Source: Escherichia phage PH1061
Strand: one strand, 5' to 3'
Sequence record: OQ680138.1
Length of the DNA stretch: 39,968 nucleotides
In this document: positions 1-39,968 of the stretch, in pieces
Layout of the letters: each line of letters opens with the position of its first letter
How positions within the stretch are numbered: position 1 is the first letter of the stretch
Translations under genes and position numbers: made by a program
The notes under the pieces: generated by a model
The model's database searches: none
What the model saw: the letters and a program-made list of their open reading frames with translations, nothing else
What the model was told of the DNA's origin: nothing

Positions 1-111
1 ACTCATGGTGACTTCAGTCATCTTCACGCTAACCCACTGATATGCAAGTAATTCTGACTTAACTATCACTATAGGACTCAAGGTCTAAGACTCCAAGTGA
101 AAGACCAAAGA
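1..111. repeat. Window-end overlap: 1..111 is identical to 39858..39968 (circular-permutation or assembly wrap); includes the 3' end of the last early ORF (1..51) and a phage promoter
   Basis: Direct comparison of the first and last lines of the window: actcatggtgacttcag...caagtgaaagaccaaaga is present at both ends. Confidence 0.95.
57..79 (+). promoter_or_regulatory. Phage RNAP promoter, consensus TTAACTATCACTATAGGA, +1 G near 74, upstream of the RNAP gene
   Basis: Matches the 11-copy consensus in the unique genome; duplicate of 39914..39936. Confidence 0.7.
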
Positions 112-148
112 GACTTTAAGTGAAAGACTAATAACAAGGACTTTAAGT

Positions 149-2830
149 ATGAGCGTCATCTCCATTGACAAACACGACTTCTCCGATGTGTCGAACGCCA
201 TTGAGCCGTTTAACCTGCTGGCTGACCACTACGGGCAGGACCTTGCAGTCAAACAGCTTCAGCTTGAGCATGAGGCATACACTGAAGGCGAGCGACGTTT
301 CATCAAGAACCTTGAGCGCCAGACTGAGCGCGGGGAACTGGCAGACAATCAGGTCGCCAAGCCTTTGATGCAGACTCTGGTTCCTAAGATTGCACAAGCC
401 GTCAAGGAGTGGCACGAAGGCCAAGACGGGAAGCTGTCAACCTCTCGTCCGAGCGTAGCGTTCACCATGTTGAGCACTGAAGAGAAGGCCGTAAAGGACC
501 GCTCTCTGCGCATCTCCTGTGAGTCTGCTGCGGTTATCATACTGAAGGTCATCCTCTCCAAGCTGGTCAAGCCTGAAGGGATACCGATTACACCGATGGC
601 CTCAGCGATAGGCCGCACACTTGAGGATGAAATACGCTTCGGTCGCATCCGTGACAAGGAGCAGGAGCACTTCAAGAAGGCGATAGCTGAGAACCTGAAC
701 AAGCGAGCTGGTGCATCCTATAAGAAAGCCTACATGCAAGCGGTCGAGACCTCCATGCTGGAGCAAGGACAATTGGAAGACGCGTGGGGTACTTGGAGTC
801 CGACAGAGGCTGTCCACGTTGGCATCAAGATGCTCGAGATTGTCATCCAGTCAACACAACTGGTCGAGCTTAAGCGGTACGGTGCTGGTAATGCAGCGGC
901 TGACGTAGAGATGGTCCACCTGTCAGACTTCTGGGTCAAGAAGATGGCACAACGTGGATTCAGCCTTGCGGGTATCGCACCAGTTTATCAGCCTTGCGTC
1001 GTTCCTCCTAAGCCGTGGATGGGTGTCGTAGGTGGTGGGTACTGGGCCAAAGGTCGCAGACCGTTACCAATGATTCGCTTAGGGTCCAAGTCTGCGTTGG
1101 CACGTTATGAAGACGTGTACATGCCTGAAGTCTATGACGCTGTTAACATCATCCAGAATACACCTTGGAAAGTGAACAAGAAGGTACTGGACGTGGTGAA
1201 CATGGTCGAGAAGCTGAACAACACGCCTATTGATGACATCCCTCAAATGGAACCACTGAAGCCTGAGGACTATGCAGGTGAGACCGAGGAGGAACTCAAG
1301 GCATGGAAGAAGGCTGCGGCTGGTATCTATCGCCGCGAGAAGGCCAGACAGTCACGCAGGTTGTCACTGAGCTTTATCGTTAACCAAGCGAACAAGTTCT
1401 CTCAGTTCAAGGCCATCTGGTTCCCGTACAACATGGACTGGCGAGGTCGTGTCTACGCTGTACCGATGTTCAACCCTCAGGGTAACGACATGCAGAAGGG
1501 TCTCCTGACTCTGGCAGTCGGCAAGCCCATTGGTGCTGATGGTTTCAAATGGCTGAAGGTCCACGGTGCAAACTGTGCGGGTGTCGATAAAGTCACCTTC
1601 GAGGAGCGCATCAAGTGGGTGGAAGACCACCACGACAACATCATGGCTACTGCTAAGGCACCGATGGACAGCATTGAGTGGTGGGGAAAGTTAGACTCTC
1701 CGTTCTGCTTCCTTGCGTTCTGCTTCGAGTATGCTGGAGTAATGCATCACGGCCTGTCTTACTCATGCTCGCTACCGATAGCGTTCGATGGGTCCTGCTC
1801 TGGGATTCAGCACTTCAGCGCGATGCTGAGGGACCACGTAGGCGGACATGCAGTGAACTTAACGCCGTCTGGTCAGGTGCAGGACATCTACCGTATAGTC
1901 TCAGACCGTGTGTCAGACCAGTTGAAAGAGTTATTACTGAGCGGTACGGACGACGAGCTGGTGACCGTAGAGGACAAGAAGACTGGGGAAATCAGCGAAC
2001 GCCTGAAGCTTGGGACCAAGAGTCTTGCGCGTCAGTGGCTGGCCTACGGTATGTCACGCAAGGTCACTAAGCGTTCTGTCATGACTCTGGCCTATGGGTC
2101 GAAAGAGTACGGCTTCGCAGACCAAGTATACGAGGATATCGTGATGCCAGCGATTGACTCAGGGTCTGGCGCTATGTTCACTGAACCAAGCCAAGCGTCT
2201 CGCTTCATGGCTAAGATGATTTGGGAAGCTGTGAGTGTGACAGTAGTTGCTGCGGTTGACGCGATGAAGTGGCTTCAAGGTGCTGCCAAGTTGCTGGCTG
2301 CTGAAGTGAAGGACAAGAAGACTGGTGAAATCCTGAAGCCTTGCCTTCCGGTACACTGGGTAACACCTGATGGTTTCCCGGTCTGGCAGGAATACCGCAA
2401 GAAGGATACCACACGTTTGAACCTGATGTTCTTAGGGTCATTCAACCTTCAGCCTACAGTCAACAAAGGCACGAAGAAAGAGCTGGACAAGCACAAGCAG
2501 GAGTCAGGAATTAGCCCGAACTTCGTCCACTCACAAGATGGTAGCCACCTCCGCAAGACTGTAGTTCACACGCATCGCAAGTATGGCGTGATGTCATTCG
2601 CAGTGATTCACGATAGCTTCGGGACCATCCCGGCTGACGCTGAGTATCTGTTCCGTGGTGTCCGTGAGACGATGGTAGAGACCTACCGCGACAACGATGT
2701 GCTGCTTGACTTCTACGAGCAGTTTGAATACCAGCTTCACGAGAGCCAGCGCGACAAGTTGCCTGAGCTTCCGAAGAAAGGTAAACTGAATATTGAAGAC
2801 ATCTTGTCTTCAGACTTTGCATTCGCTTAA
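149..2830 (+). CDS. 1: Single-subunit DNA-directed RNA polymerase (T7 gene 1 homolog), 893 aa
   Basis: Near-colinear with T7 RNAP from memory; motifs DGSCSGIQHFSAMLRD, HDSFGT and C-terminal FAFA present. Confidence 0.97.
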   Translation: MSVISIDKHDFSDVSNAIEPFNLLADHYGQDLAVKQLQLEHEAYTEGERRFIKNLERQTERGELADNQVAKPLMQTLVPKIAQAVKEWHEGQDGKLSTSRPSVAFTMLSTEEKAVKDRSLRISCESAAVIILKVILSKLVKPEGIPITPMASAIGRTLEDEIRFGRIRDKEQEHFKKAIAENLNKRAGASYKKAYMQAVETSMLEQGQLEDAWGTWSPTEAVHVGIKMLEIVIQSTQLVELKRYGAGNAAADVEMVHLSDFWVKKMAQRGFSLAGIAPVYQPCVVPPKPWMGVVGGGYWAKGRRPLPMIRLGSKSALARYEDVYMPEVYDAVNIIQNTPWKVNKKVLDVVNMVEKLNNTPIDDIPQMEPLKPEDYAGETEEELKAWKKAAAGIYRREKARQSRRLSLSFIVNQANKFSQFKAIWFPYNMDWRGRVYAVPMFNPQGNDMQKGLLTLAVGKPIGADGFKWLKVHGANCAGVDKVTFEERIKWVEDHHDNIMATAKAPMDSIEWWGKLDSPFCFLAFCFEYAGVMHHGLSYSCSLPIAFDGSCSGIQHFSAMLRDHVGGHAVNLTPSGQVQDIYRIVSDRVSDQLKELLLSGTDDELVTVEDKKTGEISERLKLGTKSLARQWLAYGMSRKVTKRSVMTLAYGSKEYGFADQVYEDIVMPAIDSGSGAMFTEPSQASRFMAKMIWEAVSVTVVAAVDAMKWLQGAAKLLAAEVKDKKTGEILKPCLPVHWVTPDGFPVWQEYRKKDTTRLNLMFLGSFNLQPTVNKGTKKELDKHKQESGISPNFVHSQDGSHLRKTVVHTHRKYGVMSFAVIHDSFGTIPADAEYLFRGVRETMVETYRDNDVLLDFYEQFEYQLHESQRDKLPELPKKGKLNIEDILSSDFAFA

Positions 2831-2845
2831 CAGGAGAAGAAGTAT

Positions 2846-3076
2846 ATGTCAATGAAACTTGTAGCACACAATAGAGTATTCAACGATGGGTCGGGAACTT
2901 GCCATGTAGAGCTGACTTATAAGGATTTAGTCATTCTCCGAGACAGATTACAAGCTGGTGTGACCGGGTGGATTCAACCTAACGAGTACAGCCTTATAGC
3001 CTCGATTGATGAAGTGCTTAAAGCGTGGATGGAAGACGAGCGCACTCAATATCCGTCATTCCCTATTATTAGATAA
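2846..3076 (+). CDS. Hypothetical protein, 76 aa, between gene 1 and gene 1.1 (no T7 counterpart recalled)
   Basis: ORF with RBS AGGAGAAGAAGTAT before ATG; tightly packed after RNAP. Confidence 0.6.
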   Translation: MSMKLVAHNRVFNDGSGTCHVELTYKDLVILRDRLQAGVTGWIQPNEYSLIASIDEVLKAWMEDERTQYPSFPIIR

Positions 3077-3086
3077 GGAGAGAGTT

Positions 3087-3302
3087 ATGAAATTTGCACA
3101 CAAGCAGGCTGGCGTTAAGGGCGGGACTCAGATCGTGACCGTAACAGAACACAACGGAAAGGGTCTGGTGAAGACCACGGTCATTCCTACCGAAATGTCA
3201 AAGCAGCTTAACGTCCCATTCAAGACCCTCGTCTATCTTGTGGAATCCAGCCACGAGAAATACCTGAAAGACGTAGTGTCAAAGCTGGAGCAGACCAAAT
3301 GA
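3087..3302 (+). CDS. Hypothetical protein, 71 aa
   Basis: Internal ATG of track ORF 3006..3302 preceded by RBS AAGGAGAGAGTT; the upstream part of the track ORF overlaps the previous gene. Confidence 0.55.
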   Translation: MKFAHKQAGVKGGTQIVTVTEHNGKGLVKTTVIPTEMSKQLNVPFKTLVYLVESSHEKYLKDVVSKLEQTK

Positions 3303-3376
3303 CAGACCTCCAGTTACTGGCCTTGTGGCTGGGAGCACTCGCAGTATTCACTTTAATCCAACGCAGAAGAGGTTAA
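3299..3376 (+). CDS. Possible small hydrophobic peptide (25 aa, MTDLQLLALWLGALAVFTLIQRRRG)
   Basis: ATGA start-stop overlap with the preceding ORF; single predicted TM helix; below the track size cutoff. Confidence 0.3.
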   Translation: MTDLQLLALWLGALAVFTLIQRRRG

Positions 3377-3399
3377 CCTAAACTATCACTATAGGATTA
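3377..3399 (+). promoter_or_regulatory. Phage RNAP promoter (phi1.1-like), CTAAACTATCACTATAGGA, +1 near 3394
   Basis: Consensus match. Confidence 0.8.
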
Positions 3400-3404
3400 G
3401 ACTC

Positions 3405-3431
3405 AAGGTCATGACTCAAAGTCGTGGCCTT
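3405..3431 (+). promoter_or_regulatory. RNase III-type processing hairpin (R1.1-like): 11-bp stem AAGGUCAUGAC / GUCGUGGCCUU, 5-nt loop
   Basis: Stem-loop read from sequence; paralogous to hairpins at 11404 and 34622 with compensatory changes; position matches T7 R1.1. Confidence 0.65.
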
Positions 3432-3473
3432 CATGATTAACCCTATAACCTAAACAACTGGAGATTTAACCAC

Positions 3474-3653
3474 ATGTATCAGAACACTATCAACTTAGAG
3501 CGCATCCGTGAACGTCAGCAGACTGAAGATTACATTCCTAAGGGCCGAAAGCTGAACAAGACCAAGCGTGGCGGTGGTGTCAAGGGTGCTTTCCGTAATG
3601 CTGAAGGCAAAGACTCTATGGTCAACCAAGAGAAATACTTCGTAGGAGCATAA
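3474..3653 (+). CDS. 1.1: Gene 1.1-like small basic protein, 59 aa
   Basis: KGRKLNKTKR motif matches T7 gp1.1 as recalled; RBS GGAG upstream; below track cutoff. Confidence 0.7.
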   Translation: MYQNTINLERIRERQQTEDYIPKGRKLNKTKRGGGVKGAFRNAEGKDSMVNQEKYFVGA

Positions 3654-3657
3654 CGCT

Positions 3658-3915
3658 ATGGGCCGACTTTATAGTGGCAACCTAAACGCTTTCAAAGCAG
3701 CGTGGAACAGGCTCTATCAGTTAGACTTCTGCGTGATACAGCAGGATTGGTACGATGCGCATCTTCGGAAAGAGTGCATGAGACTTCAAGTCGAGGACCG
3801 AGCTGGTAACATCTTCGCGCTTAAGACCTTCGCACACCGCGATGAAGACGTACTGTACAACACTGCAACAGGCTTCCTTAACTGTCTCGCTAACCAACTA
3901 GACACATGGAGATAA
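3658..3915 (+). CDS. 1.2: Gene 1.2 protein (inhibitor of host dGTP triphosphohydrolase), 85 aa
   Basis: N-terminus MGRLYSGNLNAFKAA matches T7 gp1.2; same length as T7 (85 aa). Confidence 0.85.
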   Translation: MGRLYSGNLNAFKAAWNRLYQLDFCVIQQDWYDAHLRKECMRLQVEDRAGNIFALKTFAHRDEDVLYNTATGFLNCLANQLDTWR

Positions 3916-3919
3916 CACA

Positions 3920-4942
3920 ATGACAACTATTAAAACTAACCCGCACCGCGCTGTAGATTACTCTGAGTCTGGTATTAAGAAGGCTCTGGAAGCTGCCGGG
4001 TCTCTAGAAGCTGAAGTGAAGTACGATGGTGTACGGTTGAACCTCCCGGTGCTTCGAGAGGGTGAGACCTATTGGTTAAGCCGTGAGTCTAAACCACTGC
4101 CAGCACTTGAGTGGATGAACTCTGAGTTAGGCAATGCGTGGACTCAGGCTGACTGGAGGTGGTTCCTTCGTCAAGCTGGCTATGAAGGTATCGGCCTTAT
4201 GATTGACGGCGAGGTCATGGTCAAAGGTGTTGACTTTAATACGTCCTCAGGTCTCATCCGAACGAAGTGGCTCAAGCCTAACAACGAGGAGTTCGCTGAA
4301 TGCTATCCGGGCCGTGGCAAGAAGGTCCCGTTCTGGGTAGCCAGGTCACGACTTCAGGTTGTGGTATATGGCGTTGTCGATATGACAACCATAGCAGACC
4401 CGAAAGCCGAAGGTCCTATCCATAGCGTCACACGCCTGAAGGCCGAAGCTATCGTCCCTCTCCTCCAGAAATACTTCCCGGAAATCGACTGGGTATTATC
4501 TGAGAGTCATACAGTGTTTAGCTTAGACGAGCTTACTGACTTGTATGAGAAGAAGAGAGAAGAGGGCCATGAGGGTCTGGTGGTTAAAGACCCACTTGGA
4601 CGCTGGAAGCGTGGCAAGAAGTCAGGTATGTTCAAGATGAAACCAAGCGAAGAGGCGGACGGTCACGTTGTGCGCCCTGTGTGGGGTACGGATGGCCTAG
4701 CCAACGAAGGCATGGTCATCGGATTTGACGTGATGCTCGAGAACGGGATGGAGGTCTCCGCAACTAACATTAGTCGCGCCCTTATGTCTGAGTTCACCGA
4801 AAACGTTAAGTCCGACCCTGATTATTATAAAGGCTGGGCCTGCCAGATTACCTACATGGAGGAGACACCAAGTGGCTTACTACGGCATCCCTCGTTCGAC
4901 CGGTGGCGTGGAACTGAGGACGACCCTACGGTCAAGATTTAA
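3920..4942 (+). CDS. 1.3: ATP-dependent DNA ligase, 340 aa
   Basis: Adenylation motif KYDGVR (EVKYDGVRLN); position after gene 1.2 as in T7. Confidence 0.9.
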   Translation: MTTIKTNPHRAVDYSESGIKKALEAAGSLEAEVKYDGVRLNLPVLREGETYWLSRESKPLPALEWMNSELGNAWTQADWRWFLRQAGYEGIGLMIDGEVMVKGVDFNTSSGLIRTKWLKPNNEEFAECYPGRGKKVPFWVARSRLQVVVYGVVDMTTIADPKAEGPIHSVTRLKAEAIVPLLQKYFPEIDWVLSESHTVFSLDELTDLYEKKREEGHEGLVVKDPLGRWKRGKKSGMFKMKPSEEADGHVVRPVWGTDGLANEGMVIGFDVMLENGMEVSATNISRALMSEFTENVKSDPDYYKGWACQITYMEETPSGLLRHPSFDRWRGTEDDPTVKI

Positions 4943-4952
4943 AGCAGACAGG

Positions 4953-5333
4953 ATGGCTCCCTCTGGAGTCTCCAACCTAAACGGTAGACATCTTGGTTAT
5001 AGACGAAAGGATGGGTACTGGATTCTAAGTACGACAAAGGGCCAACTGCTGGCCCACCGAGTAGTCTGGGAACTAACCCACGGCCAGATACCAGAAGGGA
5101 TGGTGATTGATCATATCAACCGGGACCCTTCGGATAACAGGATTGAGAACCTCAGGTGTGTGACTCAGGCGGTGAACCTCACTAACGTTCCAACCCGTAG
5201 TCACTGCCAATCTGGAGAGAAATACGTTCAATACCAGAAATCAACTGGTCGCTGGCAACTGAGGATAAAGCGTAAGTCATACGGTACGTTCGATACCATA
5301 GCCGAGGCGGTAGCCTTAAGAGATTCATTATAA
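4953..5333 (+). CDS. HNH homing endonuclease with C-terminal AP2-type DNA-binding domain
   Basis: Motif DHINRDPSDNRIENLR followed by an AP2-like segment GEKYVQYQKSTGRWQLRIKRKSYGTFDTIAEAVALRD; start set at the first ATG after the ligase stop (track ORF begins inside ligase). Confidence 0.8.
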   Translation: MAPSGVSNLNGRHLGYRRKDGYWILSTTKGQLLAHRVVWELTHGQIPEGMVIDHINRDPSDNRIENLRCVTQAVNLTNVPTRSHCQSGEKYVQYQKSTGRWQLRIKRKSYGTFDTIAEAVALRDSL

Positions 5334-5339
5334 CGTCAA

Positions 5340-5378
5340 CCCAGTGGTCTCATGACTGCTGGGTTTCTCTGCTTTGTG
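5340..5378 (+). terminator. Rho-independent terminator (early terminator TE analog): 10-bp stem CCCAGUGGUC / GACUGCUGGG, loop UCAU, then U-rich tail
   Basis: Read from sequence; located after ligase/HNH as T7 TE follows gene 1.3. Confidence 0.65.
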
Positions 5379-5411
5379 CTATCAATCTATCATCTGGGCC
5401 ACCAGGCTGAC

Positions 5412-5434
5412 CCTAAGCTATCACTATAGGACAA
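5412..5434 (+). promoter_or_regulatory. Phage RNAP promoter variant, TAAGCTATCACTATAGGA, +1 near 5429
   Basis: One mismatch to consensus at about -13. Confidence 0.7.
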
Positions 5435-5462
5435 CCATAACTTCGACCTAAGGAGGCCGACC

Positions 5463-5723
5463 ATGTTTAAGAACTTAATGTTCAATCGTTATACCAGTAC
5501 ATTCCACCTGTCTCACAACCCGTTCGCTTGCATTAAGCGCAACGAGAAGCTGGGCTACTTCGGGAAGGCCGTTAAGCTGTCACCTACAGTCTTCGCTCTG
5601 ATTACTCCGGGTAAAGCTGAAGAGGCTAGCCAGAAGCGTGAGACCAACGTACCTGTGGTCTACACCAAGTGGCCTCGTGTTCGCCTGTTCATTGAGTTCG
5701 TGAAGGAGGTGGTCAATGCTTAA
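5463..5723 (+). CDS. Hypothetical protein, 86 aa (gene 1.6 position)
   Basis: ORF with RBS AAGGAGG; positional analogy only. Confidence 0.6.
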   Translation: MFKNLMFNRYTSTFHLSHNPFACIKRNEKLGYFGKAVKLSPTVFALITPGKAEEASQKRETNVPVVYTKWPRVRLFIEFVKEVVNA

Positions 5724-6159
5724 GGTTGGGGATACAGTTGAATATGTTGGACCTGTTAAAGCCTACATGGGACTCTCCTGTGGCAAGGTGATTATGGTTA
5801 GAATGGGGCACATAGTTGTTGTTAAGTGGCCCTGTTCACCTGAACCAGTCATTCACTCCTCTAGTGCCTTAAGTATTACCAATCAGGAGCAGGCTGAGAC
5901 GCCAACCATAGGTCAGGAAGACAGCGTCCGTAAGCCGTCACACTATCAGGTCTTTGACGGTGTGGAATCCATTGGGATTATCGCTCGGTCCATGACTGTC
6001 AGTGAGTTCCGTGGTTTCTGCATGGGTAACGTCCTGAAGTATCGACTCCGAGCTGGTAAGAAGTCAGAGCTGGCGACTATGGAGAAGGACCTGAACAAAG
6101 CAGCCTTCTATCAGGAGCTGTTCGACCTGCATAAAGGTAAGTGCTATGACTCCAAGTAG
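5716..6159 (+). CDS. 1.7: Gene 1.7-like protein (T7 gp1.7 nucleotide kinase family), 147 aa, with a divergent N-terminal part
   Basis: C-terminal KPSHYQVFDGVESIGIIARSMTVSEFRGFCMGNVLKYRLRAGKKSELATMEKDLNKAAFYQELF matches the T7 gp1.7 C-terminus as recalled. Confidence 0.75.
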   Translation: MLKVGDTVEYVGPVKAYMGLSCGKVIMVRMGHIVVVKWPCSPEPVIHSSSALSITNQEQAETPTIGQEDSVRKPSHYQVFDGVESIGIIARSMTVSEFRGFCMGNVLKYRLRAGKKSELATMEKDLNKAAFYQELFDLHKGKCYDSK

Positions 6160-6237
6160 CTGGTGCTTTAGACAGTGGGTCTCAACCGGGAATGTGGACT
6201 ACCTGTCCATGTACCATATGTGGAAGGAGAAAGGACT

Positions 6238-6396
6238 ATGAGCCTTGAAGAGAAGAAATACATCGTGGAGCTTGAGGGTCGCGTTCAGTCCTTCGAGGTT
6301 CCGGTGTACGCAAAGTCTCTTGAAGAGGCTACCCTGAAGTCCCAAGAGTATGAGGACGCTGGGTTTGTGGTCGGACGAATCCGTCCTGAGACCTAA
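6238..6396 (+). CDS. 2: Gp2-like inhibitor of host RNA polymerase, 52 aa
   Basis: [14 protein letters not shown] matches T7 gp2 SFEVPIYAETLDEA; strong RBS GGAAGGAGAAAGGACT; the track ORF's GTG start at 6175 is less likely. Confidence 0.8.
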
Positions 6397-6414
6397 ACTA
6401 TCACTGTAGGACAG
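6392..6414 (+). promoter_or_regulatory. Phage RNAP promoter variant (phi2.5-like), CTAAACTATCACTGTAGGA, +1 near 6409
   Basis: One mismatch (-3 A to G); overlaps the gp2 stop codon. Confidence 0.65.
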
Positions 6415-6453
6415 ACGTCCAGTTCGTAACTTTAAATTAGGAGATTTACACCA

Positions 6454-7152
6454 ATGGCTAAAGAGCAACTGAAGACTTTCACCACCCCGGTAGCTGGTAC
6501 CGTTGAGCCTTACGCATGGCTGAACAAAGCAGATACCAAGTTTAACGAGCGTGGTGAGCATAAGGTTAACCTGACTTTCAGTCTGGGTGACCCGAAGGTC
6601 CGTAAGATGATTGATGTCTTACAGAAGATTCACGACGATGCGTATGCGAAAGCACTCGCAGACCACGAGAAGAACCCACCTAAGGTTCAGCGTGGCAAGA
6701 AGCCTATTGAACCACGAGAAGGCGACATGCCGTGGATTGAGAATGGTGACGGTACTGTTACCCTGAAGTTTAAATGCTTCGCGTCTTACCTGAAGGATGG
6801 TAAGTCAGAGCCTATCGTATTACGGTTCTACGACACCGATGCTAAGTTAATCAGTGACGTCCCGAATATTGGCGCTGGCTCAAAGCTGAAGGTCAAGTTT
6901 AAAGTCGTGCCGTTCAAGTGGAACGCTGCGACTGGTGCAAGCGTTAAGCTCCAGCTTGAGTCCTGCCTTCTGGTAGAACTGAAGGAATGGAAAGGTGATG
7001 GTGCTGGTGGAGATGGTGGCTGGGGCGATGATGAAGACCTCGGTACTGGCTACAAAGCGTCAACCGATGGTGACTTCGGGTCTGGTGACTTCGGTGACGA
7101 TGGTTCCGAAGGTGGTGATGGCTCTAACTCTGGTGGCGATTACGACTTCTAA
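6454..7152 (+). CDS. 2.5: Single-stranded DNA-binding protein, 232 aa, acidic C-terminus ending DF
   Basis: Same length as T7 gp2.5; conserved blocks PKVQRGKKPIEPREGDMPW and GASVKLQLES; acidic tail with terminal Phe. Confidence 0.93.
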   Translation: MAKEQLKTFTTPVAGTVEPYAWLNKADTKFNERGEHKVNLTFSLGDPKVRKMIDVLQKIHDDAYAKALADHEKNPPKVQRGKKPIEPREGDMPWIENGDGTVTLKFKCFASYLKDGKSEPIVLRFYDTDAKLISDVPNIGAGSKLKVKFKVVPFKWNAATGASVKLQLESCLLVELKEWKGDGAGGDGGWGDDEDLGTGYKASTDGDFGSGDFGDDGSEGGDGSNSGGDYDF

Positions 7153-7604
7153 TGGCCCAATGGTCTGCAAAACGGGGGCACTCTGTGGGTGCCTACCGCT
7201 CTGGACTTGAAGCCAAGAACCAGCAGTGGCTGGAACAGAACGGCGTCAAAGCGGAGTACGAAAGCCATTATATCAACTATGTGATTCCGGCTTCCGACCA
7301 CAAGTACACACCAGATTTTATCCTTCCTAACGGTATCATCGTAGAGACCAAAGGTATCTTCGATAGTGATGACCGTAAGAAGCACCTTCTGATACGAGAA
7401 CAGCACCCAGAGTTAGACATCCGGTTCGTGTTCTCAAGTTCCCGCTCAAAGTTATACAAAGGGTCTCCGACCACGTATGGCGCATGGTGCGAAAAGAACG
7501 GCTATAAGTATGCCGATAAGTTCATCCCGGTTGAGTGGCTGCGAGAGGCGACTGTACGTCTGCCTTCAGGCCTACTCATTCCCAAGAAGAAAGGAGTTAA
7601 GTAA
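7152..7604 (+). CDS. 3: Endonuclease I (Holliday junction resolvase), 150 aa
   Basis: Colinear with T7 gp3 (149 aa) from memory; YTPDFILPNGIIVETKG block. Confidence 0.88.
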   Translation: MAQWSAKRGHSVGAYRSGLEAKNQQWLEQNGVKAEYESHYINYVIPASDHKYTPDFILPNGIIVETKGIFDSDDRKKHLLIREQHPELDIRFVFSSSRSKLYKGSPTTYGAWCEKNGYKYADKFIPVEWLREATVRLPSGLLIPKKKGVK

Positions 7605-8059
7605 TGACTACCTGTAAAGACCTTGAAGTTGGAACACGTTACAGATTCTCAAAGAACACCCTGCTGAATAATCCCCAATTCACTGATGCTGTTTTCGAAA
7701 AGCGAGAAGACCATAGCGTAATTGTGGAGAAGGGGTGGCATCCTGAGGATTACATCGGTGAGACTACCAGCTGGAATGGTCACGAGACCTACAGTGTAGA
7801 AGTTGTTGAACAGCCTCAGGTCCTTCCAGCTTCAAGTGTCCCTCCTGTCACCGTTAAACGTGAAGTCCTGACCATCAACAAGATTGGTGTAGGTCAGACG
7901 TTCATCGTCCACGGTAAGCCTGACGAAGTGTACGTGAAGATTAGCAACTCTCACGTCTTCAACCACAAGCGACTCCAGATGCACACGACTGACGCACAGC
8001 GCTTCCAGTCACATCTGAATCTGGTGGTAGTAGAACTAGTTGTTTATAATGGAAAGTGA
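7604..8059 (+). CDS. Hypothetical protein, 151 aa, between endonuclease I and lysozyme (no T7 counterpart)
   Basis: ORF with ATGA-type coupling to gene 3 and RBS AAAGGAG; no recognisable motif. Confidence 0.6.
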   Translation: MTTCKDLEVGTRYRFSKNTLLNNPQFTDAVFEKREDHSVIVEKGWHPEDYIGETTSWNGHETYSVEVVEQPQVLPASSVPPVTVKREVLTINKIGVGQTFIVHGKPDEVYVKISNSHVFNHKRLQMHTTDAQRFQSHLNLVVVELVVYNGK

Positions 8060-8420
8060 CTGCATCGAGTGGGCTAAGAGTCGCAATAAGGATGGCTATG
8101 GTAGACGTAAATTCCGTGGTCAATCTATGGGTGCTCATAGAGCAGCTTGGATAGAGACCAATGGTGCTATACCGGGAGGTCTTGTCGTAAGACACAAGTG
8201 TGATAACCGTGCATGCGTAAACATTGAGCACCTTGAGTTGGGGACTCAGGCAGAAAACATGATGGACTGCTCAGTACGCAGGACATTTAATTCAAAACTA
8301 ACTGAAGATGACGTTGAGGATATTCGCACCTCAAGCGAGACCCTTAAGTTTATGGCTGAAAAATACTCAGTAAGTGAGACAACCATAAGTCGAATCAGGA
8401 ACCACAAGAGGTGGAAATAA
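8049..8420 (+). CDS. HNH homing endonuclease (family B), about 123 aa
   Basis: Motif RHKCDNRACVNIEHLELGTQAEN; lower GC than surroundings; paralog of 26877..27326. Confidence 0.8.
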   Translation: MESDCIEWAKSRNKDGYGRRKFRGQSMGAHRAAWIETNGAIPGGLVVRHKCDNRACVNIEHLELGTQAENMMDCSVRRTFNSKLTEDDVEDIRTSSETLKFMAEKYSVSETTISRIRNHKRWK

Positions 8421-8422
8421 TA

Positions 8423-8887
8423 ATGGGAAGTAAAGTACAATTCATGCCACGCAAGTCAACTGACGCTATCTTCGTTCACTGTTCGGCTACCAAGCCAGAT
8501 ATGGACATCGGGGTAGAGACCATCCGTATGTGGCATAAACAGCAAGGCTGGCTGGACGTAGGCTACCACTTTATCATCAAGCGCGATGGCACTGTGGAAG
8601 AGGGTCGCCCGGTCAATGTCGTAGGGTCACACGTTAAGGACTGGAACTCCAAGTCCGTAGGCGTCTGCCTTGTAGGTGGAATTGACGCTAAGGGCAAGTT
8701 TGAAGCTAACTTCACTCCGGCCCAGATGAACTCCCTGCGCAACAAGCTGGAGGAGCTTATGAGTAAGTACCCTAATGCAGAGCTAATGGCCCATCATTCA
8801 GTAGCAGCCAAGGCCTGTCCGAGTTTCGACGTGAAGCGATGGTGGACCAAGAATGAACTGGTTACATCTGACCGCGAATCAGTTTAG
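8423..8887 (+). CDS. 3.5: Lysozyme / N-acetylmuramoyl-L-alanine amidase (T7 gp3.5 homolog)
   Basis: DAIFVHCSATKP, WLDVGYHFIIKRDGTVEEGR and CPSFD match T7 lysozyme; start set at ATG with RBS rather than the track's upstream start. Confidence 0.93.
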   Translation: MGSKVQFMPRKSTDAIFVHCSATKPDMDIGVETIRMWHKQQGWLDVGYHFIIKRDGTVEEGRPVNVVGSHVKDWNSKSVGVCLVGGIDAKGKFEANFTPAQMNSLRNKLEELMSKYPNAELMAHHSVAAKACPSFDVKRWWTKNELVTSDRESV

Positions 8888-9209
8888 TATCGACCCATCT
8901 AGTCCCTCAGGTCTATCCAGAAATGGTAAGCCTACTGGATGGGACGCTGGTAGATATTGGAGGACTAAGGTTAAAGGGAGGCCAGTAATGTGCCACGTCA
9001 TAATCATGATGCTCAAAACTGGAGGTCCTCTACCCGATGGAATGGAAGTTGACCATATTGACCGTGACGGCCATAACAACAGGATTGACAACCTCAGGAT
9101 TGTGACTAGGCAAGTCAACGTATGCAACACCAGCGTTAGGAAGGACTCAAAGTCTTTCAAAACATCTAATGGAGCCATCGAATGGCTAGGGGAGCAACTC
9201 AATGATTAA
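8853..9209 (+). CDS. HNH homing endonuclease (family A), about 118 aa
   Basis: Motif VDHIDRDGHNNRIDNLRIVTRQVN; overlaps the 3' end of the lysozyme gene; lower GC; paralog of 4953..5333. Confidence 0.75.
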   Translation: MNWLHLTANQFSIDPSSPSGLSRNGKPTGWDAGRYWRTKVKGRPVMCHVIIMMLKTGGPLPDGMEVDHIDRDGHNNRIDNLRIVTRQVNVCNTSVRKDSKSFKTSNGAIEWLGEQLND

Positions 9210-9417
9210 ACTTATCGAATTTCTTGGTCGCCTGGTGGTGCGTGGTTATCGTCGTGCTGCGGTACTGGAACGAAAGGTAGAAAAGAAGACTGCTGACGGT
9301 GCGGCTGAGGCTGCTGCTTTGGCTGACAAGCTGACCATCGCGTCACTGGAAGCTGGCATGAAGGCACGTCAAGCTGACACCAAAGCTGACCAGTTGGCTC
9401 AGTTCTTCAAAGACTAA
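9202..9417 (+). CDS. Hypothetical protein, 71 aa
   Basis: ORF with RBS; Ala/Lys-rich predicted helical protein. Confidence 0.55.
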   Translation: MIKLIEFLGRLVVRGYRRAAVLERKVEKKTADGAAEAAALADKLTIASLEAGMKARQADTKADQLAQFFKD

Positions 9418-9435
9418 ACTATCACCTTAGGGATG
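9413..9435 (+). promoter_or_regulatory. Phage RNAP promoter variant (phi4-like), CTAAACTATCACCTTAGGGA
   Basis: Two mismatches at -4/-3 relative to consensus; located upstream of primase-helicase. Confidence 0.5.
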
Positions 9436-9482
9436 GGACCACGAGTCCTGTCCCTCTGTTCGCATTTGTGATTAAGGAGTGA

Positions 9483-11186
<1,704 letters not shown>

Positions 11187-11228
11187 GCGTGATATAGCTG
11201 ATTATAAGAATTTTATGGAGGACCGTTA

Positions 11229-11393
11229 GTGTTAAATAAACTTAAAGCTCGCTACCATCGGTTCATGTACAAATGGTGGAGCGATGAAGCAACCTTCCTG
11301 TCCAACATTCTAGGAGACCAGAGGTTCGACTCTAAGGCGTGGAAGAGAGCTAACCGGAAGTTTATGTATCACTTCTTGCGTACAGACTTCTAG
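11229..11393 (+). CDS. Possible small protein, 54 aa, GTG start (gene 4.x position)
   Basis: RBS GGAGGA 8 nt upstream of GTG; below track cutoff. Confidence 0.3.
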   Translation: MLNKLKARYHRFMYKWWSDEATFLSNILGDQRFDSKAWKRANRKFMYHFLRTDF

Positions 11394-11403
11394 GTCTAGA
11401 CTC

Positions 11404-11428
11404 AAGGTCATTCACATCGAGTGGCCTT
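11404..11428 (+). promoter_or_regulatory. RNase III-type processing hairpin (R4.7-like): 10-bp stem AAGGUCAUUC / GAGUGGCCUU
   Basis: Paralog of 3405 and 34622 hairpins with conserved flanks TAGACTCAAGG and ATGATTA. Confidence 0.65.
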
Positions 11429-11456
11429 TATGATTAGACTAAACGGAGGATTAACC

Positions 11457-13643
11457 ATGTTTGACCTTAAGAGTATCTGGGGTTCTGACATCGAGACCAA
11501 CGGTCTCCTTGATACAGTCTCCCAGTTCCACTGTGGGGTCCTGATTAACGCCGAGTCGAATGAGACCCTTAAGTATGGGGTAGCTCCGATGGTCGGTATC
11601 GTCGGTGGCTTCAAAGAGTATGTTCATAAAGTGGAAGAGATTGCCGCATCACCTGATGGTATGCTGGTATTCCACAACGGTATCAACTACGACGTCCCGG
11701 CTATTGATAAGCTGAAGCGTCTGTACTTTGGGAAACGCTTTAACTTCCCGAAACACAAGATGATTGATACCTTGGTGCTGGGTCGCTTGATGTATCCCAA
11801 CATTAAGTTCTCAGACATGGGAGCGGTGAAATCGGGCCGTCTGCCACCTAATATGATGGGACGTCAGTCTCTTGAGGCTTGGGGTTATCGTCTCGGTGAG
11901 ATGAAAGGTGAGTACAAACACGATTACGTTGCCAAGTGCAAGGCTGAAGGTATCGAATATAAGGCTGGGGACGAGTGGTTGTTCCCGTCTCAGGAGATGC
12001 TGGACTATAACGTTCAAGACGTTGTGGTCACACTGGCGTTGTTCAAGAAGTTCCTGACTGACAAGTATTACTTCCAGTCTGAACAGTTCGCTTTCGACCA
12101 GATTTATGCGTTGCGTCTGGAACATGATGCTGCGTGGACCTGTGCGAAGATGGAACGTAACGGCTATCCGATGAACACCGAGATGGTCGAAGGCTTATAT
12201 CGTGAACTCACCGTCAAACGTGCAGAGTTGTTGGACAAGCTGCGTTCGACTTTCGGTAGCTGGTATGCACCAAAGGGAGGCAAGGAGTTCTTCAGGCATC
12301 CACGGACAGGTAAGGACCTTCCGAAGTATCCGCGAGTCGTGTATCCTAAGGTAGGGTCAGTATTCAAGAAGCCGAAGAACAAAGCTCAACGCTTAGGTCT
12401 GGAACCTTGCGAGTTCGACTCACGAGACACGATGGAGGGAGCACCGTTCACACCTATCACTTACGTTGAGTTTAATCCGGGAAGCGGAGACCACTTAGCG
12501 AAAGTCCTGATGGAGCGTGGCTGGGAGCCTGTGGACTTCACTGACACCGGGAAACCTGTAGTCGATGACGAGACGTTAGAACACGTTAAGTTGCCAGACG
12601 CAGAGGCTCAGGCTTGTGTAGAGCTGGTCCGTGAGTATCTGGTAGTCCAGAAGCGCATCGGTCAGGCTGCTGAAGGTAAGAACGCATGGTTGAAACTTGT
12701 AGGTCCAGACGGACGTATGCACGGTTCAATCAACCCATGCGGGGCAGTAACCGGACGTGCGACTCATAGTGCACCAAACATGGCTCAGGTCCCGGCTAAC
12801 GGTGCTCCGTATGGTGAGATTTGCCGTAGTGCTTTCGGTGCAGCGTGGAACAAGCTGACATTCCCGGACGGACGGCAGTTACCGGACCCTTGGATTCAAG
12901 TTGGTGTGGACGCTTCAGGTCTTGAGCTTCGTTGTCTGGGGAACCGAGCAGCTCCGTTTGATGGTGGTGCCTATGCGAAGACTGTGGTCGAAGGTGACAT
13001 CCACTGGGCCAACGCAGTAAACGCTGGTTTAGCACCTAACGTCCCACGCGATAAGTCGAACCACGACCATGATGCTTTCCGTAACAACGCTAAGACGTTC
13101 ATCTATGCGTTCCTGTATGGTGCAGGGGCCGCTAAGATTGGACTTATAGTAGGCGGTGGGAAGAAGGAAGGTTCAGCTCTCATGAAGAAATTCATTGAGG
13201 GTACACCAGCCATCAAGGACCTCAGGGAAGCTGTGAGTAATACGTTAATCTCAGACTCTAAGTGGGTGGACGGAGAGAACATCGTCAAGTGGAGACGCCG
13301 TTGGTTGCGCGGACTTGACGGTCGCCGTATCCACATCCGGTCGCCACACTCAGCACTGAACGCCTTACTTCAAGGTGATGGTGCGGTAGTCTGTAAGCAC
13401 TGGATTGTCGAGACCGAGCGTATGCTCGAAGAGGCCGGGTATGTCCACGGCTGGGAAGGAGACTTCGCGTACATGGCTTGGGTTCACGATGAGCTACAGA
13501 TTGCTTGTCGTACTCAGGAGATTGCCGAAGAAGTCGTCAAGATTGCTCAACTTGCTATGCGTAAGGTGGGTGAGTTCTATAACTTTAAATGCGTCCTTGA
13601 TACCGAAGGTAAGATTGGACCAACGTGGAAGGAGTGTCACTAA
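11457..13643 (+). CDS. 5: DNA polymerase (family A) with 3'-5' exonuclease and thioredoxin-binding insert, 728 aa
   Basis: DIETNGL exo motif; KKPKNKAQRLGLEPCEFDSRD matches the T7 thioredoxin-binding segment; C-terminal ...KIGPTWKECH; start at ATG 11457 with RBS (track ORF starts upstream at GTG). Confidence 0.96.
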   Translation: MFDLKSIWGSDIETNGLLDTVSQFHCGVLINAESNETLKYGVAPMVGIVGGFKEYVHKVEEIAASPDGMLVFHNGINYDVPAIDKLKRLYFGKRFNFPKHKMIDTLVLGRLMYPNIKFSDMGAVKSGRLPPNMMGRQSLEAWGYRLGEMKGEYKHDYVAKCKAEGIEYKAGDEWLFPSQEMLDYNVQDVVVTLALFKKFLTDKYYFQSEQFAFDQIYALRLEHDAAWTCAKMERNGYPMNTEMVEGLYRELTVKRAELLDKLRSTFGSWYAPKGGKEFFRHPRTGKDLPKYPRVVYPKVGSVFKKPKNKAQRLGLEPCEFDSRDTMEGAPFTPITYVEFNPGSGDHLAKVLMERGWEPVDFTDTGKPVVDDETLEHVKLPDAEAQACVELVREYLVVQKRIGQAAEGKNAWLKLVGPDGRMHGSINPCGAVTGRATHSAPNMAQVPANGAPYGEICRSAFGAAWNKLTFPDGRQLPDPWIQVGVDASGLELRCLGNRAAPFDGGAYAKTVVEGDIHWANAVNAGLAPNVPRDKSNHDHDAFRNNAKTFIYAFLYGAGAAKIGLIVGGGKKEGSALMKKFIEGTPAIKDLREAVSNTLISDSKWVDGENIVKWRRRWLRGLDGRRIHIRSPHSALNALLQGDGAVVCKHWIVETERMLEEAGYVHGWEGDFAYMAWVHDELQIACRTQEIAEEVVKIAQLAMRKVGEFYNFKCVLDTEGKIGPTWKECH

Positions 13644-13933
13644 TGGCTATGACCAAACGTATGCGAGTTTCGTTCTCGCTGGGTACTGTATTATCAACTG
13701 AAGACATCGAGGGACTCAAGGAGACTCTCTGCAAGCTGAGTCGTAAGGTTCTGAACGGAGAGAAGCCCACTGGCTTCGAGCGTAAGATGGTAGAGGTAGG
13801 TGCTACAGAGGGTCTGGAAGCTGTGGTAGAGCTTGTCTTAAAGAAAGGCATTGTTGACGGGCTGAAAGAAGATATTAAGTACTACTCCGATAAGACCAGC
13901 TTCGGAGACTTCCGAGTGGAGTTCAAGCAATGA
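13643..13933 (+). CDS. 5.5: Gene 5.5-like protein (T7 gp5.5 binds host H-NS)
   Basis: N-terminus MAMTKRMRVSF matches T7 gp5.5 MAMTKRFKVSF; TAATG overlap with the polymerase stop. Confidence 0.75.
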   Translation: MAMTKRMRVSFSLGTVLSTEDIEGLKETLCKLSRKVLNGEKPTGFERKMVEVGATEGLEAVVELVLKKGIVDGLKEDIKYYSDKTSFGDFRVEFKQ

Positions 13934-14139
13934 GTGAATACTTACGGGTCCTAGCGGCCCTTAAGTCCTGCCCGAAGACCTTCCAGTCCAACTATGTGCG
14001 CAACAACGCTGCACTTGTGGCTGAGGCTGCGAGTCGTGGACATCTCAGCTGCCTGTCTATGGATGGGCGTAACAACGGTGCGTGGGAGATTACCGCTGCT
14101 GGCACCAAGTTCCTGAACCAACACGGAGGCTGTCTGTGA
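13930..14139 (+). CDS. 5.7: Gene 5.7-like protein, 69 aa
   Basis: Same length and position as T7 gp5.7; sequence match is by recollection only. Confidence 0.6.
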   Translation: MSEYLRVLAALKSCPKTFQSNYVRNNAALVAEAASRGHLSCLSMDGRNNGAWEITAAGTKFLNQHGGCL

Positions 14140-15002
14140 GTGAAAAGAAAATAGCTCTTGTGTTAGATGGTGACTATCTAGTCTTCTCTTCTATGGCTGC
14201 TGCCGAGGACGAGACAGACTGGGGTGATGACATCTGGACCCTTATCTGCGACCATGAGAAGGCTCGTCGTATCCTTGAGAACACCATCGCTGAAATCGTT
14301 AAGAAGCGCAAGGCGTGGAAAGACGCTAAGATTGTGATGTGCTTTACTGACGATAACAACTGGCGTAAGGACGTTCTGCCTACCTATAAGGCCAACCGTA
14401 AAGGTTCTCGCAAGCCTGTAGGTTACAAGAAGTTCGTAGCCGAAGTGATGGCTGACCCACGGTTCAACAGCTTCCTGCGTCCTACGCTTGAGGGTGATGA
14501 CTGTATGGGTATCATCGGGACCAGACCTCAGATTGTCGGATGCGACCATGCGGTGCTGGTGTCCTGTGATAAGGACTTCAAGACCATCCCGAACTGTGAG
14601 TTCTTCTGGTTAACCACTGGTGAAATCCTGAGTCATACGACTGCCGAGGCAGACTACTGGCACATGGAGCAGACCATCAGGGGTGACACTACAGATGGCT
14701 ACGGCGGTATTCCGGGGATGGGTGAGGACACCACTCGTGCGTTCCTTGACGAGCCGTACTACTTCGTGCAGGAGAGCCGTGAGCTTAAGACTGGCAAGAA
14801 CAAAGGCCAGATTAAGACTGAGTGGAAGAAGTATCCGAAGCGTGAAGACATGACGCTGTGGGACTGCATGGTGACTCTGGCTGCTAAAGCTGGGATGACC
14901 GAGGAGGAACTTCTGGTCCAAGCTCAGGTCGCTCGTATTTGTCGAGCCTCCGACTACGACCCTAAGTCCAAGGAGGTCATCCTGTGGACACCATCCATGT
15001 AA
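14136..15002 (+). CDS. 6: 5'-3' exonuclease (T7 gp6 homolog), GTG start
   Basis: Blocks YKANRKGSRKPVGY, CDKDFKTIPNCEFFW and LWDCMVTLAAKAGMTEEEL match T7 gp6; RBS ACGGAGG before GTG overlapping the 5.7 stop. Confidence 0.9.
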   Translation: MSEKKIALVLDGDYLVFSSMAAAEDETDWGDDIWTLICDHEKARRILENTIAEIVKKRKAWKDAKIVMCFTDDNNWRKDVLPTYKANRKGSRKPVGYKKFVAEVMADPRFNSFLRPTLEGDDCMGIIGTRPQIVGCDHAVLVSCDKDFKTIPNCEFFWLTTGEILSHTTAEADYWHMEQTIRGDTTDGYGGIPGMGEDTTRAFLDEPYYFVQESRELKTGKNKGQIKTEWKKYPKREDMTLWDCMVTLAAKAGMTEEELLVQAQVARICRASDYDPKSKEVILWTPSM

Positions 15003-15008
15003 TCTACT

Positions 15009-15029
15009 GGGCCGGACTTCTGGCCCTTT
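15009..15029 (+). terminator. Candidate hairpin after the exonuclease gene (GGGCCG/UGGCCC stem, weak U tail)
   Basis: Read from sequence; short stem and weak T-tract. Confidence 0.25.
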
Positions 15030-15128
15030 ACTGCATGTACAAGTGGTTCGGGTCGAACAACCGCCCTAAACACTGAGTCTAGCCGATAGTCATATCCTAT
15101 CAATCCAACAGTCATCCATAGGTGAAAC

Positions 15129-15151
15129 ACTAAACTATCACTATAGGGACT
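15129..15151 (+). promoter_or_regulatory. Phage RNAP promoter (phi6.5-like), CTAAACTATCACTATAGGGA
   Basis: Consensus match. Confidence 0.85.
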
Positions 15152-15212
15152 TTAGGACCTAAGATATGACTATAAGATAGACTTTAGTCTTAACTTAAAG
15201 AGGAGATTCAAG

Positions 15213-15485
15213 ATGGCGATTAATGCTATTGAAAACGTTGTTAAGCAGTTACAGGAAGAAAGACTTGATGTCCCGAACATCTCCCAGTCTGCTATCCAGT
15301 TCCTGCACGTATTGTTTAACGCAAGCTACGCTGAGAAGACGGGAGCTATCAGTCTCCTCAAGCAGCAGGGCTACAGCGATGCGTTCATTGCCGGGTTCAT
15401 CAAGGGTCTCCAGTATTGCTCTGACACTCTCGACTCTGCGATTGCTATGCGTCGTGAGCTGAAAGATACCGTTCAGTTTGATTAA
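15213..15485 (+). CDS. Hypothetical protein, 90 aa (gene 6.5 position)
   Basis: ORF with RBS AAAGAGGAG; positional analogy. Confidence 0.65.
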   Translation: MAINAIENVVKQLQEERLDVPNISQSAIQFLHVLFNASYAEKTGAISLLKQQGYSDAFIAGFIKGLQYCSDTLDSAIAMRRELKDTVQFD

Positions 15486-15499
15486 CTGTAGGAGGGACT

Positions 15500-15724
15500 A
15501 TGTGTTTCAGTCCAAAGATTAGCACTCCGAAGCCTTCTGTCCAAGCACCTGAACCAGCACCTCTTAGTGAGGAAGTTGCGTCAGTTGACATCGGGGCTGA
15601 ATCGGATGTGGACACCAACGAGACCAAAGGTATCAAAGACCTGAAGGTCAAGAAGGAGTCTGCACCTAAAGATAAATCATCAGTAAGTCGCGCTATGCGT
15701 AACTCTGGCGTCAACATGGGGTAA
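15500..15724 (+). CDS. 6.7: Gene 6.7-like virion protein, 74 aa
   Basis: N-terminus MCFSPKISTPK matches T7 gp6.7 MCFSPKIKTPK. Confidence 0.8.
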   Translation: MCFSPKISTPKPSVQAPEPAPLSEEVASVDIGAESDVDTNETKGIKDLKVKKESAPKDKSSVSRAMRNSGVNMG

Positions 15725-15728
15725 GACA

Positions 15729-16133
15729 ATGCTACCATATCTCAACTCACGCGAAGGTCGCCACATGTGCGCTTGTCGCCTCTGGGAAGACGGGCAGTCT
15801 AACTTCAAGTCATTCGAGGACTTCAAGGCTCATACTTACCGTATGGCTGACGGGTTCGGTGGTGAAGAGTACACAATCTACGATGTCTCAGGTCAACCAG
15901 TAGCGTATCTCTACATGCTGGCTACCGCATCTTGGCACCGACCGACTCCCGGTCTTGACCTTTCAATCGTCGCTATTCGTCGTGACTCGCAGTCCTCCCG
16001 CAAGGTTCTTGAGACTGTCAGACACATCATCGACGAAGAGTGCAAGCGTTGGGGTCTTGGCTGGTATTCTCGTGTCAAGCATGTTTCCGGGTCGGTAGAC
16101 ATCGTAACAACTAAGGAGATTAATCGTGGGTAA
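15729..16133 (+). CDS. 7: Gene 7-like virion/host-range protein, 134 aa
   Basis: Size and position match T7 gp7 (133 aa). Confidence 0.65.
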   Translation: MLPYLNSREGRHMCACRLWEDGQSNFKSFEDFKAHTYRMADGFGGEEYTIYDVSGQPVAYLYMLATASWHRPTPGLDLSIVAIRRDSQSSRKVLETVRHIIDEECKRWGLGWYSRVKHVSGSVDIVTTKEINRG

Positions 16134-16377
16134 ATCAATCAGTAAGGCATTCAAGAAAGTGGTGAAAGGTACGTTAGGGGCAGTGGGTCTAGGCGCTGAC
16201 GATGCACCTAAGGTTGTTGAGGCTCCGACCCCAGCAGCAGTACCAGTGGAAGTACCGAACGACAAAGTGGAGGATGTGGATACTGAAGCAACCGCATCTG
16301 ACGAGAAGAAAGTGAAGCGTTCCGGTAAGCGTAGCCTTCAGGTCTCTCGTACCTCTGGTGGCGGTATTTCTTTATAA
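16126..16377 (+). CDS. 7.3: Gene 7.3-like tail-associated protein, 83 aa, GTG start
   Basis: N-terminus MGKSISKAFKK and C-terminus KRSLQVSRTSGGGISL resemble T7 gp7.3; RBS AAGGAG. Confidence 0.75.
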   Translation: MGKSISKAFKKVVKGTLGAVGLGADDAPKVVEAPTPAAVPVEVPNDKVEDVDTEATASDEKKVKRSGKRSLQVSRTSGGGISL

Positions 16378-16389
16378 GGAGGAACGTAG

Positions 16390-17958
16390 ATGGCTGAACG
16401 TGAAGGATTTGCTGCTGAAGGCGCGAAGGCAGTTTATGATAGATTGAAGAACGGACGACAGCCTTACGAGACCCGCGCACAGAACTGTGCTGCCGTGACT
16501 ATCCCATCGCTATTTCCTAAGGAGTCCGACAACTCGTCTACTGAGTACACAACTCCGTGGCAAGCTGTAGGTGCTCGCTGTTTGAATAACTTGGCTGCAA
16601 AGCTTATGCTGGCATTATTCCCTCAGTCACCGTGGATGCGACTAACAGTCTCAGAATACGAGGCCAAGACCTTGAGTCAGGACTCAGAGGCTGCTGCTCG
16701 TGTCGACGAAGGGCTGGCTATGGTCGAGCGTGTGTTGATGGCCTACATGGAGACAAACAGTTTCCGTGTGCCGTTGTTCGAAGCTCTGAAGCAGCTTATC
16801 GTCTCCGGTAACTGTTTGCTCTACATTCCAGAGCCTGAACAGGGAACCTACAGTCCTATGCGAATGTACCGCTTAGTGTCCTACGTTGTTCAACGTGATG
16901 CTTTCGGTAATATCTTGCAGATTGTGACTCTCGACAAGGTAGCGTTCAGTGCTCTACCGGAAGACGTGAAGTCTCAACTAAACGCAGACGACTATGAGCC
17001 TGACACCGAGCTTGAAGTGTATACGCACATCTATCGTCAGGACGACGAGTATCTACGCTATGAGGAAGTGGAAGGCATTGAGGTAGCAGGGACCGAGGGT
17101 TCCTACCCACTGACTGCATGTCCGTACATCCCGGTACGAATGGTTCGACTGGATGGTGAAGACTATGGTCGTTCTTACTGCGAGGAGTATCTGGGAGACC
17201 TGAACTCGCTGGAGACGATTACAGAAGCTATCACCAAAATGGCTAAGGTAGCCTCCAAGGTGGTGGGCCTCGTTAACCCGAACGGTATCACGCAACCTCG
17301 TCGTCTGAACAAGGCGGCTACAGGTGAGTTCGTGGCTGGTCGCGTCGAGGACATCAACTTCCTGCAACTGACGAAAGGTCAGGACTTTACGATTGCCAAG
17401 TCGGTGGCTGATGCTATCGAGCAACGTTTAGGCTGGGCCTTCCTTCTTAATAGTGCTGTTCAGCGTAATGCCGAGCGAGTCACTGCTGAAGAGATTCGTT
17501 ATGTTGCTGGCGAACTGGAGGCGACCTTAGGTGGCGTGTACTCAGTACAGTCACAAGAGCTTCAGCTGCCTATCGTCCGTGTGCTGATGAACCAACTTCA
17601 GTCTGCTGGCATGATTCCTGACCTTCCGAAAGAAGCGGTAGAGCCTACGGTCTCCACTGGTCTTGAAGCGTTAGGTCGTGGTCAGGACTTGGAGAAGCTG
17701 ACTCAGGCAGTCAACATGATGACCGGGCTGCAGCCTCTGCAACAGGACCCAGACATTAACTTGCCGACCCTGAAGCTGCGACTGCTGAATGCCTTAGGCA
17801 TTGACACCGCTGGCCTACTCCTGACGCAAGACGAGAAGATGCAACGTATTGCTGAACAATCCGCTCAAGGAGCTGTGATCAACGGTGCGTCTGCTGCTGG
17901 TGCTAACATGGGTGCTGCTGTAGGTCAGGGAGCTGGTGAGGACATGGCTCAAGCCTAA
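16390..17958 (+). CDS. 8: Head-tail connector (portal) protein, 522 aa
   Basis: Size and position of T7 gp8; strong RBS TAAGGAGG; precedes scaffold and capsid. Confidence 0.9.
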   Translation: MAEREGFAAEGAKAVYDRLKNGRQPYETRAQNCAAVTIPSLFPKESDNSSTEYTTPWQAVGARCLNNLAAKLMLALFPQSPWMRLTVSEYEAKTLSQDSEAAARVDEGLAMVERVLMAYMETNSFRVPLFEALKQLIVSGNCLLYIPEPEQGTYSPMRMYRLVSYVVQRDAFGNILQIVTLDKVAFSALPEDVKSQLNADDYEPDTELEVYTHIYRQDDEYLRYEEVEGIEVAGTEGSYPLTACPYIPVRMVRLDGEDYGRSYCEEYLGDLNSLETITEAITKMAKVASKVVGLVNPNGITQPRRLNKAATGEFVAGRVEDINFLQLTKGQDFTIAKSVADAIEQRLGWAFLLNSAVQRNAERVTAEEIRYVAGELEATLGGVYSVQSQELQLPIVRVLMNQLQSAGMIPDLPKEAVEPTVSTGLEALGRGQDLEKLTQAVNMMTGLQPLQQDPDINLPTLKLRLLNALGIDTAGLLLTQDEKMQRIAEQSAQGAVINGASAAGANMGAAVGQGAGEDMAQA

Positions 17959-17976
17959 ACTATCACTATAGGAACT
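17954..17976 (+). promoter_or_regulatory. Phage RNAP promoter (phi9-like), CTAAACTATCACTATAGGAA
   Basis: Consensus match; overlaps the portal stop codon. Confidence 0.85.
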
Positions 17977-18055
17977 TAGACAAGATTCACAAAGCATTAG
18001 GCCGGGTGAGACTCCCGGTCGGTTCCTACCATTTCAATCAAAGGAGAATGACTCA

Positions 18056-18940
18056 ATGTCTCAATCAGTTTATGCCGAGTTCGGCGTTAGCTCTAATGCA
18101 ATCACTGGTTCCGTTGAGGACCTGAACGAACACCAGAAGTCTATGCTTGAACAGGACGTAGCTGTTCGTGATGGCGATGACGCTATTACCTTCAAGCAAC
18201 TGGAAGCCGAAAACGAAGAGGCGACCGAAGAAGACGAGAACGTCGAAGAGACTGAAGGTGAAGAAGACCACGAGTCAGATGACGAAGAGTCTGAGACCGA
18301 TGGTGAGCAGCCTGAGTTCATCGAACTGGGTGATGCACCAAAAGAGCTGACCGAAAGTGTCACCGCTCTGGATGAAAACGAAGCTGCATTCGACGACATG
18401 GTGTCTTCTGCTGTAGAAGCTGGCAAGGTAACTGCTGATGAAATTACCGCTATCAAGGCTGAATACGCCAAGGACGGTAAGCTGTCTGACGCATCCTACG
18501 CTAAGTTGCAGGAAGCAGGTTACACCAAGCGTTTCGTAGATTCGTTTGTCCGTGGTCAGGAAGCTCTAGCTGAACAGTATGCTGCTGGTGTGGTTCGCTA
18601 CGCTGGTGGTGCTGAACAGTTTAATCGCATCCTGTCACACCTTGAGTCAACCGACCCATCAACTCGTGAAGCACTGGAAGCTGCTATCGTTCGTAAGGAC
18701 ATTGCGACTACCAAAGCTCTTCTGAATCTGGCTGGCAAGACTCTGGGCAAAGCTGTAGGCGTTAAACCTCAGCGTACCATCACCAATCAGGCTAAACCTG
18801 TGGTCGCACCAAAGGCTCCTCAGACCGAAGCATTCAGCTCAAAGGCTGACATGATTAAGGCTATGAGTGACCCACGATACCTGCGTGACGCTAAGTACAC
18901 TATGGAAGTTCGCGCTAAGGTAGCTGCCTCAAGCCTGTAG
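18056..18940 (+). CDS. 9: Capsid assembly (scaffolding) protein, 294 aa, highly acidic
   Basis: Acidic low-complexity composition and position before the capsid gene. Confidence 0.88.
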   Translation: MSQSVYAEFGVSSNAITGSVEDLNEHQKSMLEQDVAVRDGDDAITFKQLEAENEEATEEDENVEETEGEEDHESDDEESETDGEQPEFIELGDAPKELTESVTALDENEAAFDDMVSSAVEAGKVTADEITAIKAEYAKDGKLSDASYAKLQEAGYTKRFVDSFVRGQEALAEQYAAGVVRYAGGAEQFNRILSHLESTDPSTREALEAAIVRKDIATTKALLNLAGKTLGKAVGVKPQRTITNQAKPVVAPKAPQTEAFSSKADMIKAMSDPRYLRDAKYTMEVRAKVAASSL

Positions 18941-18941
18941 G

Positions 18942-18964
18942 ACTAAACTATCACTATAGGGAGA
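18942..18964 (+). promoter_or_regulatory. Phage RNAP promoter (phi10-like, strongest consensus), CTAAACTATCACTATAGGGAGA, followed by a 5' leader stem-loop
   Basis: Full consensus including GGGAGA start; leader GGGAGACC...GGUUUCCC stem-loop resembles the T7 phi10 leader. Confidence 0.9.
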
Positions 18965-19059
18965 CCAAGATCGAGGTTTCCCTATTACTTCAGTCCATAC
19001 GGATTGGGCGTACAGTAAGTAATAAACTTTATCTTTCAATTGAATAGGAGAATTATCAT

Positions 19060-20103
19060 ATGGCAAACGTTCCGGGTCAGAAAATTGGTACAGACCAAGG
19101 TAAAGGCAAATCCAGTTCCGACGCTCTGGCGTTGTTCCTGAAGGTATTTGCTGGTGAAGTCCTGACCGCATTCACTCGCCGCTCTGTAACTGCTGACAAG
19201 CATATTGTCCGTACCATTCAGAACGGTAAGTCTGCTCAGTTCCCGGTCATGGGTCGCACCTCTGGTGTGTATCTGGCTCCGGGTGAGCGACTGTCCGATA
19301 AACGTAAAGGTATCAAACATACTGAGAAAGTGATTACCATTGATGGTCTGCTGACTGCCGATGTGATGATTTTTGACATTGAAGACGCGATGAACCACTA
19401 TGACGTGGCTGGTGAGTATTCCAACCAGTTGGGTGAAGCGCTGGCTATCGCTGCCGATGGTGCGGTTCTGGCTGAAATGGCTATCCTGTGTAACCTCCCG
19501 GCCGCATCCAACGAGAACATCGCTGGTCTGGGTACTGCGTCCGTACTGGAAGTTGGTAAGAAAGCTGACCTCGACACACCGGCTAAACTTGGTGAAGCAA
19601 TCATTGGTCAACTGACCATTGCTCGTGCGAAGTTGACCTCCAACTACGTTCCTGCTGGCGACCGTTACTTCTACACCACGCCGGACAACTACTCCGCAAT
19701 CCTCGCGGCTCTGATGCCGAACGCTGCTAACTATGCTGCGCTGATTGACCCGGAGACTGGTAACATCCGTAACGTTATGGGCTTCGTTGTTGTTGAAGTT
19801 CCGCATCTGGTACAGGGTGGTGCTGGTGAGACCCGTGGTGACGATGGTATCTCTATCGCTTCCGGTCAGAAACACGCATTCCCGGCAACTGCTACTGGCG
19901 ACGTTAAAGTTGCTATGGACAACGTTGTGGGTCTGTTCTCTCACCGTTCTGCTGTGGGTACTGTGAAGCTGCGTGACTTGGCGCTGGAACGTGACCGTGA
20001 CGTCGATGCTCAGGGCGACCTGATTGTTGGTAAATACGCTATGGGTCACGGTGGTCTGCGACCAGAAGCGGCAGGCGCACTGGTTTTCAGCCCAGCGGCG
20101 TAA
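19060..20103 (+). CDS. 10A: Major capsid protein 10A, 347 aa
   Basis: Size and position of T7 gp10A (345 aa); strong RBS TAGGAGA; followed by a Tphi-like terminator. Confidence 0.95.
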   Translation: MANVPGQKIGTDQGKGKSSSDALALFLKVFAGEVLTAFTRRSVTADKHIVRTIQNGKSAQFPVMGRTSGVYLAPGERLSDKRKGIKHTEKVITIDGLLTADVMIFDIEDAMNHYDVAGEYSNQLGEALAIAADGAVLAEMAILCNLPAASNENIAGLGTASVLEVGKKADLDTPAKLGEAIIGQLTIARAKLTSNYVPAGDRYFYTTPDNYSAILAALMPNAANYAALIDPETGNIRNVMGFVVVEVPHLVQGGAGETRGDDGISIASGQKHAFPATATGDVKVAMDNVVGLFSHRSAVGTVKLRDLALERDRDVDAQGDLIVGKYAMGHGGLRPEAAGALVFSPAA

Positions 20104-20234
20104 GCACCTTTAGCCAACCTAACGTCGCTACAGTAGCGGCTGCACCTGAAGAGGAGACTCTAACTCCTCAACAGAAAGCTGCGCGTACTCGTGCTGCGAA
20201 CAGGGCCGCTAAACTGGCTGAGTCCAACAACTAA
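19060..20234 (+). CDS. 10B: Putative minor capsid protein 10B produced by a -1 ribosomal frameshift near 20082..20088 (GGTTTTC)
   Basis: The -1 frame is open from the slippery site to TAA at 20232..20234, adding about 50 aa (...VSTFSQPNVATVAAAPEEETLTPQQKAARTRAANRAAKLAESNN); arrangement mirrors T7 10A/10B. Confidence 0.55.
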
Positions 20235-20240
20235 TTGAAA

Positions 20241-20277
20241 CCCCTTGGGTGCCTTCGGGTGCTTGAGGGGTTTTTTT
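20241..20277 (+). terminator. Tphi-like late terminator: CCCCUUGGGUGCCUUCGGGUGCUUGAGGGG followed by UUUUUUU
   Basis: Close resemblance to T7 Tphi (AACCCCTTGGGGCCTCTAAACGGGTCTTGAGGGGTTTTTTG) and same position after gene 10. Confidence 0.9.
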
Positions 20278-20298
20278 GCTTAAAGTGAGAGGAGACTT

Positions 20299-20865
20299 AT
20301 GGCTCAATACATTCCACTGAATACTAACGATGACTTAGACGCCATCAACGATATGTTAGCAGCTATCGGTGAACCAGCAGTCCTACAGCTTGATGAAGGC
20401 AACGCTGATGTTTCGAACGCACAACGTATCCTGCATCGTGTCAATCGTCAGGTCCAAGCTAAAGGCTGGAACTTTAATATCAACGAAGCTGCTGTCCTGA
20501 CACCTGATGTCCAAGACAAGAGGATTCGATTCTTGCCGTCATACCTTCGTGTAATGACCGCTGGGGCCACCAGCTACTACAGCAACATGGGTGGATACCT
20601 GTATGACCTATCCACTCAGTCAACCACTTTCACCGACCCTATCACGGTAGAGCTTGTGGAGATGAAGCCATTCTCCGAGATGCCTGTGGTCTTCAGGGAC
20701 TACATCGTCACTAAAGCTAGCCGTGAGTTCAACGCTAAGTTCTTCGGTAGCCCAGAGTCAGAGCTATACCTTCGTGAGCAGGAAGCAGAACTCTATCAGC
20801 AGGTTATGGAGTACGAGATGGACACTGGTCGCTACAACATGATGTCTGACATCGGGAGGGACTAA
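20299..20865 (+). CDS. 11: Tail tubular protein A, 188 aa
   Basis: Size and position of T7 gp11; RBS GAGAGGAG. Confidence 0.88.
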   Translation: MAQYIPLNTNDDLDAINDMLAAIGEPAVLQLDEGNADVSNAQRILHRVNRQVQAKGWNFNINEAAVLTPDVQDKRIRFLPSYLRVMTAGATSYYSNMGGYLYDLSTQSTTFTDPITVELVEMKPFSEMPVVFRDYIVTKASREFNAKFFGSPESELYLREQEAELYQQVMEYEMDTGRYNMMSDIGRD

Positions 20866-21092
20866 TGGCTAGTCACAACCTGAAGATTCACCGCCGGCAC
20901 TTTGGTCCGGTACAGCTAGGTATAAAGACAGCAGAGCTGAGACTTAACGACCGGGACTTTAAGGTTGGCGATTGGCTTATCCTGAATGAGTGGGACAACG
21001 GGTATACTGGACAACAGGTAGCGCGTAAGGTTATCCACATTGCTGACGTTGGTGACATCGCTGAAGGATACGTCCTAATGAGTATGATTTAA
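20865..21092 (+). CDS. Small ASCH/PUA-like (DUF3850-type) protein, 75 aa, inserted between tail tubular genes 11 and 12
   Basis: Pattern HNLKIH..HFGPVQLGIKTAELRLNDRDFKVGDWLILNEWD...EGYVLMSM fits DUF3850 as recalled; ATGA-type overlap with the gene 11 stop. Confidence 0.6.
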   Translation: MASHNLKIHRRHFGPVQLGIKTAELRLNDRDFKVGDWLILNEWDNGYTGQQVARKVIHIADVGDIAEGYVLMSMI

Positions 21093-21101
21093 GGAGGGCC
21101 T

Positions 21102-23459
21102 ATGCCACTAATTACTCAATCAATCAAGAACCTTAAAGGTGGCATTAGCCAGCAGCCTGATATACTGAGGTTCTCAGACCAAGGCGAGGCACAGGTTAAC
21201 TGCTGGTCATCCGAGAGTGATGGCCTCCAGAAGCGCCCACCTACAGTCTTCAAGCGACGTCTTAACATCGACGTTGGTAGCAACCCTAAGTTCCACCTGA
21301 TTAACCGTGACGAGCATGAGCAGTATTACATCGTGTTCAATGGGTCCAACATTCAGGTAGTTGACTTGAGTGGTAATCAATACTCAGTGTCCGGTGCGGT
21401 AGACTACGTTAAGTCCTCCAACCCGCGAGATGACATCCGTGTCGTTACCGTGGCAGACTATACGTTCGTCGTTAACCGTAAGGTTGTCGTCAAAGGTGGA
21501 AGCGAGAAGTCACACTCTGGTTATAACCGCAAAGCACGAGCTTTAATTAACCTGCGTGGTGGACAGTATGGTCGAACCCTTAAGGTGGGAATCAACGGTG
21601 GCGTTAAGGTATCGCATAAGCTACCAGCAGGTAATGATGCCGAGAATGACCCGCCTAAGGTGGACGCTCAAGCCATTGGTGCAGCTCTGAGAGACCTTCT
21701 TGTTCAGGCCTATCCTGACTTCACGTTCGACCTTGGGTCTGGCTTCCTGCTAATCACAGCTCCTTCAGGGACCGACATTAACTCAGTGGAGACGGAGGAT
21801 GGCTACGCTAACCAGCTAATAAGCCCAGTCCTAGACACTGTGCAGACAATCTCTAAACTACCTCTTGCCGCTCCTAATGGGTATATCATTAAGATTCAAG
21901 GTGAGACAAACAGTAGCGCCGATGAATACTACGTGATATATGACTCCAACACTAAGACGTGGAAGGAGACAGTGGAGCCTGGAGTTGTCACTGGGTTCGA
22001 TGTCACCACAATGCCACATGCTCTGGTCAGACAGTCTGATGGCTCCTTTGAGTTCAAGACTCTGGATTGGTCCAAGCGTGGTGCTGGTAACGATGACACA
22101 AACCCTATGCCTAGCTTCGTGGATGCTACGATTAACGATGTGTTCTTCTACAGGAACAGACTTGGGTTCTTGTCGGGTGAGAACGTAATCATGAGCCGTT
22201 CAGCCAGCTACTTTGCGTTCTTCCCTAAGAGTGTGGCGACACTGAGTGATGATGACCCTATTGATGTAGCTGTAAGTAACCCTCGAATCTCAATCCTTAA
22301 GTATGCCGTTCCGTTTAGCGAGCAGCTACTACTTTGGTCGGATGAGGTTCAGTTCGTGATGACAAGCTCTGGGGTACTTACCTCGAAGTCTATCCAGCTT
22401 GATGTGGGCTCAGAGTTTGCCCTAGGTGACAATGCCAGACCGTTCGCTGTAGGACGCTCAGTCTTCTTCTCAGCTCCTCGTGGGTCATTCACCAGTATTA
22501 AGCGATACTTCGCTGTAGCTGATGTGTCTGATGTGAAGGATGCAGATGATACAACTGGTCACGTACTGTCCTACATCCCTAACGGGGTGTTTGATATTCA
22601 AGGTACAGGGACTGAGAACTACATCTGCGTCAACTCTACAGGTGCATACAACCATATCTACATCTACAAGTTCTTGTTTAAGGACGGCGTACAGCTTCAA
22701 GCCTCTTGGTCACACTGGGAGTTCCCTAAAGATGATAAGATTCTGGCGTCTGCTTCTATTGGCTCTACCATGTTCATCGTTCGTCAGCACCAAGGAGGGG
22801 TAGACATTGAGCACCTTAAGTTCATCAAGGAGGCAACTGACTTCCCGTCAGAGCCATATAGACTACACATTGACTCCAAGGTGTCTATGGTAATTCCAAT
22901 TGGCTCATATAATGATGACACCTATAAGACTACGGTTGACATTGGTGCTGCTTATGGCGGCAACGCTCCGTCTCCCGGTCGGTACTATCTGATTGACAGT
23001 CAGGGTGCTTATGTGGACCTTGGGTACTTGACCAGTATCTCTACTGTGGTTAGCCTCAACGGCGATTGGTCAGGACGCACAGTGTTCATCGGACGCTCCT
23101 ATCTGATGTCCTACAAGTTCTCACGGTTCCTGATTAAGATTGAAGATGATAGTGGAGCTAAGTCTGAAGACACTGGTCGTCTACAGCTTCGTCGGGCTTG
23201 GGTAAACTACAAAGACACTGGCGCTCTGAGGCTCATTGTCAGAAACGGTGAGCGGGAGTTCGTGAACACCTTCAACGGGTACACCCTTGGTCAGCAGGCA
23301 ATTGGGACTACAAACATTGGGGATGGACAGTATCGCTTCGCTATGAACGGTAACGCATTAACCACGAGTCTAACCTTAGAGTCCGACTATCCTACCCCAG
23401 TGTCAATCGTTGGGTGTGGCTGGGAGGCGTCATACGCTAAGAAAGCTCGTTCCGTCTAA
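21102..23459 (+). CDS. 12: Tail tubular protein B, 785 aa
   Basis: Size and position of T7 gp12 (794 aa); RBS AAGGAGGG. Confidence 0.92.
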   Translation: MPLITQSIKNLKGGISQQPDILRFSDQGEAQVNCWSSESDGLQKRPPTVFKRRLNIDVGSNPKFHLINRDEHEQYYIVFNGSNIQVVDLSGNQYSVSGAVDYVKSSNPRDDIRVVTVADYTFVVNRKVVVKGGSEKSHSGYNRKARALINLRGGQYGRTLKVGINGGVKVSHKLPAGNDAENDPPKVDAQAIGAALRDLLVQAYPDFTFDLGSGFLLITAPSGTDINSVETEDGYANQLISPVLDTVQTISKLPLAAPNGYIIKIQGETNSSADEYYVIYDSNTKTWKETVEPGVVTGFDVTTMPHALVRQSDGSFEFKTLDWSKRGAGNDDTNPMPSFVDATINDVFFYRNRLGFLSGENVIMSRSASYFAFFPKSVATLSDDDPIDVAVSNPRISILKYAVPFSEQLLLWSDEVQFVMTSSGVLTSKSIQLDVGSEFALGDNARPFAVGRSVFFSAPRGSFTSIKRYFAVADVSDVKDADDTTGHVLSYIPNGVFDIQGTGTENYICVNSTGAYNHIYIYKFLFKDGVQLQASWSHWEFPKDDKILASASIGSTMFIVRQHQGGVDIEHLKFIKEATDFPSEPYRLHIDSKVSMVIPIGSYNDDTYKTTVDIGAAYGGNAPSPGRYYLIDSQGAYVDLGYLTSISTVVSLNGDWSGRTVFIGRSYLMSYKFSRFLIKIEDDSGAKSEDTGRLQLRRAWVNYKDTGALRLIVRNGEREFVNTFNGYTLGQQAIGTTNIGDGQYRFAMNGNALTTSLTLESDYPTPVSIVGCGWEASYAKKARSV

Positions 23460-23483
23460 CTTATTGAAGGGCCTATAGATTTA

Positions 23484-23506
23484 CCTTAACTATCACTATA
23501 GGGACT
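23484..23506 (+). promoter_or_regulatory. Phage RNAP promoter (phi13-like), CCTTAACTATCACTATAGGGA
   Basis: Consensus match. Confidence 0.85.
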
Positions 23507-23535
23507 ATAGGCCCTTAAGGTTATAAGGAGACTTT

Positions 23536-24006
23536 ATGTATATTCGCAAGGCTACGGAACAGGATGTCCACTATTTTCTGGGGCATCTTTCAGCAGATGA
23601 TGTTAATGAATGCAAAGCAAACTACGGGTCAACCGTGGGTCTCTCTGAAAGACTGCTTAAGCACCTATCTCCGTCATCTGTGGTTTTAACGAACGGTGTA
23701 GGAGAAGTGTTTGCCTATGGTGGAAACCAAGGGGATAACGTATGGTTCTTGACTTCCGGTCTGGTCCACAAGCTGAGACCTAAAGAGAAGCGAGAGTTCA
23801 TAAAGCGTATCTCTGAGTACAGGGACTTAATGTTAGACCAATACGGGACCATCTGGAACTACGTGTGGTCAGGCAATAAGTCTCACATTAAATTCTTGAA
23901 GTTGCTTGGGGCTAAGTTCCATGATGATTGGACTATCAGCCCGGTAACTGGTGAGCGTTTTCAATTATTCACTATCTCTAAGGAGGACGTATGTGTGAAC
24001 CCGTAA
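23536..24006 (+). CDS. 13: Internal virion protein A (gp13-like), 156 aa
   Basis: Position and size; RBS AAGGAGA. Confidence 0.75.
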   Translation: MYIRKATEQDVHYFLGHLSADDVNECKANYGSTVGLSERLLKHLSPSSVVLTNGVGEVFAYGGNQGDNVWFLTSGLVHKLRPKEKREFIKRISEYRDLMLDQYGTIWNYVWSGNKSHIKFLKLLGAKFHDDWTISPVTGERFQLFTISKEDVCVNP

Positions 24007-24578
24007 GTATCGGCATGGGTATCATGGCTGTAGCAGGGGCCACTATGTCCGCATCACAACAGGCCAAGGCCGAAGGTGCAGCAATTGACGCTCAGAACCG
24101 ACAGGCTCAGGAAATGGTTAAGCAGATGAACTACTCTGACGCCAACCTGAGGATGCAGGAGCGAGACCTGAAGGAGCAGCAGATGGCTGAACTGACAGAG
24201 ACCACGCTAAACGGTATCCGCAATCAGGGTATGGTACGAGCTGCGGTGGCTGAGTCAGGTCTGGAAGGTAACTCTATGGACAGGATTGAACGTCAGGTCG
24301 AAGGAGATACAGTCAAGGAGCGAGCAGGGATTACCGAAAGTTACAACCGCGACTATGCGGCTATCTTCGGGAACCGTATCACCAACATTGAGAACACCAA
24401 GTCTGCTATCCGTGGTCAGGGTAAAATCATCAGGACCAGCCCACTGGCTCATGCACTTAATGTTGCTAGCGCCGGGATGCAGGGATATGCTGCTGGTAAG
24501 TCAATATCCGGGGCAACAAGCTCTGGTGATGCTGCACCTATTAGTGCTGCTAAAGGCACACCTACAGGCCATAGCTAA
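23991..24578 (+). CDS. 14: Internal virion protein B (gp14-like), 195 aa
   Basis: N-terminus begins MC... as in T7 gp14; near-identical length to T7 gp14 (196 aa). Confidence 0.85.
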   Translation: MCEPVSIGMGIMAVAGATMSASQQAKAEGAAIDAQNRQAQEMVKQMNYSDANLRMQERDLKEQQMAELTETTLNGIRNQGMVRAAVAESGLEGNSMDRIERQVEGDTVKERAGITESYNRDYAAIFGNRITNIENTKSAIRGQGKIIRTSPLAHALNVASAGMQGYAAGKSISGATSSGDAAPISAAKGTPTGHS

Positions 24579-24589
24579 GAGGAGGACTA

Positions 24590-26872
24590 ATGGCTAGTAA
24601 TATTGAATCAGCTCTGGCTAATCGGACTATGGGTCGCGGCAGAGCGCCGGGTAAAACTATCGCTGTCAACTATCAAGCAGCCAGCATTCAGGCTCCGACT
24701 GGTGACTCCGGTCTGGCTCGTGCATTAACCAACTTCGTTGAGTCTGGGACTGGATTATACAAGCAGTTCAAAGACGAGGAGAAGACACGGGCCGACGAGC
24801 GGTCTAACGAGATTATCCGTAAGTTGACACCTCAGCAGAGACGTGAGGCTATCCAGAACGGCACATTGCTGTATCAGGATGACCCTTACGCTATGGAAGC
24901 ACTTCGAGTCAAGACTGGTCGTAATGCTGCCTTTGCTGTAGACGACGAGATTAACGTTAAGATTCAGAACGGTGAGTTCCGCACACGTCAGGAAATGGAA
25001 GAATATCGCCACCAGCGACTTCAGGATGCCGCTAAGTCCTATGCTGAAGAGGCGGGTATTAACCCTACCGATGAGTTCTTCCAGCGCGGGTTCAACGATA
25101 ACATCACTGACCGCAACATCGCTATCTATGGGTCCTTCAATAAGTATTTCAGTAAGCAGTCTGAAGAGACAGCAATGTTGAATACTCGTATTGAGATGAA
25201 CTCATTCCTGAACGATGGCGACCTGATGCGCTCACCTGAGTCCGGTAAGACCTTCATGGCCTACCTTCGTGATGGACTGACTACTGCTGCTATTCCTTCG
25301 GACCAGCGAGCACGGGAGGTCATTACCCAGACGGTCCGTGACGCAATCCAGAAGTCCGGCGGCTCAAACTTCCTACAGCAAGTACGAGGTGAGCGAATCA
25401 CCCTTAACGGTGTGGATGCTACAGTCGAAGAGATTGTAGGACCGGATGTCTTCAACGCTGCCATTGTTGAGGCACAAGGCACTGAGTACAAGCTGGTGGC
25501 TAAGTATCAGGAAGACTTGGCGTTAGGCGTTCAGTCTGCGATTCTTCAGGATGACCCGACCATAGGGCTGGCCCAGATTCAGAAACTCAAGGAGCAGAAC
25601 AACCTGCTTCAGCCGGGTGAAGAACTCACGCCTCAGCGTCAGATGCTTATTAATGCCGAAGCCAGCTTACTGGAAGCGGTCAAGCGGAAGTCTGCTGAAC
25701 AGGCGAAGGAGAACACTAAGTTAATCCAGACTCAGAACAAGCAACTGGTCATTGACCAAGTGTATCAGCGACGTCTGGCTGGGGATAACGTGTCCACCAA
25801 CTATGAGGACCTTCCGGTCTCAGATGCTACAGGCGAGTTCAAGCGTTCTGACATGAACAACTATGCGTCTGCCAAGCTACAGCAGATTGACCAGATGGAC
25901 ATTCCTGAGGCTGCTAAAGACGCTCAGAAGGTGGCATTGTTAAGAGCTGACACTAACAACGGTCCGTTCCGTAATGCCTTCCAGACGCTGACTCAGGACG
26001 CTGCTGGTGAGTGGCAATCTGCGGTAATCCGTGGACAGTACGACCCAGACAAGATGCAACGCTTCGAATCTCTTCGTCGGGCCTACACTCAGGACCCTTC
26101 AAGTTTTGCTGCTCTGTATCCTGACCAAGCCCAGTTGTTCTCTACGTTCGACCAGATGGACAAGATGGGTCTGGACCCTCAGACGATGATTGAAGCTGAT
26201 AAACAAGCTGCAAGTCAAAGCCGTGAGATGCGCATGGAGTCAGACAAGGCGTGGCAGGAGTTGAAGAACGACTCTCGGAATAAGGACCTTTCGCGTCTTC
26301 CTACGTCTCTGGACTCAAGTGCTCGTAAGGTCTGGGACTCATGGTACTATCGTACAGGTAACGCTGACGCTGCCACTCAGCAGACTCAACGCTGGCTGAA
26401 TGAGAACACCGTAACGTTCCAGTCTGAAGGTTCTGACGGTAAGTCCATCGGCATGGTGTCCAAGCACCAGCTTATGGTCGGGGATAACCCAGAGTCGTGG
26501 CAGGTTGGTCGAGACATTATCGACACCGCTCGTAAGCAGCTCATTAAGGCCAACCCTTGGGTAGTGAACTCTCAGTTGTCCGTTGTTGAACAGAACGGCT
26601 CTATCTTCCTCCAAGACGCTACAGGGACTATTCGTATTCGCTACGATAAAGAACTTGTAGGTAAACTCTACCGCGAACAACAGCAGAAGGCACAAGATGC
26701 CGCATACGCTCAGGCAGAACGTGACGCTAACAAGAGAGCGCGTATCGTCGGGACTAAAGCTGCTGGTGACAAACGTCGAGCTGACCGAGAGGCCAACATC
26801 GAGAAGCGCGGAGGGATGTACAATGACGTCTCATTGGAGGGTATCGCAAACGTACTAATCGGTAAGGAGTAA
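24590..26872 (+). CDS. 15: Internal virion protein C (gp15-like), 760 aa
   Basis: Size and position of T7 gp15 (747 aa); RBS GAGGAGG. Confidence 0.88.
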   Translation: MASNIESALANRTMGRGRAPGKTIAVNYQAASIQAPTGDSGLARALTNFVESGTGLYKQFKDEEKTRADERSNEIIRKLTPQQRREAIQNGTLLYQDDPYAMEALRVKTGRNAAFAVDDEINVKIQNGEFRTRQEMEEYRHQRLQDAAKSYAEEAGINPTDEFFQRGFNDNITDRNIAIYGSFNKYFSKQSEETAMLNTRIEMNSFLNDGDLMRSPESGKTFMAYLRDGLTTAAIPSDQRAREVITQTVRDAIQKSGGSNFLQQVRGERITLNGVDATVEEIVGPDVFNAAIVEAQGTEYKLVAKYQEDLALGVQSAILQDDPTIGLAQIQKLKEQNNLLQPGEELTPQRQMLINAEASLLEAVKRKSAEQAKENTKLIQTQNKQLVIDQVYQRRLAGDNVSTNYEDLPVSDATGEFKRSDMNNYASAKLQQIDQMDIPEAAKDAQKVALLRADTNNGPFRNAFQTLTQDAAGEWQSAVIRGQYDPDKMQRFESLRRAYTQDPSSFAALYPDQAQLFSTFDQMDKMGLDPQTMIEADKQAASQSREMRMESDKAWQELKNDSRNKDLSRLPTSLDSSARKVWDSWYYRTGNADAATQQTQRWLNENTVTFQSEGSDGKSIGMVSKHQLMVGDNPESWQVGRDIIDTARKQLIKANPWVVNSQLSVVEQNGSIFLQDATGTIRIRYDKELVGKLYREQQQKAQDAAYAQAERDANKRARIVGTKAAGDKRRADREANIEKRGGMYNDVSLEGIANVLIGKE

Positions 26873-26876
26873 CATA

Positions 26877-27326
26877 ATGAAGAACGGGACAGCCAGTGAG
26901 AGACTGGCAGAACTGTCAGTAACCGAAGAGTCTGGCTGTATCCGCTTCACCGGAAGCATTGAGAAGTCCGGTTATGGAAGGATAATGATTAATAGGGTAA
27001 AATATGGAGCGCATAGACTTGCTTACGAGCTTGCTAATGGTCCTATACCCGATGGGTACGTTGTTCGCCATAAATGCGACAACCCGTCCTGTATAAACCC
27101 AAGCCACCTTGAAGTTGGCACACAAGCTGACAACATAAAGGATAAGGTGACTAGAGGTCGCCAAGCATCAGGATGCTCCATAGGAGTATCTAAGCTCACT
27201 GAGGAAATTGTGAGAGACATAAGGTCCAGCGACCTAAAGGTTTCACTCTTGGCGGAACGATATGGAGTGAGTACGGTTTCTATTAGAAATATATTGAGGA
27301 GAAAGACATGGCAACACGTGGTGTAA
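26877..27326 (+). CDS. HNH homing endonuclease (family B), 149 aa, inserted between genes 15 and 16
   Basis: Motif RHKCDNPSCINPSHLEVGTQADN; paralog of 8049..8420; lower GC. Confidence 0.8.
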   Translation: MKNGTASERLAELSVTEESGCIRFTGSIEKSGYGRIMINRVKYGAHRLAYELANGPIPDGYVVRHKCDNPSCINPSHLEVGTQADNIKDKVTRGRQASGCSIGVSKLTEEIVRDIRSSDLKVSLLAERYGVSTVSIRNILRRKTWQHVV

Positions 27327-30300
27327 GGAACGCAAATCCGGGCAATATCCGTAAGTCAAAAGACCAGTGGGAAGGTGCTATAGGCGATGATGGTGCATTC
27401 GTTATCTTCGACAGTCCTGAATCTGGGGTCCGAGCATTAGCGAAAAACCTTCAAAGCTACGGTCGCCAAGGTTATGACTCCATCGAGAAGATTATCAACC
27501 GTTGGGCACCTCCGAACGAGAACGACACTCAGTCCTACATCGACTCGGTTGTATCTGCGACTGGTATTCCTGCAACTCAAAGTCTCGACCTATCGGACCC
27601 TGACACCCTGTCTTCTCTGGCTCAAGCTATCAGCTTCCATGAGACAGGCTCCCGGTACGACCCTGAAGTCTATCAGAAGGGAGTCGCACGAGCACTCAAT
27701 GGCATTAGCCCAAAGACTCCACCAGTAAGCGCTAACGTATTTGACGCACTCACGGAAGGACTCAAGGCTAAACCTAAAGTAGCTCTGGGCGAGAACCTTC
27801 CGACCGCTGCTGGTCTAAACATTGAGGGTCAAACACCTGAAGCTCCCAACGAATCGTTCGGGGAGATGTTCTATAAAGCTACTGGGGAGACCATGCAGGA
27901 ACGAGAGGACCGCTCTACGTGGTTCGGTTTTGGTGCTGCTACAGAAGCTGAAGTGAAGAACTCTATGGTCGGCGTGGCTATCCGCGCTGGTCAGACCGAG
28001 GACTCACTTGATGTCATTGGCGATGTGTTTAACCCTACCAGATGGAACAACCATAAGTGGACTCGCGAGGAGCTGGACCAGATTCGTAACGCGGGGGTTC
28101 TGCCTCAGTATTACGGAGTCATTACTGGTGGCTCTCCTCAGAACCTGACCGAGCTTATTAACTTGGCGCTTGAGAACCAGAAGTTGGACCAAGAGAAGGC
28201 CAAGGCTGGGACTGGCGCTCAGTTAGCTGCTGGTGTTATTGGTGCTGGTGTAGACCCTCTGACATACGTTCCTATTGCTGGACAGGTTGGTAAGGGCGCT
28301 AAGCTGGTTAATAAGATGTTCACCGTGGCTGCTCAATCTGGGGCACTGGTTGGTGTGTCTGAGATGGCCCGTACATCAGTGGCTGGTGGTGATGCTCATG
28401 TGGCTGAGGCTATCCTTGGTGGTGCTCTCTTCGGTGGTGGTATGACTGCTATCGCTGATGGCTTAGGCAGAGCCTTAGGTCGTAACACTAACGAGTTCGC
28501 TGGCCCAGCTACACGTCTGGAAGCCCGTGAGACTGCACGTAATGTTGATGGTCAGGACCTGTCTCGTCTACCTATTCAGGAAGGTGAGCAGACCTTTAGT
28601 CATCAAGGTGTTAAGTTCGCAGACGTTCCGAACGAGCCGGGTAGTGTACGACTGGAAGATGGTTCAATCCTGATTGGTGAGAACCCTCTGAACCCTAAGA
28701 CACGTCAAGTCTTTGACGAAGTGATTGAGCCAGAACGTGCCGCTGCTGGTGTGAACCTTGGTGGACTTACCGAGATTGGCCTGAAGCTGCTTCGGTCTGA
28801 GAACCCTGAGATTCGTGGAGTAGCTGCTGACTTAGTGCGTTCACCGACTGGTATGCAGTCTGGGGCCTCAGGTAAAATCGGGACCACTGCATCTGACGTA
28901 TTCGAGAGACTTCGTGCTGTAGACCATCGGTTCTACAACGACATCGACGATGCTGTTACTGAGGCACTCAAGGACCCTTACTTCCAGACAGCATTCTGGC
29001 GAGATAACTCAGCTCTGCGTGAGGATGTTTATAAGCGTTCGGCTTTGGCTATTGAGGATGGTAGCGGGAACCTGAAGGCTGAACTTACTCCGGGGGAACT
29101 GAAAGTCTATGACCTGCTGAAGAACCAGTTTGATGCAAAGCGCGAGATGATGGAGAACCCAGCGATGTTCGGTCGTACAGACGCTCAGTCTATCTTTCCT
29201 GGTAGTAGATTCAAGGGGACCTACGTTCCTGTAGTCTATAGTTCTCAGATGAAGCAGCTTTATATCAAGGAGCTTGGAAGCCCAGAGTCATTACAGGAGG
29301 CAATCAAGAAGTCATGGCTGACAAGCTATGTGTCAAGACCTGAAGTCAAGGCGCGAGTGGACGAGATGTTAGCAGAGCAGTTACGGGCGTCTCAGCCAGC
29401 AGCAGGTAAGACTGTGGGTACTACACCTAATCATCGTTCTTCTGTAGAAGCAGCCCGTGACCAGATGAAACTAGATGATGCCGCTACACAGGCAAGTGAT
29501 AAGGTAGCGGAACTAAAAGATGTCCTGACCAACGCTGAGAAGAGAGTTGCAGACCGTGAAAAGAAACTCCAGAACTCCAAGGACAGACTGGCTTCGCATG
29601 AAGCTAAGCTGAAGGAGTTGGAAGAAAAACTAGCTGCTAAACCTAAGAGCAAGACCATTCCTGTTAAGATTGAGAGTCGGAAGCAGATGATTGAGACCCA
29701 GAAGTCTCACGTCCGTATTAACACCGAGCGTCTCGACTACATGAAAGGACAGGCTGATAAGGTTCGAGATAGAATCACCAAAGCAACAACTGAAGCTGAA
29801 GCTGCTGTGGCATCTGCCAAAGGGCAGAAGTCTTCTGTAGATGGTCAGGCCACTACTGCTGGTGAAACTACATCTGGTAACGCATCTCAAGCAGCACCAG
29901 AGGTGACTATGGATATGGTAGAGAAGTATGCTAATGATAAGGCTTATGGTGTCTCCCATACAGAGCAGTTTGAGCGTTCATCCGTAATGGAAGAAAACAT
30001 CAACGGTCTGGTTGGTCTGGAGAACAATAACTTCCTTGAGGCTCGAAACCTGTTCGATAACGACATGGAAATCACCTTGCCAAATGGTAAGCCGTTCAGC
30101 GTAAATAGTCTACGTGAGTGGGATATGGACAAGATTGTCCCGGCCTACAACCGTCGAGTTAATGGTGACATTGCTATCATGGCTGGTACAGGAAAGACCA
30201 CGAAGGACATGAAGTACTTGGTTGAGACCATGATGAACAAGGCTGGTGATGACGGCAAGTTGAAAGGTGAGGTCTCGACCTTACGTGACACCTTGAAGAT

Positions 30301-31696
30301 TCTCACTGGTCGTGCTCGACGTGATGGTGCTGACGATGCTGCCTTCGCTACCGTGATGCGTACAATGACAGACCTATCGTTCTTCTCTAAGAATGCCTAC
30401 ATGGGTGTTCAGAACTTAACGGAGATTGGTGGTATGCTATCTCGTGGTAACGTTCGTGCATTGCTACATGGAGTCCCTATATTCCGTGACCTAGCCTTCC
30501 GTAACAAGAAGGTAGGGGCCTCAGAGATTAAGGACCTGCACAACGTTATCTTCGGTAAGGAACTGGATGACTCAATCCGTCCGTCTAAACAGGATGTCAT
30601 TGACCGTCTTCGAGCGTACAGTGCCTTGAGTAAACCATCGGCTACAGCTCTTGGGACTGCCAAGTATTACACTGGTGAACTTGCAGTACGCTCTCCGTTC
30701 ACTAAAGTCCTCAACGGTACGACCAACTACCTGTTAGACGCTGGACGTCAAGGCTTCCTGTCTGACATCGTGGAGCATAGTCTGACTGGTAGTAAGCGTA
30801 AGTTCGATGACCGCTGGCTGAAGACCTCTGGTATCTCTGACGAGCAGTGGAAGGGTATTAAGTCCCTAATCCGTGAGTCAGTGACTCGTGGTCCAGACGG
30901 GAAGTATACCATCAAGGATAAGAAGGCGTTCAGTCAGGACCCAAGGGCTATGGACCTGTGGCGTATGGGTGACACCATCGCTGACGAAACGTTACTCCGG
31001 CCCCACAAGCTGTCAAACATGGACGCCAAGGCTTATGGTCCTCTCGCTAAGACTGTCCTTCAGTTTAAGAACTTCGTCATCAAGTCCATCAATGGGCGTA
31101 CCATGCGAACCTTTTATAACGCCACGAAGAACAACCGAGCGATGGATGCTGCTCTGTCCACTGTGATGTCTATGGGTCTTGCTGGTATATACTACATGGC
31201 GCAGGCACACATCAAGGCTTACGCTATGCAGGATGGTCGTGACCGTGACTACCTCAAGCAAGCTCTGGACCCGACGATGATCGGATATGCGGCTCTGTCC
31301 CGTAGTTCACATCTCGGTGGACCACTTGGGGTAGCTAACATTCTGGGTGGTATCGCTGGGTACGAGGACACTAAGATGCTCCGTTCGTCTATCCTACCTC
31401 GGTCGCCTACAGAGAAGCCTGAACGTGCCATCGCGTATGGTGCAGCTACAAGTGACCCTGTGATGAATATTGTTGGCAACTTCTTGGAGCAGGTTCCAGC
31501 TTTCGGATATGCTGCTAACGTCGGCGCTTCGGCTTACAACTTGGCTGGTTACCTCAAGGCTGATACTCGTGTCAACGAGCGTGACTACATGACCGGGATG
31601 TATAATACGTTCCGTGAACTGGTTCCGAACGACCCCATTACCCAGAAGCTGTTGCTTGGAACGTTTGAGGAGCAAGGTATCCACATCAAGGACTAA
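27308..31696 (+). CDS. 16: Internal virion protein D (gp16-like), 1462 aa, with divergent N-terminal domain and an internal coiled-coil insertion
   Basis: Long colinear blocks with T7 gp16 from STWFGFGAATEAE... to the C-terminus (for example RSPTGMQSGASGKIG, NGDIAIMAGTGKTTK, LLDAGRQG). Confidence 0.93.
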   Translation: MATRGVRNANPGNIRKSKDQWEGAIGDDGAFVIFDSPESGVRALAKNLQSYGRQGYDSIEKIINRWAPPNENDTQSYIDSVVSATGIPATQSLDLSDPDTLSSLAQAISFHETGSRYDPEVYQKGVARALNGISPKTPPVSANVFDALTEGLKAKPKVALGENLPTAAGLNIEGQTPEAPNESFGEMFYKATGETMQEREDRSTWFGFGAATEAEVKNSMVGVAIRAGQTEDSLDVIGDVFNPTRWNNHKWTREELDQIRNAGVLPQYYGVITGGSPQNLTELINLALENQKLDQEKAKAGTGAQLAAGVIGAGVDPLTYVPIAGQVGKGAKLVNKMFTVAAQSGALVGVSEMARTSVAGGDAHVAEAILGGALFGGGMTAIADGLGRALGRNTNEFAGPATRLEARETARNVDGQDLSRLPIQEGEQTFSHQGVKFADVPNEPGSVRLEDGSILIGENPLNPKTRQVFDEVIEPERAAAGVNLGGLTEIGLKLLRSENPEIRGVAADLVRSPTGMQSGASGKIGTTASDVFERLRAVDHRFYNDIDDAVTEALKDPYFQTAFWRDNSALREDVYKRSALAIEDGSGNLKAELTPGELKVYDLLKNQFDAKREMMENPAMFGRTDAQSIFPGSRFKGTYVPVVYSSQMKQLYIKELGSPESLQEAIKKSWLTSYVSRPEVKARVDEMLAEQLRASQPAAGKTVGTTPNHRSSVEAARDQMKLDDAATQASDKVAELKDVLTNAEKRVADREKKLQNSKDRLASHEAKLKELEEKLAAKPKSKTIPVKIESRKQMIETQKSHVRINTERLDYMKGQADKVRDRITKATTEAEAAVASAKGQKSSVDGQATTAGETTSGNASQAAPEVTMDMVEKYANDKAYGVSHTEQFERSSVMEENINGLVGLENNNFLEARNLFDNDMEITLPNGKPFSVNSLREWDMDKIVPAYNRRVNGDIAIMAGTGKTTKDMKYLVETMMNKAGDDGKLKGEVSTLRDTLKILTGRARRDGADDAAFATVMRTMTDLSFFSKNAYMGVQNLTEIGGMLSRGNVRALLHGVPIFRDLAFRNKKVGASEIKDLHNVIFGKELDDSIRPSKQDVIDRLRAYSALSKPSATALGTAKYYTGELAVRSPFTKVLNGTTNYLLDAGRQGFLSDIVEHSLTGSKRKFDDRWLKTSGISDEQWKGIKSLIRESVTRGPDGKYTIKDKKAFSQDPRAMDLWRMGDTIADETLLRPHKLSNMDAKAYGPLAKTVLQFKNFVIKSINGRTMRTFYNATKNNRAMDAALSTVMSMGLAGIYYMAQAHIKAYAMQDGRDRDYLKQALDPTMIGYAALSRSSHLGGPLGVANILGGIAGYEDTKMLRSSILPRSPTEKPERAIAYGAATSDPVMNIVGNFLEQVPAFGYAANVGASAYNLAGYLKADTRVNERDYMTGMYNTFRELVPNDPITQKLLLGTFEEQGIHIKD

Positions 31697-31714
31697 ACTA
31701 TCACTATAGGAAAC
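31692..31714 (+). promoter_or_regulatory. Phage RNAP promoter (phi17-like), CTAAACTATCACTATAGGAA
   Basis: Consensus match; overlaps the gp16 stop. Confidence 0.85.
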
Positions 31715-31760
31715 GGGAGGCGCTACCATAGGTCTCCCTTTAAATCACAAAGGAGGCATA

Positions 31761-33881
31761 ATGTCCACTATTACACAATTCCCTTCAGGCAACACTCAGT
31801 ACAGGATTGAGTTCGACTACCTAGCCAGAACGTTTGTTGTTGTTACGCTGGTGAATAGCTCTAACCCTACCCTGAACCGTGTACTGGAAGTTGGTCGAGA
31901 TTACCGATTCCTTAATCCAACGATGATTGAGATGTTGGTTGACCAATCAGGTTTCGACATCGTTCGTATTCACCGTCAGACTGGAACTGACTTAGTAGTA
32001 GACTTCAGGAATGGCTCAGTGTTGACAGCTAGTGACCTGACCAATGCAGAGCTTCAGGCTATCCATATTGCAGAAGAAGGTCGAGACCAAACTGTTGACT
32101 TAGCGAAGGAATATGCCGATGCTGCTGGTAGCTCTGCTGGCAACGCTAAGGATAGCGAGGACGAAGCACGACGAATCGCTGCGACTATCAAGGCAGCTAG
32201 TCTAGTTGGTTATATTACCCGTCGCTCCTTCGAGAAAGGCTTCAACGTTACAACATGGAACGAGGCCCTGCTATGGGAAGAGGATGGCGATTATTACCGC
32301 TGGGATGGTACGCTTCCAAAGAACGTTCCTGCTGGCTCAACTCCTGAAACGTCTGGTGGCATTGGGTTAGGAGCGTGGGTTAGTGTCGGCGATGCTACAT
32401 TGCGCAATCAAATATCTGACCCTGACGGTGCCACTAAGTACCCAGCGTTACAAATTGCGCGTTGGCGTGATGAAGGAGATGTGCGCGGTTGGGGTACTGG
32501 CGAAGAAGGTTTTAACGCCGCGATGTCTGAGTTGTCAGCTAATGGGGGTGGCACACTATTCGTTAATGAGGATATACTCTTTACATCCCTTCCTATTATG
32601 CACAAAGAGCATGTAACTGTGCGATGGAACGCTGTAGCTAAAGTTAAGTCAGGCTTGACTGCTGAATATGCTTATATAATGGATGGTGGAGCAGATACTC
32701 CTGCATACAACAGTTCCCATCACTTTACTAAAGCTAACAAAACAAATTGCTATAACCTCTTCTTAGTAGCAGAGGATTATACAACAGGTATTTCTGCTAA
32801 AGGTGTTTGTGTGCGCCATTGCTACGAATGGACTTACGAAGGGGGGGCAATTATCGGGTTTAATAATGGAGGTTTCTACGAGACTAACAACTACGAAGGA
32901 AAAGCCAGCAAATTCACGATGGTTGTAGCTAATACAAGACTTGATAATTCTGTAGGATTTGAAAGTAATTCAACTGACAGTTGGTTTAGTGAACTTTCTC
33001 CAGTTGGTTATTCAATTGGTCTAAAGTTTAATAAGAGCGCAAATGTGGTTGATAAGGCACACCCCTGGGGTAATACAGTTAACAATCTTGTAGGCGCAAT
33101 GGGGCAGATGAATGTTGGTATTGTAATTACAGAGAACGCAGGTTTTTCTACATATTCAAATATTATTCTTGATACTCCGGTAAGGAAGAACACCAATAAG
33201 ACACCATCTAGAAGCAATGGTGGGGTTGGTGTAATTTGTGATGCATGGGACTGCGTTCTTGATGGTATTCTTGTATTACCGTCCAGACATGACACAGTAG
33301 CAAAAAGTACCTTACCAATGATCACCACTATGCAAAGATCAACAATAAAAGATTTTCAGGTTTCGGGGGAGCAGTATGTAACAGACATATGGATTTCATT
33401 TGAAAACAATTCAGGGATAGCCAGGAATCACGTTTCAGGTTATGGGTATGCTGAAAAAATGCGTACAGGAATGACCTTTGGACCCAATTCAGGGGCTGTT
33501 CTTGCAAGTGCTGATGGTGTAACGATGTCGAGCCAAACTCTGACCTCTGGAATATGGTATAACACATTAAGTTTTTCCATAGCTACAACAATAACAGCTA
33601 TACCGTCAGCAACAGGTGATGTAATTGTTAATATAACTCCTGCTTATGGCGTTAAATCTGGATTCGGTGGTACAGTTAAGGGTGGCATGTACGCATTTTA
33701 CTACGCCACAGCAAACTCAGCCAAACAATTATATGATGTTTCCTTAGAGGTAGTGTCAGATAATACCGCTAAGTTCTTATTGACATTCATAGATGGAACT
33801 ACTCGGTACGCACACTGGACAGATGTATCTAACGGTTCAGCAAGAGCCATAAGTATATCAGGAGTCATTAATATAAAATAA
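31761..33881 (+). CDS. 17: Tail fiber/tailspike, 706 aa: T7 gp17-like N-terminal adaptor domain fused to a non-T7, AT-rich C-terminal receptor-binding module
   Basis: N-terminal FDYLARTFVVVTLVN...DYRF...LQAIHIAEEGRD matches the T7 gp17 N-terminus; downstream part has no T7 similarity and a clear GC drop from about 32560. Confidence 0.9.
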   Translation: MSTITQFPSGNTQYRIEFDYLARTFVVVTLVNSSNPTLNRVLEVGRDYRFLNPTMIEMLVDQSGFDIVRIHRQTGTDLVVDFRNGSVLTASDLTNAELQAIHIAEEGRDQTVDLAKEYADAAGSSAGNAKDSEDEARRIAATIKAASLVGYITRRSFEKGFNVTTWNEALLWEEDGDYYRWDGTLPKNVPAGSTPETSGGIGLGAWVSVGDATLRNQISDPDGATKYPALQIARWRDEGDVRGWGTGEEGFNAAMSELSANGGGTLFVNEDILFTSLPIMHKEHVTVRWNAVAKVKSGLTAEYAYIMDGGADTPAYNSSHHFTKANKTNCYNLFLVAEDYTTGISAKGVCVRHCYEWTYEGGAIIGFNNGGFYETNNYEGKASKFTMVVANTRLDNSVGFESNSTDSWFSELSPVGYSIGLKFNKSANVVDKAHPWGNTVNNLVGAMGQMNVGIVITENAGFSTYSNIILDTPVRKNTNKTPSRSNGGVGVICDAWDCVLDGILVLPSRHDTVAKSTLPMITTMQRSTIKDFQVSGEQYVTDIWISFENNSGIARNHVSGYGYAEKMRTGMTFGPNSGAVLASADGVTMSSQTLTSGIWYNTLSFSIATTITAIPSATGDVIVNITPAYGVKSGFGGTVKGGMYAFYYATANSAKQLYDVSLEVVSDNTAKFLLTFIDGTTRYAHWTDVSNGSARAISISGVINIK

Positions 33882-33915
33882 CCCAGCCTTGAGGTTGTTG
33901 GCCTGATTTCTGGCG

Positions 33916-34143
33916 TTGGTGCTAAAACCCATCAAATATCAAGGCTCTGATGGTTCCCATCTCTTTATGCTGACTACTGATGACGGAACTGTTAAAGATG
34001 TTAACGTGGTTACGACCTTACTGCTCCCTCTGGTACATTGGATTCCTGAACCGGGTAGAGGACCGAAGGTTGTGGAGGTAGAGGCTAACTACACGTTGAC
34101 TAACGTATGGCAACAACTTTGGGTCACGGACGACCCGATTTAA
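33916..34143 (+). CDS. Possible hypothetical protein, 75 aa, between tail fiber and holin
   Basis: Open frame with GTG start and no convincing RBS; fills a 275-bp gap that is short in T7. Confidence 0.3.
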   Translation: MVLKPIKYQGSDGSHLFMLTTDDGTVKDVNVVTTLLLPLVHWIPEPGRGPKVVEVEANYTLTNVWQQLWVTDDPI

Positions 34144-34155
34144 ACTGGAGGTTTT

Positions 34156-34350
34156 ATGATTGAGTTAGACTTCAAGAATGAGGCCCTTAAAGCCTCTCCT
34201 ATCGTCGGGACCGCTGCGGCTGATGGTGCCAGTCGGTTCTTCTTCGGACTTACACTGAACGAATGGTTCTACGTTGCAGCTATCGCGTACACCGTTGTCC
34301 AGATTGGTGTGCTAGTCTACAAAACGATTAAAGGAGGTGGTAAAACATGA
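34156..34350 (+). CDS. 17.5: Holin (T7 gp17.5-like), 64 aa
   Basis: SPIVGTAAADGASRFFFGLTLNEWFYVAAIAYTVVQIG matches the T7 holin; one TM segment. Confidence 0.92.
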   Translation: MIELDFKNEALKASPIVGTAAADGASRFFFGLTLNEWFYVAAIAYTVVQIGVLVYKTIKGGGKT

Positions 34351-34610
34351 CTCAGATGGACTTAGAGAAGTTCCTCTTAATGCTAGATACTGAACGTGCT
34401 CGACTCATGCTGCAAGACCTGCGGGATGACTCTAAGCGTTCACCTCAGCTTTACAACGCCATTGAGAAGCTACTGGCTCGTCACAACTTCGTGTTAAGTA
34501 AGGTGTCTGTGGACGAGAAGACGCTGGCTGATATGGAGGCCCTGAACGCAGAGTACGATAAGGTGCTTTCAGCGACTGAGGATAATGACACCGGGTATGG
34601 CGTTCAATAA
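34347..34610 (+). CDS. 18: Terminase small subunit (gp18-like), 87 aa
   Basis: RSPQLYNAIEKLLARHNF matches T7 gp18 RSPQLYNAINKLLDRHKF. Confidence 0.9.
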   Translation: MTQMDLEKFLLMLDTERARLMLQDLRDDSKRSPQLYNAIEKLLARHNFVLSKVSVDEKTLADMEALNAEYDKVLSATEDNDTGYGVQ

Positions 34611-34621
34611 GTGTTAGACTC

Positions 34622-34648
34622 AAGGTCATTACTATATGTAGTGGCCTT
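34622..34648 (+). promoter_or_regulatory. RNase III-type processing hairpin (R18.5-like): 11-bp stem AAGGUCAUUAC / GUAGUGGCCUU
   Basis: Third paralog of the conserved hairpin family; position matches T7 R18.5. Confidence 0.65.
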
Positions 34649-34711
34649 TATGGTTAACACTAACTAGTGGAGTAGACTCTACGTGAAATCTGATAAACCG
34701 GGAGGGCAACT

Positions 34712-35161
34712 ATGCTCGAATTTTTAAAGAGAGCGGCTCCGTGGTTACTTGCAGCAGTGATGTTTGCTGGTGGCTACCACACCGCTAACAATAAGTGGGA
34801 GGCTAAGGTCAATGCAGAATACACCTCGAATCTTAAGGCATCGGAAGATACAAGGCTTGCTGTCCAAGCTGAAGTCAACAAAGTGTCCAAGCGGTTTCAG
34901 GACGAAATGTCCTCGCTGGAAGGCAGCACTGATAGGATTATTGCTGACCTTCAGTCTGACAATAAGCGGCTGCTCATCCGAGTCAAACCTACGAGTGGAA
35001 CCACGCAAAGTGACGGTCGATGCGTCATTGATGGTTACGCCGAACTTGACGAACGAGATGCTAAACGTCTTATCGCCATCGGAGTGAAAGGGGACAAGTG
35101 GATTAAGGCACTTCAGGACACTGTGAGGGCCTTGCAGCAAGATAAGGAGGTGACGCATTGA
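34712..35161 (+). CDS. 18.5: Inner-membrane spanin (Rz-like, gp18.5), 149 aa
   Basis: N-terminal TM segment then coiled-coil periplasmic region; position after gene 18. Confidence 0.85.
34812..35087 (+). CDS. 18.7: Outer-membrane lipoprotein spanin (Rz1-like, gp18.7) embedded in the +1 frame of gene 18.5
   Basis: Lipobox LTISGC; [12 protein letters not shown] and [18 protein letters not shown] match T7 gp18.7. Confidence 0.85.
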   Translation: MQNTPRILRHRKIQGLLSKLKSTKCPSGFRTKCPRWKAALIGLLLTFSLTISGCSSESNLRVEPRKVTVDASLMVTPNLTNEMLNVLSPSE

Positions 35162-36921
35162 GTAAAGACTTAGTGGCGCGTCAGGCGCTAATGACTGCCC
35201 GTATGAAGGCAGACTTCGTGTTCTTCCTGTTCGTTCTATGGAAAGCTCTGTCACTCCCAGTCCCGACTCGCTGTCAGATTGACATGGCGAAGAAACTATC
35301 GGCTGGGGACAACAGGCGCTTCATCCTTCAGGCGTTCCGTGGTATCGGGAAGTCATTCATTACGTGTGCCTTCGTGGTCTGGAAGCTATGGAACAACCCA
35401 GACTTGAAGTTCATGATTGTGTCGGCCTCAAAGGAACGAGCCGATGCGAACTCCATCTTCATCAAGCGAATCATCGACCTCATGCCTCAGCTTCAGGAAC
35501 TCAAGCCTAAGCAGGGACAGCGAGATGCGGTTATCAGCTTCGACGTTGGGCCAGCCAAGCCAGACCACTCACCTTCGGTTAAGTCCGTGGGCATCACTGG
35601 TCAGTTGACTGGTAGTCGTGCTGACATCCTGATTGCCGACGACGTGGAGGTTCCGAACAACTCAGCGACTCAGGCTGCACGAGACCGTCTGTCAGAGCTT
35701 GTGAAAGAGTTCGATGCTATCCTGAAGCCGGGAGGTACAATCATTTATCTGGGCACTCCTCAGAACGAGATGACCCTGTACCGTGAGTTGGAAGGACGTG
35801 GATACACCACTACTATCTGGCCTGCTCGTTATCCACGTGATAAGAAGGACTGGCAGTCTTACGGCGACCGTCTGGCACCGATGCTTCAGGCAGAGCTGGA
35901 AGAGGACCCTGAGTCCTTCTACTGGCGTCCGACTGATGAAGTACGCTTCGATGATACGGACCTGAAGGAGCGTGAGCTGTCATATGGTAAAGCTGGCTTC
36001 GCTCTACAGTTCATGCTTAACCCGAACCTGAGTGATGCCGAGAAGTACCCTCTGAAGCTCCGTGACCTTATCGTAGCCGACTTGGACCCAGCGTCCAGTC
36101 CAATGGTCTACCAATGGTTGCCGAACCCTCAGAACAAGCGTGAGGACGTTCCTAACGTTGGACTCATGGGTGACTCATACCACACGTATCAGACTGTAGG
36201 TTCTGCCTTCAGCTCGTACACCCAGAAGATTCTGGTCATTGACCCTAGTGGTCGTGGTAAGGATGAAACTGGCTATGCGGTACTGTATCAGCTCAACGGC
36301 TATATCTTCGCTATGGAAGTTGGTGGTATGCGTGGTGGCTATGAAGACTCTACGCTGGAAGCCTTGGCTAAGATTGGTCGTAAGTGGAAGGTCAACGAAT
36401 ACGTCATTGAGGGTAACTTCGGTGATGGTATGTACCTTGAGTTATTCAAGCCTGTAGCGGCCCGTGTCCATCCTGCTGCTGTAACTGAAGTGAAGAGCAA
36501 GGGTCAGAAGGAACTCCGCATCTGTGACGTTCTGGAGCCTATCATGGGGTCTCACCGACTTATCGTCAACGCTGCTGCTATCGTCCAAGACTACCAGACA
36601 GCCTCTGACAAGGATGGTGTGCGTAACCCTATCTACTCTCTCTTCTATCAGATGACCCGTATCTCTCGCGAACGTGGAGCCTTGGCACACGATGACCGAC
36701 TTGATGCGCTGGCTATCGGTGTACAGTTCTTCGTTGAGTCGATGGCTAAGGATGCCAACAAAGGCGAACGTGAAGTCACTGAGGAGTGGCTGGAGGAACA
36801 GATGGAGAACCCACGGAAAGGCTTCGAGTCCATCCACACTGAGTTCTGGGACAATGGGGTCCGGGTAACTCACAATACGGACGACGAGCTGGGACTAGGG
36901 TCCTACGTTACGTTCCACTAA
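35158..36921 (+). CDS. 19: Terminase large subunit, 587 aa, apparent TTG start
   Basis: Size of T7 gp19 (586 aa); RBS AAGGAGGT 6 nt before TTG; no in-frame ATG near the start. Confidence 0.93.
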
Positions 36922-36930
36922 CTGAGTGAA

Positions 36931-36979
36931 TAACTATAGGTGAAAGCTGCATGAATACGCAGTTAGTAACCTATAGTTA
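36931..36979. repeat. Perfect 11-bp inverted repeat TAACTATAGGT / ACCTATAGTTA with 27-nt spacer, immediately after the terminase gene
   Basis: Read from sequence; arms contain the promoter-core-like TATAGG on both strands. Confidence 0.8.
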
Positions 36980-37015
36980 CTACCAGTCTAACCTACTGTT
37001 TTACAAAGAGTTTGG

Positions 37016-37038
37016 ACTTAACTATCACTATAGGGAAG
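37016..37038 (+). promoter_or_regulatory. Phage RNAP promoter (phiOR-like), CTTAACTATCACTATAGGGAAGA
   Basis: Consensus match; lies between genes 19 and 19.5 as phiOR does in T7. Confidence 0.85.
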
Positions 37039-37217
37039 ACCCCCGGTTACTTATAGTATTACTGTAGTGAATATACATATGCAGACTTTATGCAAGACCT
37101 TAGGAGGCAGACTCCGAGTTCTTACCTAAGGCTTGCACCGATGGAAGGAGGTGATATTAATCATAATACCTCCAATACAGATAGTCACCGACCATAGATA
37201 CAGGAGGTATGTAGCAT

Positions 37218-37376
37218 ATGGCAAAGACCAAAGCTGTACTTAAAGCTCTGGCGACCAATCGAGCTACATACAGGTTTCTTGCTGCTGTTCTACTTGCTGC
37301 TGGCGTTACTGCTGGAAGTCAGTGGGTCGGGTGGGTCGAGACTCTCGTATGTTCTCTGGTCTCTCAGTGTAATTAA
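37218..37376 (+). CDS. Small hydrophobic protein, 52 aa (gene 19.5 position)
   Basis: Strong RBS AGGAGGT before ATG; predicted TM segment; below track cutoff. Confidence 0.6.
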   Translation: MAKTKAVLKALATNRATYRFLAAVLLAAGVTAGSQWVGWVETLVCSLVSQCN

Positions 37377-37437
37377 CGCAATCATGGTAACGATTCATGA
37401 AAGGAGGTAGTATGATCGGTTATGGCGAAGGCTGAAG

Positions 37438-37581
37438 ACCTAAGGTCAGTTCATAGCTGACGCTACTCTACTGACCTTAGCTACTGTAGTCAAGGACCTA
37501 AAGTAACACTATAGCAGTCCATGGTCTATCCCAAGGTCTCTGACCTACGGTATTGCCTACAGTAGCAGGGACTCCTAAGGA
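37438..37581. repeat. Array of degenerate heptamers (CCTAAGG, CCTAAAG, CCTACGG, CCTACAG) preceding the predicted right terminal repeat
   Basis: Read from sequence; analogous to T7 CCTAAAG short-repeat arrays flanking the terminal repeat. Confidence 0.6.
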
Positions 37582-37618
37582 GGGACGATGAGTTTTGGAC
37601 CAAAAGTTTGAGACCACA

Positions 37619-37825
37619 TCTCACAGTTCAAGAACCTCAAGTCTCCCCATAGGCCCTCTTTAAGTCCAGACCAAAGGCCCTACCCCAGTCTATCATAAGG
37701 TTAGACCGATGGTCAAGACTTCAGGTCAACGATAGGTCTAGGCTATGGCTGGAGGTCAGGACGATAGGTTGGGACTATGGGTCTTCTTTGAGTCTCTATC
37801 TGTATAGTGTTATAGTATAACATTA
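37619..37825. repeat. Predicted genome left end and terminal-repeat region (collapsed to one copy); begins TCTCACAGTT...
   Basis: TCTCACAG...CCCCATAGG... resembles the T7 left terminus (TCTCACAGTGTACGG...CCCCCATAGGGGG); exact repeat length not determinable from a single copy. Confidence 0.55.
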
Positions 37826-37828
37826 CGT

Positions 37829-37930
37829 CCTACAGCCTACAGTCTCACTAACCTACAGTATCAACCATAAGACACCAACACCTACAGTCATAGACCTACA
37901 GTTAATAGACACAAGGCTATAGACTTACGG
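37829..37930. repeat. Array of at least 5 CCTACAG heptamers plus a CTTACGG variant following the predicted terminal repeat
   Basis: Read from sequence. Confidence 0.7.
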
Positions 37931-38013
37931 TCAAAGACATGTTAGTCAAAGACTATATCCTCTTACACCATGAGGCCGACGATAGCTTAATCAATATTAT
38001 TTAAGATTACCTA

Positions 38014-38043
38014 TTGACTACAGGTCTAGACTATGGCTTAATA
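38014..38043 (+). promoter_or_regulatory. Host sigma70-type early promoter (A1-like): -35 TTGACT, about 17-18 bp spacer, -10 CTTAAT/TTAATA
   Basis: Read from sequence; position as T7 A1. Confidence 0.5.
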
Positions 38044-38154
38044 GCTTCCGTCAACACGACACGGCACCAACCGGATAGTGAAGACGCCGGGTCATCCCGG
38101 TTAAGTAGACAGCCTGATAAGTCATACGAACAACAGGCAGATGACAGAAAGTAG

Positions 38155-38184
38155 TTGACAAGCAGTAACGACTTAACGTAGTAT
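38155..38184 (+). promoter_or_regulatory. Host sigma70-type early promoter (A2-like): -35 TTGACA, 18-bp spacer, -10 TAGTAT
   Basis: Upstream block GGATAGTGAAGACGCCGGG...AGTAGACAGCCTGATAAGTC resembles the T7 A1-A2 region (CAACCGGATAAGTAGACAGCCTGATAAGTCG). Confidence 0.6.
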
Positions 38185-38205
38185 GCACCACATCAAGTCG
38201 TTACG

Positions 38206-38232
38206 ATTGATAAGCAGACAGAAAGTGTTAGC
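38206..38232 (+). promoter_or_regulatory. Possible third early promoter (A3-like), -35 TTGATA with suboptimal -10
   Basis: TTGATAAGCAGACAGAAAG resembles the T7 A3 -35 context; -10 unclear. Confidence 0.3.
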
Positions 38233-38333
38233 TTCCGGAGTTTGAAGTATAAGCGCCCGGGTGTTGTAACGGGTCTGCGCCGCTCTTTAACAATCTGGAT
38301 AAACTCTTAATGTGCGCCGATAGCGACTAACTA

Positions 38334-38365
38334 CAGGGTCTTTGAGTCTACATCTGAAGGCCCTG
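38334..38365 (+). promoter_or_regulatory. R0.3-like RNase III hairpin (9-bp stem CAGGGUCUU / AAGGCCCUG) downstream of the conserved CTCTTTAACAATCTGG box
   Basis: CTCTTTAACAATCTGGATAAA matches T7 CTCTTTAACAATCTGGTAAATAG upstream of gene 0.3. Confidence 0.55.
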
Positions 38366-38413
38366 ACTGATAGTCACTAACACACACACAAACAACTTTG
38401 AGAGGATATAACT

Positions 38414-38923
38414 ATGGAACGTAACGCTAACGCGTACTATGAGCTGCTGGCTGCAACTGTTGAAGCATTTAACGAGTGCATTCAGTACGACAAAATAGCT
38501 GAAGGTGATGACTACCATGATGTGCTGCATGAAGTCGTAGATAGTCATGTTCCGCACTATTACCACGAGATTTTCACGGTGATGGCTGCTGATGGTATAG
38601 ACATTGAGTTTGAGGACACTGGGCTGATGCCTGAGACCAAGGACGTAACGCGTATACTGCAGGCTCGCATCTATGAGGCATTGTATAACGACGTGTCTAA
38701 TAGCTCGGATGTGGTCTGGTTTGAGGCTGAAGAGAGCGACGAGGATGACGAATATTGGGTGGTTGACGCTACGACAGGTGTAATCATTGAGCAAGCTGTA
38801 TCACTTGATGTCGCTACTGCATGTGCCAAAGATCACTATGCGCTAGGTCGCCACCTGAAGGTCGAGGACATCAACGATAACGTAGTGTTCGACCCTGCGG
38901 CTGCTGAAGAGGACTGCGAGTAA
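38414..38923 (+). CDS. 0.3: Ocr-like DNA-mimic anti-restriction protein (gene 0.3) with a roughly 50 aa C-terminal extension, 169 aa
   Basis: [45 protein letters not shown] matches T7 Ocr [45 protein letters not shown]; T7 Ocr is 117 aa. Confidence 0.9.
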
Positions 38924-39078
38924 TGGTAACTTATGGTCTCTGCCAGCACCACGTCACCAACGCCCGGATTATAGTAAAGATCGGGCGGTTAAACCACGAT
39001 GAGGCTATGCGTCTACTTAAAGTGGTCTACAGGAGACGCAAGCGTATACACGACAGTTTGCACTCTGAGGACAAGTAA
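38923..39078 (+). CDS. Small early protein, 51 aa, translationally coupled to gene 0.3 (TAATG)
   Basis: Start overlaps the Ocr stop; basic protein; below track cutoff. Confidence 0.45.
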   Translation: MVTYGLCQHHVTNARIIVKIGRLNHDEAMRLLKVVYRRRKRIHDSLHSEDK

Positions 39079-39080
39079 AC

Positions 39081-39206
39081 ATGTGCCAGATAACTTATAG
39101 CAGTGAACAGGCGTTCTACGATGGGTGCTACGAGATGATGAAGCGAGGGGCTTGCTACGTGGCTAATCACCATAGCTTGACCATAACGCTGACTGGTGGG
39201 TACTGA
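39081..39206 (+). CDS. Possible small early protein, 41 aa
   Basis: ATG 3 nt after the previous stop with GAGGA upstream. Confidence 0.3.
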   Translation: MCQITYSSEQAFYDGCYEMMKRGACYVANHHSLTITLTGGY

Positions 39207-39277
39207 GTGATAAACGAGAGGTCATCTGACTGATAGGTGGCCTCAAAGATTATCACTTAAATTGATAGGAGTTAACT

Positions 39278-39382
39278 ATGAGTACTGCAATCATCTGGAC
39301 CATCTCAGGCTTCGTAGCGTGGGGAATGTTTACTCTGGTCAGCAAGCTTCCGGTCATGACTCAACTCTTCTGGGGTTTATGA
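39278..39382 (+). CDS. Small hydrophobic early peptide, 34 aa (MSTAIIWTISGFVAWGMFTLVSKLPVMTQLFWGL)
   Basis: Strong RBS TAGGAG 7 nt before ATG; single predicted TM helix. Confidence 0.5.
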   Translation: MSTAIIWTISGFVAWGMFTLVSKLPVMTQLFWGL

Positions 39383-39582
39383 CTATGAGTCTTGCACTAT
39401 TGATAGCCATATGCTATGGACTTATCGCCTACGTGCTGGGGAGAGACATCAACAAAGCGCGTAAGGTCTACAAATTCAACTATGTACGTCTGGGTCGCTG
39501 GACTGTACGTCAACCTAACGGGCGATTCATGCGCAACTTAGCGAACGTCTGGGATATAGCAACTCTTGGGAGCAAACTGTAA
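39379..39582 (+). CDS. Small early membrane protein, 67 aa
   Basis: ATGA overlap with the preceding peptide; hydrophobic N-terminus SLALLIAICYGLIAYVLG; the track's TTG start at 39262 is less likely. Confidence 0.5.
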   Translation: MTMSLALLIAICYGLIAYVLGRDINKARKVYKFNYVRLGRWTVRQPNGRFMRNLANVWDIATLGSKL

Positions 39583-39908
39583 TGAGTAAATCTTATGGCA
39601 TCAACTTGGTCCATGCATTTGACGCAGACCTTAATCTGCTTTCAGCACTAGCTACAGGCTACCGTCACGGGACCTCAAGTCACACCATTCGTCAACAGCA
39701 GGAGCGTGACCGTGTACTACAGGCACGACTACGGGCCGAGGGACATAAGGCCGAGCTGATGTGTCTGGCGTATGGTGGACGACCAATCACCGACGATGGT
39801 AAACTTCTGGTCTCAGGCTGGAAGGCGATAGACCAACGGTCAACCATCAAGCACACGACTCATGGTGACTTCAGTCATCTTCACGCTAACCCACTGATAT
39901 GCAAGTAA
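39582..39908 (+). CDS. Hypothetical early protein, 108 aa, at the position of T7 gene 0.7; no protein-kinase motifs
   Basis: TAATG coupling with the previous ORF; the 3' end is duplicated at window positions 1..51. Confidence 0.6.
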   Translation: MSKSYGINLVHAFDADLNLLSALATGYRHGTSSHTIRQQQERDRVLQARLRAEGHKAELMCLAYGGRPITDDGKLLVSGWKAIDQRSTIKHTTHGDFSHLHANPLICK

Positions 39909-39913
39909 TTCTG

Positions 39914-39936
39914 ACTTAACTATCACTATAGGACTC
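39914..39936 (+). promoter_or_regulatory. Phage RNAP promoter upstream of the RNAP gene (same element as 57..79)
   Basis: TTAACTATCACTATAGGA. Confidence 0.7.
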
Positions 39937-39968
39937 AAGGTCTAAGACTCCAAGTGAAAGACCAAAGA

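Follow-up and report, generated by a model that had tools for sequence, protein, structure and literature searches.

The ejection protein gp16 of Escherichia phage PH1061 carries a long in-frame insertion that is predicted to fold on its own as a coiled-coil hairpin and that has been exchanged recently among T7-like phages. On balance we favour the reading that it is a mobile, selected two-helix accessory module, probably a basic cytoplasmic arm that tunes or protects genome entry and not a piece of the channel wall. The window analysed, meaning the whole stretch of 39,968 nucleotides (sequence record OQ680138.1), is a permuted assembly with an end overlap of 111 nt. The features needed below are as follows, with amino acid (aa) positions counted in gp16.

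24590-26872: gp15-like ORF of 760 aa, upstream of gp16
Between the gp15-like ORF and gp16: HNH ORF
27308..31696, plus strand: gp16 (internal virion protein D, ejection protein), a 1462-aa ORF that hosts the insertion
29285..29947, plus strand: tract of high nucleotide identity (about 80-100%) with Teseptimavirus NC-A and JacobBurckhardt, aa ~660-880
29333..29371, plus strand: left conserved block SRPEVKARVDEML, aa 676-688, the left anchor of the hotspot
29372..29899, plus strand: insert, aa 689-864, 176 aa between SRPEVKARVDEML and EVTMDMVEKYANDKAYG
29372..29431, plus strand: N-terminal linker of the insert, aa 689-708, rich in P, G and T
29432..29638, plus strand: helix 1 of the hairpin, aa 709-777, AlphaFold2 (AF2) helix at model residues 49-117
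29525..29737, plus strand: distal half of the hairpin together with the turn, aa 740-810, where conservation within the module is highest
29639..29653, plus strand: hairpin turn KPKSK, aa 778-782, non-helical model residues 118-122, with a proline at aa 779
29654..29845, plus strand: helix 2 (second arm of the hairpin), aa 783-846, helical in AF2 at model residues 123-186
29846..29899, plus strand: C-terminal linker of the insert, aa 847-864, rich in T, S, G and A, acidic, pI 4.05
29900..29950, plus strand: right conserved block EVTMDMVEKYANDKAYG, aa 865-881, whose last codon, G881 (29948-29950), corresponds to T7 G737
31761-33881: 706-aa ORF, next after gp16, at the position of the tail fibre/tailspike gene

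The host protein is a T7-type gp16 by homology from end to end. It is matched over aa 7-1460 by PHROG 342, 'internal virion protein with endolysin domain' (E = 0, 1044 bits), shares 51% identity with T7 gp16 over the full alignment and 95-97% with the gp16 of Kayfunavirus phages CR44b and ST31, and finds 9vvp_L (2707 bits) and 7eyb_I (1284 bits) in the PDB. Its slot in the structural operon is the one expected of such a protein, annotated relatives have the same order, and T7 and PH1061 share the gene order gp15, gp16, gp17. T7 gp16 (PDB 7eyb, 7k5c, 6yt5) and the Kayfunavirus-type 'Gp29' (9vvp_L) are thus full-length homologues, but solved and classical gp16 proteins have a loop of only 17-19 aa where that of PH1061 has the 176-aa segment. 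A further difference lies in the N-terminal hydrolase domain, which is not of the T7 SLT type: the first ~130 aa give no meaningful alignment to the SLT-type lytic transglycosylase domain of T7 (catalytic Glu, T7 E37) and no match in Pfam, and they do match another solved 'Endolysin', 7q47_A, at E = 8.6e-12. This non-SLT N-terminus is typical of Kayfunavirus gp16 and is unconnected to the insert.

The limits of the insertion are set by two conserved blocks. The decamer RPEVKARVDE is identical in all sequences of a five-sequence alignment, and the left block as a whole has 77-80% nucleotide identity to T7, against 33-57% in the few codons upstream. From RPEVKARVDE to KYAxDKAYG the aligned spacing is 186 aa here, 17 in T7 and 19 in CR44b, whose insert-free loop lies in the context ALLEADPTLTPEGLAAAVD, so that the net insertion amounts to 167-169 aa (relative to CR44b and T7, respectively) and falls at T7 gp16 residues 712-728. 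Among its 176 residues, A (28), K (22), E (15), T (15) and S (14) are prominent. A preliminary description of this DNA had proposed that about 165 aa absent from T7 gp16 are inserted in frame between blocks that are close together in T7, and on these points the alignment agrees with it; its coordinates for the insert (29375-29900) were correct to within 3 nt and the peptide that it quoted lies at aa 734-780. It had also attributed the extra length over T7 gp16 to the insert, which holds in so far as 169 aa are added, but as a sum was approximate: the difference of 144 aa (1462 - 1318) arises because the N-terminal part is at the same time 25 aa shorter, the block starting at residue 677 here and 702 in T7. 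Relative to CR44b gp16 (1295 aa), the insert is the whole of the 167-aa length difference.

The insert is predicted to be an antiparallel two-helix coiled-coil hairpin of approximately 130 residues, an independently folding and optional accessory module. In the AF2 model, mean pLDDT values for blocks of ten residues are 90-98 over aa 721-830, the two helices are 69 and 64 residues long, and at about 1.5 Å rise per residue each arm would measure roughly 10 nm. Confidence falls below 50 in the N-terminal linker (model residues 39-49, aa 699-709) and in the C-terminal linker (model residues 183-202, aa 843-862), and it is by these two variable, low-confidence linkers that the hairpin hangs from an inter-helix loop of the gp16-C region. 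Each helix keeps a single heptad register, with hydrophobic residues at 74-78% of a/d positions versus 15-22% of others; the score of either helix was matched by none of 2000 shuffles, and the strongest heptad windows of the entire gp16 fall inside the insert. The strong heptad and coiled-coil character reported in the preliminary description is therefore above chance and borne out by the length of the AF2 helices. The antiparallel packing is suggested tentatively by the secondary structure, the pLDDT and the type of Foldseek match obtained with a monomer model. Within an acidic gp16 the hairpin is basic (net charge +7, pI 9.6), helix 2 contributing a net +4.

Folding back of two long heptad helices is likewise the architecture of known intramolecular antiparallel coiled-coil arms, such as those of SMC, Rad50 and JetC, of YscO, and of the Vipp1/PspA hairpin, and these provide the best matches to the insert in sequence and in fold, but weak ones. 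Foldseek aligned the model with the two-helix hairpins of YscO, an Smc arm and Vipp1 at a best E of 0.02, and searches of PDB and BFVD returned generic hairpins and coiled coils, with nothing at E ≤ 0.001. Profile scores for these families were 15-19 bits against cut-offs of 200-1000; for SMC, Rad50 and JetC they were 18.8 bits against 567 (NCBIfam) and 15.6 bits (PADLOC), over the arm regions of the profiles only, and the insert is without ATPase head, hinge or zinc hook. The likeness is one of composition and architecture and does not amount to homology. Pfam, PHROGs, NCBIfam and PADLOC likewise gave only sub-threshold coiled-coil noise (GAS, SMC, Rad50, JetC, LmuB), and HMMER searches of 1.8 billion representatives found no genuine homologue outside gp16, the matches P0004 and P0005 being repetitive coiled-coil proteins. 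A word-indexed search of 5.8 billion proteins returned one 176-aa gp16 fragment for the insert and two fragments for the insert with its flanks; since it gave no full-length gp16, it was unusable for a survey or a deep alignment. Searches of the literature found no prior description of the insert.

Of some 1275 phage records in which gp16 has a homologue, 19 carry the insert, and these belong to four genera of the Studiervirinae. Sixty of the 1275 records, taken at even spacing, gave 58 rows with a query coverage of 98% or more, and 56 of these were without the insert and two had it; approximately 98% of gp16 homologues are thus without it, including those of near-identical Kayfunavirus siblings on the same kinds of host, and the segment is far from universal among orthologues. 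Where it is present, it is much more alike between genera than the protein around it. Nucleotide identity of the core between genera is 88-98%, compared with 57-67% for the gp16 backbone. The PH1061 core (aa 712-823) shares 89-92% aa and 90-93% nt identity with the Teseptimavirus, Berlinvirus and Przondovirus copies, whereas gp16 outside the core shares 49-57% and 54-61%, respectively. Synonymous divergence (dS) is 0.20-0.39 in the core and at least 1.6, that is saturated, in the flanks, a difference that dates the exchange as recent, and the tree of the core conflicts with those of the backbone.

Sliding identity along the codon alignment places the breakpoints differently in different lineages. 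Identity to NC-A and JacobBurckhardt drops to 30-70% beyond aa ~660-880, which is apparently a recombination tract shared with these two phages; shorter shared tracts are seen with Przondovirus (~aa 680-875) and with P483, A7 and Yep9 (~aa 712-830), the last three having an unrelated N-terminal linker. As to the direction of transfer the signs are mixed: the left flank of NC-A looks Kayfunavirus-like and the right end of the module (EVTMDMVE) looks T7-like. These comparisons identify the module as a cassette exchanged across genus boundaries among T7-like phages, with crossovers placed either in the conserved flanks (SRPEVKARVDE, KYAxDKAYG) or within the linkers. Such horizontal mobility had no part in the preliminary description, and nor did the variability of the site itself.

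The site is an optional hotspot that, by sequence comparison, holds a different module in other phages. A GNAT-like module occupies the same position of gp16 in 14 records; against Pfam PF00583, with a cut-off of 20.7, the copy in Shigella phage A7 scores 24.9 bits and that in P7124 falls below it at 18.4 bits, and A7 carries the coiled-coil and GNAT-like modules in tandem. PF00583 has no match in the PH1061 insert, and the GNAT-like module is absent from the window. The word-indexed search of 5.8 billion proteins with this module gave no matches, and neither a GNAT domain in gp16 nor PDB entry 9VVP was found in searches of the literature. Gain, loss and exchange of accessory modules between homologues is likewise a feature of the mosaicism of podovirus ejection proteins (PMC8954989), where K1E and K1-5 have a lysozyme domain on gp15-like proteins and not on gp16 (PMC8954989). 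The cases described there are terminal, enzymatic and periplasmic, whereas the PH1061 insert is internal, non-enzymatic and in the part that faces the cytoplasm; unlike them, it also comes with direct evidence of recent transfer between genera and with a GNAT-like module that alternates with it at the slot.

Codon comparisons show purifying selection on the module, with the greatest constraint at the tip of the hairpin. The ratio dN/dS is approximately 0.1-0.2 overall (median of all pairs, 0.13) and 0.07 at the tip when compared with the most diverged alleles, those of Kc166A and Bas105, at dS of 0.55-0.96. Across 15 insert-bearing gp16 sequences from four genera, whose high identity makes them few and closely related and their conservation patterns statistically weak, aa 740-810 are near-invariant, a/d and surface positions are conserved alike at the tip, one of the five columns of the turn KPKSK varies across genera, and every column of the linkers (aa 689-712 and aa 842-864) is variable. 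This pattern speaks against the view that the loop is merely tolerant of insertions and that the segment is functionless filler hitch-hiking on recombination in the conserved flanks. Such a passenger would fit an insert that is rare and dispensable for the family, that has no detected homologue or domain signature, whose flexible linkers suggest that docking on gp16 is not needed, and whose site, accepting two unrelated modules, is evidently permissive. We nevertheless hold it to be unlikely, since dN/dS of 0.07-0.2 follows a gradient from a near-invariant tip to a variable base and linkers, although coiled coils usually tolerate surface substitutions, and since the module is fixed in at least four genera and its diverged alleles (79-85% nt identity; Kc166A, Bas105) are without frameshift or decay. 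Purifying selection could, on the other hand, reflect no more than the need for a soluble, foldable insert in an essential protein that is packaged and ejected.

Where the module sits in gp16 bears on its probable role. The insert ends 17 residues upstream of G881, equivalent to T7 G737, at which the DNA-entry "clamp" stretch begins, and the residues of that stretch are conserved (T7 G737, I754 and E761 are G881, I898 and E905 here). In T7 gp16, the changes G737D, I754T and E761K lead to transcription-independent genome entry (PMC8954989), while T3 phages recovered as escapers of Druantia III plus Zorya II carry the gp16 changes I754N and G759D (bioRxiv 10.64898/2026.05.12.724681). Composite models place gp16-C (residues 411-1118) in a cytoplasmic toroid, build the periplasmic tunnel from gp15 and gp16 residues 1-228, and assign putative membrane segments to residues 243-410 and 1119-1290 (PMC8954989; bioRxiv 10.1101/2021.01.04.424714); the cytoplasmic placement of gp16-C belongs to such a model and not to a solved structure. 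Because gp16-C is modelled as a DNA-binding hub that reaches the host cytoplasm, because only 17 residues separate the insert from the entry-control stretch, and because the T3 escape changes fall there, the hairpin is probably a basic arm that the ejectosome presents on its cytoplasmic side. A binding partner for the conserved tip is likewise probable, be it a host factor, a sensor of a defence system or the incoming DNA itself, and through such contact the arm would modulate or safeguard the onset of genome entry. As the arm adjoins the region through which gp16 controls the entry of DNA, an accessory interaction module is likelier than an extension of the injection tube; the hairpin would lie outside the channel wall and leave the length of the conduit unchanged.

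A role inside the virion would have the hairpins bundle within the gp16 tetramer on top of the core stack, or touch the packaged DNA, and so stabilize the core or the spool. The four-fold ring that gp16 forms distally on the core within the capsid, the net charge of +7 with which the arm could contact DNA, and the frequent use of coiled coils in oligomerization are all consistent with this, but siblings without the insert build the same core (9vvp_L is itself a 1295-aa Kayfunavirus-type gp16 without it), flexible tethers speak against a fixed structural role, and the enzyme-like GNAT module in the same slot is left unexplained, so that we rate the proposal as distinctly improbable. Still less can be said for the suggestion in the preliminary description that the coiled coil lengthens the trans-envelope ejection channel formed by gp16. 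It draws on the place of gp16 in the ejectosome and on the length (about 10 nm) and helical nature of the insert, but according to the published models the site (T7 712-728) lies in the cytoplasmic hub gp16-C (411-1118) and not in the tunnel of gp15 and gp16 1-228. Moreover, the ends of the predicted hairpin return to one loop, which makes it a side arm that does not extend the path of the chain; the roughly 98% of homologues without the insert include those of sibling Kayfunavirus phages whose enterobacterial hosts have the same envelope; and the globular GNAT-like domain that fills the slot elsewhere would make no sense as channel wall. Conduit extension is accordingly very unlikely. An assembly error or a tandem duplication of neighbouring gp16 sequence, for which the low-complexity composition and the overlapping ends of the permuted assembly might be cited, can practically be dismissed, since 19 records deposited independently of one another have this insert in this position and so rule out a fault of assembly, Tandem Repeats Finder reports just a 15-nt CTGAAG run, direct repeats reach at most 16 nt, at chance level, and the open reading frame is kept under purifying selection.

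Other accounts of the segment were considered as well. The check for a duplication signature at the DNA level, proposed earlier, came out negative in repeat searches as well, direct and inverted repeats together being imperfect, no longer than 25 nt and at chance level. GC content is uninformative as to a compositional island (0.45-0.49 in the insert, 0.50-0.54 upstream and 0.45-0.50 in downstream gp16). An intein does not fit the junction residues, the insert starting with AEQLR and ending with QAAP followed by EVT, nor the all-helical predicted fold, and Hint and intein families in Pfam and NCBIfam have no match to the insert. A nested gene or internal transcription unit was discarded, as no phage promoter was found between 23506 and 31697, sigma-70 and terminator sites are not in excess in the insert, and no Shine-Dalgarno sequence precedes the internal ATG at 29465; an antisense ORF of 109 aa at 29630-29959 is taken as spurious. 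The upstream HNH gene was rejected as a transfer vehicle, for either occurs without the other, CR44b having only the HNH gene and ST31 only the insert; the high-identity tract stops short of it.

A bolder extension of the accessory-arm reading is that the loop before the clamp stretch serves as a cargo slot, delivering interchangeable modules (hairpin, GNAT-like or both) on the ejectosome into the cytoplasm before phage gene expression, where the invariant tip would bind a host factor acting at the entry stage and neutralize or evade it. This we put forward as speculative and on present evidence doubtful; candidates for the factor would be a sensor of the adjacent gp16 stretch, in line with the report on Druantia III and T3 gp16, or an enzyme directed against the end of the incoming DNA. 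If it is true, rapid spread over four genera would reflect selection by host defences. Precedents for proteins that are packaged in the head and injected to act in the host are T4 IPI* and Alt and P1 DarA/DarB. The virion RNA polymerase of N4 is another (PMC13434306). In all of these, as in the proposed slot, a polypeptide arrives with the genome and ahead of phage gene expression, but the cargo of T4, P1 and N4 consists of whole enzymes or of proteins in their own right, whose activities have been demonstrated, whereas here the candidate is an insert within an essential channel or hub protein.

gp16 is among the first phage proteins in the cell interior and governs genome entry in T7-like phages. 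If the module is functional, a slot beside the entry-control stretch would be a natural handle on the part of the ejectosome that lies in the cytoplasm and is poorly understood, a candidate route for the delivery of pre-made counter-defence or host-takeover modules, and a site, demonstrated to be permissive, at which T7-like phages for therapy or diagnostics could be engineered to carry cargo. Phage pairs with and without the insert are already present in culture collections, examples being JacobBurckhardt (Bas65) and Bas105. Should it be a neutral passenger, it would still show where gp16 tolerates an insertion and illustrate clearly how mosaicism can arise below the level of the gene.

The window is a nearly complete genome of a T7-like phage in the genus Kayfunavirus. 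Its gp16 ejection protein (internal virion protein D) contains an in-frame coiled-coil module on probably flexible tethers that has recently been exchanged between phage genera. The features under discussion are as follows.

Features of the window
27308-31696, + strand: gp16, an ORF of 1462 aa
27308-27700: N-terminal cell-wall hydrolase domain of gp16 (aa 1 to about 130), non-SLT, with a match to PDB 7q47_A
29333-29371, + strand: left conserved block (aa 676-688)
29900-29950, + strand: right conserved block (aa 865-881)
29630-29959, - strand: antisense ORF of 109 aa in the insert region, rich in Cys, Ser and Leu
26877-27326, + strand: ORF of 149 aa between gp15 and gp16, overlapping the gp16 start by 19 nt
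62-79, 3382, 5417, 6397, 15134, 17959, 18947, 23489, 31697, 37021 and 39919, + strand: phage promoter core matches

The two conserved blocks named in the preliminary description were located and are separated by 176 aa (aa 689-864, nt 29372-29899). In alignment, the distance from RPEVKARVDE to KYAxDKAYG is 186 aa in the window, as against 17 aa in T7 and 19 aa in CR44b, a Citrobacter phage, also Kayfunavirus, with 95% identity over the rest of gp16; both lack the insert, and the net insertion is 167-169 aa. The insert makes up the whole length difference from CR44b (1295 aa). It also covers the extra length relative to T7 (1318 aa), as originally proposed, but overshoots it, since the window gp16 is 25 aa shorter in its N-terminal part. 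Neither a tandem duplication at the DNA level nor a meaningful flanking repeat was found around the insert, and an origin by tandem duplication was rejected. An assembly artefact is ruled out, since the same insert occurs in 19 deposited phage records. The segment is also far from universal among orthologs: a tblastn search with the insert-less CR44b segment covered 1275 phage records, from which 60 evenly spaced rows were sampled, and among the 58 covering at least 98% of the query, 56 span 591-609 nt (no insert) and two carry it. The insert is thus genuine, is rare, and was not an ancestral feature of the family.

Single-sequence AlphaFold2 modeling of gp16 aa 661-895 predicts a helix (aa 709-777), a five-residue turn, KPKSK (778-782), and a second helix (783-846), with block mean pLDDT of 90-98 over aa 721-830 and values below 50 at aa 699-709 and 843-862. 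The coiled-coil character noticed at the outset is borne out by these helices and by their heptads: each follows a single register, with hydrophobic residues at 74-78% of a/d positions versus 15-22% of the others, a bias equaled in 0 of 2000 shuffles for either helix, and the strongest heptad windows of the whole of gp16 fall within the insert. The insert is basic (pI 9.6, net +7) and the remaining gp16 acidic (pI 5.8, net -11). Foldseek against PDB and BFVD matched nothing more specific than two-helix hairpins and coiled coils of a generic kind (YscO, Smc arms, Vipp1; best E = 0.003), and Pfam, PHROGs, NCBIfam, and PADLOC gave only sub-threshold coiled-coil matches. Sigma-70 and terminator-like sites are not enriched in the insert, no ribosome-binding site precedes its internal ATG, and the antisense ORF, unsupported by any search, is probably spurious. 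From the model, the insert is best described as a predicted helical hairpin, about 10 nm in length, that hangs on two tethers of variable sequence and probable flexibility and is translated within gp16.

For comparison, gp16 was taken from 15 module-bearing phages and three without the module. The carriers comprise Kayfunavirus (the window, ST31, ZH4, CY1, Kc166A), Teseptimavirus (NC-A, JacobBurckhardt, Yep_9), Berlinvirus (PZJ0206, Carena, P483, A7), and Przondovirus (VIPKPNMC04) members, together with Bas105 and phi1_146017, whose records give no genus. The core (aa 712-823) shares 89-92% amino acid and 90-93% nucleotide identity with non-Kayfunavirus copies, compared with 49-57% and 54-61%, respectively, for the remaining gp16 of those carriers. 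Synonymous divergence (dS) is 0.20-0.39 in the core, whereas the flanks are saturated (1.6 or more); the similarity of the core thus reflects recent transfer rather than stronger constraint. The tract of high identity spans about aa 660-880 with NC-A and JacobBurckhardt, about aa 680-875 with Przondovirus, and only about aa 712-830 with P483, A7, and Yep_9, where the linkers are unrelated; the unit common to all lineages matches the predicted hairpin, and the core tree is incongruent with the backbone trees. The two Kayfunavirus alleles of Kc166A and Bas105, at 79-85% nucleotide identity to the rest, indicate that the module has been in circulation for some time. Purifying selection acts on the module and is strongest at the hairpin tip: across pairs the core has a median dN/dS of 0.13; aa 740-810, the hairpin's distal half with the turn included, are almost unchanged, with dN/dS of 0.07 at dS 0.55-0.96 against those two most diverged alleles; and all linker columns vary. 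No true homologue outside gp16 was found by HMMER among 1.8 billion representative proteins. A word-indexed search of 5.8 billion proteins returned only gp16 fragments of 176, 231, and 623 aa, never the full-length proteins that are numerous in GenBank; the searched set may lack or under-sample very long proteins, and the lack of a gp16-sized match does not equate to absence.

The site is a hotspot, shared with a GNAT-like module, rather than the product of a single event.

Loci with the GNAT-like module (locus-internal coordinates)
L003 (Klebsiella phage P7124), 3532-4158: GNAT-like module at the hotspot
L017 (Shigella phage A7), 590-5521: gp16 with hairpin and GNAT-like module

In P7124 an unrelated 209-aa segment occupies the same site, and its 115-aa globular core occurs in 14 phage records (Klebsiella, Enterobacter, Shigella, Pectobacterium, Escherichia, and Yersinia phages), always inside gp16. 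Against the Pfam GNAT model PF00583 (cut-off 20.7 bits), the A7 copy passes (24.9 bits, E = 2.6e-5) and the P7124 copy falls just under (18.4 bits). A7 carries both modules in tandem, with 348 aa between the blocks, and a repeated motif flanks its hairpin on both sides (TENFLRSQE before, AENFLRGAE after), a pattern that points to unequal recombination between the two kinds of insert.

The T7 gp16 mutations G737D, I754T, and E761K, which lie within a 127-residue stretch, permit transcription-independent entry of the whole genome (PMC8954989). T7 G737 corresponds to window G881, the last residue of the right block, I754 to I898, and E761 to E905; the hotspot is therefore 17 residues upstream of this DNA-entry control stretch, where escape mutations of T3 also map. 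T3 mutants that escape Druantia III and Zorya II in combination have the gp16 changes I754N or G759D, and T3 gp16 in trans enhanced the synergy of the two systems, which the authors credit to activation of the Druantia branch (2026 preprint, bioRxiv 10.64898/2026.05.12.724681). The DNA-binding region gp16-C (411-1118) has been placed in the cytoplasmic toroid seen by tomography (PMC8954989), while the periplasmic tunnel is assigned to gp15 with gp16 residues 1-228, and putative membrane segments to 243-410 and 1119-1290 (PMC8954989; see also bioRxiv 10.1101/2021.01.04.424714). None of the solved gp16 structures (T7 7eyb, 7k5c, 6yt5; Kayfunavirus-type 9vvp_L) contains the insert. The hairpin is probably exposed on the ejectosome hub that faces the cytoplasm, where its tip would bind a partner and could thereby modulate or protect genome entry at its very start. 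Two other readings remain: the insert may be a neutral passenger in a loop that tolerates it, or it may act within the capsid before ejection. Lengthening of the ejection conduit, as originally envisaged, is unsupported because the topology is wrong, a hairpin adds nothing to the chain path, and 98% of homologues, on similar hosts, lack the insert. That podovirus ejection proteins exchange domains in mosaic fashion is already known in general terms (PMC8954989); no account of the insert, the hotspot, or a GNAT-like domain in gp16 turned up in the searchable literature.

The gp16 gene shares 94% nucleotide identity with those of Escherichia phages ZH4 and ST31, and its product matches PHROG 342 ("internal virion protein with endolysin domain") end to end. 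Unlike its T7 counterpart, to which it does not align, the N-terminal hydrolase domain is not an SLT-type transglycosylase; aa 1 to about 130 gave no hit in Pfam, and match a solved 170-aa "Endolysin" (PDB 7q47_A, E = 8.6e-12) as well as PHROG endolysin and tape-measure families. The 149-aa ORF upstream is annotated in CR44b as "predicted homing endonuclease 7.7C" and is also present in ZH4; a 135-aa HNH gene lies at the same gp15/gp16 junction in Przondovirus VIPKPNMC04. The ORF, which ST31, P7124, and Bas105 lack, is a mobile gene and occurs independently of the gp16 insert. The phage promoter core ACTATCACTATAGG... has 11 matches in the window, all on the + strand, where 0.03 would be expected by chance; none lies in the insert or anywhere between 23506 and 31697, and an exact match (31697-31714) stands directly 3' of the gp16 stop codon, as the CR44b annotation has it. 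Positions 1-111 of the window are identical to 39858-39968 (111 nt), and the RNA polymerase gene (149-2830) follows shortly after the start of the sequence. This repeat looks like the end overlap of a circularly permuted assembly rather than natural genome ends, which would give a unit of 39,857 bp.

Follow-up and report, generated by a model that had tools for sequence, protein, structure and literature searches.

The window, that is, the whole stretch of 39,968 nt analysed here, belongs to a Kayfunavirus, a K1F-like podophage of the T7 family, in which a single tailspike is encoded. In the ORF list the gene is found at the gene-17 position and codes for 706 amino acids followed by a stop codon (Table 1). 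Its neighbours are gp16 (27308..31696) on one side and the holin, gp18, Rz and terminase genes on the other, in an order like that of phages K1F and pO91. The gene is a two-part chimera, with an anchor typical of the lineage (aa 1–246) followed by a foreign, self-contained and presumably receptor-binding module (aa 247–706).

Table 1 Features of the tailspike gene, in window coordinates
Feature	Position	Strand	Basis
Tailspike gene, gene-17 position	31761..33881	+	ORF list; synteny with K1F and pO91
T7 gp17-type tail-attachment domain, aa 10–116	31788..32108	+	Pfam PF03906
Tail_spike_N (TSP1/Gp66-type) domain, aa 149–211	32205..32393	+	Pfam PF18668
Hinge and putative 5' crossover zone, aa 223–246 (PDGATKYPALQIARWRDEGDVRGWG)	32427..32498	+	Homology breakpoints, base-level alignment
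Imported low-GC module, part 1: N-cap helix and right-handed parallel beta-helix, aa 247–568	32499..33464	+	
Best-conserved beta-helix core, aa 378–496; candidate substrate groove/active site	32892..33248	+	Alignments
Imported module, part 2: C-terminal beta-sandwich domain, aa 569–706	33465..33878	+	
Putative 3' crossover: stop codon and first bases beyond	33879..33894	+	Homology limits

The N-terminal similarity to T7 gp17, already proposed in the sequence-only reading, was recovered by Pfam (Phage_T7_tail, E 4e-16, 59.5 bits against a gathering cut-off of 25.2), and the N-terminus of T7 gp17 in the PDB (7boz/8dsp) aligns with aa 6–116. The extent of ~150 aa given there was too short, as the conserved part comprises ~246 aa and also includes Tail_spike_N (E 1.3e-19, 70.4 bits against a cut-off of 25) and the hinge. 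Among the PDB sequences, CBA120 TSP1/3/4 and G7C-type chains match aa 145–229, and the Kayfunavirus tailspike 9vvr_A aligns almost identically over aa 1–261 (~95% by eye). The 9vvr entry contains 18 chains, which by analogy is consistent with six trimers. The window tailspike is likewise expected to form trimers, and the anchor would fix them onto the tail as in T7 and K1F.

Nucleotides 1–735 of the gene are common to ~160 Kayfunavirus records at 90–95% identity (about 92%). The K1F gp17 endosialidase (endoNF), at the same gene position and with the same anchor, is 92% identical over this part. Past aa 246 the K1F-type tailspikes are unrelated to the one described here. No similarity to the endoNF catalytic region was found there in either DNA or protein, the sialidase beta-propeller is missing and Pfam detected no C-terminal chaperone domain. 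Among the ~160 records only pO91 also has the remainder of the gene. Its tail protein (OR204650, WMM35656.1), from the same genus, has the same 706-aa architecture and the same 5' junction, with an anchor 98–99% identical at the nucleotide level and a module that is 86% identical in amino acids but represents a different mosaic allele. The two backbones are 92–96% identical, and pO91 lacks the 166-nt segment (33882–34047) found 3' of the stop codon in the window.

The composition changes abruptly within the gene. The stretch from 32560 to the stop codon, earlier described as AT-rich and unlike the remaining genome, has indeed a GC content of 0.396 versus 0.497 for the whole window, the lowest of all its 1322-nt stretches (mean 0.497, sd 0.024; next lowest 0.44), and the maximum likelihood change point within the gene falls at 32557. 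The sliding-window and codon-usage check suggested at the time gave a GC3 of 0.315 for aa 247–706 versus 0.546±0.043 in the 24 other ORFs (z = -5.4), and uniform GC across the gene is ruled out. With the codon usage of the backbone the same protein would have a GC of 0.487, compared with the 0.403 observed, and amino-acid composition accounts for only about one of the ten GC points lost. The foreign part is also somewhat smaller than had been thought (~460 instead of ~550 aa). Its richness in Gly, Asn and Thr was borne out and extends to Ser (10.2, 7.8, 9.6 and 9.3%, respectively, versus 7.9, 4.2, 5.5 and 6.4%). The short repeats described with it were not, since Tandem Repeats Finder detected no DNA tandem repeats beneath them and the periodicity is purely structural, that of beta-helix rungs.

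A native origin of this stretch, reflecting amino-acid composition or local selection on the ancestral gene, would be in line with a module in which Asn, Thr, Ser and Ile are enriched while Arg, Asp and Glu are scarce, a bias that lowers GC slightly. However, this explanation is refuted by the codon-usage expectation and the GC3 deviation just given, by a 93% identical copy of the same DNA in a myovirus and by its absence from the ~160 Kayfunaviruses that share the anchor, and retains practically no probability. The last two observations also support the horizontal acquisition postulated from the sequence. The myovirus is the Phapecoctavirus ECO340P1 (151 kb), where the gene ECO340P1_00114, annotated as hypothetical protein, has a module with the same GC and 93.3% nucleotide and 95% amino acid identity across its full length. 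In place of the T7-type anchor (241 aa in that comparison) it has an unrelated N-terminus of 71 aa, and it sits in a myovirus tail gene cluster that also holds a further gene with a tail spike protein annotation. The GC of the module is ~0.40 in every carrier, close to the 0.393 of the flanks in ECO340P1. The codon usage of the module (RSCU) correlates at 0.54 with ECO340P1 genes and at 0.61 with Kuttervirus tailspike genes, versus -0.08 with the window backbone and 0.28 with P22-like structural genes. Composition and codon usage fit best the large, low-GC myoviruses that carry multiple tailspikes.

The junctions could be located within narrow limits. At the 5' side, K1F-type homology stops at 32498, while ECO340P1-type homology begins at 32427 and prophage-type homology at 32469. 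The hinge peptide is kept behind all anchor types, and its DNA is found at 72–80% identity in the tailspike genes of 12 phages, with genomes from ~38–43 kb up to 74 and 149 kb. At the 3' side, homology to ECO340P1 terminates exactly at 33881, and intergenic sequence of the T7-like backbone type follows from ~33894. From these alignments, the 5' crossover lies in the hinge and the 3' one at the stop codon, and the module probably entered there by recombination from a pool of modules of about 40% GC common to unrelated phages. Apart from a weak stem of 5 bp at 33949, no convincing intrinsic terminator was found at the 3' junction. The downstream 'motif three' terminator of Pas et al. 2023 (PMC10408124) was thus not detected at the window tailspike.

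The module is also shared among phage families that are otherwise unrelated. In a search of 1.84 billion proteins it was always C-terminal (24 of 24 representative clusters), behind N-terminal parts of 34–467 aa. Amino acid identity to the window version was 71% in Kuttervirus LPST94 and 68.5% in a Hafnia myovirus. Versions with only Tail_spike_N in front occur on contigs of 44–48 kb, and further anchor types exist. In E. coli prophages the module follows a P22 head-binding domain (PF09008), beside gtr/acyltransferase seroconversion genes and with int at argW. Among 5426 complete E. coli genomes only three have the module, and draft E. coli genomes also contain prophage versions, 606 aa in length, in dozens of clusters (P0016–P0113). 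Of the three prophages in complete genomes, two have O-antigen-modifying genes (gtrABC, acyltransferase) adjoining the tailspike. An O91 strain holds the only P22-like prophage that is intact, and the one of strain 30COLEC is a remnant made of tailspike, gtrABC and int.

The module itself was matched by structure only. Pfam gave no match in aa 246–706, PHROGs matches were confined to the anchor part, and phmmer and profile searches of the PDB sequences matched anchors and nothing in the module. The single-chain structure prediction is a right-handed beta-helix of moderate confidence (pLDDT 71.6) followed by a C-terminal beta-sandwich, and both parts are structurally closest to the Det7 gp208 tailspike ('Dettilon', PDB 6f7k/6f7d) of a Salmonella phage, at 9–13% identity and with no detectable sequence homology. 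The beta-helix tailspike expected from the sequence was in this way recovered by prediction and by Foldseek, in which all the top matches were tailspikes (Det7 gp208, CBA120 TSP2, HK620, P22 and Sf6). Beta-helix polysaccharide enzymes are also structural neighbours. In contrast, T7 gp17 (7boz, 553 aa) aligns only with aa 6–116, and the C-terminal part of the window protein is modelled as beta-helix. The tailspike has no homologue of the coiled-coil shaft and C-terminal tip domain of T7 gp17, which places it outside the class of non-enzymatic T7 fibres.

Det7 gp208 cleaves a Salmonella O-antigen, and the tailspikes of P22, HK620 and Sf6, the O-antigen endoglycosidases of Lederbergvirus, cleave theirs. 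They share the fold class with the module and presumably the working mode, although their receptor-binding parts have no sequence similarity to it and sequence does not allow their catalytic residues to be aligned with it. By analogy with them, the module probably also depolymerises its polysaccharide. The residues Y378, E379, R393, D406, H434-P-W-G-N-T439, D471, R475, R484-x-N-G487, D494 and W496 of the core are invariant or nearly so down to 26–30% identity, and none of the alleles compared lacks any of them. This conservation makes the region a candidate active site, in whose putative groove cleavage might involve D406, D471, D494 and E379 together with H434, R475, R484, W436 and W496. Cleaving the O-antigen would let the virion work its way down to the outer membrane, as tailspikes of the P22, HK620 and Det7 type do.

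The beta-helix could also act as an adhesin that recognises the O-antigen without cleaving it, with penetration by reversible binding alone. By sequence the module matches none of the curated glycosidase or lyase families, its catalytic residues are candidates only, and the pO91 homologue is stable enough to probe whole cells in fluorescence and ELISA formats, which would fit weak or absent cleavage. Active tailspikes such as that of P22 are used as probes as well, however, and the closest structural relatives are cleaving tailspikes and polysaccharide enzymes. Furthermore, three Asp (D406, D471 and D494) and the His, Arg and Trp residues are invariant down to 26–30% identity, two Glu (E379 and E548) are nearly so, and this conservation is concentrated in aa 378–496. 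We consider binding without cleavage unlikely. The O91 O-antigen is an unusual one that includes glucuronic acid amidated with glycine. The module might be a lyase or another non-hydrolytic enzyme, acting by beta-elimination at the 4-linked glucuronic acid derivative of O91, and not a glycoside hydrolase. The top Foldseek matches are nevertheless tailspikes, those of familiar chemistry among them being glycosidases. Glycosidases, too, typically have invariant Asp residues and the fold does not separate the chemistries, and a lyase seems quite unlikely.

As to the receptor, the module most likely recognises the O91 O-antigen of E. coli and would for that reason set the host range; for the window allele we infer this specificity from its relatives. 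The probable target is thus an O-antigen, unlike the K1 capsule recognised by K1F. The 'ORF43' protein of pO91 is reported to be an O91-specific probe with no cross-reaction with other O-antigens (PMC11891642, PMC11758799). This 'ORF43' of Chen et al. 2023 (Anal Chem 95:18407) is presumably the tailspike, an identity that we only infer because in the GenBank record of pO91 the tailspike is the 42nd CDS, the 43rd coding for a holin of 64 aa. Of the three complete E. coli genomes with the module on a prophage, two are O91, versus a background of 27 in 5426, an excess with a chance of ~7e-5 (binomial). The prophage tailspikes of these two genomes are 81–83% identical in amino acids to the window allele over the full module. 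By the threshold that Pas et al. 2023 (PMC10408124) set for an RBP subtype, an identity of 30% or more across 60% or more of the RBD, the window allele falls in the O91-associated subtype with both prophage tailspikes and with pO91. In that study no Lederberg- or Uetakevirus prophage RBP was found for serogroup O91, unlike here, where two O91 genomes carry a prophage RBP with the module.

Among the O91-associated alleles themselves the differences amount to 15–17%, and the window allele, being 81–86% identical to them, stands at or just beyond their range. Its specificity could differ from that of pO91 and be directed to another O-antigen (e.g. O21 or a Shigella type) or to a capsule. The first 100 and the last 50 residues of the module represent alleles that separated long ago, with only 70–74% identity to pO91 in aa 251–350, 86% in aa 651–700 and synonymous sites near saturation. 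At the DNA level identity falls to 60–70% at 32517–32786; an alignment artefact was discarded here by codon-aware realignment, which gave a real and ancient allelic divergence. The central core (aa 351–600) is nevertheless 80–96% identical with all invariant residues kept, and the distance between two O91-associated alleles of independent origin (83–85% identity) equals that from them to the window allele. The closest allele comes from ECO340P1, a phage isolated on Shigella flexneri, but one or more further genes in its locus have a tail spike protein annotation, so that the isolation host says little about the module. The third carrier, 30COLEC, is genotypically O21. It retains only the prophage remnant, whereas the host of the intact one is O91, and O21 was dropped as the main reading. 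K1F, finally, has the same anchor on a capsule-specific enzyme. Altogether a specificity other than O91 is distinctly unlikely.

Overall, the gene is a chimera of anchor and module, and we consider it probable, with good confidence, that the low-GC module was acquired at the hinge and the stop codon and recognises O91, which it probably also cleaves. The interpretation put forward in the sequence-only reading is supported. A more elaborate scenario can be offered only tentatively. In it, the module would belong to a small uncharacterised family of enzymes that depolymerises O91 with a catalytic set of its own (D406, D471, D494 and E379 with H434, R475 and R484), possibly by a non-hydrolytic chemistry, and T7-like phages would repeatedly re-sample its alleles at the hinge from a reservoir of low-GC, multi-tailspike myoviruses. 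The nearly identical anchors and differently mosaic modules of the window phage and pO91 would then represent at least two separate exchanges.

The shift in composition, the crossover at the hinge and the spread over phage families are all as expected from the established models of how tailspike modules are exchanged, such as that of modular RBP exchange put forward for E. coli O-antigen-specific phages by Pas et al. 2023 (PMC10408124). In this sense the locus is a clear but ordinary example of the swapping of host-range modules in phages, a textbook case that brings no surprise.

O91 is one of the main non-O157 serogroups of Shiga-toxin-producing E. coli. The module is well delimited and of practical use, because the 5' junction lies within a few codons, the 3' one is at the stop codon and several anchors are found in front of it. 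As a portable part recognising O91, it would fill the O91 gap in the published catalogue of serogroup-specific tailspikes and may find use in diagnostics or in the retargeting of phages or tailocins.

The tailspike gene of PH1061 occupies the gene-17 position in the gene order and has a strongly uneven composition. A sequence-only reading had described DNA that becomes AT-rich from about 32560 to the stop codon, unlike the remaining genome, and the GC and codon usage comparison that it proposed bore this out. GC is 0.396 over 32560-33881 versus 0.497 for the window, the window minimum for that length (standard deviation 0.024; next lowest 0.44), and the best GC change point inside the gene lies at 32557. 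GC3 of aa 247-706, the module, was 0.315 against 0.546±0.043 for 24 other ORFs (z = -5.4). Backbone codon usage applied to the module protein gave an expected GC of 0.487 versus the observed 0.403, therefore the low GC reflects mostly codon usage and not protein composition. The short Gly/Asn/Thr repeats also proposed were recovered only as enrichment (in Gly, Asn, Thr and Ser), since a search for sequence repeats in the module found none.

The part preceding the module is conserved over more than the N-terminal ~150 aa that had been matched to T7 gp17. The T7-type domain is there, and T7 gp17 in the PDB matches aa 6-116 only, but the 843-aa Kayfunavirus-type tailspike 9vvr_A is nearly identical over aa 1-261. 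Nucleotides 1-735 of the gene are common to ~160 phage records at 90-95% identity, among which only a close Kayfunavirus relative, pO91 (OR204650; tailspike WMM35656.1), shares the remainder. From these matches and the Pfam domains, the conserved part is therefore an anchor of ~246 aa made of two domains plus a hinge (aa 223-246). Pfam detected no domain beyond aa 211 of the 706-aa protein, and a sub-threshold LEA_4 match falls within the anchor.

Features of the PH1061 tailspike region and backbone, and module genes of two other phages
Feature	Sequence	Position	Strand	Details
Tailspike ORF	PH1061	31761..33881	+	706 aa; between gp16 and holin, gp18, Rz, terminase genes
Phage_T7_tail	PH1061 tailspike	aa 10-116		Pfam
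Tail_spike_N	PH1061 tailspike	aa 149-211		Pfam PF18668
166-nt segment	PH1061	33882..34047		between tailspike stop codon and holin
Putative ORF	PH1061	33916..34143	+	75 aa; TTG start; overlaps 166-nt segment
HNH_3 homing endonuclease	PH1061	26877..27326	+	149 aa; Pfam E 1.9e-17; inserted between gp15 and gp16
gp16	PH1061	27308..31696		1462 aa (1295 aa in K1F and pO91)
gp16 extra segment	PH1061	~29405..29882		~480-550 nt; Lys/Glu/Ala-rich, coiled-coil-like; strong positive AT skew
ECO340P1_00114	ECO340P1 locus L001	8836..10446
LPST94_00131	LPST94 locus L010	5110..7383

Both junctions of the module could be located. Homology to K1F stops at 32498, while that to ECO340P1 spans 32427-33881 (93.3%) and that to the E. 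coli prophages 32469-33880 (82%). The overlap zone (32427-32498, 72 nt) codes for PDGATKYPALQIARWRDEGDVRGWG, a hinge peptide kept behind every anchor type, and hinge DNA was found at 72-80% identity in the tailspike genes of 12 phages with genomes from ~38-43 kb to 74 and 149 kb. PH1061 and pO91 are essentially identical up to ~32497 (98% over 32400-32510) and divergent beyond, and in the base-level alignment ECO340P1 is nearly identical to the window starting at ~32500. On the 3' side, homology to ECO340P1 ends exactly at the tailspike stop codon, and backbone homology restarts at 34048 (pO91) or 34053 (K1F). The DNA at 33894-34052 is of backbone type, intergenic and common to Salmonella T7-like phages. 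The 3' end of pO91 differs from that of PH1061 by lacking the 166-nt segment, also absent from K1F. Salmonella T7-like phages (vB_STmST19_KE14 and others) have this segment at 87-88% identity, at times annotated as a hypothetical protein; Pfam gave no match for the putative 75-aa ORF overlapping it.

A protein search with aa 246-706 matched 140 proteins, with 66-97% identity and at least 81% of the query covered among the 120 listed. In 706-aa proteins the module follows a T7-tail plus Tail_spike_N anchor, and in those of 618-626 aa just Tail_spike_N (one such protein is on a 48-kb contig of siphovirus-type gene content). E. coli prophages have it behind PF09008, the head-binding domain of P22, in 606-aa proteins, and further N-termini are unannotated. 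Carriers among sequenced phages are the 151-kb Phapecoctavirus ECO340P1 (95% aa identity), pO91 (86% aa), the Kuttervirus LPST94 (71%), which carries it in gene three of its four tail spike/fibre genes, a myovirus of Hafnia (68.5%) and, at 27%, an Aeromonas phage. When 1.84 billion representative proteins were searched exhaustively, just 24 clusters had the module, in every one C-terminal behind N-terminal parts of 34-467 aa. The module is constant in length (465-466 aa). ECO340P1_00114 and LPST94_00131, annotated just as 'hypothetical protein', can now be called tailspikes of the O91-associated module family.

The AT-rich mosaic is thus confirmed, and its reading as a foreign receptor-binding module acquired horizontally is supported by the 93.3% match to ECO340P1 and by the ~160 anchor-sharing records that, pO91 excepted, lack it. 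The module has ~40% GC in all carriers (window 0.402, pO91 0.419, prophage 0.404, ECO340P1 0.406), and only the ECO340P1 genome matches this value (flanks 0.393), the T7-like backbone being at 0.50 and the P22-like prophage flank at 0.49. RSCU correlation with the module was 0.61 for Kuttervirus tailspike genes and 0.54 for ECO340P1 genes, versus 0.28 for P22-like structural genes and -0.08 for the window backbone. GC and RSCU suggest, short of proof, a long residence in low-GC multi-tailspike myoviruses. Identity to ECO340P1 is even along the module (91-98% nt) and that to pO91 is patchy: it is 70-74% in aa 251-350 (64-65% nt, and 37-43% for conserved-codon third positions, near saturation), 93-97% nt in aa 451-600 and 77% nt in aa 651-700. 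The anchors of both phages are 98-99% identical, and therefore they carry different mosaic alleles behind one anchor, which implies a minimum of one additional exchange at that hinge. A sibling from a metagenome (P0001, 97% aa) shows collinearity with the window over gene 17 and the intergenic region.

The beta-helix tailspike fold anticipated from the sequence was recovered in an AF2 model of aa 229-706 (alignment of 27 sequences, pLDDT 71.6). Its best Foldseek match was Det7 gp208 (E 3e-8), followed among the top matches by CBA120 TSP2, HK620, 9NA, the Klebsiella K2-2 tailspike, P22 and Sf6. Pfam found no domain of any kind in aa 246-706, therefore the protein lacks the K1F-type C-terminal chaperone domain. 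In alignments down to 26-30% identity (protein numbering is alignment position + 228), Y378, R393, D406, H434, W436, G437, N438, D471, R475, R484, N486, G487, D494 and W496 are invariant, concentrated in aa 378-496, and E379 and E548 nearly so. Those checked (E379, D406, H434, D471, R484 and E548) are present in 7/7 alleles. This acidic, basic and aromatic set resembles a carbohydrate-cleaving groove and is a candidate active site.

According to two reviews (PMC11891642, PMC11758799), E. coli O91 is detected by recombinant 'pO91-ORF43', which does not cross-react with other O-antigens. In GenBank, pO91 has its 706-aa protein as CDS 42 and a holin as CDS 43, so that we only infer 'pO91-ORF43' to be the tailspike. 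The primary work on this protein is that of Chen et al. 2023. Independently, the module turned up in just 3 of the 5426 complete E. coli genomes. In two of them, MB06231 and GPEC1292, wzx and wzy are of the O91 family; O91 wzy is found in 27 of the 5426, and by our own arithmetic the chance of O91 in two of three carriers is ~7e-5, for strains that may not be independent, all three having the prophage at argW. The P22-like prophage of MB06231 is seemingly complete and that of GPEC1292 partly degraded, with an acyltransferase adjoining the tailspike. In the third, 30COLEC (NZ_CP070930.1), the O-antigen cluster is of the O21 family and its wzx is frameshifted. At argW this strain keeps a prophage remnant of the O91-associated type with tailspike, gtrABC and int (intS) only, and it shares an identical GndA protein with MB06231, an O91 strain; this would fit an O-antigen switch that followed lysogeny. 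The O91-associated alleles share 83-85% identity with one another and 81-86% with the window allele.

PH1061 is a Kayfunavirus (K1F-like, T7 family) with a complete, circularly permuted genome. Bases 1..111 equal bases 39858..39968, a circular-assembly overlap, and therefore the window represents a whole genome in permuted form, ~39,857 bp long; comparison with pO91 places its physical ends near 37,800. The second-lowest GC stretch (0.44, 36931..38252) is located around these presumed ends, downstream of the terminase gene. Backbone identity is 94-95% to phages ZH4 and ST31 and 92-96% to pO91. The backbone also matches (94-95%, 17.7 kb) 'Enterococcus phage EFA-1' (MT350292.1, host Enterococcus faecalis) and 'Providencia phage EPr2' (OM256482.1); with a Gram-positive host for a coliphage-type Kayfunavirus, the former record looks mislabelled or contaminated. 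Unlike PH1061, pO91 has no HNH_3 endonuclease at the gp15/gp16 site, where there is a 43-nt gap. The gp16 extra segment is also absent from the metagenomic sibling contig, and ZH4 may share it because its match spans the entire query (100%).

Earlier work (PMC10408124) had established the conserved anchor, the swappable receptor-binding domain, hinge motifs and cross-morphotype transfer, and a close relative, pO91, is already published, with its RBP put to use. Beyond the 2023 survey, in which no O91 prophage tailspikes were found (PMC10408124), such tailspikes are now added. The window itself contributes a second O91-type module allele in a Kayfunavirus, precise junctions, evidence of recombination within the module, and a link to the unannotated 'hypothetical proteins' of ECO340P1 and LPST94.

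Follow-up and report, generated by a model that had tools for sequence, protein, structure and literature searches.

The perfect palindrome that follows the terminase gene (gene 19) of Escherichia phage PH1061 is the lower helix of an imperfect stem-loop in the RNA of the transcribed strand. Among related phages the pairing of this stem-loop has been conserved while the sequences of its arms have been exchanged. With moderate confidence, it is best read as an element involved in stabilisation or processing of the 3′ end of the gene 19 mRNA, i.e., as a conserved RNA structure and not as a promoter or a packaging signal.

T7-like phages are workhorses of molecular biology and of phage therapy; K1F, for example, targets E. 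coli K1. The DNA analysed here (the window) is the whole of a 39,968-nucleotide stretch from sequence record OQ680138.1. About 218 phage records match the region at 95-99% identity, and the majority of these are Kayfunavirus (K1F, EcoDS1, SH3, and numerous Escherichia and Salmonella isolates). As assembled, the window is circularly permuted and does not keep the natural linear order of this Kayfunavirus (K1F/EcoDS1-like, T7-like) genome: positions 1-111 are identical to positions 39858-39968 (111 bases), the unit length is 39857 bp, and the promoter at 67 is the same promoter as that at 39924. The order gene 19, phiOR, gene 19.5, terminal repeat is the same in the window as in the carefully annotated record of EcoDS1. 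All genes of these phages are carried on the + strand.

The stem-loop and its surroundings

The features of the region are as follows.

35158-36921, + strand: gene 19 (terminase large subunit), from the list of open reading frames; the matching sequences, in EcoDS1 and about 200 further records, are annotated as terminase large subunit or gp19
36919-36921, + strand: stop codon (TAA) of gene 19; the outer stem of the hairpin begins with its final A
36921-36928, + strand: outer stem, 5′ side (ACUG.GUG), in the minimum-free-energy and centroid folds
36931-36941, + strand: lower stem, 5′ arm UAACUAUAGGU, the left arm of the palindrome; changes on both sides in 7 of the 11 pairs among relatives
36942-36944, + strand: internal loop, 5′ strand (GAA), unpaired in the fold
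36945-36950, + strand: upper stem (6 bp), 5′ side (AGCUGC), from the fold
36951-36958, + strand: apical loop of 8 nt, AUGAAUAC; with the flanking UGC/GCA the most widely conserved piece
36959-36964, + strand: upper stem, 3′ side (GCAGUU), from the fold and relatives
36965-36968, + strand: internal loop, 3′ strand (AGUA), completing a 3 × 4 internal loop
36969-36979, + strand: lower stem, 3′ arm ACCUAUAGUUA, the right arm of the palindrome, from the fold and relatives
36981-36987, + strand: outer stem, 3′ side (UACCAGU), in the folds
36989-36998, + strand: conserved single-stranded block TAACCTACTG in the gap between hairpin and phiOR, also kept in Berlinvirus (as TAACTTACTG) and in the relative L054
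37016-37038, + strand, +1 at 37033: phage promoter phiOR, outside the hairpin, scoring 34.6 bits on the promoter matrix and annotated as phiOR in EcoDS1
37218-37376: gene 19.5
37619-37797: terminal repeat of 179 bp, present as a single collapsed copy and placed by alignment with the EcoDS1 repeat

Directly 3′ of the terminal repeat is the sequence ATCTGT(A) (repeat and sequence together spanning 37619-37803), where the EcoDS1 record annotates a "concatemeric junction"; this is likely to be a class II pause signal of the phage polymerase. The single-stranded block at 36989-36998 resembles a copy of the right arm of the palindrome (TAACCTATAG) and is partly kept in T7 (AGTTACTG).

The initial annotation had described an inverted repeat here, and the description holds: TAACTATAGGT (36931-36941) and ACCTATAGTTA (36969-36979) are 100% complementary over 11 bp and are 27 nt apart. 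The left arm begins 10 nt past the stop codon of gene 19, and phiOR lies downstream, with 54 nt from the end of the right arm to the +1 position (37033). The mini-hairpin seen in the spacer (CTGC at 36947-36950, GCAG at 36959-36962) is likewise present, and the RNA fold extends it to AGCUGC/GCAGUU. The RNA of the whole region, 36921-36987 (about 67 nt), folds at -26.3 kcal/mol (z = -6.3), with the palindrome as the 11-bp lower helix of a stem-loop that starts at the stop codon of gene 19 and ends 46 nt before the +1 of phiOR. Among the ten regions upstream of promoters in the window, only that containing the hairpin (z = -4.1) and the region of the early terminator are strongly structured.

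Perfect 11-bp inverted repeats with a loop of up to 60 nt occur in dinucleotide-shuffled windows with a mean of 0.48, and the probability of at least one is 0.39. The window has three, all of them intergenic (P = 0.013 by the same shuffles). As one such repeat alone is not beyond chance, the case for the element rests on its relatives.

The arms had also been said to carry the initiation core of the phage promoter. The 8-mer ACTATAGG is indeed present, on the + strand at 36933 and on the - strand at 36970, but the likeness goes no further. Scored with a 23-nt matrix (-17 to +6) derived from the promoters of the window itself, the arms give -8.8 and -14.6 bits, compared with 33-37 bits for real promoters and 25-29 bits for variant promoters, and neither arm matches the 23-nt consensus of K1F-type promoters. 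TATAGG is confined to one lineage and does not occur in the arms of type C, D or E relatives, so that neither a promoter nor a promoter relic with activity describes the arms. Since selection keeps the pairing and not the sequence of the arms, the likeness is incidental. The variant promoters in the window are CACTGTAGG (29.1 bits) and CACCTTAGG (24.8 bits), the sites being listed with +1 at 6409, 9430 and 37514; the gap from gene 19.5 to the terminal repeat holds a degenerate promoter-like sequence, CCTAAAGTAACACTATAGCAGTC (15.9 bits).

Pairing, strand and occurrence among relatives

Relatives were taken from IMG/VR, metagenomes and GenBank. The cells of the pairs were standard in 86.2% of cases in a MAFFT alignment (n = 21; at most 48% when the partners were slid), and 86.5% were paired when 34 distinct sequences were aligned to a covariance model (at most 46% in slid controls). 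MAFFT shifts the lower stems of type D and Berlinvirus by one register, which makes the percentage of paired cells an underestimate for these two groups. In the MAFFT alignment, changes on both sides were present in seven pairs and the covariation score was reached by 0 of 500 shuffles; among the 34 distinct sequences, 12 of the 21 pairs had compensatory double changes, and the covariation score was 0.279 (0.145 for shuffles, at most 0.075 for slid controls), where it should be considered that shuffle statistics overstate the significance because the sequences are related and not independent.

The robust part of this evidence is that the whole lower stem has been replaced in several lineages. 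In Dev2/SH4-type, L016-type and EcpYZU01-type phages the lower stem is wholly different, with the architecture kept. It is UAUGGG/CCCAUA in type B relatives, AUACCUACGCA/UGCGuUAGGUAU in the Dev2/SH4 type and GUACCG/CGGUAC in type D, and the EcpYZU01 type has another stem, of 16 bp. Compensated changes are found outside the lower stem too: pair 5-68 of the outer stem is changed from U-A to C-G in type B relatives, and a C-G pair of the upper stem is changed to A-U in phage ST1 and to G-C in Berlinvirus.

The covariance model was built from the 21-sequence MAFFT alignment, with Berlinvirus absent from the training set. It finds a single copy in the window, and it matches the Berlinvirus FE44 and PYPS50 group at 38-43 bits, where the terminase is only about 54% identical. 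The Berlinvirus element has the same GAA/AGUA loop, the compensated upper stem and a different lower stem. A match weaker than that of Berlinvirus is present in L054. More widely, across 155 distinct autographivirus loci the mean z of the 100 nt 3′ of the terminase stop codon was -1.8, compared with -0.18 for a control segment inside the gene (mononucleotide shuffles), and z was below -2 in 39% of these loci after the stop codon compared with 6% inside the gene. Thus, a hairpin after the terminase gene is common in autographiviruses, although not all of these hairpins are homologous.

In the window alone the two strands fold equally well (-26.3 and -26.1 kcal/mol), and discrimination between them comes from the relatives only. 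In the 34 distinct sequences there are 62 G·U cells but 13 A·C cells, and the + strand gives the more stable fold in 29 of the 34. This points to a structure of RNA, on the transcribed strand. An RNA-level element had been among the options of the initial annotation, and it is the one supported by the compensatory changes, by G·U outnumbering A·C and by the bias towards the + strand. The pattern of substitutions would fit a cruciform, or a site for a dimeric protein, poorly.

The hairpin is dispensable. In several complete-length relatives (L012, L014, L015, L031 and L032) HNH cassettes take its place, and the GenBank record of isolate PE3-1 is also without the hairpin part of the query. The cassettes encode two unrelated HNH endonucleases (138 aa and 180 aa), placed in the gap between gene 19 and phiOR (L012:2112-2528, L014:2114-2656, L015:2110-2652, and in L031 and L032); the 180-aa cassette also displaces sequence downstream of the promoter. 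This gap is a natural insertion site, having been taken by both. A target site for a homing endonuclease was considered as the main explanation for the hairpin, given that HNH genes occupy the gap, and was rejected, as such a target would not show compensatory changes in its stems.

The internal and apical loops

The GAA of the internal loop is opposite AGUA in 30 of the 34 distinct sequences, across Kayfunavirus types A to C and Berlinvirus. AGUA/GAA is the canonical sequence of the sarcin-ricin (loop E) motif (PMC1865062), and in the window 5′-AGUA-3′ (36965-36968) faces 5′-GAA-3′ (36942-36944) between two helices and with the correct polarity. The strands and their orientation are those of the bulged-G motif, the would-be sheared A·G sits beside the lower helix, and the variable position is where the flanking U/A or A/A falls. 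Among relatives the pair that flanks the core is U/A, A/A or U/U, and the corresponding "lower tSH" position varies in known sarcin-ricin motifs (PMC8450098); the core itself shows no isosteric changes, and type D is without the motif. A sarcin-ricin fold may be predicted for this loop from its letters. Most known examples come from rRNA, RNase P, introns and viroids. In the gene 19 hairpin the motif is a sequence match, which type D does not have; such a module in the 3′ untranslated region of a phage message would be an unusual context for the motif.

The apical piece UGC-N8-GCA extends further than the rest of the element, being present in T7- and T3-like genomes which have no long stem. 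In the 150 nt that follow terminase stop codons, the pattern TGCAT-N5-[ACT]GCA was counted 27 times, compared with twice in 486 kb of other sequence. T7 (L029, 39131-39175) and the T7-like L138 have UGC-AUAGGGAU-GCA followed by CACTATAG right after gene 19, without a long stem (L066 is also listed), and this piece resembles a decayed form of the hairpin element. The strict conservation of both the internal and the apical loop exceeds what a passive barrier would need, which hints at a specific partner.

Possible functions and comparison with known elements

The function that we favour, with the moderate confidence given above, can be described as follows. Late transcripts from upstream phage promoters would read through the hairpin in the 3′ untranslated region of gene 19. 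There, the hairpin would block 3′-to-5′ exonucleases, serve as a cleavage site for a double-strand-specific nuclease (RNase III of the host), or do both. In either case the message of gene 19 would end in a protected 3′ hairpin and be separated from the RNA of phiOR and gene 19.5, in a manner similar to that of the T7 RNase III sites next to other late promoters.

The system to which this is most readily compared is the series of RNase III hairpins of T7 and T3 (R0.3 to R18.5), especially the late non-canonical sites R6.5 and R13 by phi6.5 and phi13. The T7 sites leave a 3′ hairpin which stabilises the upstream message, and their coordinates are reportedly those of Dunn & Studier 1983. The T7 sites gave folds consistent with these coordinates, with the cleavage points on the 3′ side of internal loops, and the sites adjoin or surround late promoters. 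The gene 19 element shares with them an intergenic position next to a phage promoter, a place on the transcribed strand, a length of roughly two helical turns, and an imperfect hairpin interrupted by an internal loop. It differs in having the opposite proportions (lower stem of 11 bp, upper stem of 6 bp, loop of 8 nt) and GAA/AGUA as its internal loop; the GACUCAAGGUC...GGCCUUUAUGAU signature is missing, and cleavage is only putative. A search with up to three mismatches found no canonical RNase III signature (CUCAAGGUC ... GGCCUUUAUGAU) at 36921-36987, and this rules out membership of the canonical T7 family; the same signature has matches elsewhere in the window, at 3426, 11423 and 34643. 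Three canonical T7-type hairpins (GACUCAAGGUC...GGCCUUUAUGAUUA) lie at about 3390-3447, 11393-11440 and 34608-34661, and the EcoDS1 record annotates none of them.

The second comparison is with the 3′ stem-loop stabilisers, or retroregulators, i.e., the REP-type hairpins and lambda sib after int, which govern how the message upstream decays in the 3′-to-5′ direction, whether RNase III takes part or not. These, too, are hairpins just 3′ of a stop codon; unlike the gene 19 hairpin, they are without a conserved internal-loop module. The hairpin is a familiar kind of element with one unusual, putative feature in the sarcin-ricin-like loop. What counts against a role at the 3′ end of the message is that the canonical RNase III signature is absent, that T3 and T7 have no site after gene 19, and that in the window alone the two strands of the hairpin fold equally well. 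The T3 record annotates RNase III sites including R18.5, yet none between gene 19 and phiOR, and the T7 region after gene 19 is barely structured (z = -1.26) and has no such site. The hairpin is not annotated in the records examined (EcoDS1, K1F, FE44 and T3), nor is it represented in Rfam: the whole window gave zero Rfam matches at or above the gathering threshold, and a permissive search of 36880-37040 gave only chance-level hits (E > 2). Searches of the literature for RNase III sites or hairpins 3′ of gene 19 in T7-like phages returned nothing relevant, nor did those on regulatory elements of K1F or on loop E and RNase III in phages.

It is possible, if doubtful, that the stems are a scaffold, and that GAA/AGUA and the apical loop are recognised by a phage or host protein, or by another RNA, with translational or stability control of the terminase mRNA among the possible roles. 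The hairpin would then be, equally tentatively, the founding member of an undescribed family of cis-acting RNAs, in which a docking factor controls the fate of the terminase mRNA; it would then go beyond a generic stabilising hairpin or RNase III site. Such a family would extend over Kayfunavirus and Berlinvirus, and T7 and T3 would have kept only its apical part. Each of GAA and AGUA is kept in 30 of the 34 distinct sequences, in two genera, while the helices around them change. Together they make up the canonical sarcin-ricin sequence (PMC1865062), and the position flanking the core changes from U/A to A/A, as does the variable "lower tSH" of known motifs (PMC8450098); the apical UGC-N8-GCA is kept even in T7 and T3. 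The three-dimensional motif, however, is read from sequence, type D Kayfunavirus and L054 retain a hairpin without the GAA/AGUA loop, and the phages carrying HNH genes have lost the element. It is improbable that the phage RNA polymerase pauses or terminates at the hairpin, which would limit late read-through into phiOR, the right end and the concatemer junction. The hairpin is stable and comes right behind the last long late gene, and a U-rich sequence, CUGUUUUAC, follows 14 nt downstream. The class I terminator Tphi is likewise a stable hairpin behind a late gene. Tphi alone, however, has a GC-rich stem leading directly into a U-run, as in the genuine Tphi of the window (at about 20237-20278, GC-rich stem then U7), whereas here the lower stem is AU-rich and is followed by CUACCAGUCUAACC. 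The hairpin is not a terminator of the Tphi type, because it has no U-tract, and a terminator scan of 36000-38000 was empty; the suggestion of a terminator in the initial annotation is not upheld. The downstream U-rich block is not kept in types B, C and D, and a class II (ATCTGTT-type) pause at CUACUGUUUU was rejected, the match being imperfect and absent from the conserved features of types B to D.

A role of the palindrome as DNA, i.e., as a cruciform or single-strand hairpin for packaging, concatemer processing or phiOR-linked replication, is very improbable. The palindrome is perfect here, both DNA strands fold at about -11 kcal/mol (z about -4.4), and the location is in the right-end region near phiOR. 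However, the terminal repeat (37619-37797) is 640 bp away and is not adjoined by the hairpin, the arm sequence has been exchanged freely while pairing was kept, positions that are G·T on one strand in relatives are A·C on the other (the 62 and 13 cells given above), and T7 and T3 have no hairpin. Because of its distance from the terminal repeat and its replacement by HNH cassettes in related genomes, the hairpin is not an essential packaging signal, and the packaging or concatemer option raised at the outset is not supported. That the palindrome arose by chance, or as a decayed duplicate of a promoter, and has no function of its own is scarcely credible: about 0.5 such repeats are expected per window, and the left arm resembles a promoter from which CACTAT has been deleted (TAACTAT[CACTAT]AGG), but the covariation contradicts this, since compensatory changes have accumulated and the architecture has been kept across lineages and genera. 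Least credible of all is that the region encodes a small protein. The window has an open reading frame of 38 aa at 36951-37067, and the K1F RefSeq record (L197, 349-453) annotates a 34-aa "hypothetical protein", gp41, from an AUG in the hairpin loop into phiOR. The AUG, however, is missing (AUU) in L005, L010 and ST1, the frame of type C stops after four codons, and the open reading frame crosses the phiOR promoter. As the frame is not conserved in relatives, the K1F gp41 annotation is probably spurious; some annotation pipelines call a spurious open reading frame inside the hairpin.

If the hairpin sets the 3′ end or the stability of the terminase mRNA, as we favour, it would be relevant to quantitative models of late expression and to genome engineering. 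Such elements may also carry a cost, because hairpin-forming phage palindromes, including RNase III sites, have been reported to trigger the Lamassu DdmABC defence (PMC11707656).

Two other palindromes were noticed in the window. A perfect 12-bp palindrome, AAGGGCCTATAG/CTATAGGCCCTT (23467-23516), encloses the phi13 promoter, with ACTATAGG in tandem at 23495 and 23504; this arrangement resembles that of T7 R6.5 and R13, in which the promoter is inside the RNase III hairpin or forms it. The other is a perfect 11-bp inverted repeat after gene 19.5, CTAAGGTCAGT/ACTGACCTTAG (37440-37480), the arms of which are invariant in all the Kayfunavirus types examined, while three unrelated loop sequences are found among these types. 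As its arms show no covariation, this repeat could act at the level of DNA or protein, and it is a better candidate for a right-end signal than the palindrome after gene 19.

Follow-up and report, generated by a model that had tools for sequence, protein, structure and literature searches.

We analyzed a 39,968-nt stretch of DNA from Escherichia phage PH1061 (sequence record OQ680138.1), which is referred to here as the window. The segment of interest is a junction located between gene 19.5 and the early host promoters with gene 0.3, in a genome which carries genes 18 and 19 of the T7 type. The features follow a T7-like order, namely gp18, gp19, a phiOR-type promoter, 19.5, a left heptamer array, a 35-nt block, the putative terminal repeat, ATCTGTA, a right heptamer array, A1 and ocr (Table 1). 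For context, gp19 is the nuclease and motor which cuts concatemers, and gp18 is part of the same enzyme acting at the junction.

Table 1. Coordinates of features at the predicted junction of PH1061 and in its neighbourhood (positions in the window).
Feature	Position	Strand	Basis
Gene 18 homologue, small terminase subunit, 87 aa	34347-34610	+	Pfam DNA_Packaging_2, E = 4.7e-12
Gene 19 homologue, large terminase subunit, 587 aa	35158-36921	+	Pfam Terminase-T7_RNaseH-like, E = 3.4e-38
Phage RNA polymerase promoter, phiOR equivalent	37019-37034	+	Exact match to own consensus TAACTATCACTATAGG
Gene 19.5 homologue, 52 aa, last gene before the right end	37218-37376	+	ORF
Left heptamer array, 5 copies	37439-37580	+	Motif count; counterpart of T7 left short-repeat array
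Inverted repeat CTAAGGTCAGT / ACTGACCTTAG, 11-nt arms, 19-nt spacer	37440-37480		Repeat search, 100% complementary
35-nt block GACGATGAGTTTTGGACCAAAAGTTTGAGACCACA, directly left of the terminus	37584-37618	+	Conservation in relatives
Putative direct terminal repeat, single collapsed copy, 179 bp	37619-37797	+	Homology to two-ended relatives
Leftward sigma-70-like promoter inside the repeat (TTGACC, 18 nt, TG-n-TAGACT)	37687-37716	-	Promoter scan
ATCTGTA, preceded by T	37798-37804	+	Position of T7 class II pause signal ATCTGTT
Right heptamer array, 5 CCTACAG and 1 CTTACGG	37829-37930	+	Motif count; counterpart of T7 right short-repeat array
A1 homologue, early host promoter (TTGACT, 38015-38020)	38015	+	Local alignment to T7 A1
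A2/A3-like host promoter (TTGACA-18-TAGTAT)	38155-38184	+	Promoter scan; local alignment to T7 A3
Gene 0.3 (ocr, DNA-mimic anti-restriction protein), first left-end gene	38414-38923	+	Pfam ocr, E = 8.5e-31

The promoter upstream of gene 19.5 reads rightward through this gene and the junction, and phiOR of T7 is located at the same relative place. Its consensus had 12 matches in the whole window, while 0.24 were expected. At the position of gene 19.5, relatives annotate a CDS of 159 nt, which is labelled gene 19.5 in CR44b and T7. On the other side of the junction, the start of the early region is marked by host promoters (38015 to 38184). We found two convincing host promoters between 37800 and 38414 (38015 and 38155), as compared with three in T7. 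In the same interval we searched for an equivalent of phiOL and detected no phage promoter within 3 mismatches of the consensus; the alignment to T7 phiOL was weak. PH1061 thus has no phiOL-type promoter between the repeat and A1, in which it differs from T7 and from T3, where phiOL is present. The ocr homologue consists of 169 aa, as the coordinates of K1F gene 0.3 imply as well, and 117 aa are implied for T7. The Pfam ocr domain spans residues 8-96 only, which leaves a C-terminal extension.

The leftward promoter inside the repeat was kept in 13 of 27 distinct repeat sequences of relatives. It may be the counterpart of A0, annotated in T3 and T7; in T3 the leftward A0 is annotated inside the repeat, at a position other than in PH1061. 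Another sigma-70-like promoter, with an extended -10 element (TTGAGT, 17 nt, TG-n-TATAGT), was found at 37788-37816 on the plus strand and overlaps ATCTGTA. No intrinsic terminators were detected between 36800 and 38500. The Rfam scan of 36800-38600 gave no match at E≤1, therefore no known structured RNA explains the region. The open reading frames within 37438-37930 encode only 26-39 aa and are located on the minus strand. The "hypothetical proteins" annotated at the junction in some records are probably over-calls.

Further, we compared the window with deposited genomes. By BLAST, its first 25 kb showed 93-94% identity over 91-94% of length to several records of Kayfunavirus coliphages, while the junction region was 85-97% identical to hundreds of deposited records, Kayfunavirus included. 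On nucleotide similarity and gene order we assign PH1061 to Kayfunavirus (K1F-like, Studiervirinae, a relative of T7). Two near-identical Kayfunavirus genomes have been deposited as "Enterococcus phage EFA-1" (MT350292.1, flagged UNVERIFIED_ORG) and "Acinetobacter phage vB_Aba_01KA" (PV615262.1), and their host labels are probably wrong.

Positions 1-111 of the window are identical to positions 39858-39968 on the plus strand, which represents assembler overlap at both contig ends. After trimming one copy of this 111-nt overlap, the unit genome has 39,857 nt. The contig represents a circle which was closed in assembly and opened arbitrarily, and its ends are not the physical genome ends. It was opened within the early region, a short distance upstream of the gene for RNA polymerase at 149-2830, whose position in K1F is internal.

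The initial annotation had pointed to a sequence at about 37619 which resembles the left terminus of T7. We observed that TCTCACAGTTCAAGAACCTCAAGTCTCCCCATAGG begins exactly at 37619 and that 28 of 35 positions match T7, the first 9 nt included; the match also takes in CCCCATAGG. The left end is of the TCTCAYAGT type, since 37619 reads TCTCACAGTTCAAG, which equals the start of K1F. The T7 repeat begins TCTCACAGT and T3 begins TCTCATAGTTCAAG; the start of T3 (TCTCATAGTTCAAGAACC) is closer to PH1061 than that of T7. The sequence from 37619 (TCTCACAGTTCAAGAACCTC...) corresponds to the first bases of the K1F record NC_007456. The first 20 nt of K1F are found exactly at 37619-37638, and the identity to PH1061 takes in the first 45 nt of the repeat. 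Moreover, the 35 nt which precede the right-hand repeat copy of K1F are found exactly at 37584-37618.

The base homologous to 37619 is the start or the end of at least 12 related records. It is the first base in the records of K1F, SH3, SH4, Penshu1, YZ1 and several IMG/VR isolates; CR44b, KM02 and TM1 begin at most 2 nt from it, and two further records, in reverse orientation, end at it. The YZ1, TM1, KM02, Midid and Emlis records were found to start or end at the homologous base. Some of the ends of relatives were obtained by run-off sequencing or PhageTerm. For the Citrobacter phages SH3 and SH4, run-off sequencing on virion DNA located the ends (PMC4925675). When IMG/VR was scanned for exact matches, 7 records had the terminus sequence both at position 1-3 and at a distance of 179-196 nt from their end. 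We rejected IMG/VR contig 3300045988_000088 as an independent physical end, as it stops 179 nt past the repeat start and its last bases are not those of the repeat edge; we regard this as a coincidence.

The putative terminal repeat is present once in the 39,968-nt window. Exact repeats at both record ends have 178 bp in K1F, 184 bp in SH3, 191 bp in SH4 and 160 bp in T7; published repeat lengths are 183 bp for SH3, 190 bp for SH4 and 179 bp for K1F (PMC4925675). The repeat of Penshu1, starting at the same base, was determined by PhageTerm as 179 bp, and CR44b has an annotated terminal repeat of 183 bp. In the record of Providencia phage EPr2 (OM256482.1) a 179-bp "direct terminal repeat" is annotated twice, at 1-179 and 501-679; the junction segment is apparently duplicated there, possibly as an assembly artefact.

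To place the right edge, we used the record ends of relatives. Most of the two-ended relative records end with ...GAGTCYCT, while T7 and T3 end with ...GTCCCT, followed directly by ATCTGTT. As the right edge in relatives lies between ...GAGTCYCT and ATCTGT, we placed the repeat of PH1061 at 37619-37797. The edge of PH1061 reads ...GAGTCTCT and is directly followed by ATCTGTA. The edge of the K1F record maps to 37796 and that of the SH3 record to 37802. Among close relatives, the deposited right edges vary by as much as 6 nt (the same sequence is given as 178 to 184 bp), therefore the exact last base of the repeat is uncertain; we predict it between 37796 and 37802, with 37797 as the most likely position.

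The initial annotation had also proposed that the terminal repeat is collapsed to one copy, which agrees with our observations, as a single copy is present in a circularly closed contig with a 111-nt end overlap. K1F has two copies and the PH1061 record has one, collapsed by assembly. Collapsing of the two copies, with the repeat placed in the middle of a contig, is routine in short-read assemblies of T7-like phages (PMC10438801). The best explanation of the record is that the assembler merged both repeat copies, closed the circle and cut it at an arbitrary place.

Homology to relatives with mapped ends thus supports the earlier prediction that the physical genome ends and a terminal repeat are located here. 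We estimate the probability that the ends and the repeat are correctly identified at about 90%, and the region is best explained as the concatemer junction of a K1F-like (Kayfunavirus) relative of T7; the mechanistic steps discussed below are less certain. The virion DNA is predicted to be linear, with its left end at 37619 (TCTCACAGTT...). It would begin with TCTCACAG and end with ...GAGTCTCT (at about 37797), with the repeat at both ends, and the predicted virion genome would have about 39,857 + 179 = 40,036 bp.

We also considered that the true ends are located elsewhere, for example at the contig ends, or that the DNA is circularly permuted, with 37619-37797 being merely a conserved non-coding spacer. 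The ends at 37619 and 37797 in PH1061 are drawn entirely from homology, and many deposited relatives are written with the junction region in the middle of the record, which would fit such an explanation. However, the contig ends of PH1061 are the 111-nt assembler overlap inside the early region, and in relatives whose ends were mapped by experiment, the genome begins and ends at the sequence of 37619-37797. Where records have the region in an internal position, they are marked as circular or have no end repeat, which gives them the appearance of assemblies opened at an arbitrary place. In addition, PH1061 has a T7-type terminase. We therefore find ends at another place very improbable.

Compared with the K1F group, PH1061 has a few substitutions in the repeat, lacks 23 nt of the left array and carries an extra heptamer at 37497. 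It shares with K1F, SH3, SH4, CR44b and Penshu1 the edge motif TATCTGTA, the inverted repeat, the CCTACAG arrays and the flanking genes. The likeness to T7 comprises the beginning of the repeat, its ...CYCT end before ATCTGT, arrays of the same strand on both flanks, a phiOR-type promoter with 19.5 upstream, A1 with ocr downstream, and an inverted repeat about 160-190 nt left of the repeat. The T7 repeat has 160 bp as compared with 179 bp in PH1061, with approximately 59% identity overall. T3 has the same architecture of the edge (...GTCCCT before ATCTGTT) and flanking heptamers; its repeat of 231 bp is longer than that of PH1061 and contains six heptamers.

The 35-nt block left of the terminus was identical in 7 of 8 relatives aligned across it, with one substitution in CR44b, and it was exact in 11 of 21 further relatives. 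It resembles the T7 and T3 sequence ACCAYAAAAATCTGARTG..TA found at the same place. This conservation suggests that the block is probably a part of the site recognized and cleaved by terminase.

The arms of the inverted repeat occupy 37440-37450 and 37470-37480, and its centre is located 159 nt left of the repeat start. Folded as single-stranded DNA, it gave -11.2 kcal/mol (z = -4.4). ST31 and CtuP_B1 (of the latter, only the upstream part was used in the alignment) retain the arms despite a different spacer. Inverted repeats were also found 184 nt left of the terminal repeat in K1F, 190 nt left of it in T7 (39568-39608) and 184 nt left of it in T3. A hairpin end, maybe a processing intermediate, was reportedly described on T7 concatemers in 1990.

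Just right of the repeat edge, at 37805-37825, we observed a near-perfect palindrome, TAGTGTTATA-G-TATAACATTA. It is common to CR44b, Penshu1, Baskent and Zappy, while K1F, SH3, SH4 and ST31 have other sequence there. Right of the edge, PH1061 thus follows the CR44b/Penshu1 type (the TAGTGTTATAGTATAACATTA palindrome) and not the K1F type.

We then analyzed the heptamers on both flanks of the repeat. Those which the initial annotation had listed upstream were all present (CCTAAGG at 37439 and 37574, CCTAAAG at 37497, CCTACGG at 37544), together with CCTACAG at 37556. Downstream, the expected minimum of five CCTACAG copies was reached (37829, 37836, 37852, 37881 and 37895), and CTTACGG was found at 37924. 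The heptamers of the right array are usually embedded in (A/G)ACCTACAGT, and their spacings are 7, 16, 29, 14 and 29 nt. In the junction region CCTAMRG occurred on the plus strand only, with no copies on the minus strand. Ten of the 35 plus-strand CCTAMRG copies of the 39,857-nt unit genome are located within the 315 nt flanking the repeat, where 0.28 would be expected (36-fold enrichment; binomial p about 1e-13, a value which is inflated, as the motif was chosen after viewing the data). Any other segment of 493 nt had at most 2 copies. The clustering of CCTAMRG beside the repeat is not a matter of chance. Inside 37619-37797 we found no CCTAMRG, and a looser motif gave one copy (CATAAGG).

Same-strand arrays of CCTAnnG-type heptamers are thus present on both flanks of the repeat, and the counts at the T7 and T3 ends bear out the earlier suggestion that they mirror the T7 short-repeat arrays. 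With the looser motif C[C/A/T]TA[A/C/T][A/G]G, which was used for both phages, T7 has 8 heptamers left of the repeat, 4 inside and 12 right of it, mostly CCTAAAG at 13-nt spacing, and T3 has 6, 6 and 5, respectively. The right array of PH1061 differs from that of T7 in its heptamer (CCTACAG and not CCTAAAG) and in its spacing (14-16 nt and not 13 nt). Inside the repeat, the looser motif occurs once in PH1061, as compared with four copies in T7 and six in T3. Judging from these counts, the architecture of the arrays is common to three genera and the preferred heptamer differs, being CCTACAG in PH1061 and CCTAAAG in T7 and T3. A literature search for the heptamer CCTAAAG returned only unrelated primer matches.

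In 21 related contigs, the 260 nt upstream of the repeat contained 3-4 heptamers and the repeat itself 0-1; the contigs which extend far enough had 2-7 in the 250 nt downstream. In the left array of PH1061, approximately 23 nt (AAGCTCACTTAGGGTCATCCTAC) present in all aligned Kayfunavirus relatives are absent at 37519/37520. The heptamer CCTAAAG at 37497 is located where other aligned relatives read CTTTAGG. Four of the five positions of the left array carry a heptamer in aligned relatives.

This variability allows the arrays to be regarded as functionless, that is, as slippage-prone repeats which replication or recombination at the junction generates in passing and which persist beside the terminal repeat. 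Copy number varies between close, even near-identical phages, from 2 to 7, with approximately 5 extra 14-nt units in Zappy and one or two extra units in SH3 and CR44b, which fits neutral slippage. In Yersinia T7-like phages, a stretch with 11-34 such repeats separates the left repeat from the first promoter (PMC5923468), and the 23 nt missing from the left array of PH1061 fit the absence of function too. On the other hand, three genera retain one heptamer family, oriented alike and present on either side of the repeat, even though the remainder of their junction DNA is only about 60% similar. The heptamers at 37439, 37544, 37836, 37852, 37881 and 37895 keep their position in all aligned relatives, and the K1F-type repeat itself is free of heptamers. 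We therefore consider functionless arrays somewhat unlikely. The comparisons argue that the same-strand CCTAMRG arrays are conserved accessory elements of the junction. The packaging machinery may bind or pause at their successive copies; this is the weakest step of our account, and we consider such a role more likely than no role.

The motif at the right edge was conserved as well. The sequence TATCTGTA was present at this place in PH1061 and in 20 of 20 Kayfunavirus relatives whose sequence reached the site. In T7 and T3, ATCTGTT is located directly after the repeat. At class II signals, which have the core ATCTGTT, T7 RNA polymerase undergoes pausing or termination, and one of these signals is located at the T7 concatemer junction (10.1101/2021.01.11.426313; 10.64898/2026.02.12.705533). 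Such a signal is characterized by a pause or stop of the cognate polymerase 6-8 nt downstream of it. The signal is preceded by A, C or T (10.64898/2026.02.12.705533), and PH1061 has T at 37797. On the non-template strand, the edge motif of PH1061 is ATCTGTA and not the exact ATCTGTT, with 6 of 7 bases in common. Any change in the seven bases of ATCTGTT is reported to abolish termination by T7 RNA polymerase (10.1101/2021.01.11.426313). As ATCTGTA is not identical to ATCTGTT and the T7 signal is described as not tolerating changes, we did not classify it as a class II signal and treat it only as its positional counterpart.

Elsewhere on the plus strand, there is 1 copy of ATCTGTA and there are 2 copies of ATCTGTT, as compared with about 1.5-1.8 expected. 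Neither heptamer is depleted, therefore the sequence statistics give no independent support for a pause function; it is only the position and the conservation of ATCTGTA which suggest one. The RNA polymerase of PH1061 is 63% identical to that of T7 and keeps K172 and R173. T7 mutants altered in this region of the polymerase, for example R173C, fail to recognize the class II signal (10.1101/2021.01.11.426313).

ATCTGTA could also have been kept because it belongs to the site cut by terminase or to a host polymerase promoter, and not for pausing of the phage polymerase. It departs from the strict T7 signal at position 7, the repeat edge is located 0-5 nt from it, and the extended -10 site at 37788-37816 overlaps it. 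A 2026 preprint reports that the junction element of T7 acts as an E. coli promoter via a TGn motif (10.64898/2026.02.12.705533). Nevertheless, 6 of 7 bases, the preceding T and the position are found again in T7 and T3, two phages with documented pausing or termination, and the part of the polymerase which has been connected with class II recognition is conserved. For this reason we find such an origin of the conservation unlikely, and prefer pausing of the phage polymerase at ATCTGTA. A bolder and doubtful possibility is that the polymerases of Kayfunavirus, if they do pause at ATCTGTA, have a shifted pause specificity which co-evolved with the junction, and that the CCTACAG arrays might likewise be lineage-specific binding sites of the packaging machinery.

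In T7 and T3, each concatemer joint contains one repeat, terminase cuts at specific sites and the second copy of the repeat is synthesised (PMC10438801; PMC5923468). By analogy with these phages, replication of PH1061 would result in head-to-tail concatemers with one copy of the repeat per joint. Transcription from the promoter at 37019 would cross 19.5 and the repeat and pause at ATCTGTA. Prohead-bound terminase (gp18/gp19) would then recognize the core of the junction (37584-37644) and cut at both boundaries of the repeat. Finally, strand-displacement synthesis would duplicate the repeat, so that neither of the neighbouring genomes would lose it; the inverted repeat at 37440-37480 is a likely candidate for a fold-back primer in this duplication. 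In this scheme, we infer the roles of the 35-nt block, ATCTGTA, the inverted repeat and the heptamer arrays.

The feature as such is already known. It is an ordinary concatemer junction of the K1F type, and both K1F-type repeats and T7-type flanking repeats are documented. For practical use, the contig can be re-opened to start at 37619, with 37619-37797 appended at the right end, which would give a linear genome of about 40,036 bp. A correct linear genome matters for annotation, for taxonomy and for rebuilding the phage from synthetic DNA.

Understanding of how terminally redundant ends of the T3/T7 type are formed lags behind that of cos or headful packaging (PMC13595956, a 2026 review). Both the ATCTGTA variant and the function of the heptamer arrays bear on the question of how such ends arise. 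If the shifted pause specificity or the lineage-specific arrays were true, they would provide a natural pair of systems for studying the formation of T7-type ends.

Follow-up and report, generated by a model that had tools for sequence, protein, structure and literature searches.

The region between ocr and the RNA polymerase gene of Escherichia phage PH1061 is most probably a class I (early) accessory block of the Kayfunavirus type, built of two coupled units, with a Gp0.4-type protein directly after ocr and with the gp0.7-type kinase as an optional cassette that this phage does not carry. The five short ORFs of the block, designated A to E, are genuine early genes that are conserved among K1F-like phages. 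The architecture itself is already known: it has been annotated since K1F (gp0.35 to gp0.38), and over 200 phage genomes in the databases share it. The most useful outcome of the analysis is therefore an assignment that can be tested, namely that of ORF A and its K1F orthologue gp0.35 as candidate FtsZ inhibitors of the Gp0.4 type.

The window analysed here (OQ680138.1, the whole stretch of 39,968 nt) is the complete, circularly permuted genome of PH1061, a K1F-like relative of T7. Because window bases 1-111 repeat the last 111 bases (39858-39968), the early block at the end of the window runs into the RNA polymerase gene, which becomes its downstream neighbour after circularization; ORF E is the last gene before it. 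The nearest DNA relatives are the Kayfunavirus phages EPr2, CHX131, LM33_P1, SH3 and CLB_P1 (88-91% identity over the region), in which the same ORF series is present. All five short ORFs of the original prediction (51, 41, 34, 67 and 108 aa) were found on the same strand at the positions listed in Table 1.

Table 1 Features of the PH1061 early region, with positions in the window
Feature	Position	Strand	Description	Basis
Candidate host promoter	38155..38184	+	Best sigma-70-like match upstream of ocr, TTGACA-18-TAGTAT	Consensus scan, 10/12 matches
ocr	38414..38923	+	Gene 0.3 homologue, 169 aa	Pfam PF08684, E = 8.5e-31; PHROG 2568, E = 2.2e-52
ORF A	38923..39078	+	51 aa, Gp0.4 family, K1F gp0.35 orthologue	PF26807, PHROG cross-hits, hhalign
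ORF B	39081..39206	+	41 aa, conserved	PHROG 33188; 126 phage records; pN/pS 0.14
RNA hairpin	39204..39259	+	Conserved, homologue of T7 R0.5	MFE, conserved structure, arm alignment to T7
ORF C	39278..39382	+	34 aa, one hydrophobic helix (predicted), AGGAG Shine-Dalgarno	GRAVY 1.20; homologues
ORF D	39379..39582	+	67 aa, ATG start, predicted N-terminal TM helix and basic 45-aa tail	PHROG 2385
ORF E	39582..39908	+	108 aa, soluble, basic, K1F gp0.38 orthologue	PHROG 7066; pN/pS 0.24
Phage RNA polymerase promoter core	39919..39932	+	ACTATCACTATAGG, between ORF E and gene 1	Motif match
Phage RNA polymerase gene (gene 1)	149..2830	+	893 aa	ORF list; 63% identical to T7 RNA polymerase

ORFs of such length arise by chance across the region, where the ORF listing contains many frames of similar size, and conservation was therefore tested. 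The ORF A family comprises 53 protein clusters. The records matching ORF B are mostly 80-98% identical to it, and ORF C matched 38 records, with full-length homologues in 35 phage records. The ORF D family consists of 118 clusters, none of which carries a Pfam domain, and ORF E was found in 223 phage records and in 145 clusters, all on T7-like contigs of approximately 40 kb. The pN/pS ratios calculated against the window over 28 related loci were 0.43 for A, 0.32 for D, 0.24 for E and 0.23 for ocr; that of B was computed over 18 distinct orthologues. For ORF C, a ratio of 0.37 was obtained from four orthologues, which reach down to 50% amino-acid identity and keep the length of 34 codons. The values of 0.14-0.37 for ORFs B to E point to purifying selection. 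Each of the ORFs A to E starts either behind a Shine-Dalgarno sequence of the GGAG type or at an overlap that couples it to the preceding gene. By their conservation in relatives, pN/pS and start signals, the five ORFs are real genes of the early region.

Two coupled groups, ocr-A-B and C-D-E, were distinguished in place of the continuous chain of TAATG/ATGA overlaps that had been proposed, because A/B and B/C do not overlap. Overlaps of the proposed kind were confirmed at ocr/A (TAATG, 1 nt), C/D (ATGA, 4 nt) and D/E (TAATG), whereas A and B are separated by a 2-nt gap (TAAACATG) and B and C by a 71-nt gap which contains a stable hairpin. The K1F genes 0.35-0.38, as annotated in GenBank, lie between ocr and gene 1 in the same order and on the same strand as the PH1061 block, and with matching junctions; gp0.35 is 84% identical to A, gp0.37 94% to D and gp0.38 74% to E. 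K1F has no ORF B, and ORF E of PH1061 carries a 22-aa N-terminal extension relative to gp0.38. The K1F-type block also occurs in EcoDS1, LM33_P1, CLB_P1, Citrobacter phages SH3-SH5 and Providencia phage EPr2 (genus Kayfunavirus); EPr2 has the same five-gene series as PH1061.

The layout copies that of T7: ocr is followed through a TAATG junction by a 51-aa gene, then by a hairpin and by a small hydrophobic ORF that is ATGA-coupled to the next gene. The T7 junctions 0.3/0.4 (1278/1278) and 0.5/0.6 (1639/1636) correspond in type to ocr/A and C/D. The likeness does not extend to the sequences of the downstream genes. ORF C shows no sequence homology to gp0.5, to which BLAST gave no match (gp0.5 belongs to PHROG 16572, C to no PHROG), and ORFs D and E show none to gp0.6A/B, the MreB-binding protein (comparison with gp0.6B by hhalign gave probabilities of 0.1% and 0.3%, respectively). 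ORF B has no counterpart in T7. In front of gene 1, T7 has R1 and the host promoter C, whereas PH1061 has a phage promoter. A second comparison is provided by Citrobacter phage CR8 (Caroctavirus). Its genes 0.705, 0.71 and 0.38 are homologues of C (50% identity), D and E that are arranged and coupled as in PH1061, and a predicted phage promoter and gene 1 come next there too. CR8 differs in having a kinase of 242 aa ahead of the trio and an extra gene, 0.31, and no counterpart of B is annotated in it.

The hairpin between B and C has a minimum free energy of -30.4 kcal/mol (z = -4.5), and 16 loci preserve the structure, two of its base pairs showing compensatory changes. Its arms align with those of the T7 0.4-0.5 intergenic hairpin, which we take to be the RNase III site R0.5 of Dunn and Studier (1983); the blocks common to both hairpins are GAGTGATA.AC, AGGTC, GTGGCCT and GATTATCAC. 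Like a T7 R0.5-type site, it is irregular, approximately 55 nt long and conserved in its arms, and it occupies an early intergenic position. We regard the hairpin as homologous to R0.5, and by analogy with T7 it would be cleaved by RNase III. An Rfam scan of 36900-39968 returned no family (the R0.5-type site has no Rfam family), and a scan for terminators found none.

Searches of Pfam (in a set without PF26807), NCBIfam, PADLOC and PDB sequences with the five ORFs gave no match. For ORFs B to E, no relative of characterised function came to light and the only matches were to PHROGs of unknown function (C matches none), so that their description as uncharacterised holds. It does not hold for ORF A, the only one of the five with homology to characterised proteins, those of the T7 FtsZ-inhibitor family. 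The model PF26807.1 (Phage_T7_GP04) is matched, according to precomputed database annotation, by a database protein 100% identical to ORF A and by 53 of the 53 clusters of the ORF A family. ORF A is also matched by PHROG 5058 and less strongly by PHROG 7202, which is the T7 gp0.4 family, and T7 gp0.4 in turn matches PHROG 5058. The comparison of the ORF A family profile with T7 gp0.4 by hhalign gave a probability of 86% (E = 5e-6), and the two proteins have the same length of 51 aa and the same position after ocr (TAATG at 38923 and, in T7, at 1278). ORF A is accordingly assigned by sequence to the Gp0.4 family as a diverged member, the overall identity to T7 gp0.4 being only about 35% over 43 columns.

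T7 Gp0.4 binds FtsZ and blocks its polymerisation (Kiro et al. 2013; PMC13423816), and its toxicity is abolished by alanine at V15, V22, W28, M32, L35 or Y39 (PMC13423816). In the hhalign alignment, five of these six FtsZ-contact residues are identical in ORF A, where V15, V22, M32, L35 and Y39 correspond to V11, V18, M29, L32 and Y36. The sixth, W28, is replaced by His25, and this histidine is nearly invariant in the ORF A family. FtsZ is mislocalised and the host forms filaments on K1F infection (Dhanoa et al., PMC9372555); in the same paper, of 2022, K1F was said to lack "the 0.4 genes" and its FtsZ inhibitor was reported as unknown. ORF A, or gp0.35 in K1F, is the obvious candidate for this inhibitor, and the assignment narrows the open question to one gene, situated right after ocr. 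Most likely, ORF A would bind FtsZ and block Z-ring assembly as T7 Gp0.4 does.

A Gp0.4 fold that has been retargeted to another host protein, or that serves as a decoy avoiding CapRel-type sensing, and that does not inhibit FtsZ, has to be weighed against this assignment. W28L and W28A in T7 Gp0.4 abolish FtsZ binding or toxicity (PMC13423816), and because this essential residue is a histidine in ORF A, the target or affinity of ORF A may differ from that of Gp0.4. The CapRelEbc-contact residues A12, T14, L16, S19 and R23 are all changed as well (Q8, H10, T12, R15 and K19 in ORF A), and the C-terminal half of ORF A is strongly basic (RRRKR), unlike that of T7 Gp0.4. We nevertheless consider retargeting rather unlikely, since the remaining FtsZ-interface residues are preserved and the phage with the orthologue gp0.35 does disturb FtsZ and filament its host. 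The divergent residues could also be read together with FtsZ inhibition. In such a combined reading, ORF A would be the FtsZ inhibitor of K1F with a surface so diverged that CapRel-type sensors of the Gp0.4-FtsZ complex miss it, and C, D and E would form an inner-membrane-anchored complex with an undescribed host-takeover or anti-defence function. The trio would then be conserved in at least two Studiervirinae genera whatever their kinase or ocr/SAMase content, and the interchangeable hydrophobic peptide, with its four types in one coupled slot, would be the host-specific component. The membrane complex is suggested by coupling, co-occurrence and hydrophobicity only, and we regard the two proposals taken jointly as possible but doubtful.

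As the original prediction stated, the gene 0.7 kinase is absent: a tblastn search of the whole window with T7 gp0.7 gave no homologue (best E = 4.8). It is also absent from K1F according to the GenBank annotation. Some relatives do encode a kinase, a protein of 244 aa that has 32% identity to residues 21-218 of T7 gp0.7 (E = 1e-34) and covers the kinase domain without the C-terminal part of gp0.7. The gene was found in 8 of the 28 loci, each time together with B, D and E, and A is also present when the first gene is ocr and not that of a SAM hydrolase; in SAKp10309, all of A, B, D and E stand beside it. D and E are intact in the kinase-bearing relatives and not decayed. The kinase gene comes after B and before the small hydrophobic ORF and is preceded by its own R1-like hairpin, whereas in T7 it follows 0.6. 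PH1061 has no counterpart of it between B and C, where the slot measures 172 nt. The CR8 genes run 0.3, 0.31, 0.4, 0.7, C, D and E, with a promoter and gene 1 behind them, and the gene table of phage B1 gives the same order (PMC12785254, Table 1). The kinase of this clade is thus an optional hairpin-bounded cassette upstream of the small membrane ORF, and most relatives are without it (about 48 phage records with the 244-aa-type kinase vs 223 with ORF E). Because the kinase and B, D and E co-occur, the small ORFs represent a standing set and the kinase an accessory. Its absence is therefore the common state in the clade and not a compensated loss.

The proposal that the ORFs stand in PH1061 instead of the kinase was consequently not upheld. 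In its functional form, this proposal would mean that the small proteins took over host shut-off after the kinase was lost; it draws on the position of E directly upstream of gene 1, which is that of 0.7 in T7, and on the lack of the kinase in most E-bearing phages. We find it highly improbable and largely refuted by the co-occurrence described above, including the position of C, D and E downstream of the kinase in CR8. In addition, ORF A and the layout of a TM ORF coupled to the next gene have counterparts in T7, where 0.4, 0.5 and 0.6A/B coexist with 0.7 and have the same TAATG/ATGA junctions. The same position of ORF E, together with an alignment of its C-terminus (KHTTHGDFSHLHANPLI) to T7 gp0.7 residues 71-87 (KMLGNGHFSAAYSHPLL) around a GxGxF motif, might suggest that E derives from the kinase, as a paralogue or as what is left of a decayed N-terminus. 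This idea, which is hardly credible, was rejected, as hhalign gave a probability of only 0.14% (E = 0.42) for E against gp0.7, E is under purifying selection and an intact kinase is present alongside it in many genomes. There is slightly more to be said for the view that some of the short ORFs, C with its 34 aa and B with its 41 aa in particular, are chance frames and that RNA or regulatory elements are conserved instead. Every frame of the region is rich in ORFs of 30-50 aa, ORF C adjoins the conserved hairpin and has no PHROG or Pfam match, it is not annotated in LM33_P1, and some other records have no feature under the match to C. This view is still very unlikely, since the 34 codons of C, its start, its Shine-Dalgarno sequence and its coupling to D are kept across two genera and down to 50% identity, its substitutions are mainly synonymous or conservative, and ORF B shows the lowest pN/pS of the block. 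Moreover, the slot of ORF C always encodes a hydrophobic peptide, though the sequence family changes.

Two of the five ORFs had been described as hydrophobic, which was confirmed for ORF C over its whole length and for the N-terminus of ORF D. ORF C is predicted to be a membrane peptide, with its topology deduced from the sequence. It may be regarded as a positional analogue of T7 gp0.5, with which it shares position, hydrophobicity and ATGA coupling only. A small hydrophobic ORF lies directly upstream of D in 28 of the 28 loci and usually overlaps the start of D. The ORFs in this slot belong to four types without evident mutual similarity: the 34-aa type of PH1061, the 29-aa type of EPr2, the 55-aa two-helix gp0.36 of K1F and a T7 gp0.5-like type, which occurs in one locus. 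The 29-aa type is commoner among the 28 loci than the 34-aa type.

The N-terminal 20 residues of ORF D are hydrophobic (2.23 in the best 19-residue window) and are followed by the basic tail. The AF2 model contains a helix at residues 2-41, with pLDDT of 80-90 for the first 30 residues; the tail is unreliable in this model (pLDDT 52-68). D is probably a single-pass membrane protein whose tail is predicted to be cytoplasmic by the positive-inside rule. The pN/pS ratio was 0.77 in the TM part vs 0.34 in the tail; the TM helix evolves freely and the tail is constrained. In ORF E, some 85 aa make up a conserved core in which the motif DGKLL...QR..I.HT..GDFSHL occurs, and its AF2 model, made with a 28-sequence alignment, is unreliable (pLDDT 49.7). 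When the E family profile was searched against 1.84 billion proteins, the only credible matches were 11 close family members, and E thus appears to be essentially without relatives beyond T7-like phages of about 40 kb. Another match, in a 1594-aa protein, was a spurious coiled-coil. A zinc-binding reading of the C-terminal His/Cys residues of E was dropped because Cys107 and His101 vary in distant members.

Taken as a whole, the block is collinear with T7 0.3-0.6, with ocr, A and B as the first unit and C, D and E as the second, separated by the R0.5-homologous hairpin and followed by the phage promoter and gene 1. Translational coupling would provide the conserved trio C, D and E in a fixed proportion, and we infer that its most likely role is that of a module for host takeover or host range, working at the inner membrane and not essential to the phage. 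As a coupled trio with two predicted membrane proteins and no relatives beyond these phages, C, D and E are reasonable, if unremarkable, targets for screens of toxicity or defence evasion in therapeutic K1F-like phages.

The early block is presumably transcribed by the host RNA polymerase. The best sigma-70-like site upstream of ocr is a candidate for the early promoter and is a pattern match only; sites of this kind are no more frequent in the region than expected from shuffled sequence. The core of the phage RNA polymerase promoter, in contrast, was matched 12 times in the window vs 0.3 expected; the copy between E and gene 1 lies within the 111 nt shared by the two ends and so appears again at 62-75. 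A phage promoter at this position is kept in all 28 related loci, and its core co-varies among them.

A phage-RNAP promoter lies between E, the gene for a basic soluble protein, and gene 1, which encodes the phage RNA polymerase. It was found at the same position in all of the related loci compared (28 of 28, L001-L029), and its core differs by lineage (ACTATCACTATAGG, ACTATCACTAAAGG or AACCCTCACTATAGG). In T7 the equivalent position is occupied by the RNase III processing site R1 and the host promoter C. The placement of a phage-RNAP promoter ahead of its own polymerase gene implies that the transcription of gene 1 is autogenous.

R1-type hairpins resembling that of T7 (ACAGGTCATC...GGTGGCCTG) were found elsewhere in the early regions of the relatives, where each optional cassette, the 244-aa gp0.7-type kinase as well as a 115-aa ORF, is preceded by a hairpin of its own. 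This arrangement suggests that the cassettes move as hairpin-plus-gene units.

Promoter in the window and R1-type hairpins preceding optional cassettes in related loci
Feature	Locus	Coordinates	Location
Phage-RNAP promoter	Window	39919-39932 (= 62-75)	10 nt past E stop, ~75 nt ahead of RNAP start codon
R1-type hairpin	L005	1476-1556	Before optional cassette
R1-type hairpins	L008	995-1080; 1420-1520	Before optional cassettes
R1-type hairpin	L010	1812-1900	Before optional cassette

Depending on the locus, the early region opens with the gene for a SAM hydrolase (L006, L008, L011, L019 and L021-L023) or with ocr (the rest). Of the eight kinase-bearing loci, seven belong to the SAM-hydrolase group, and the gp0.4-like ORF A is absent from all seven. 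The exception among the kinase-bearing loci is SAKp10309, in which ocr, A, B and the kinase occur together. The ocr gene of the window (38414-38923) encodes 169 aa, compared with 117 aa in T7, and the Pfam ocr domain spans only residues 8-96 of this product. The ocr proteins of the relatives fall into two size classes (110-114 aa and 166-169 aa), and the C-terminal extension is therefore variable.

The reading frame of D, the single-pass membrane protein, continues upstream without a stop codon as far as a TTG at 39262, which gives a 106-aa ORF (39262-39582) overlapping C in a different frame. Extended starts of this sort are used in some database entries (87-88 aa). Sequence conservation supports the ATG at 39379 as the start of D. 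The 66-aa database protein P0287 combines the Gp0.4 Pfam domain with 100% identity to D over 43% of the D length and apparently arose by a deletion joining A to D.

E homologues also vary in length. Those of 130-139 aa carry an insertion of ~30 aa (FTDKNGVEWKYVGTDSRGRNYWEKTG) close to the N-terminus (alignment A1), and the K1F-type forms of 83-86 aa are devoid of the 22-aa N-terminal extension of the window E. The resemblance of the E C-terminus KHTTHGDFSHLHANPLI (codons 93-108, 39858-39905) to T7 gp0.7 residues 71-87 (KMLGNGHFSAAYSHPLL) is superficial and not significant (hhalign probability 0.14%).

Misannotations were found in the public records of relatives (LT594300, PV611674, NC_031937 and OR594182). 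The 34-aa ORF C is unannotated in LM33_P1, and the LT594300 copy of this phage gives ‘Phage protein kinase’ under the region where the RefSeq copy has ocr. An A homologue is wrongly labelled ‘NinH protein’ and a T7-type RNAP ‘N4-like RNA polymerase’.

Positions 1-111 of the window are identical to 39858-39968. These 111 nt common to both ends represent a circular-assembly overlap, and the record is thus a permuted genome, redundant at one end, and not one delimited by its physical termini.
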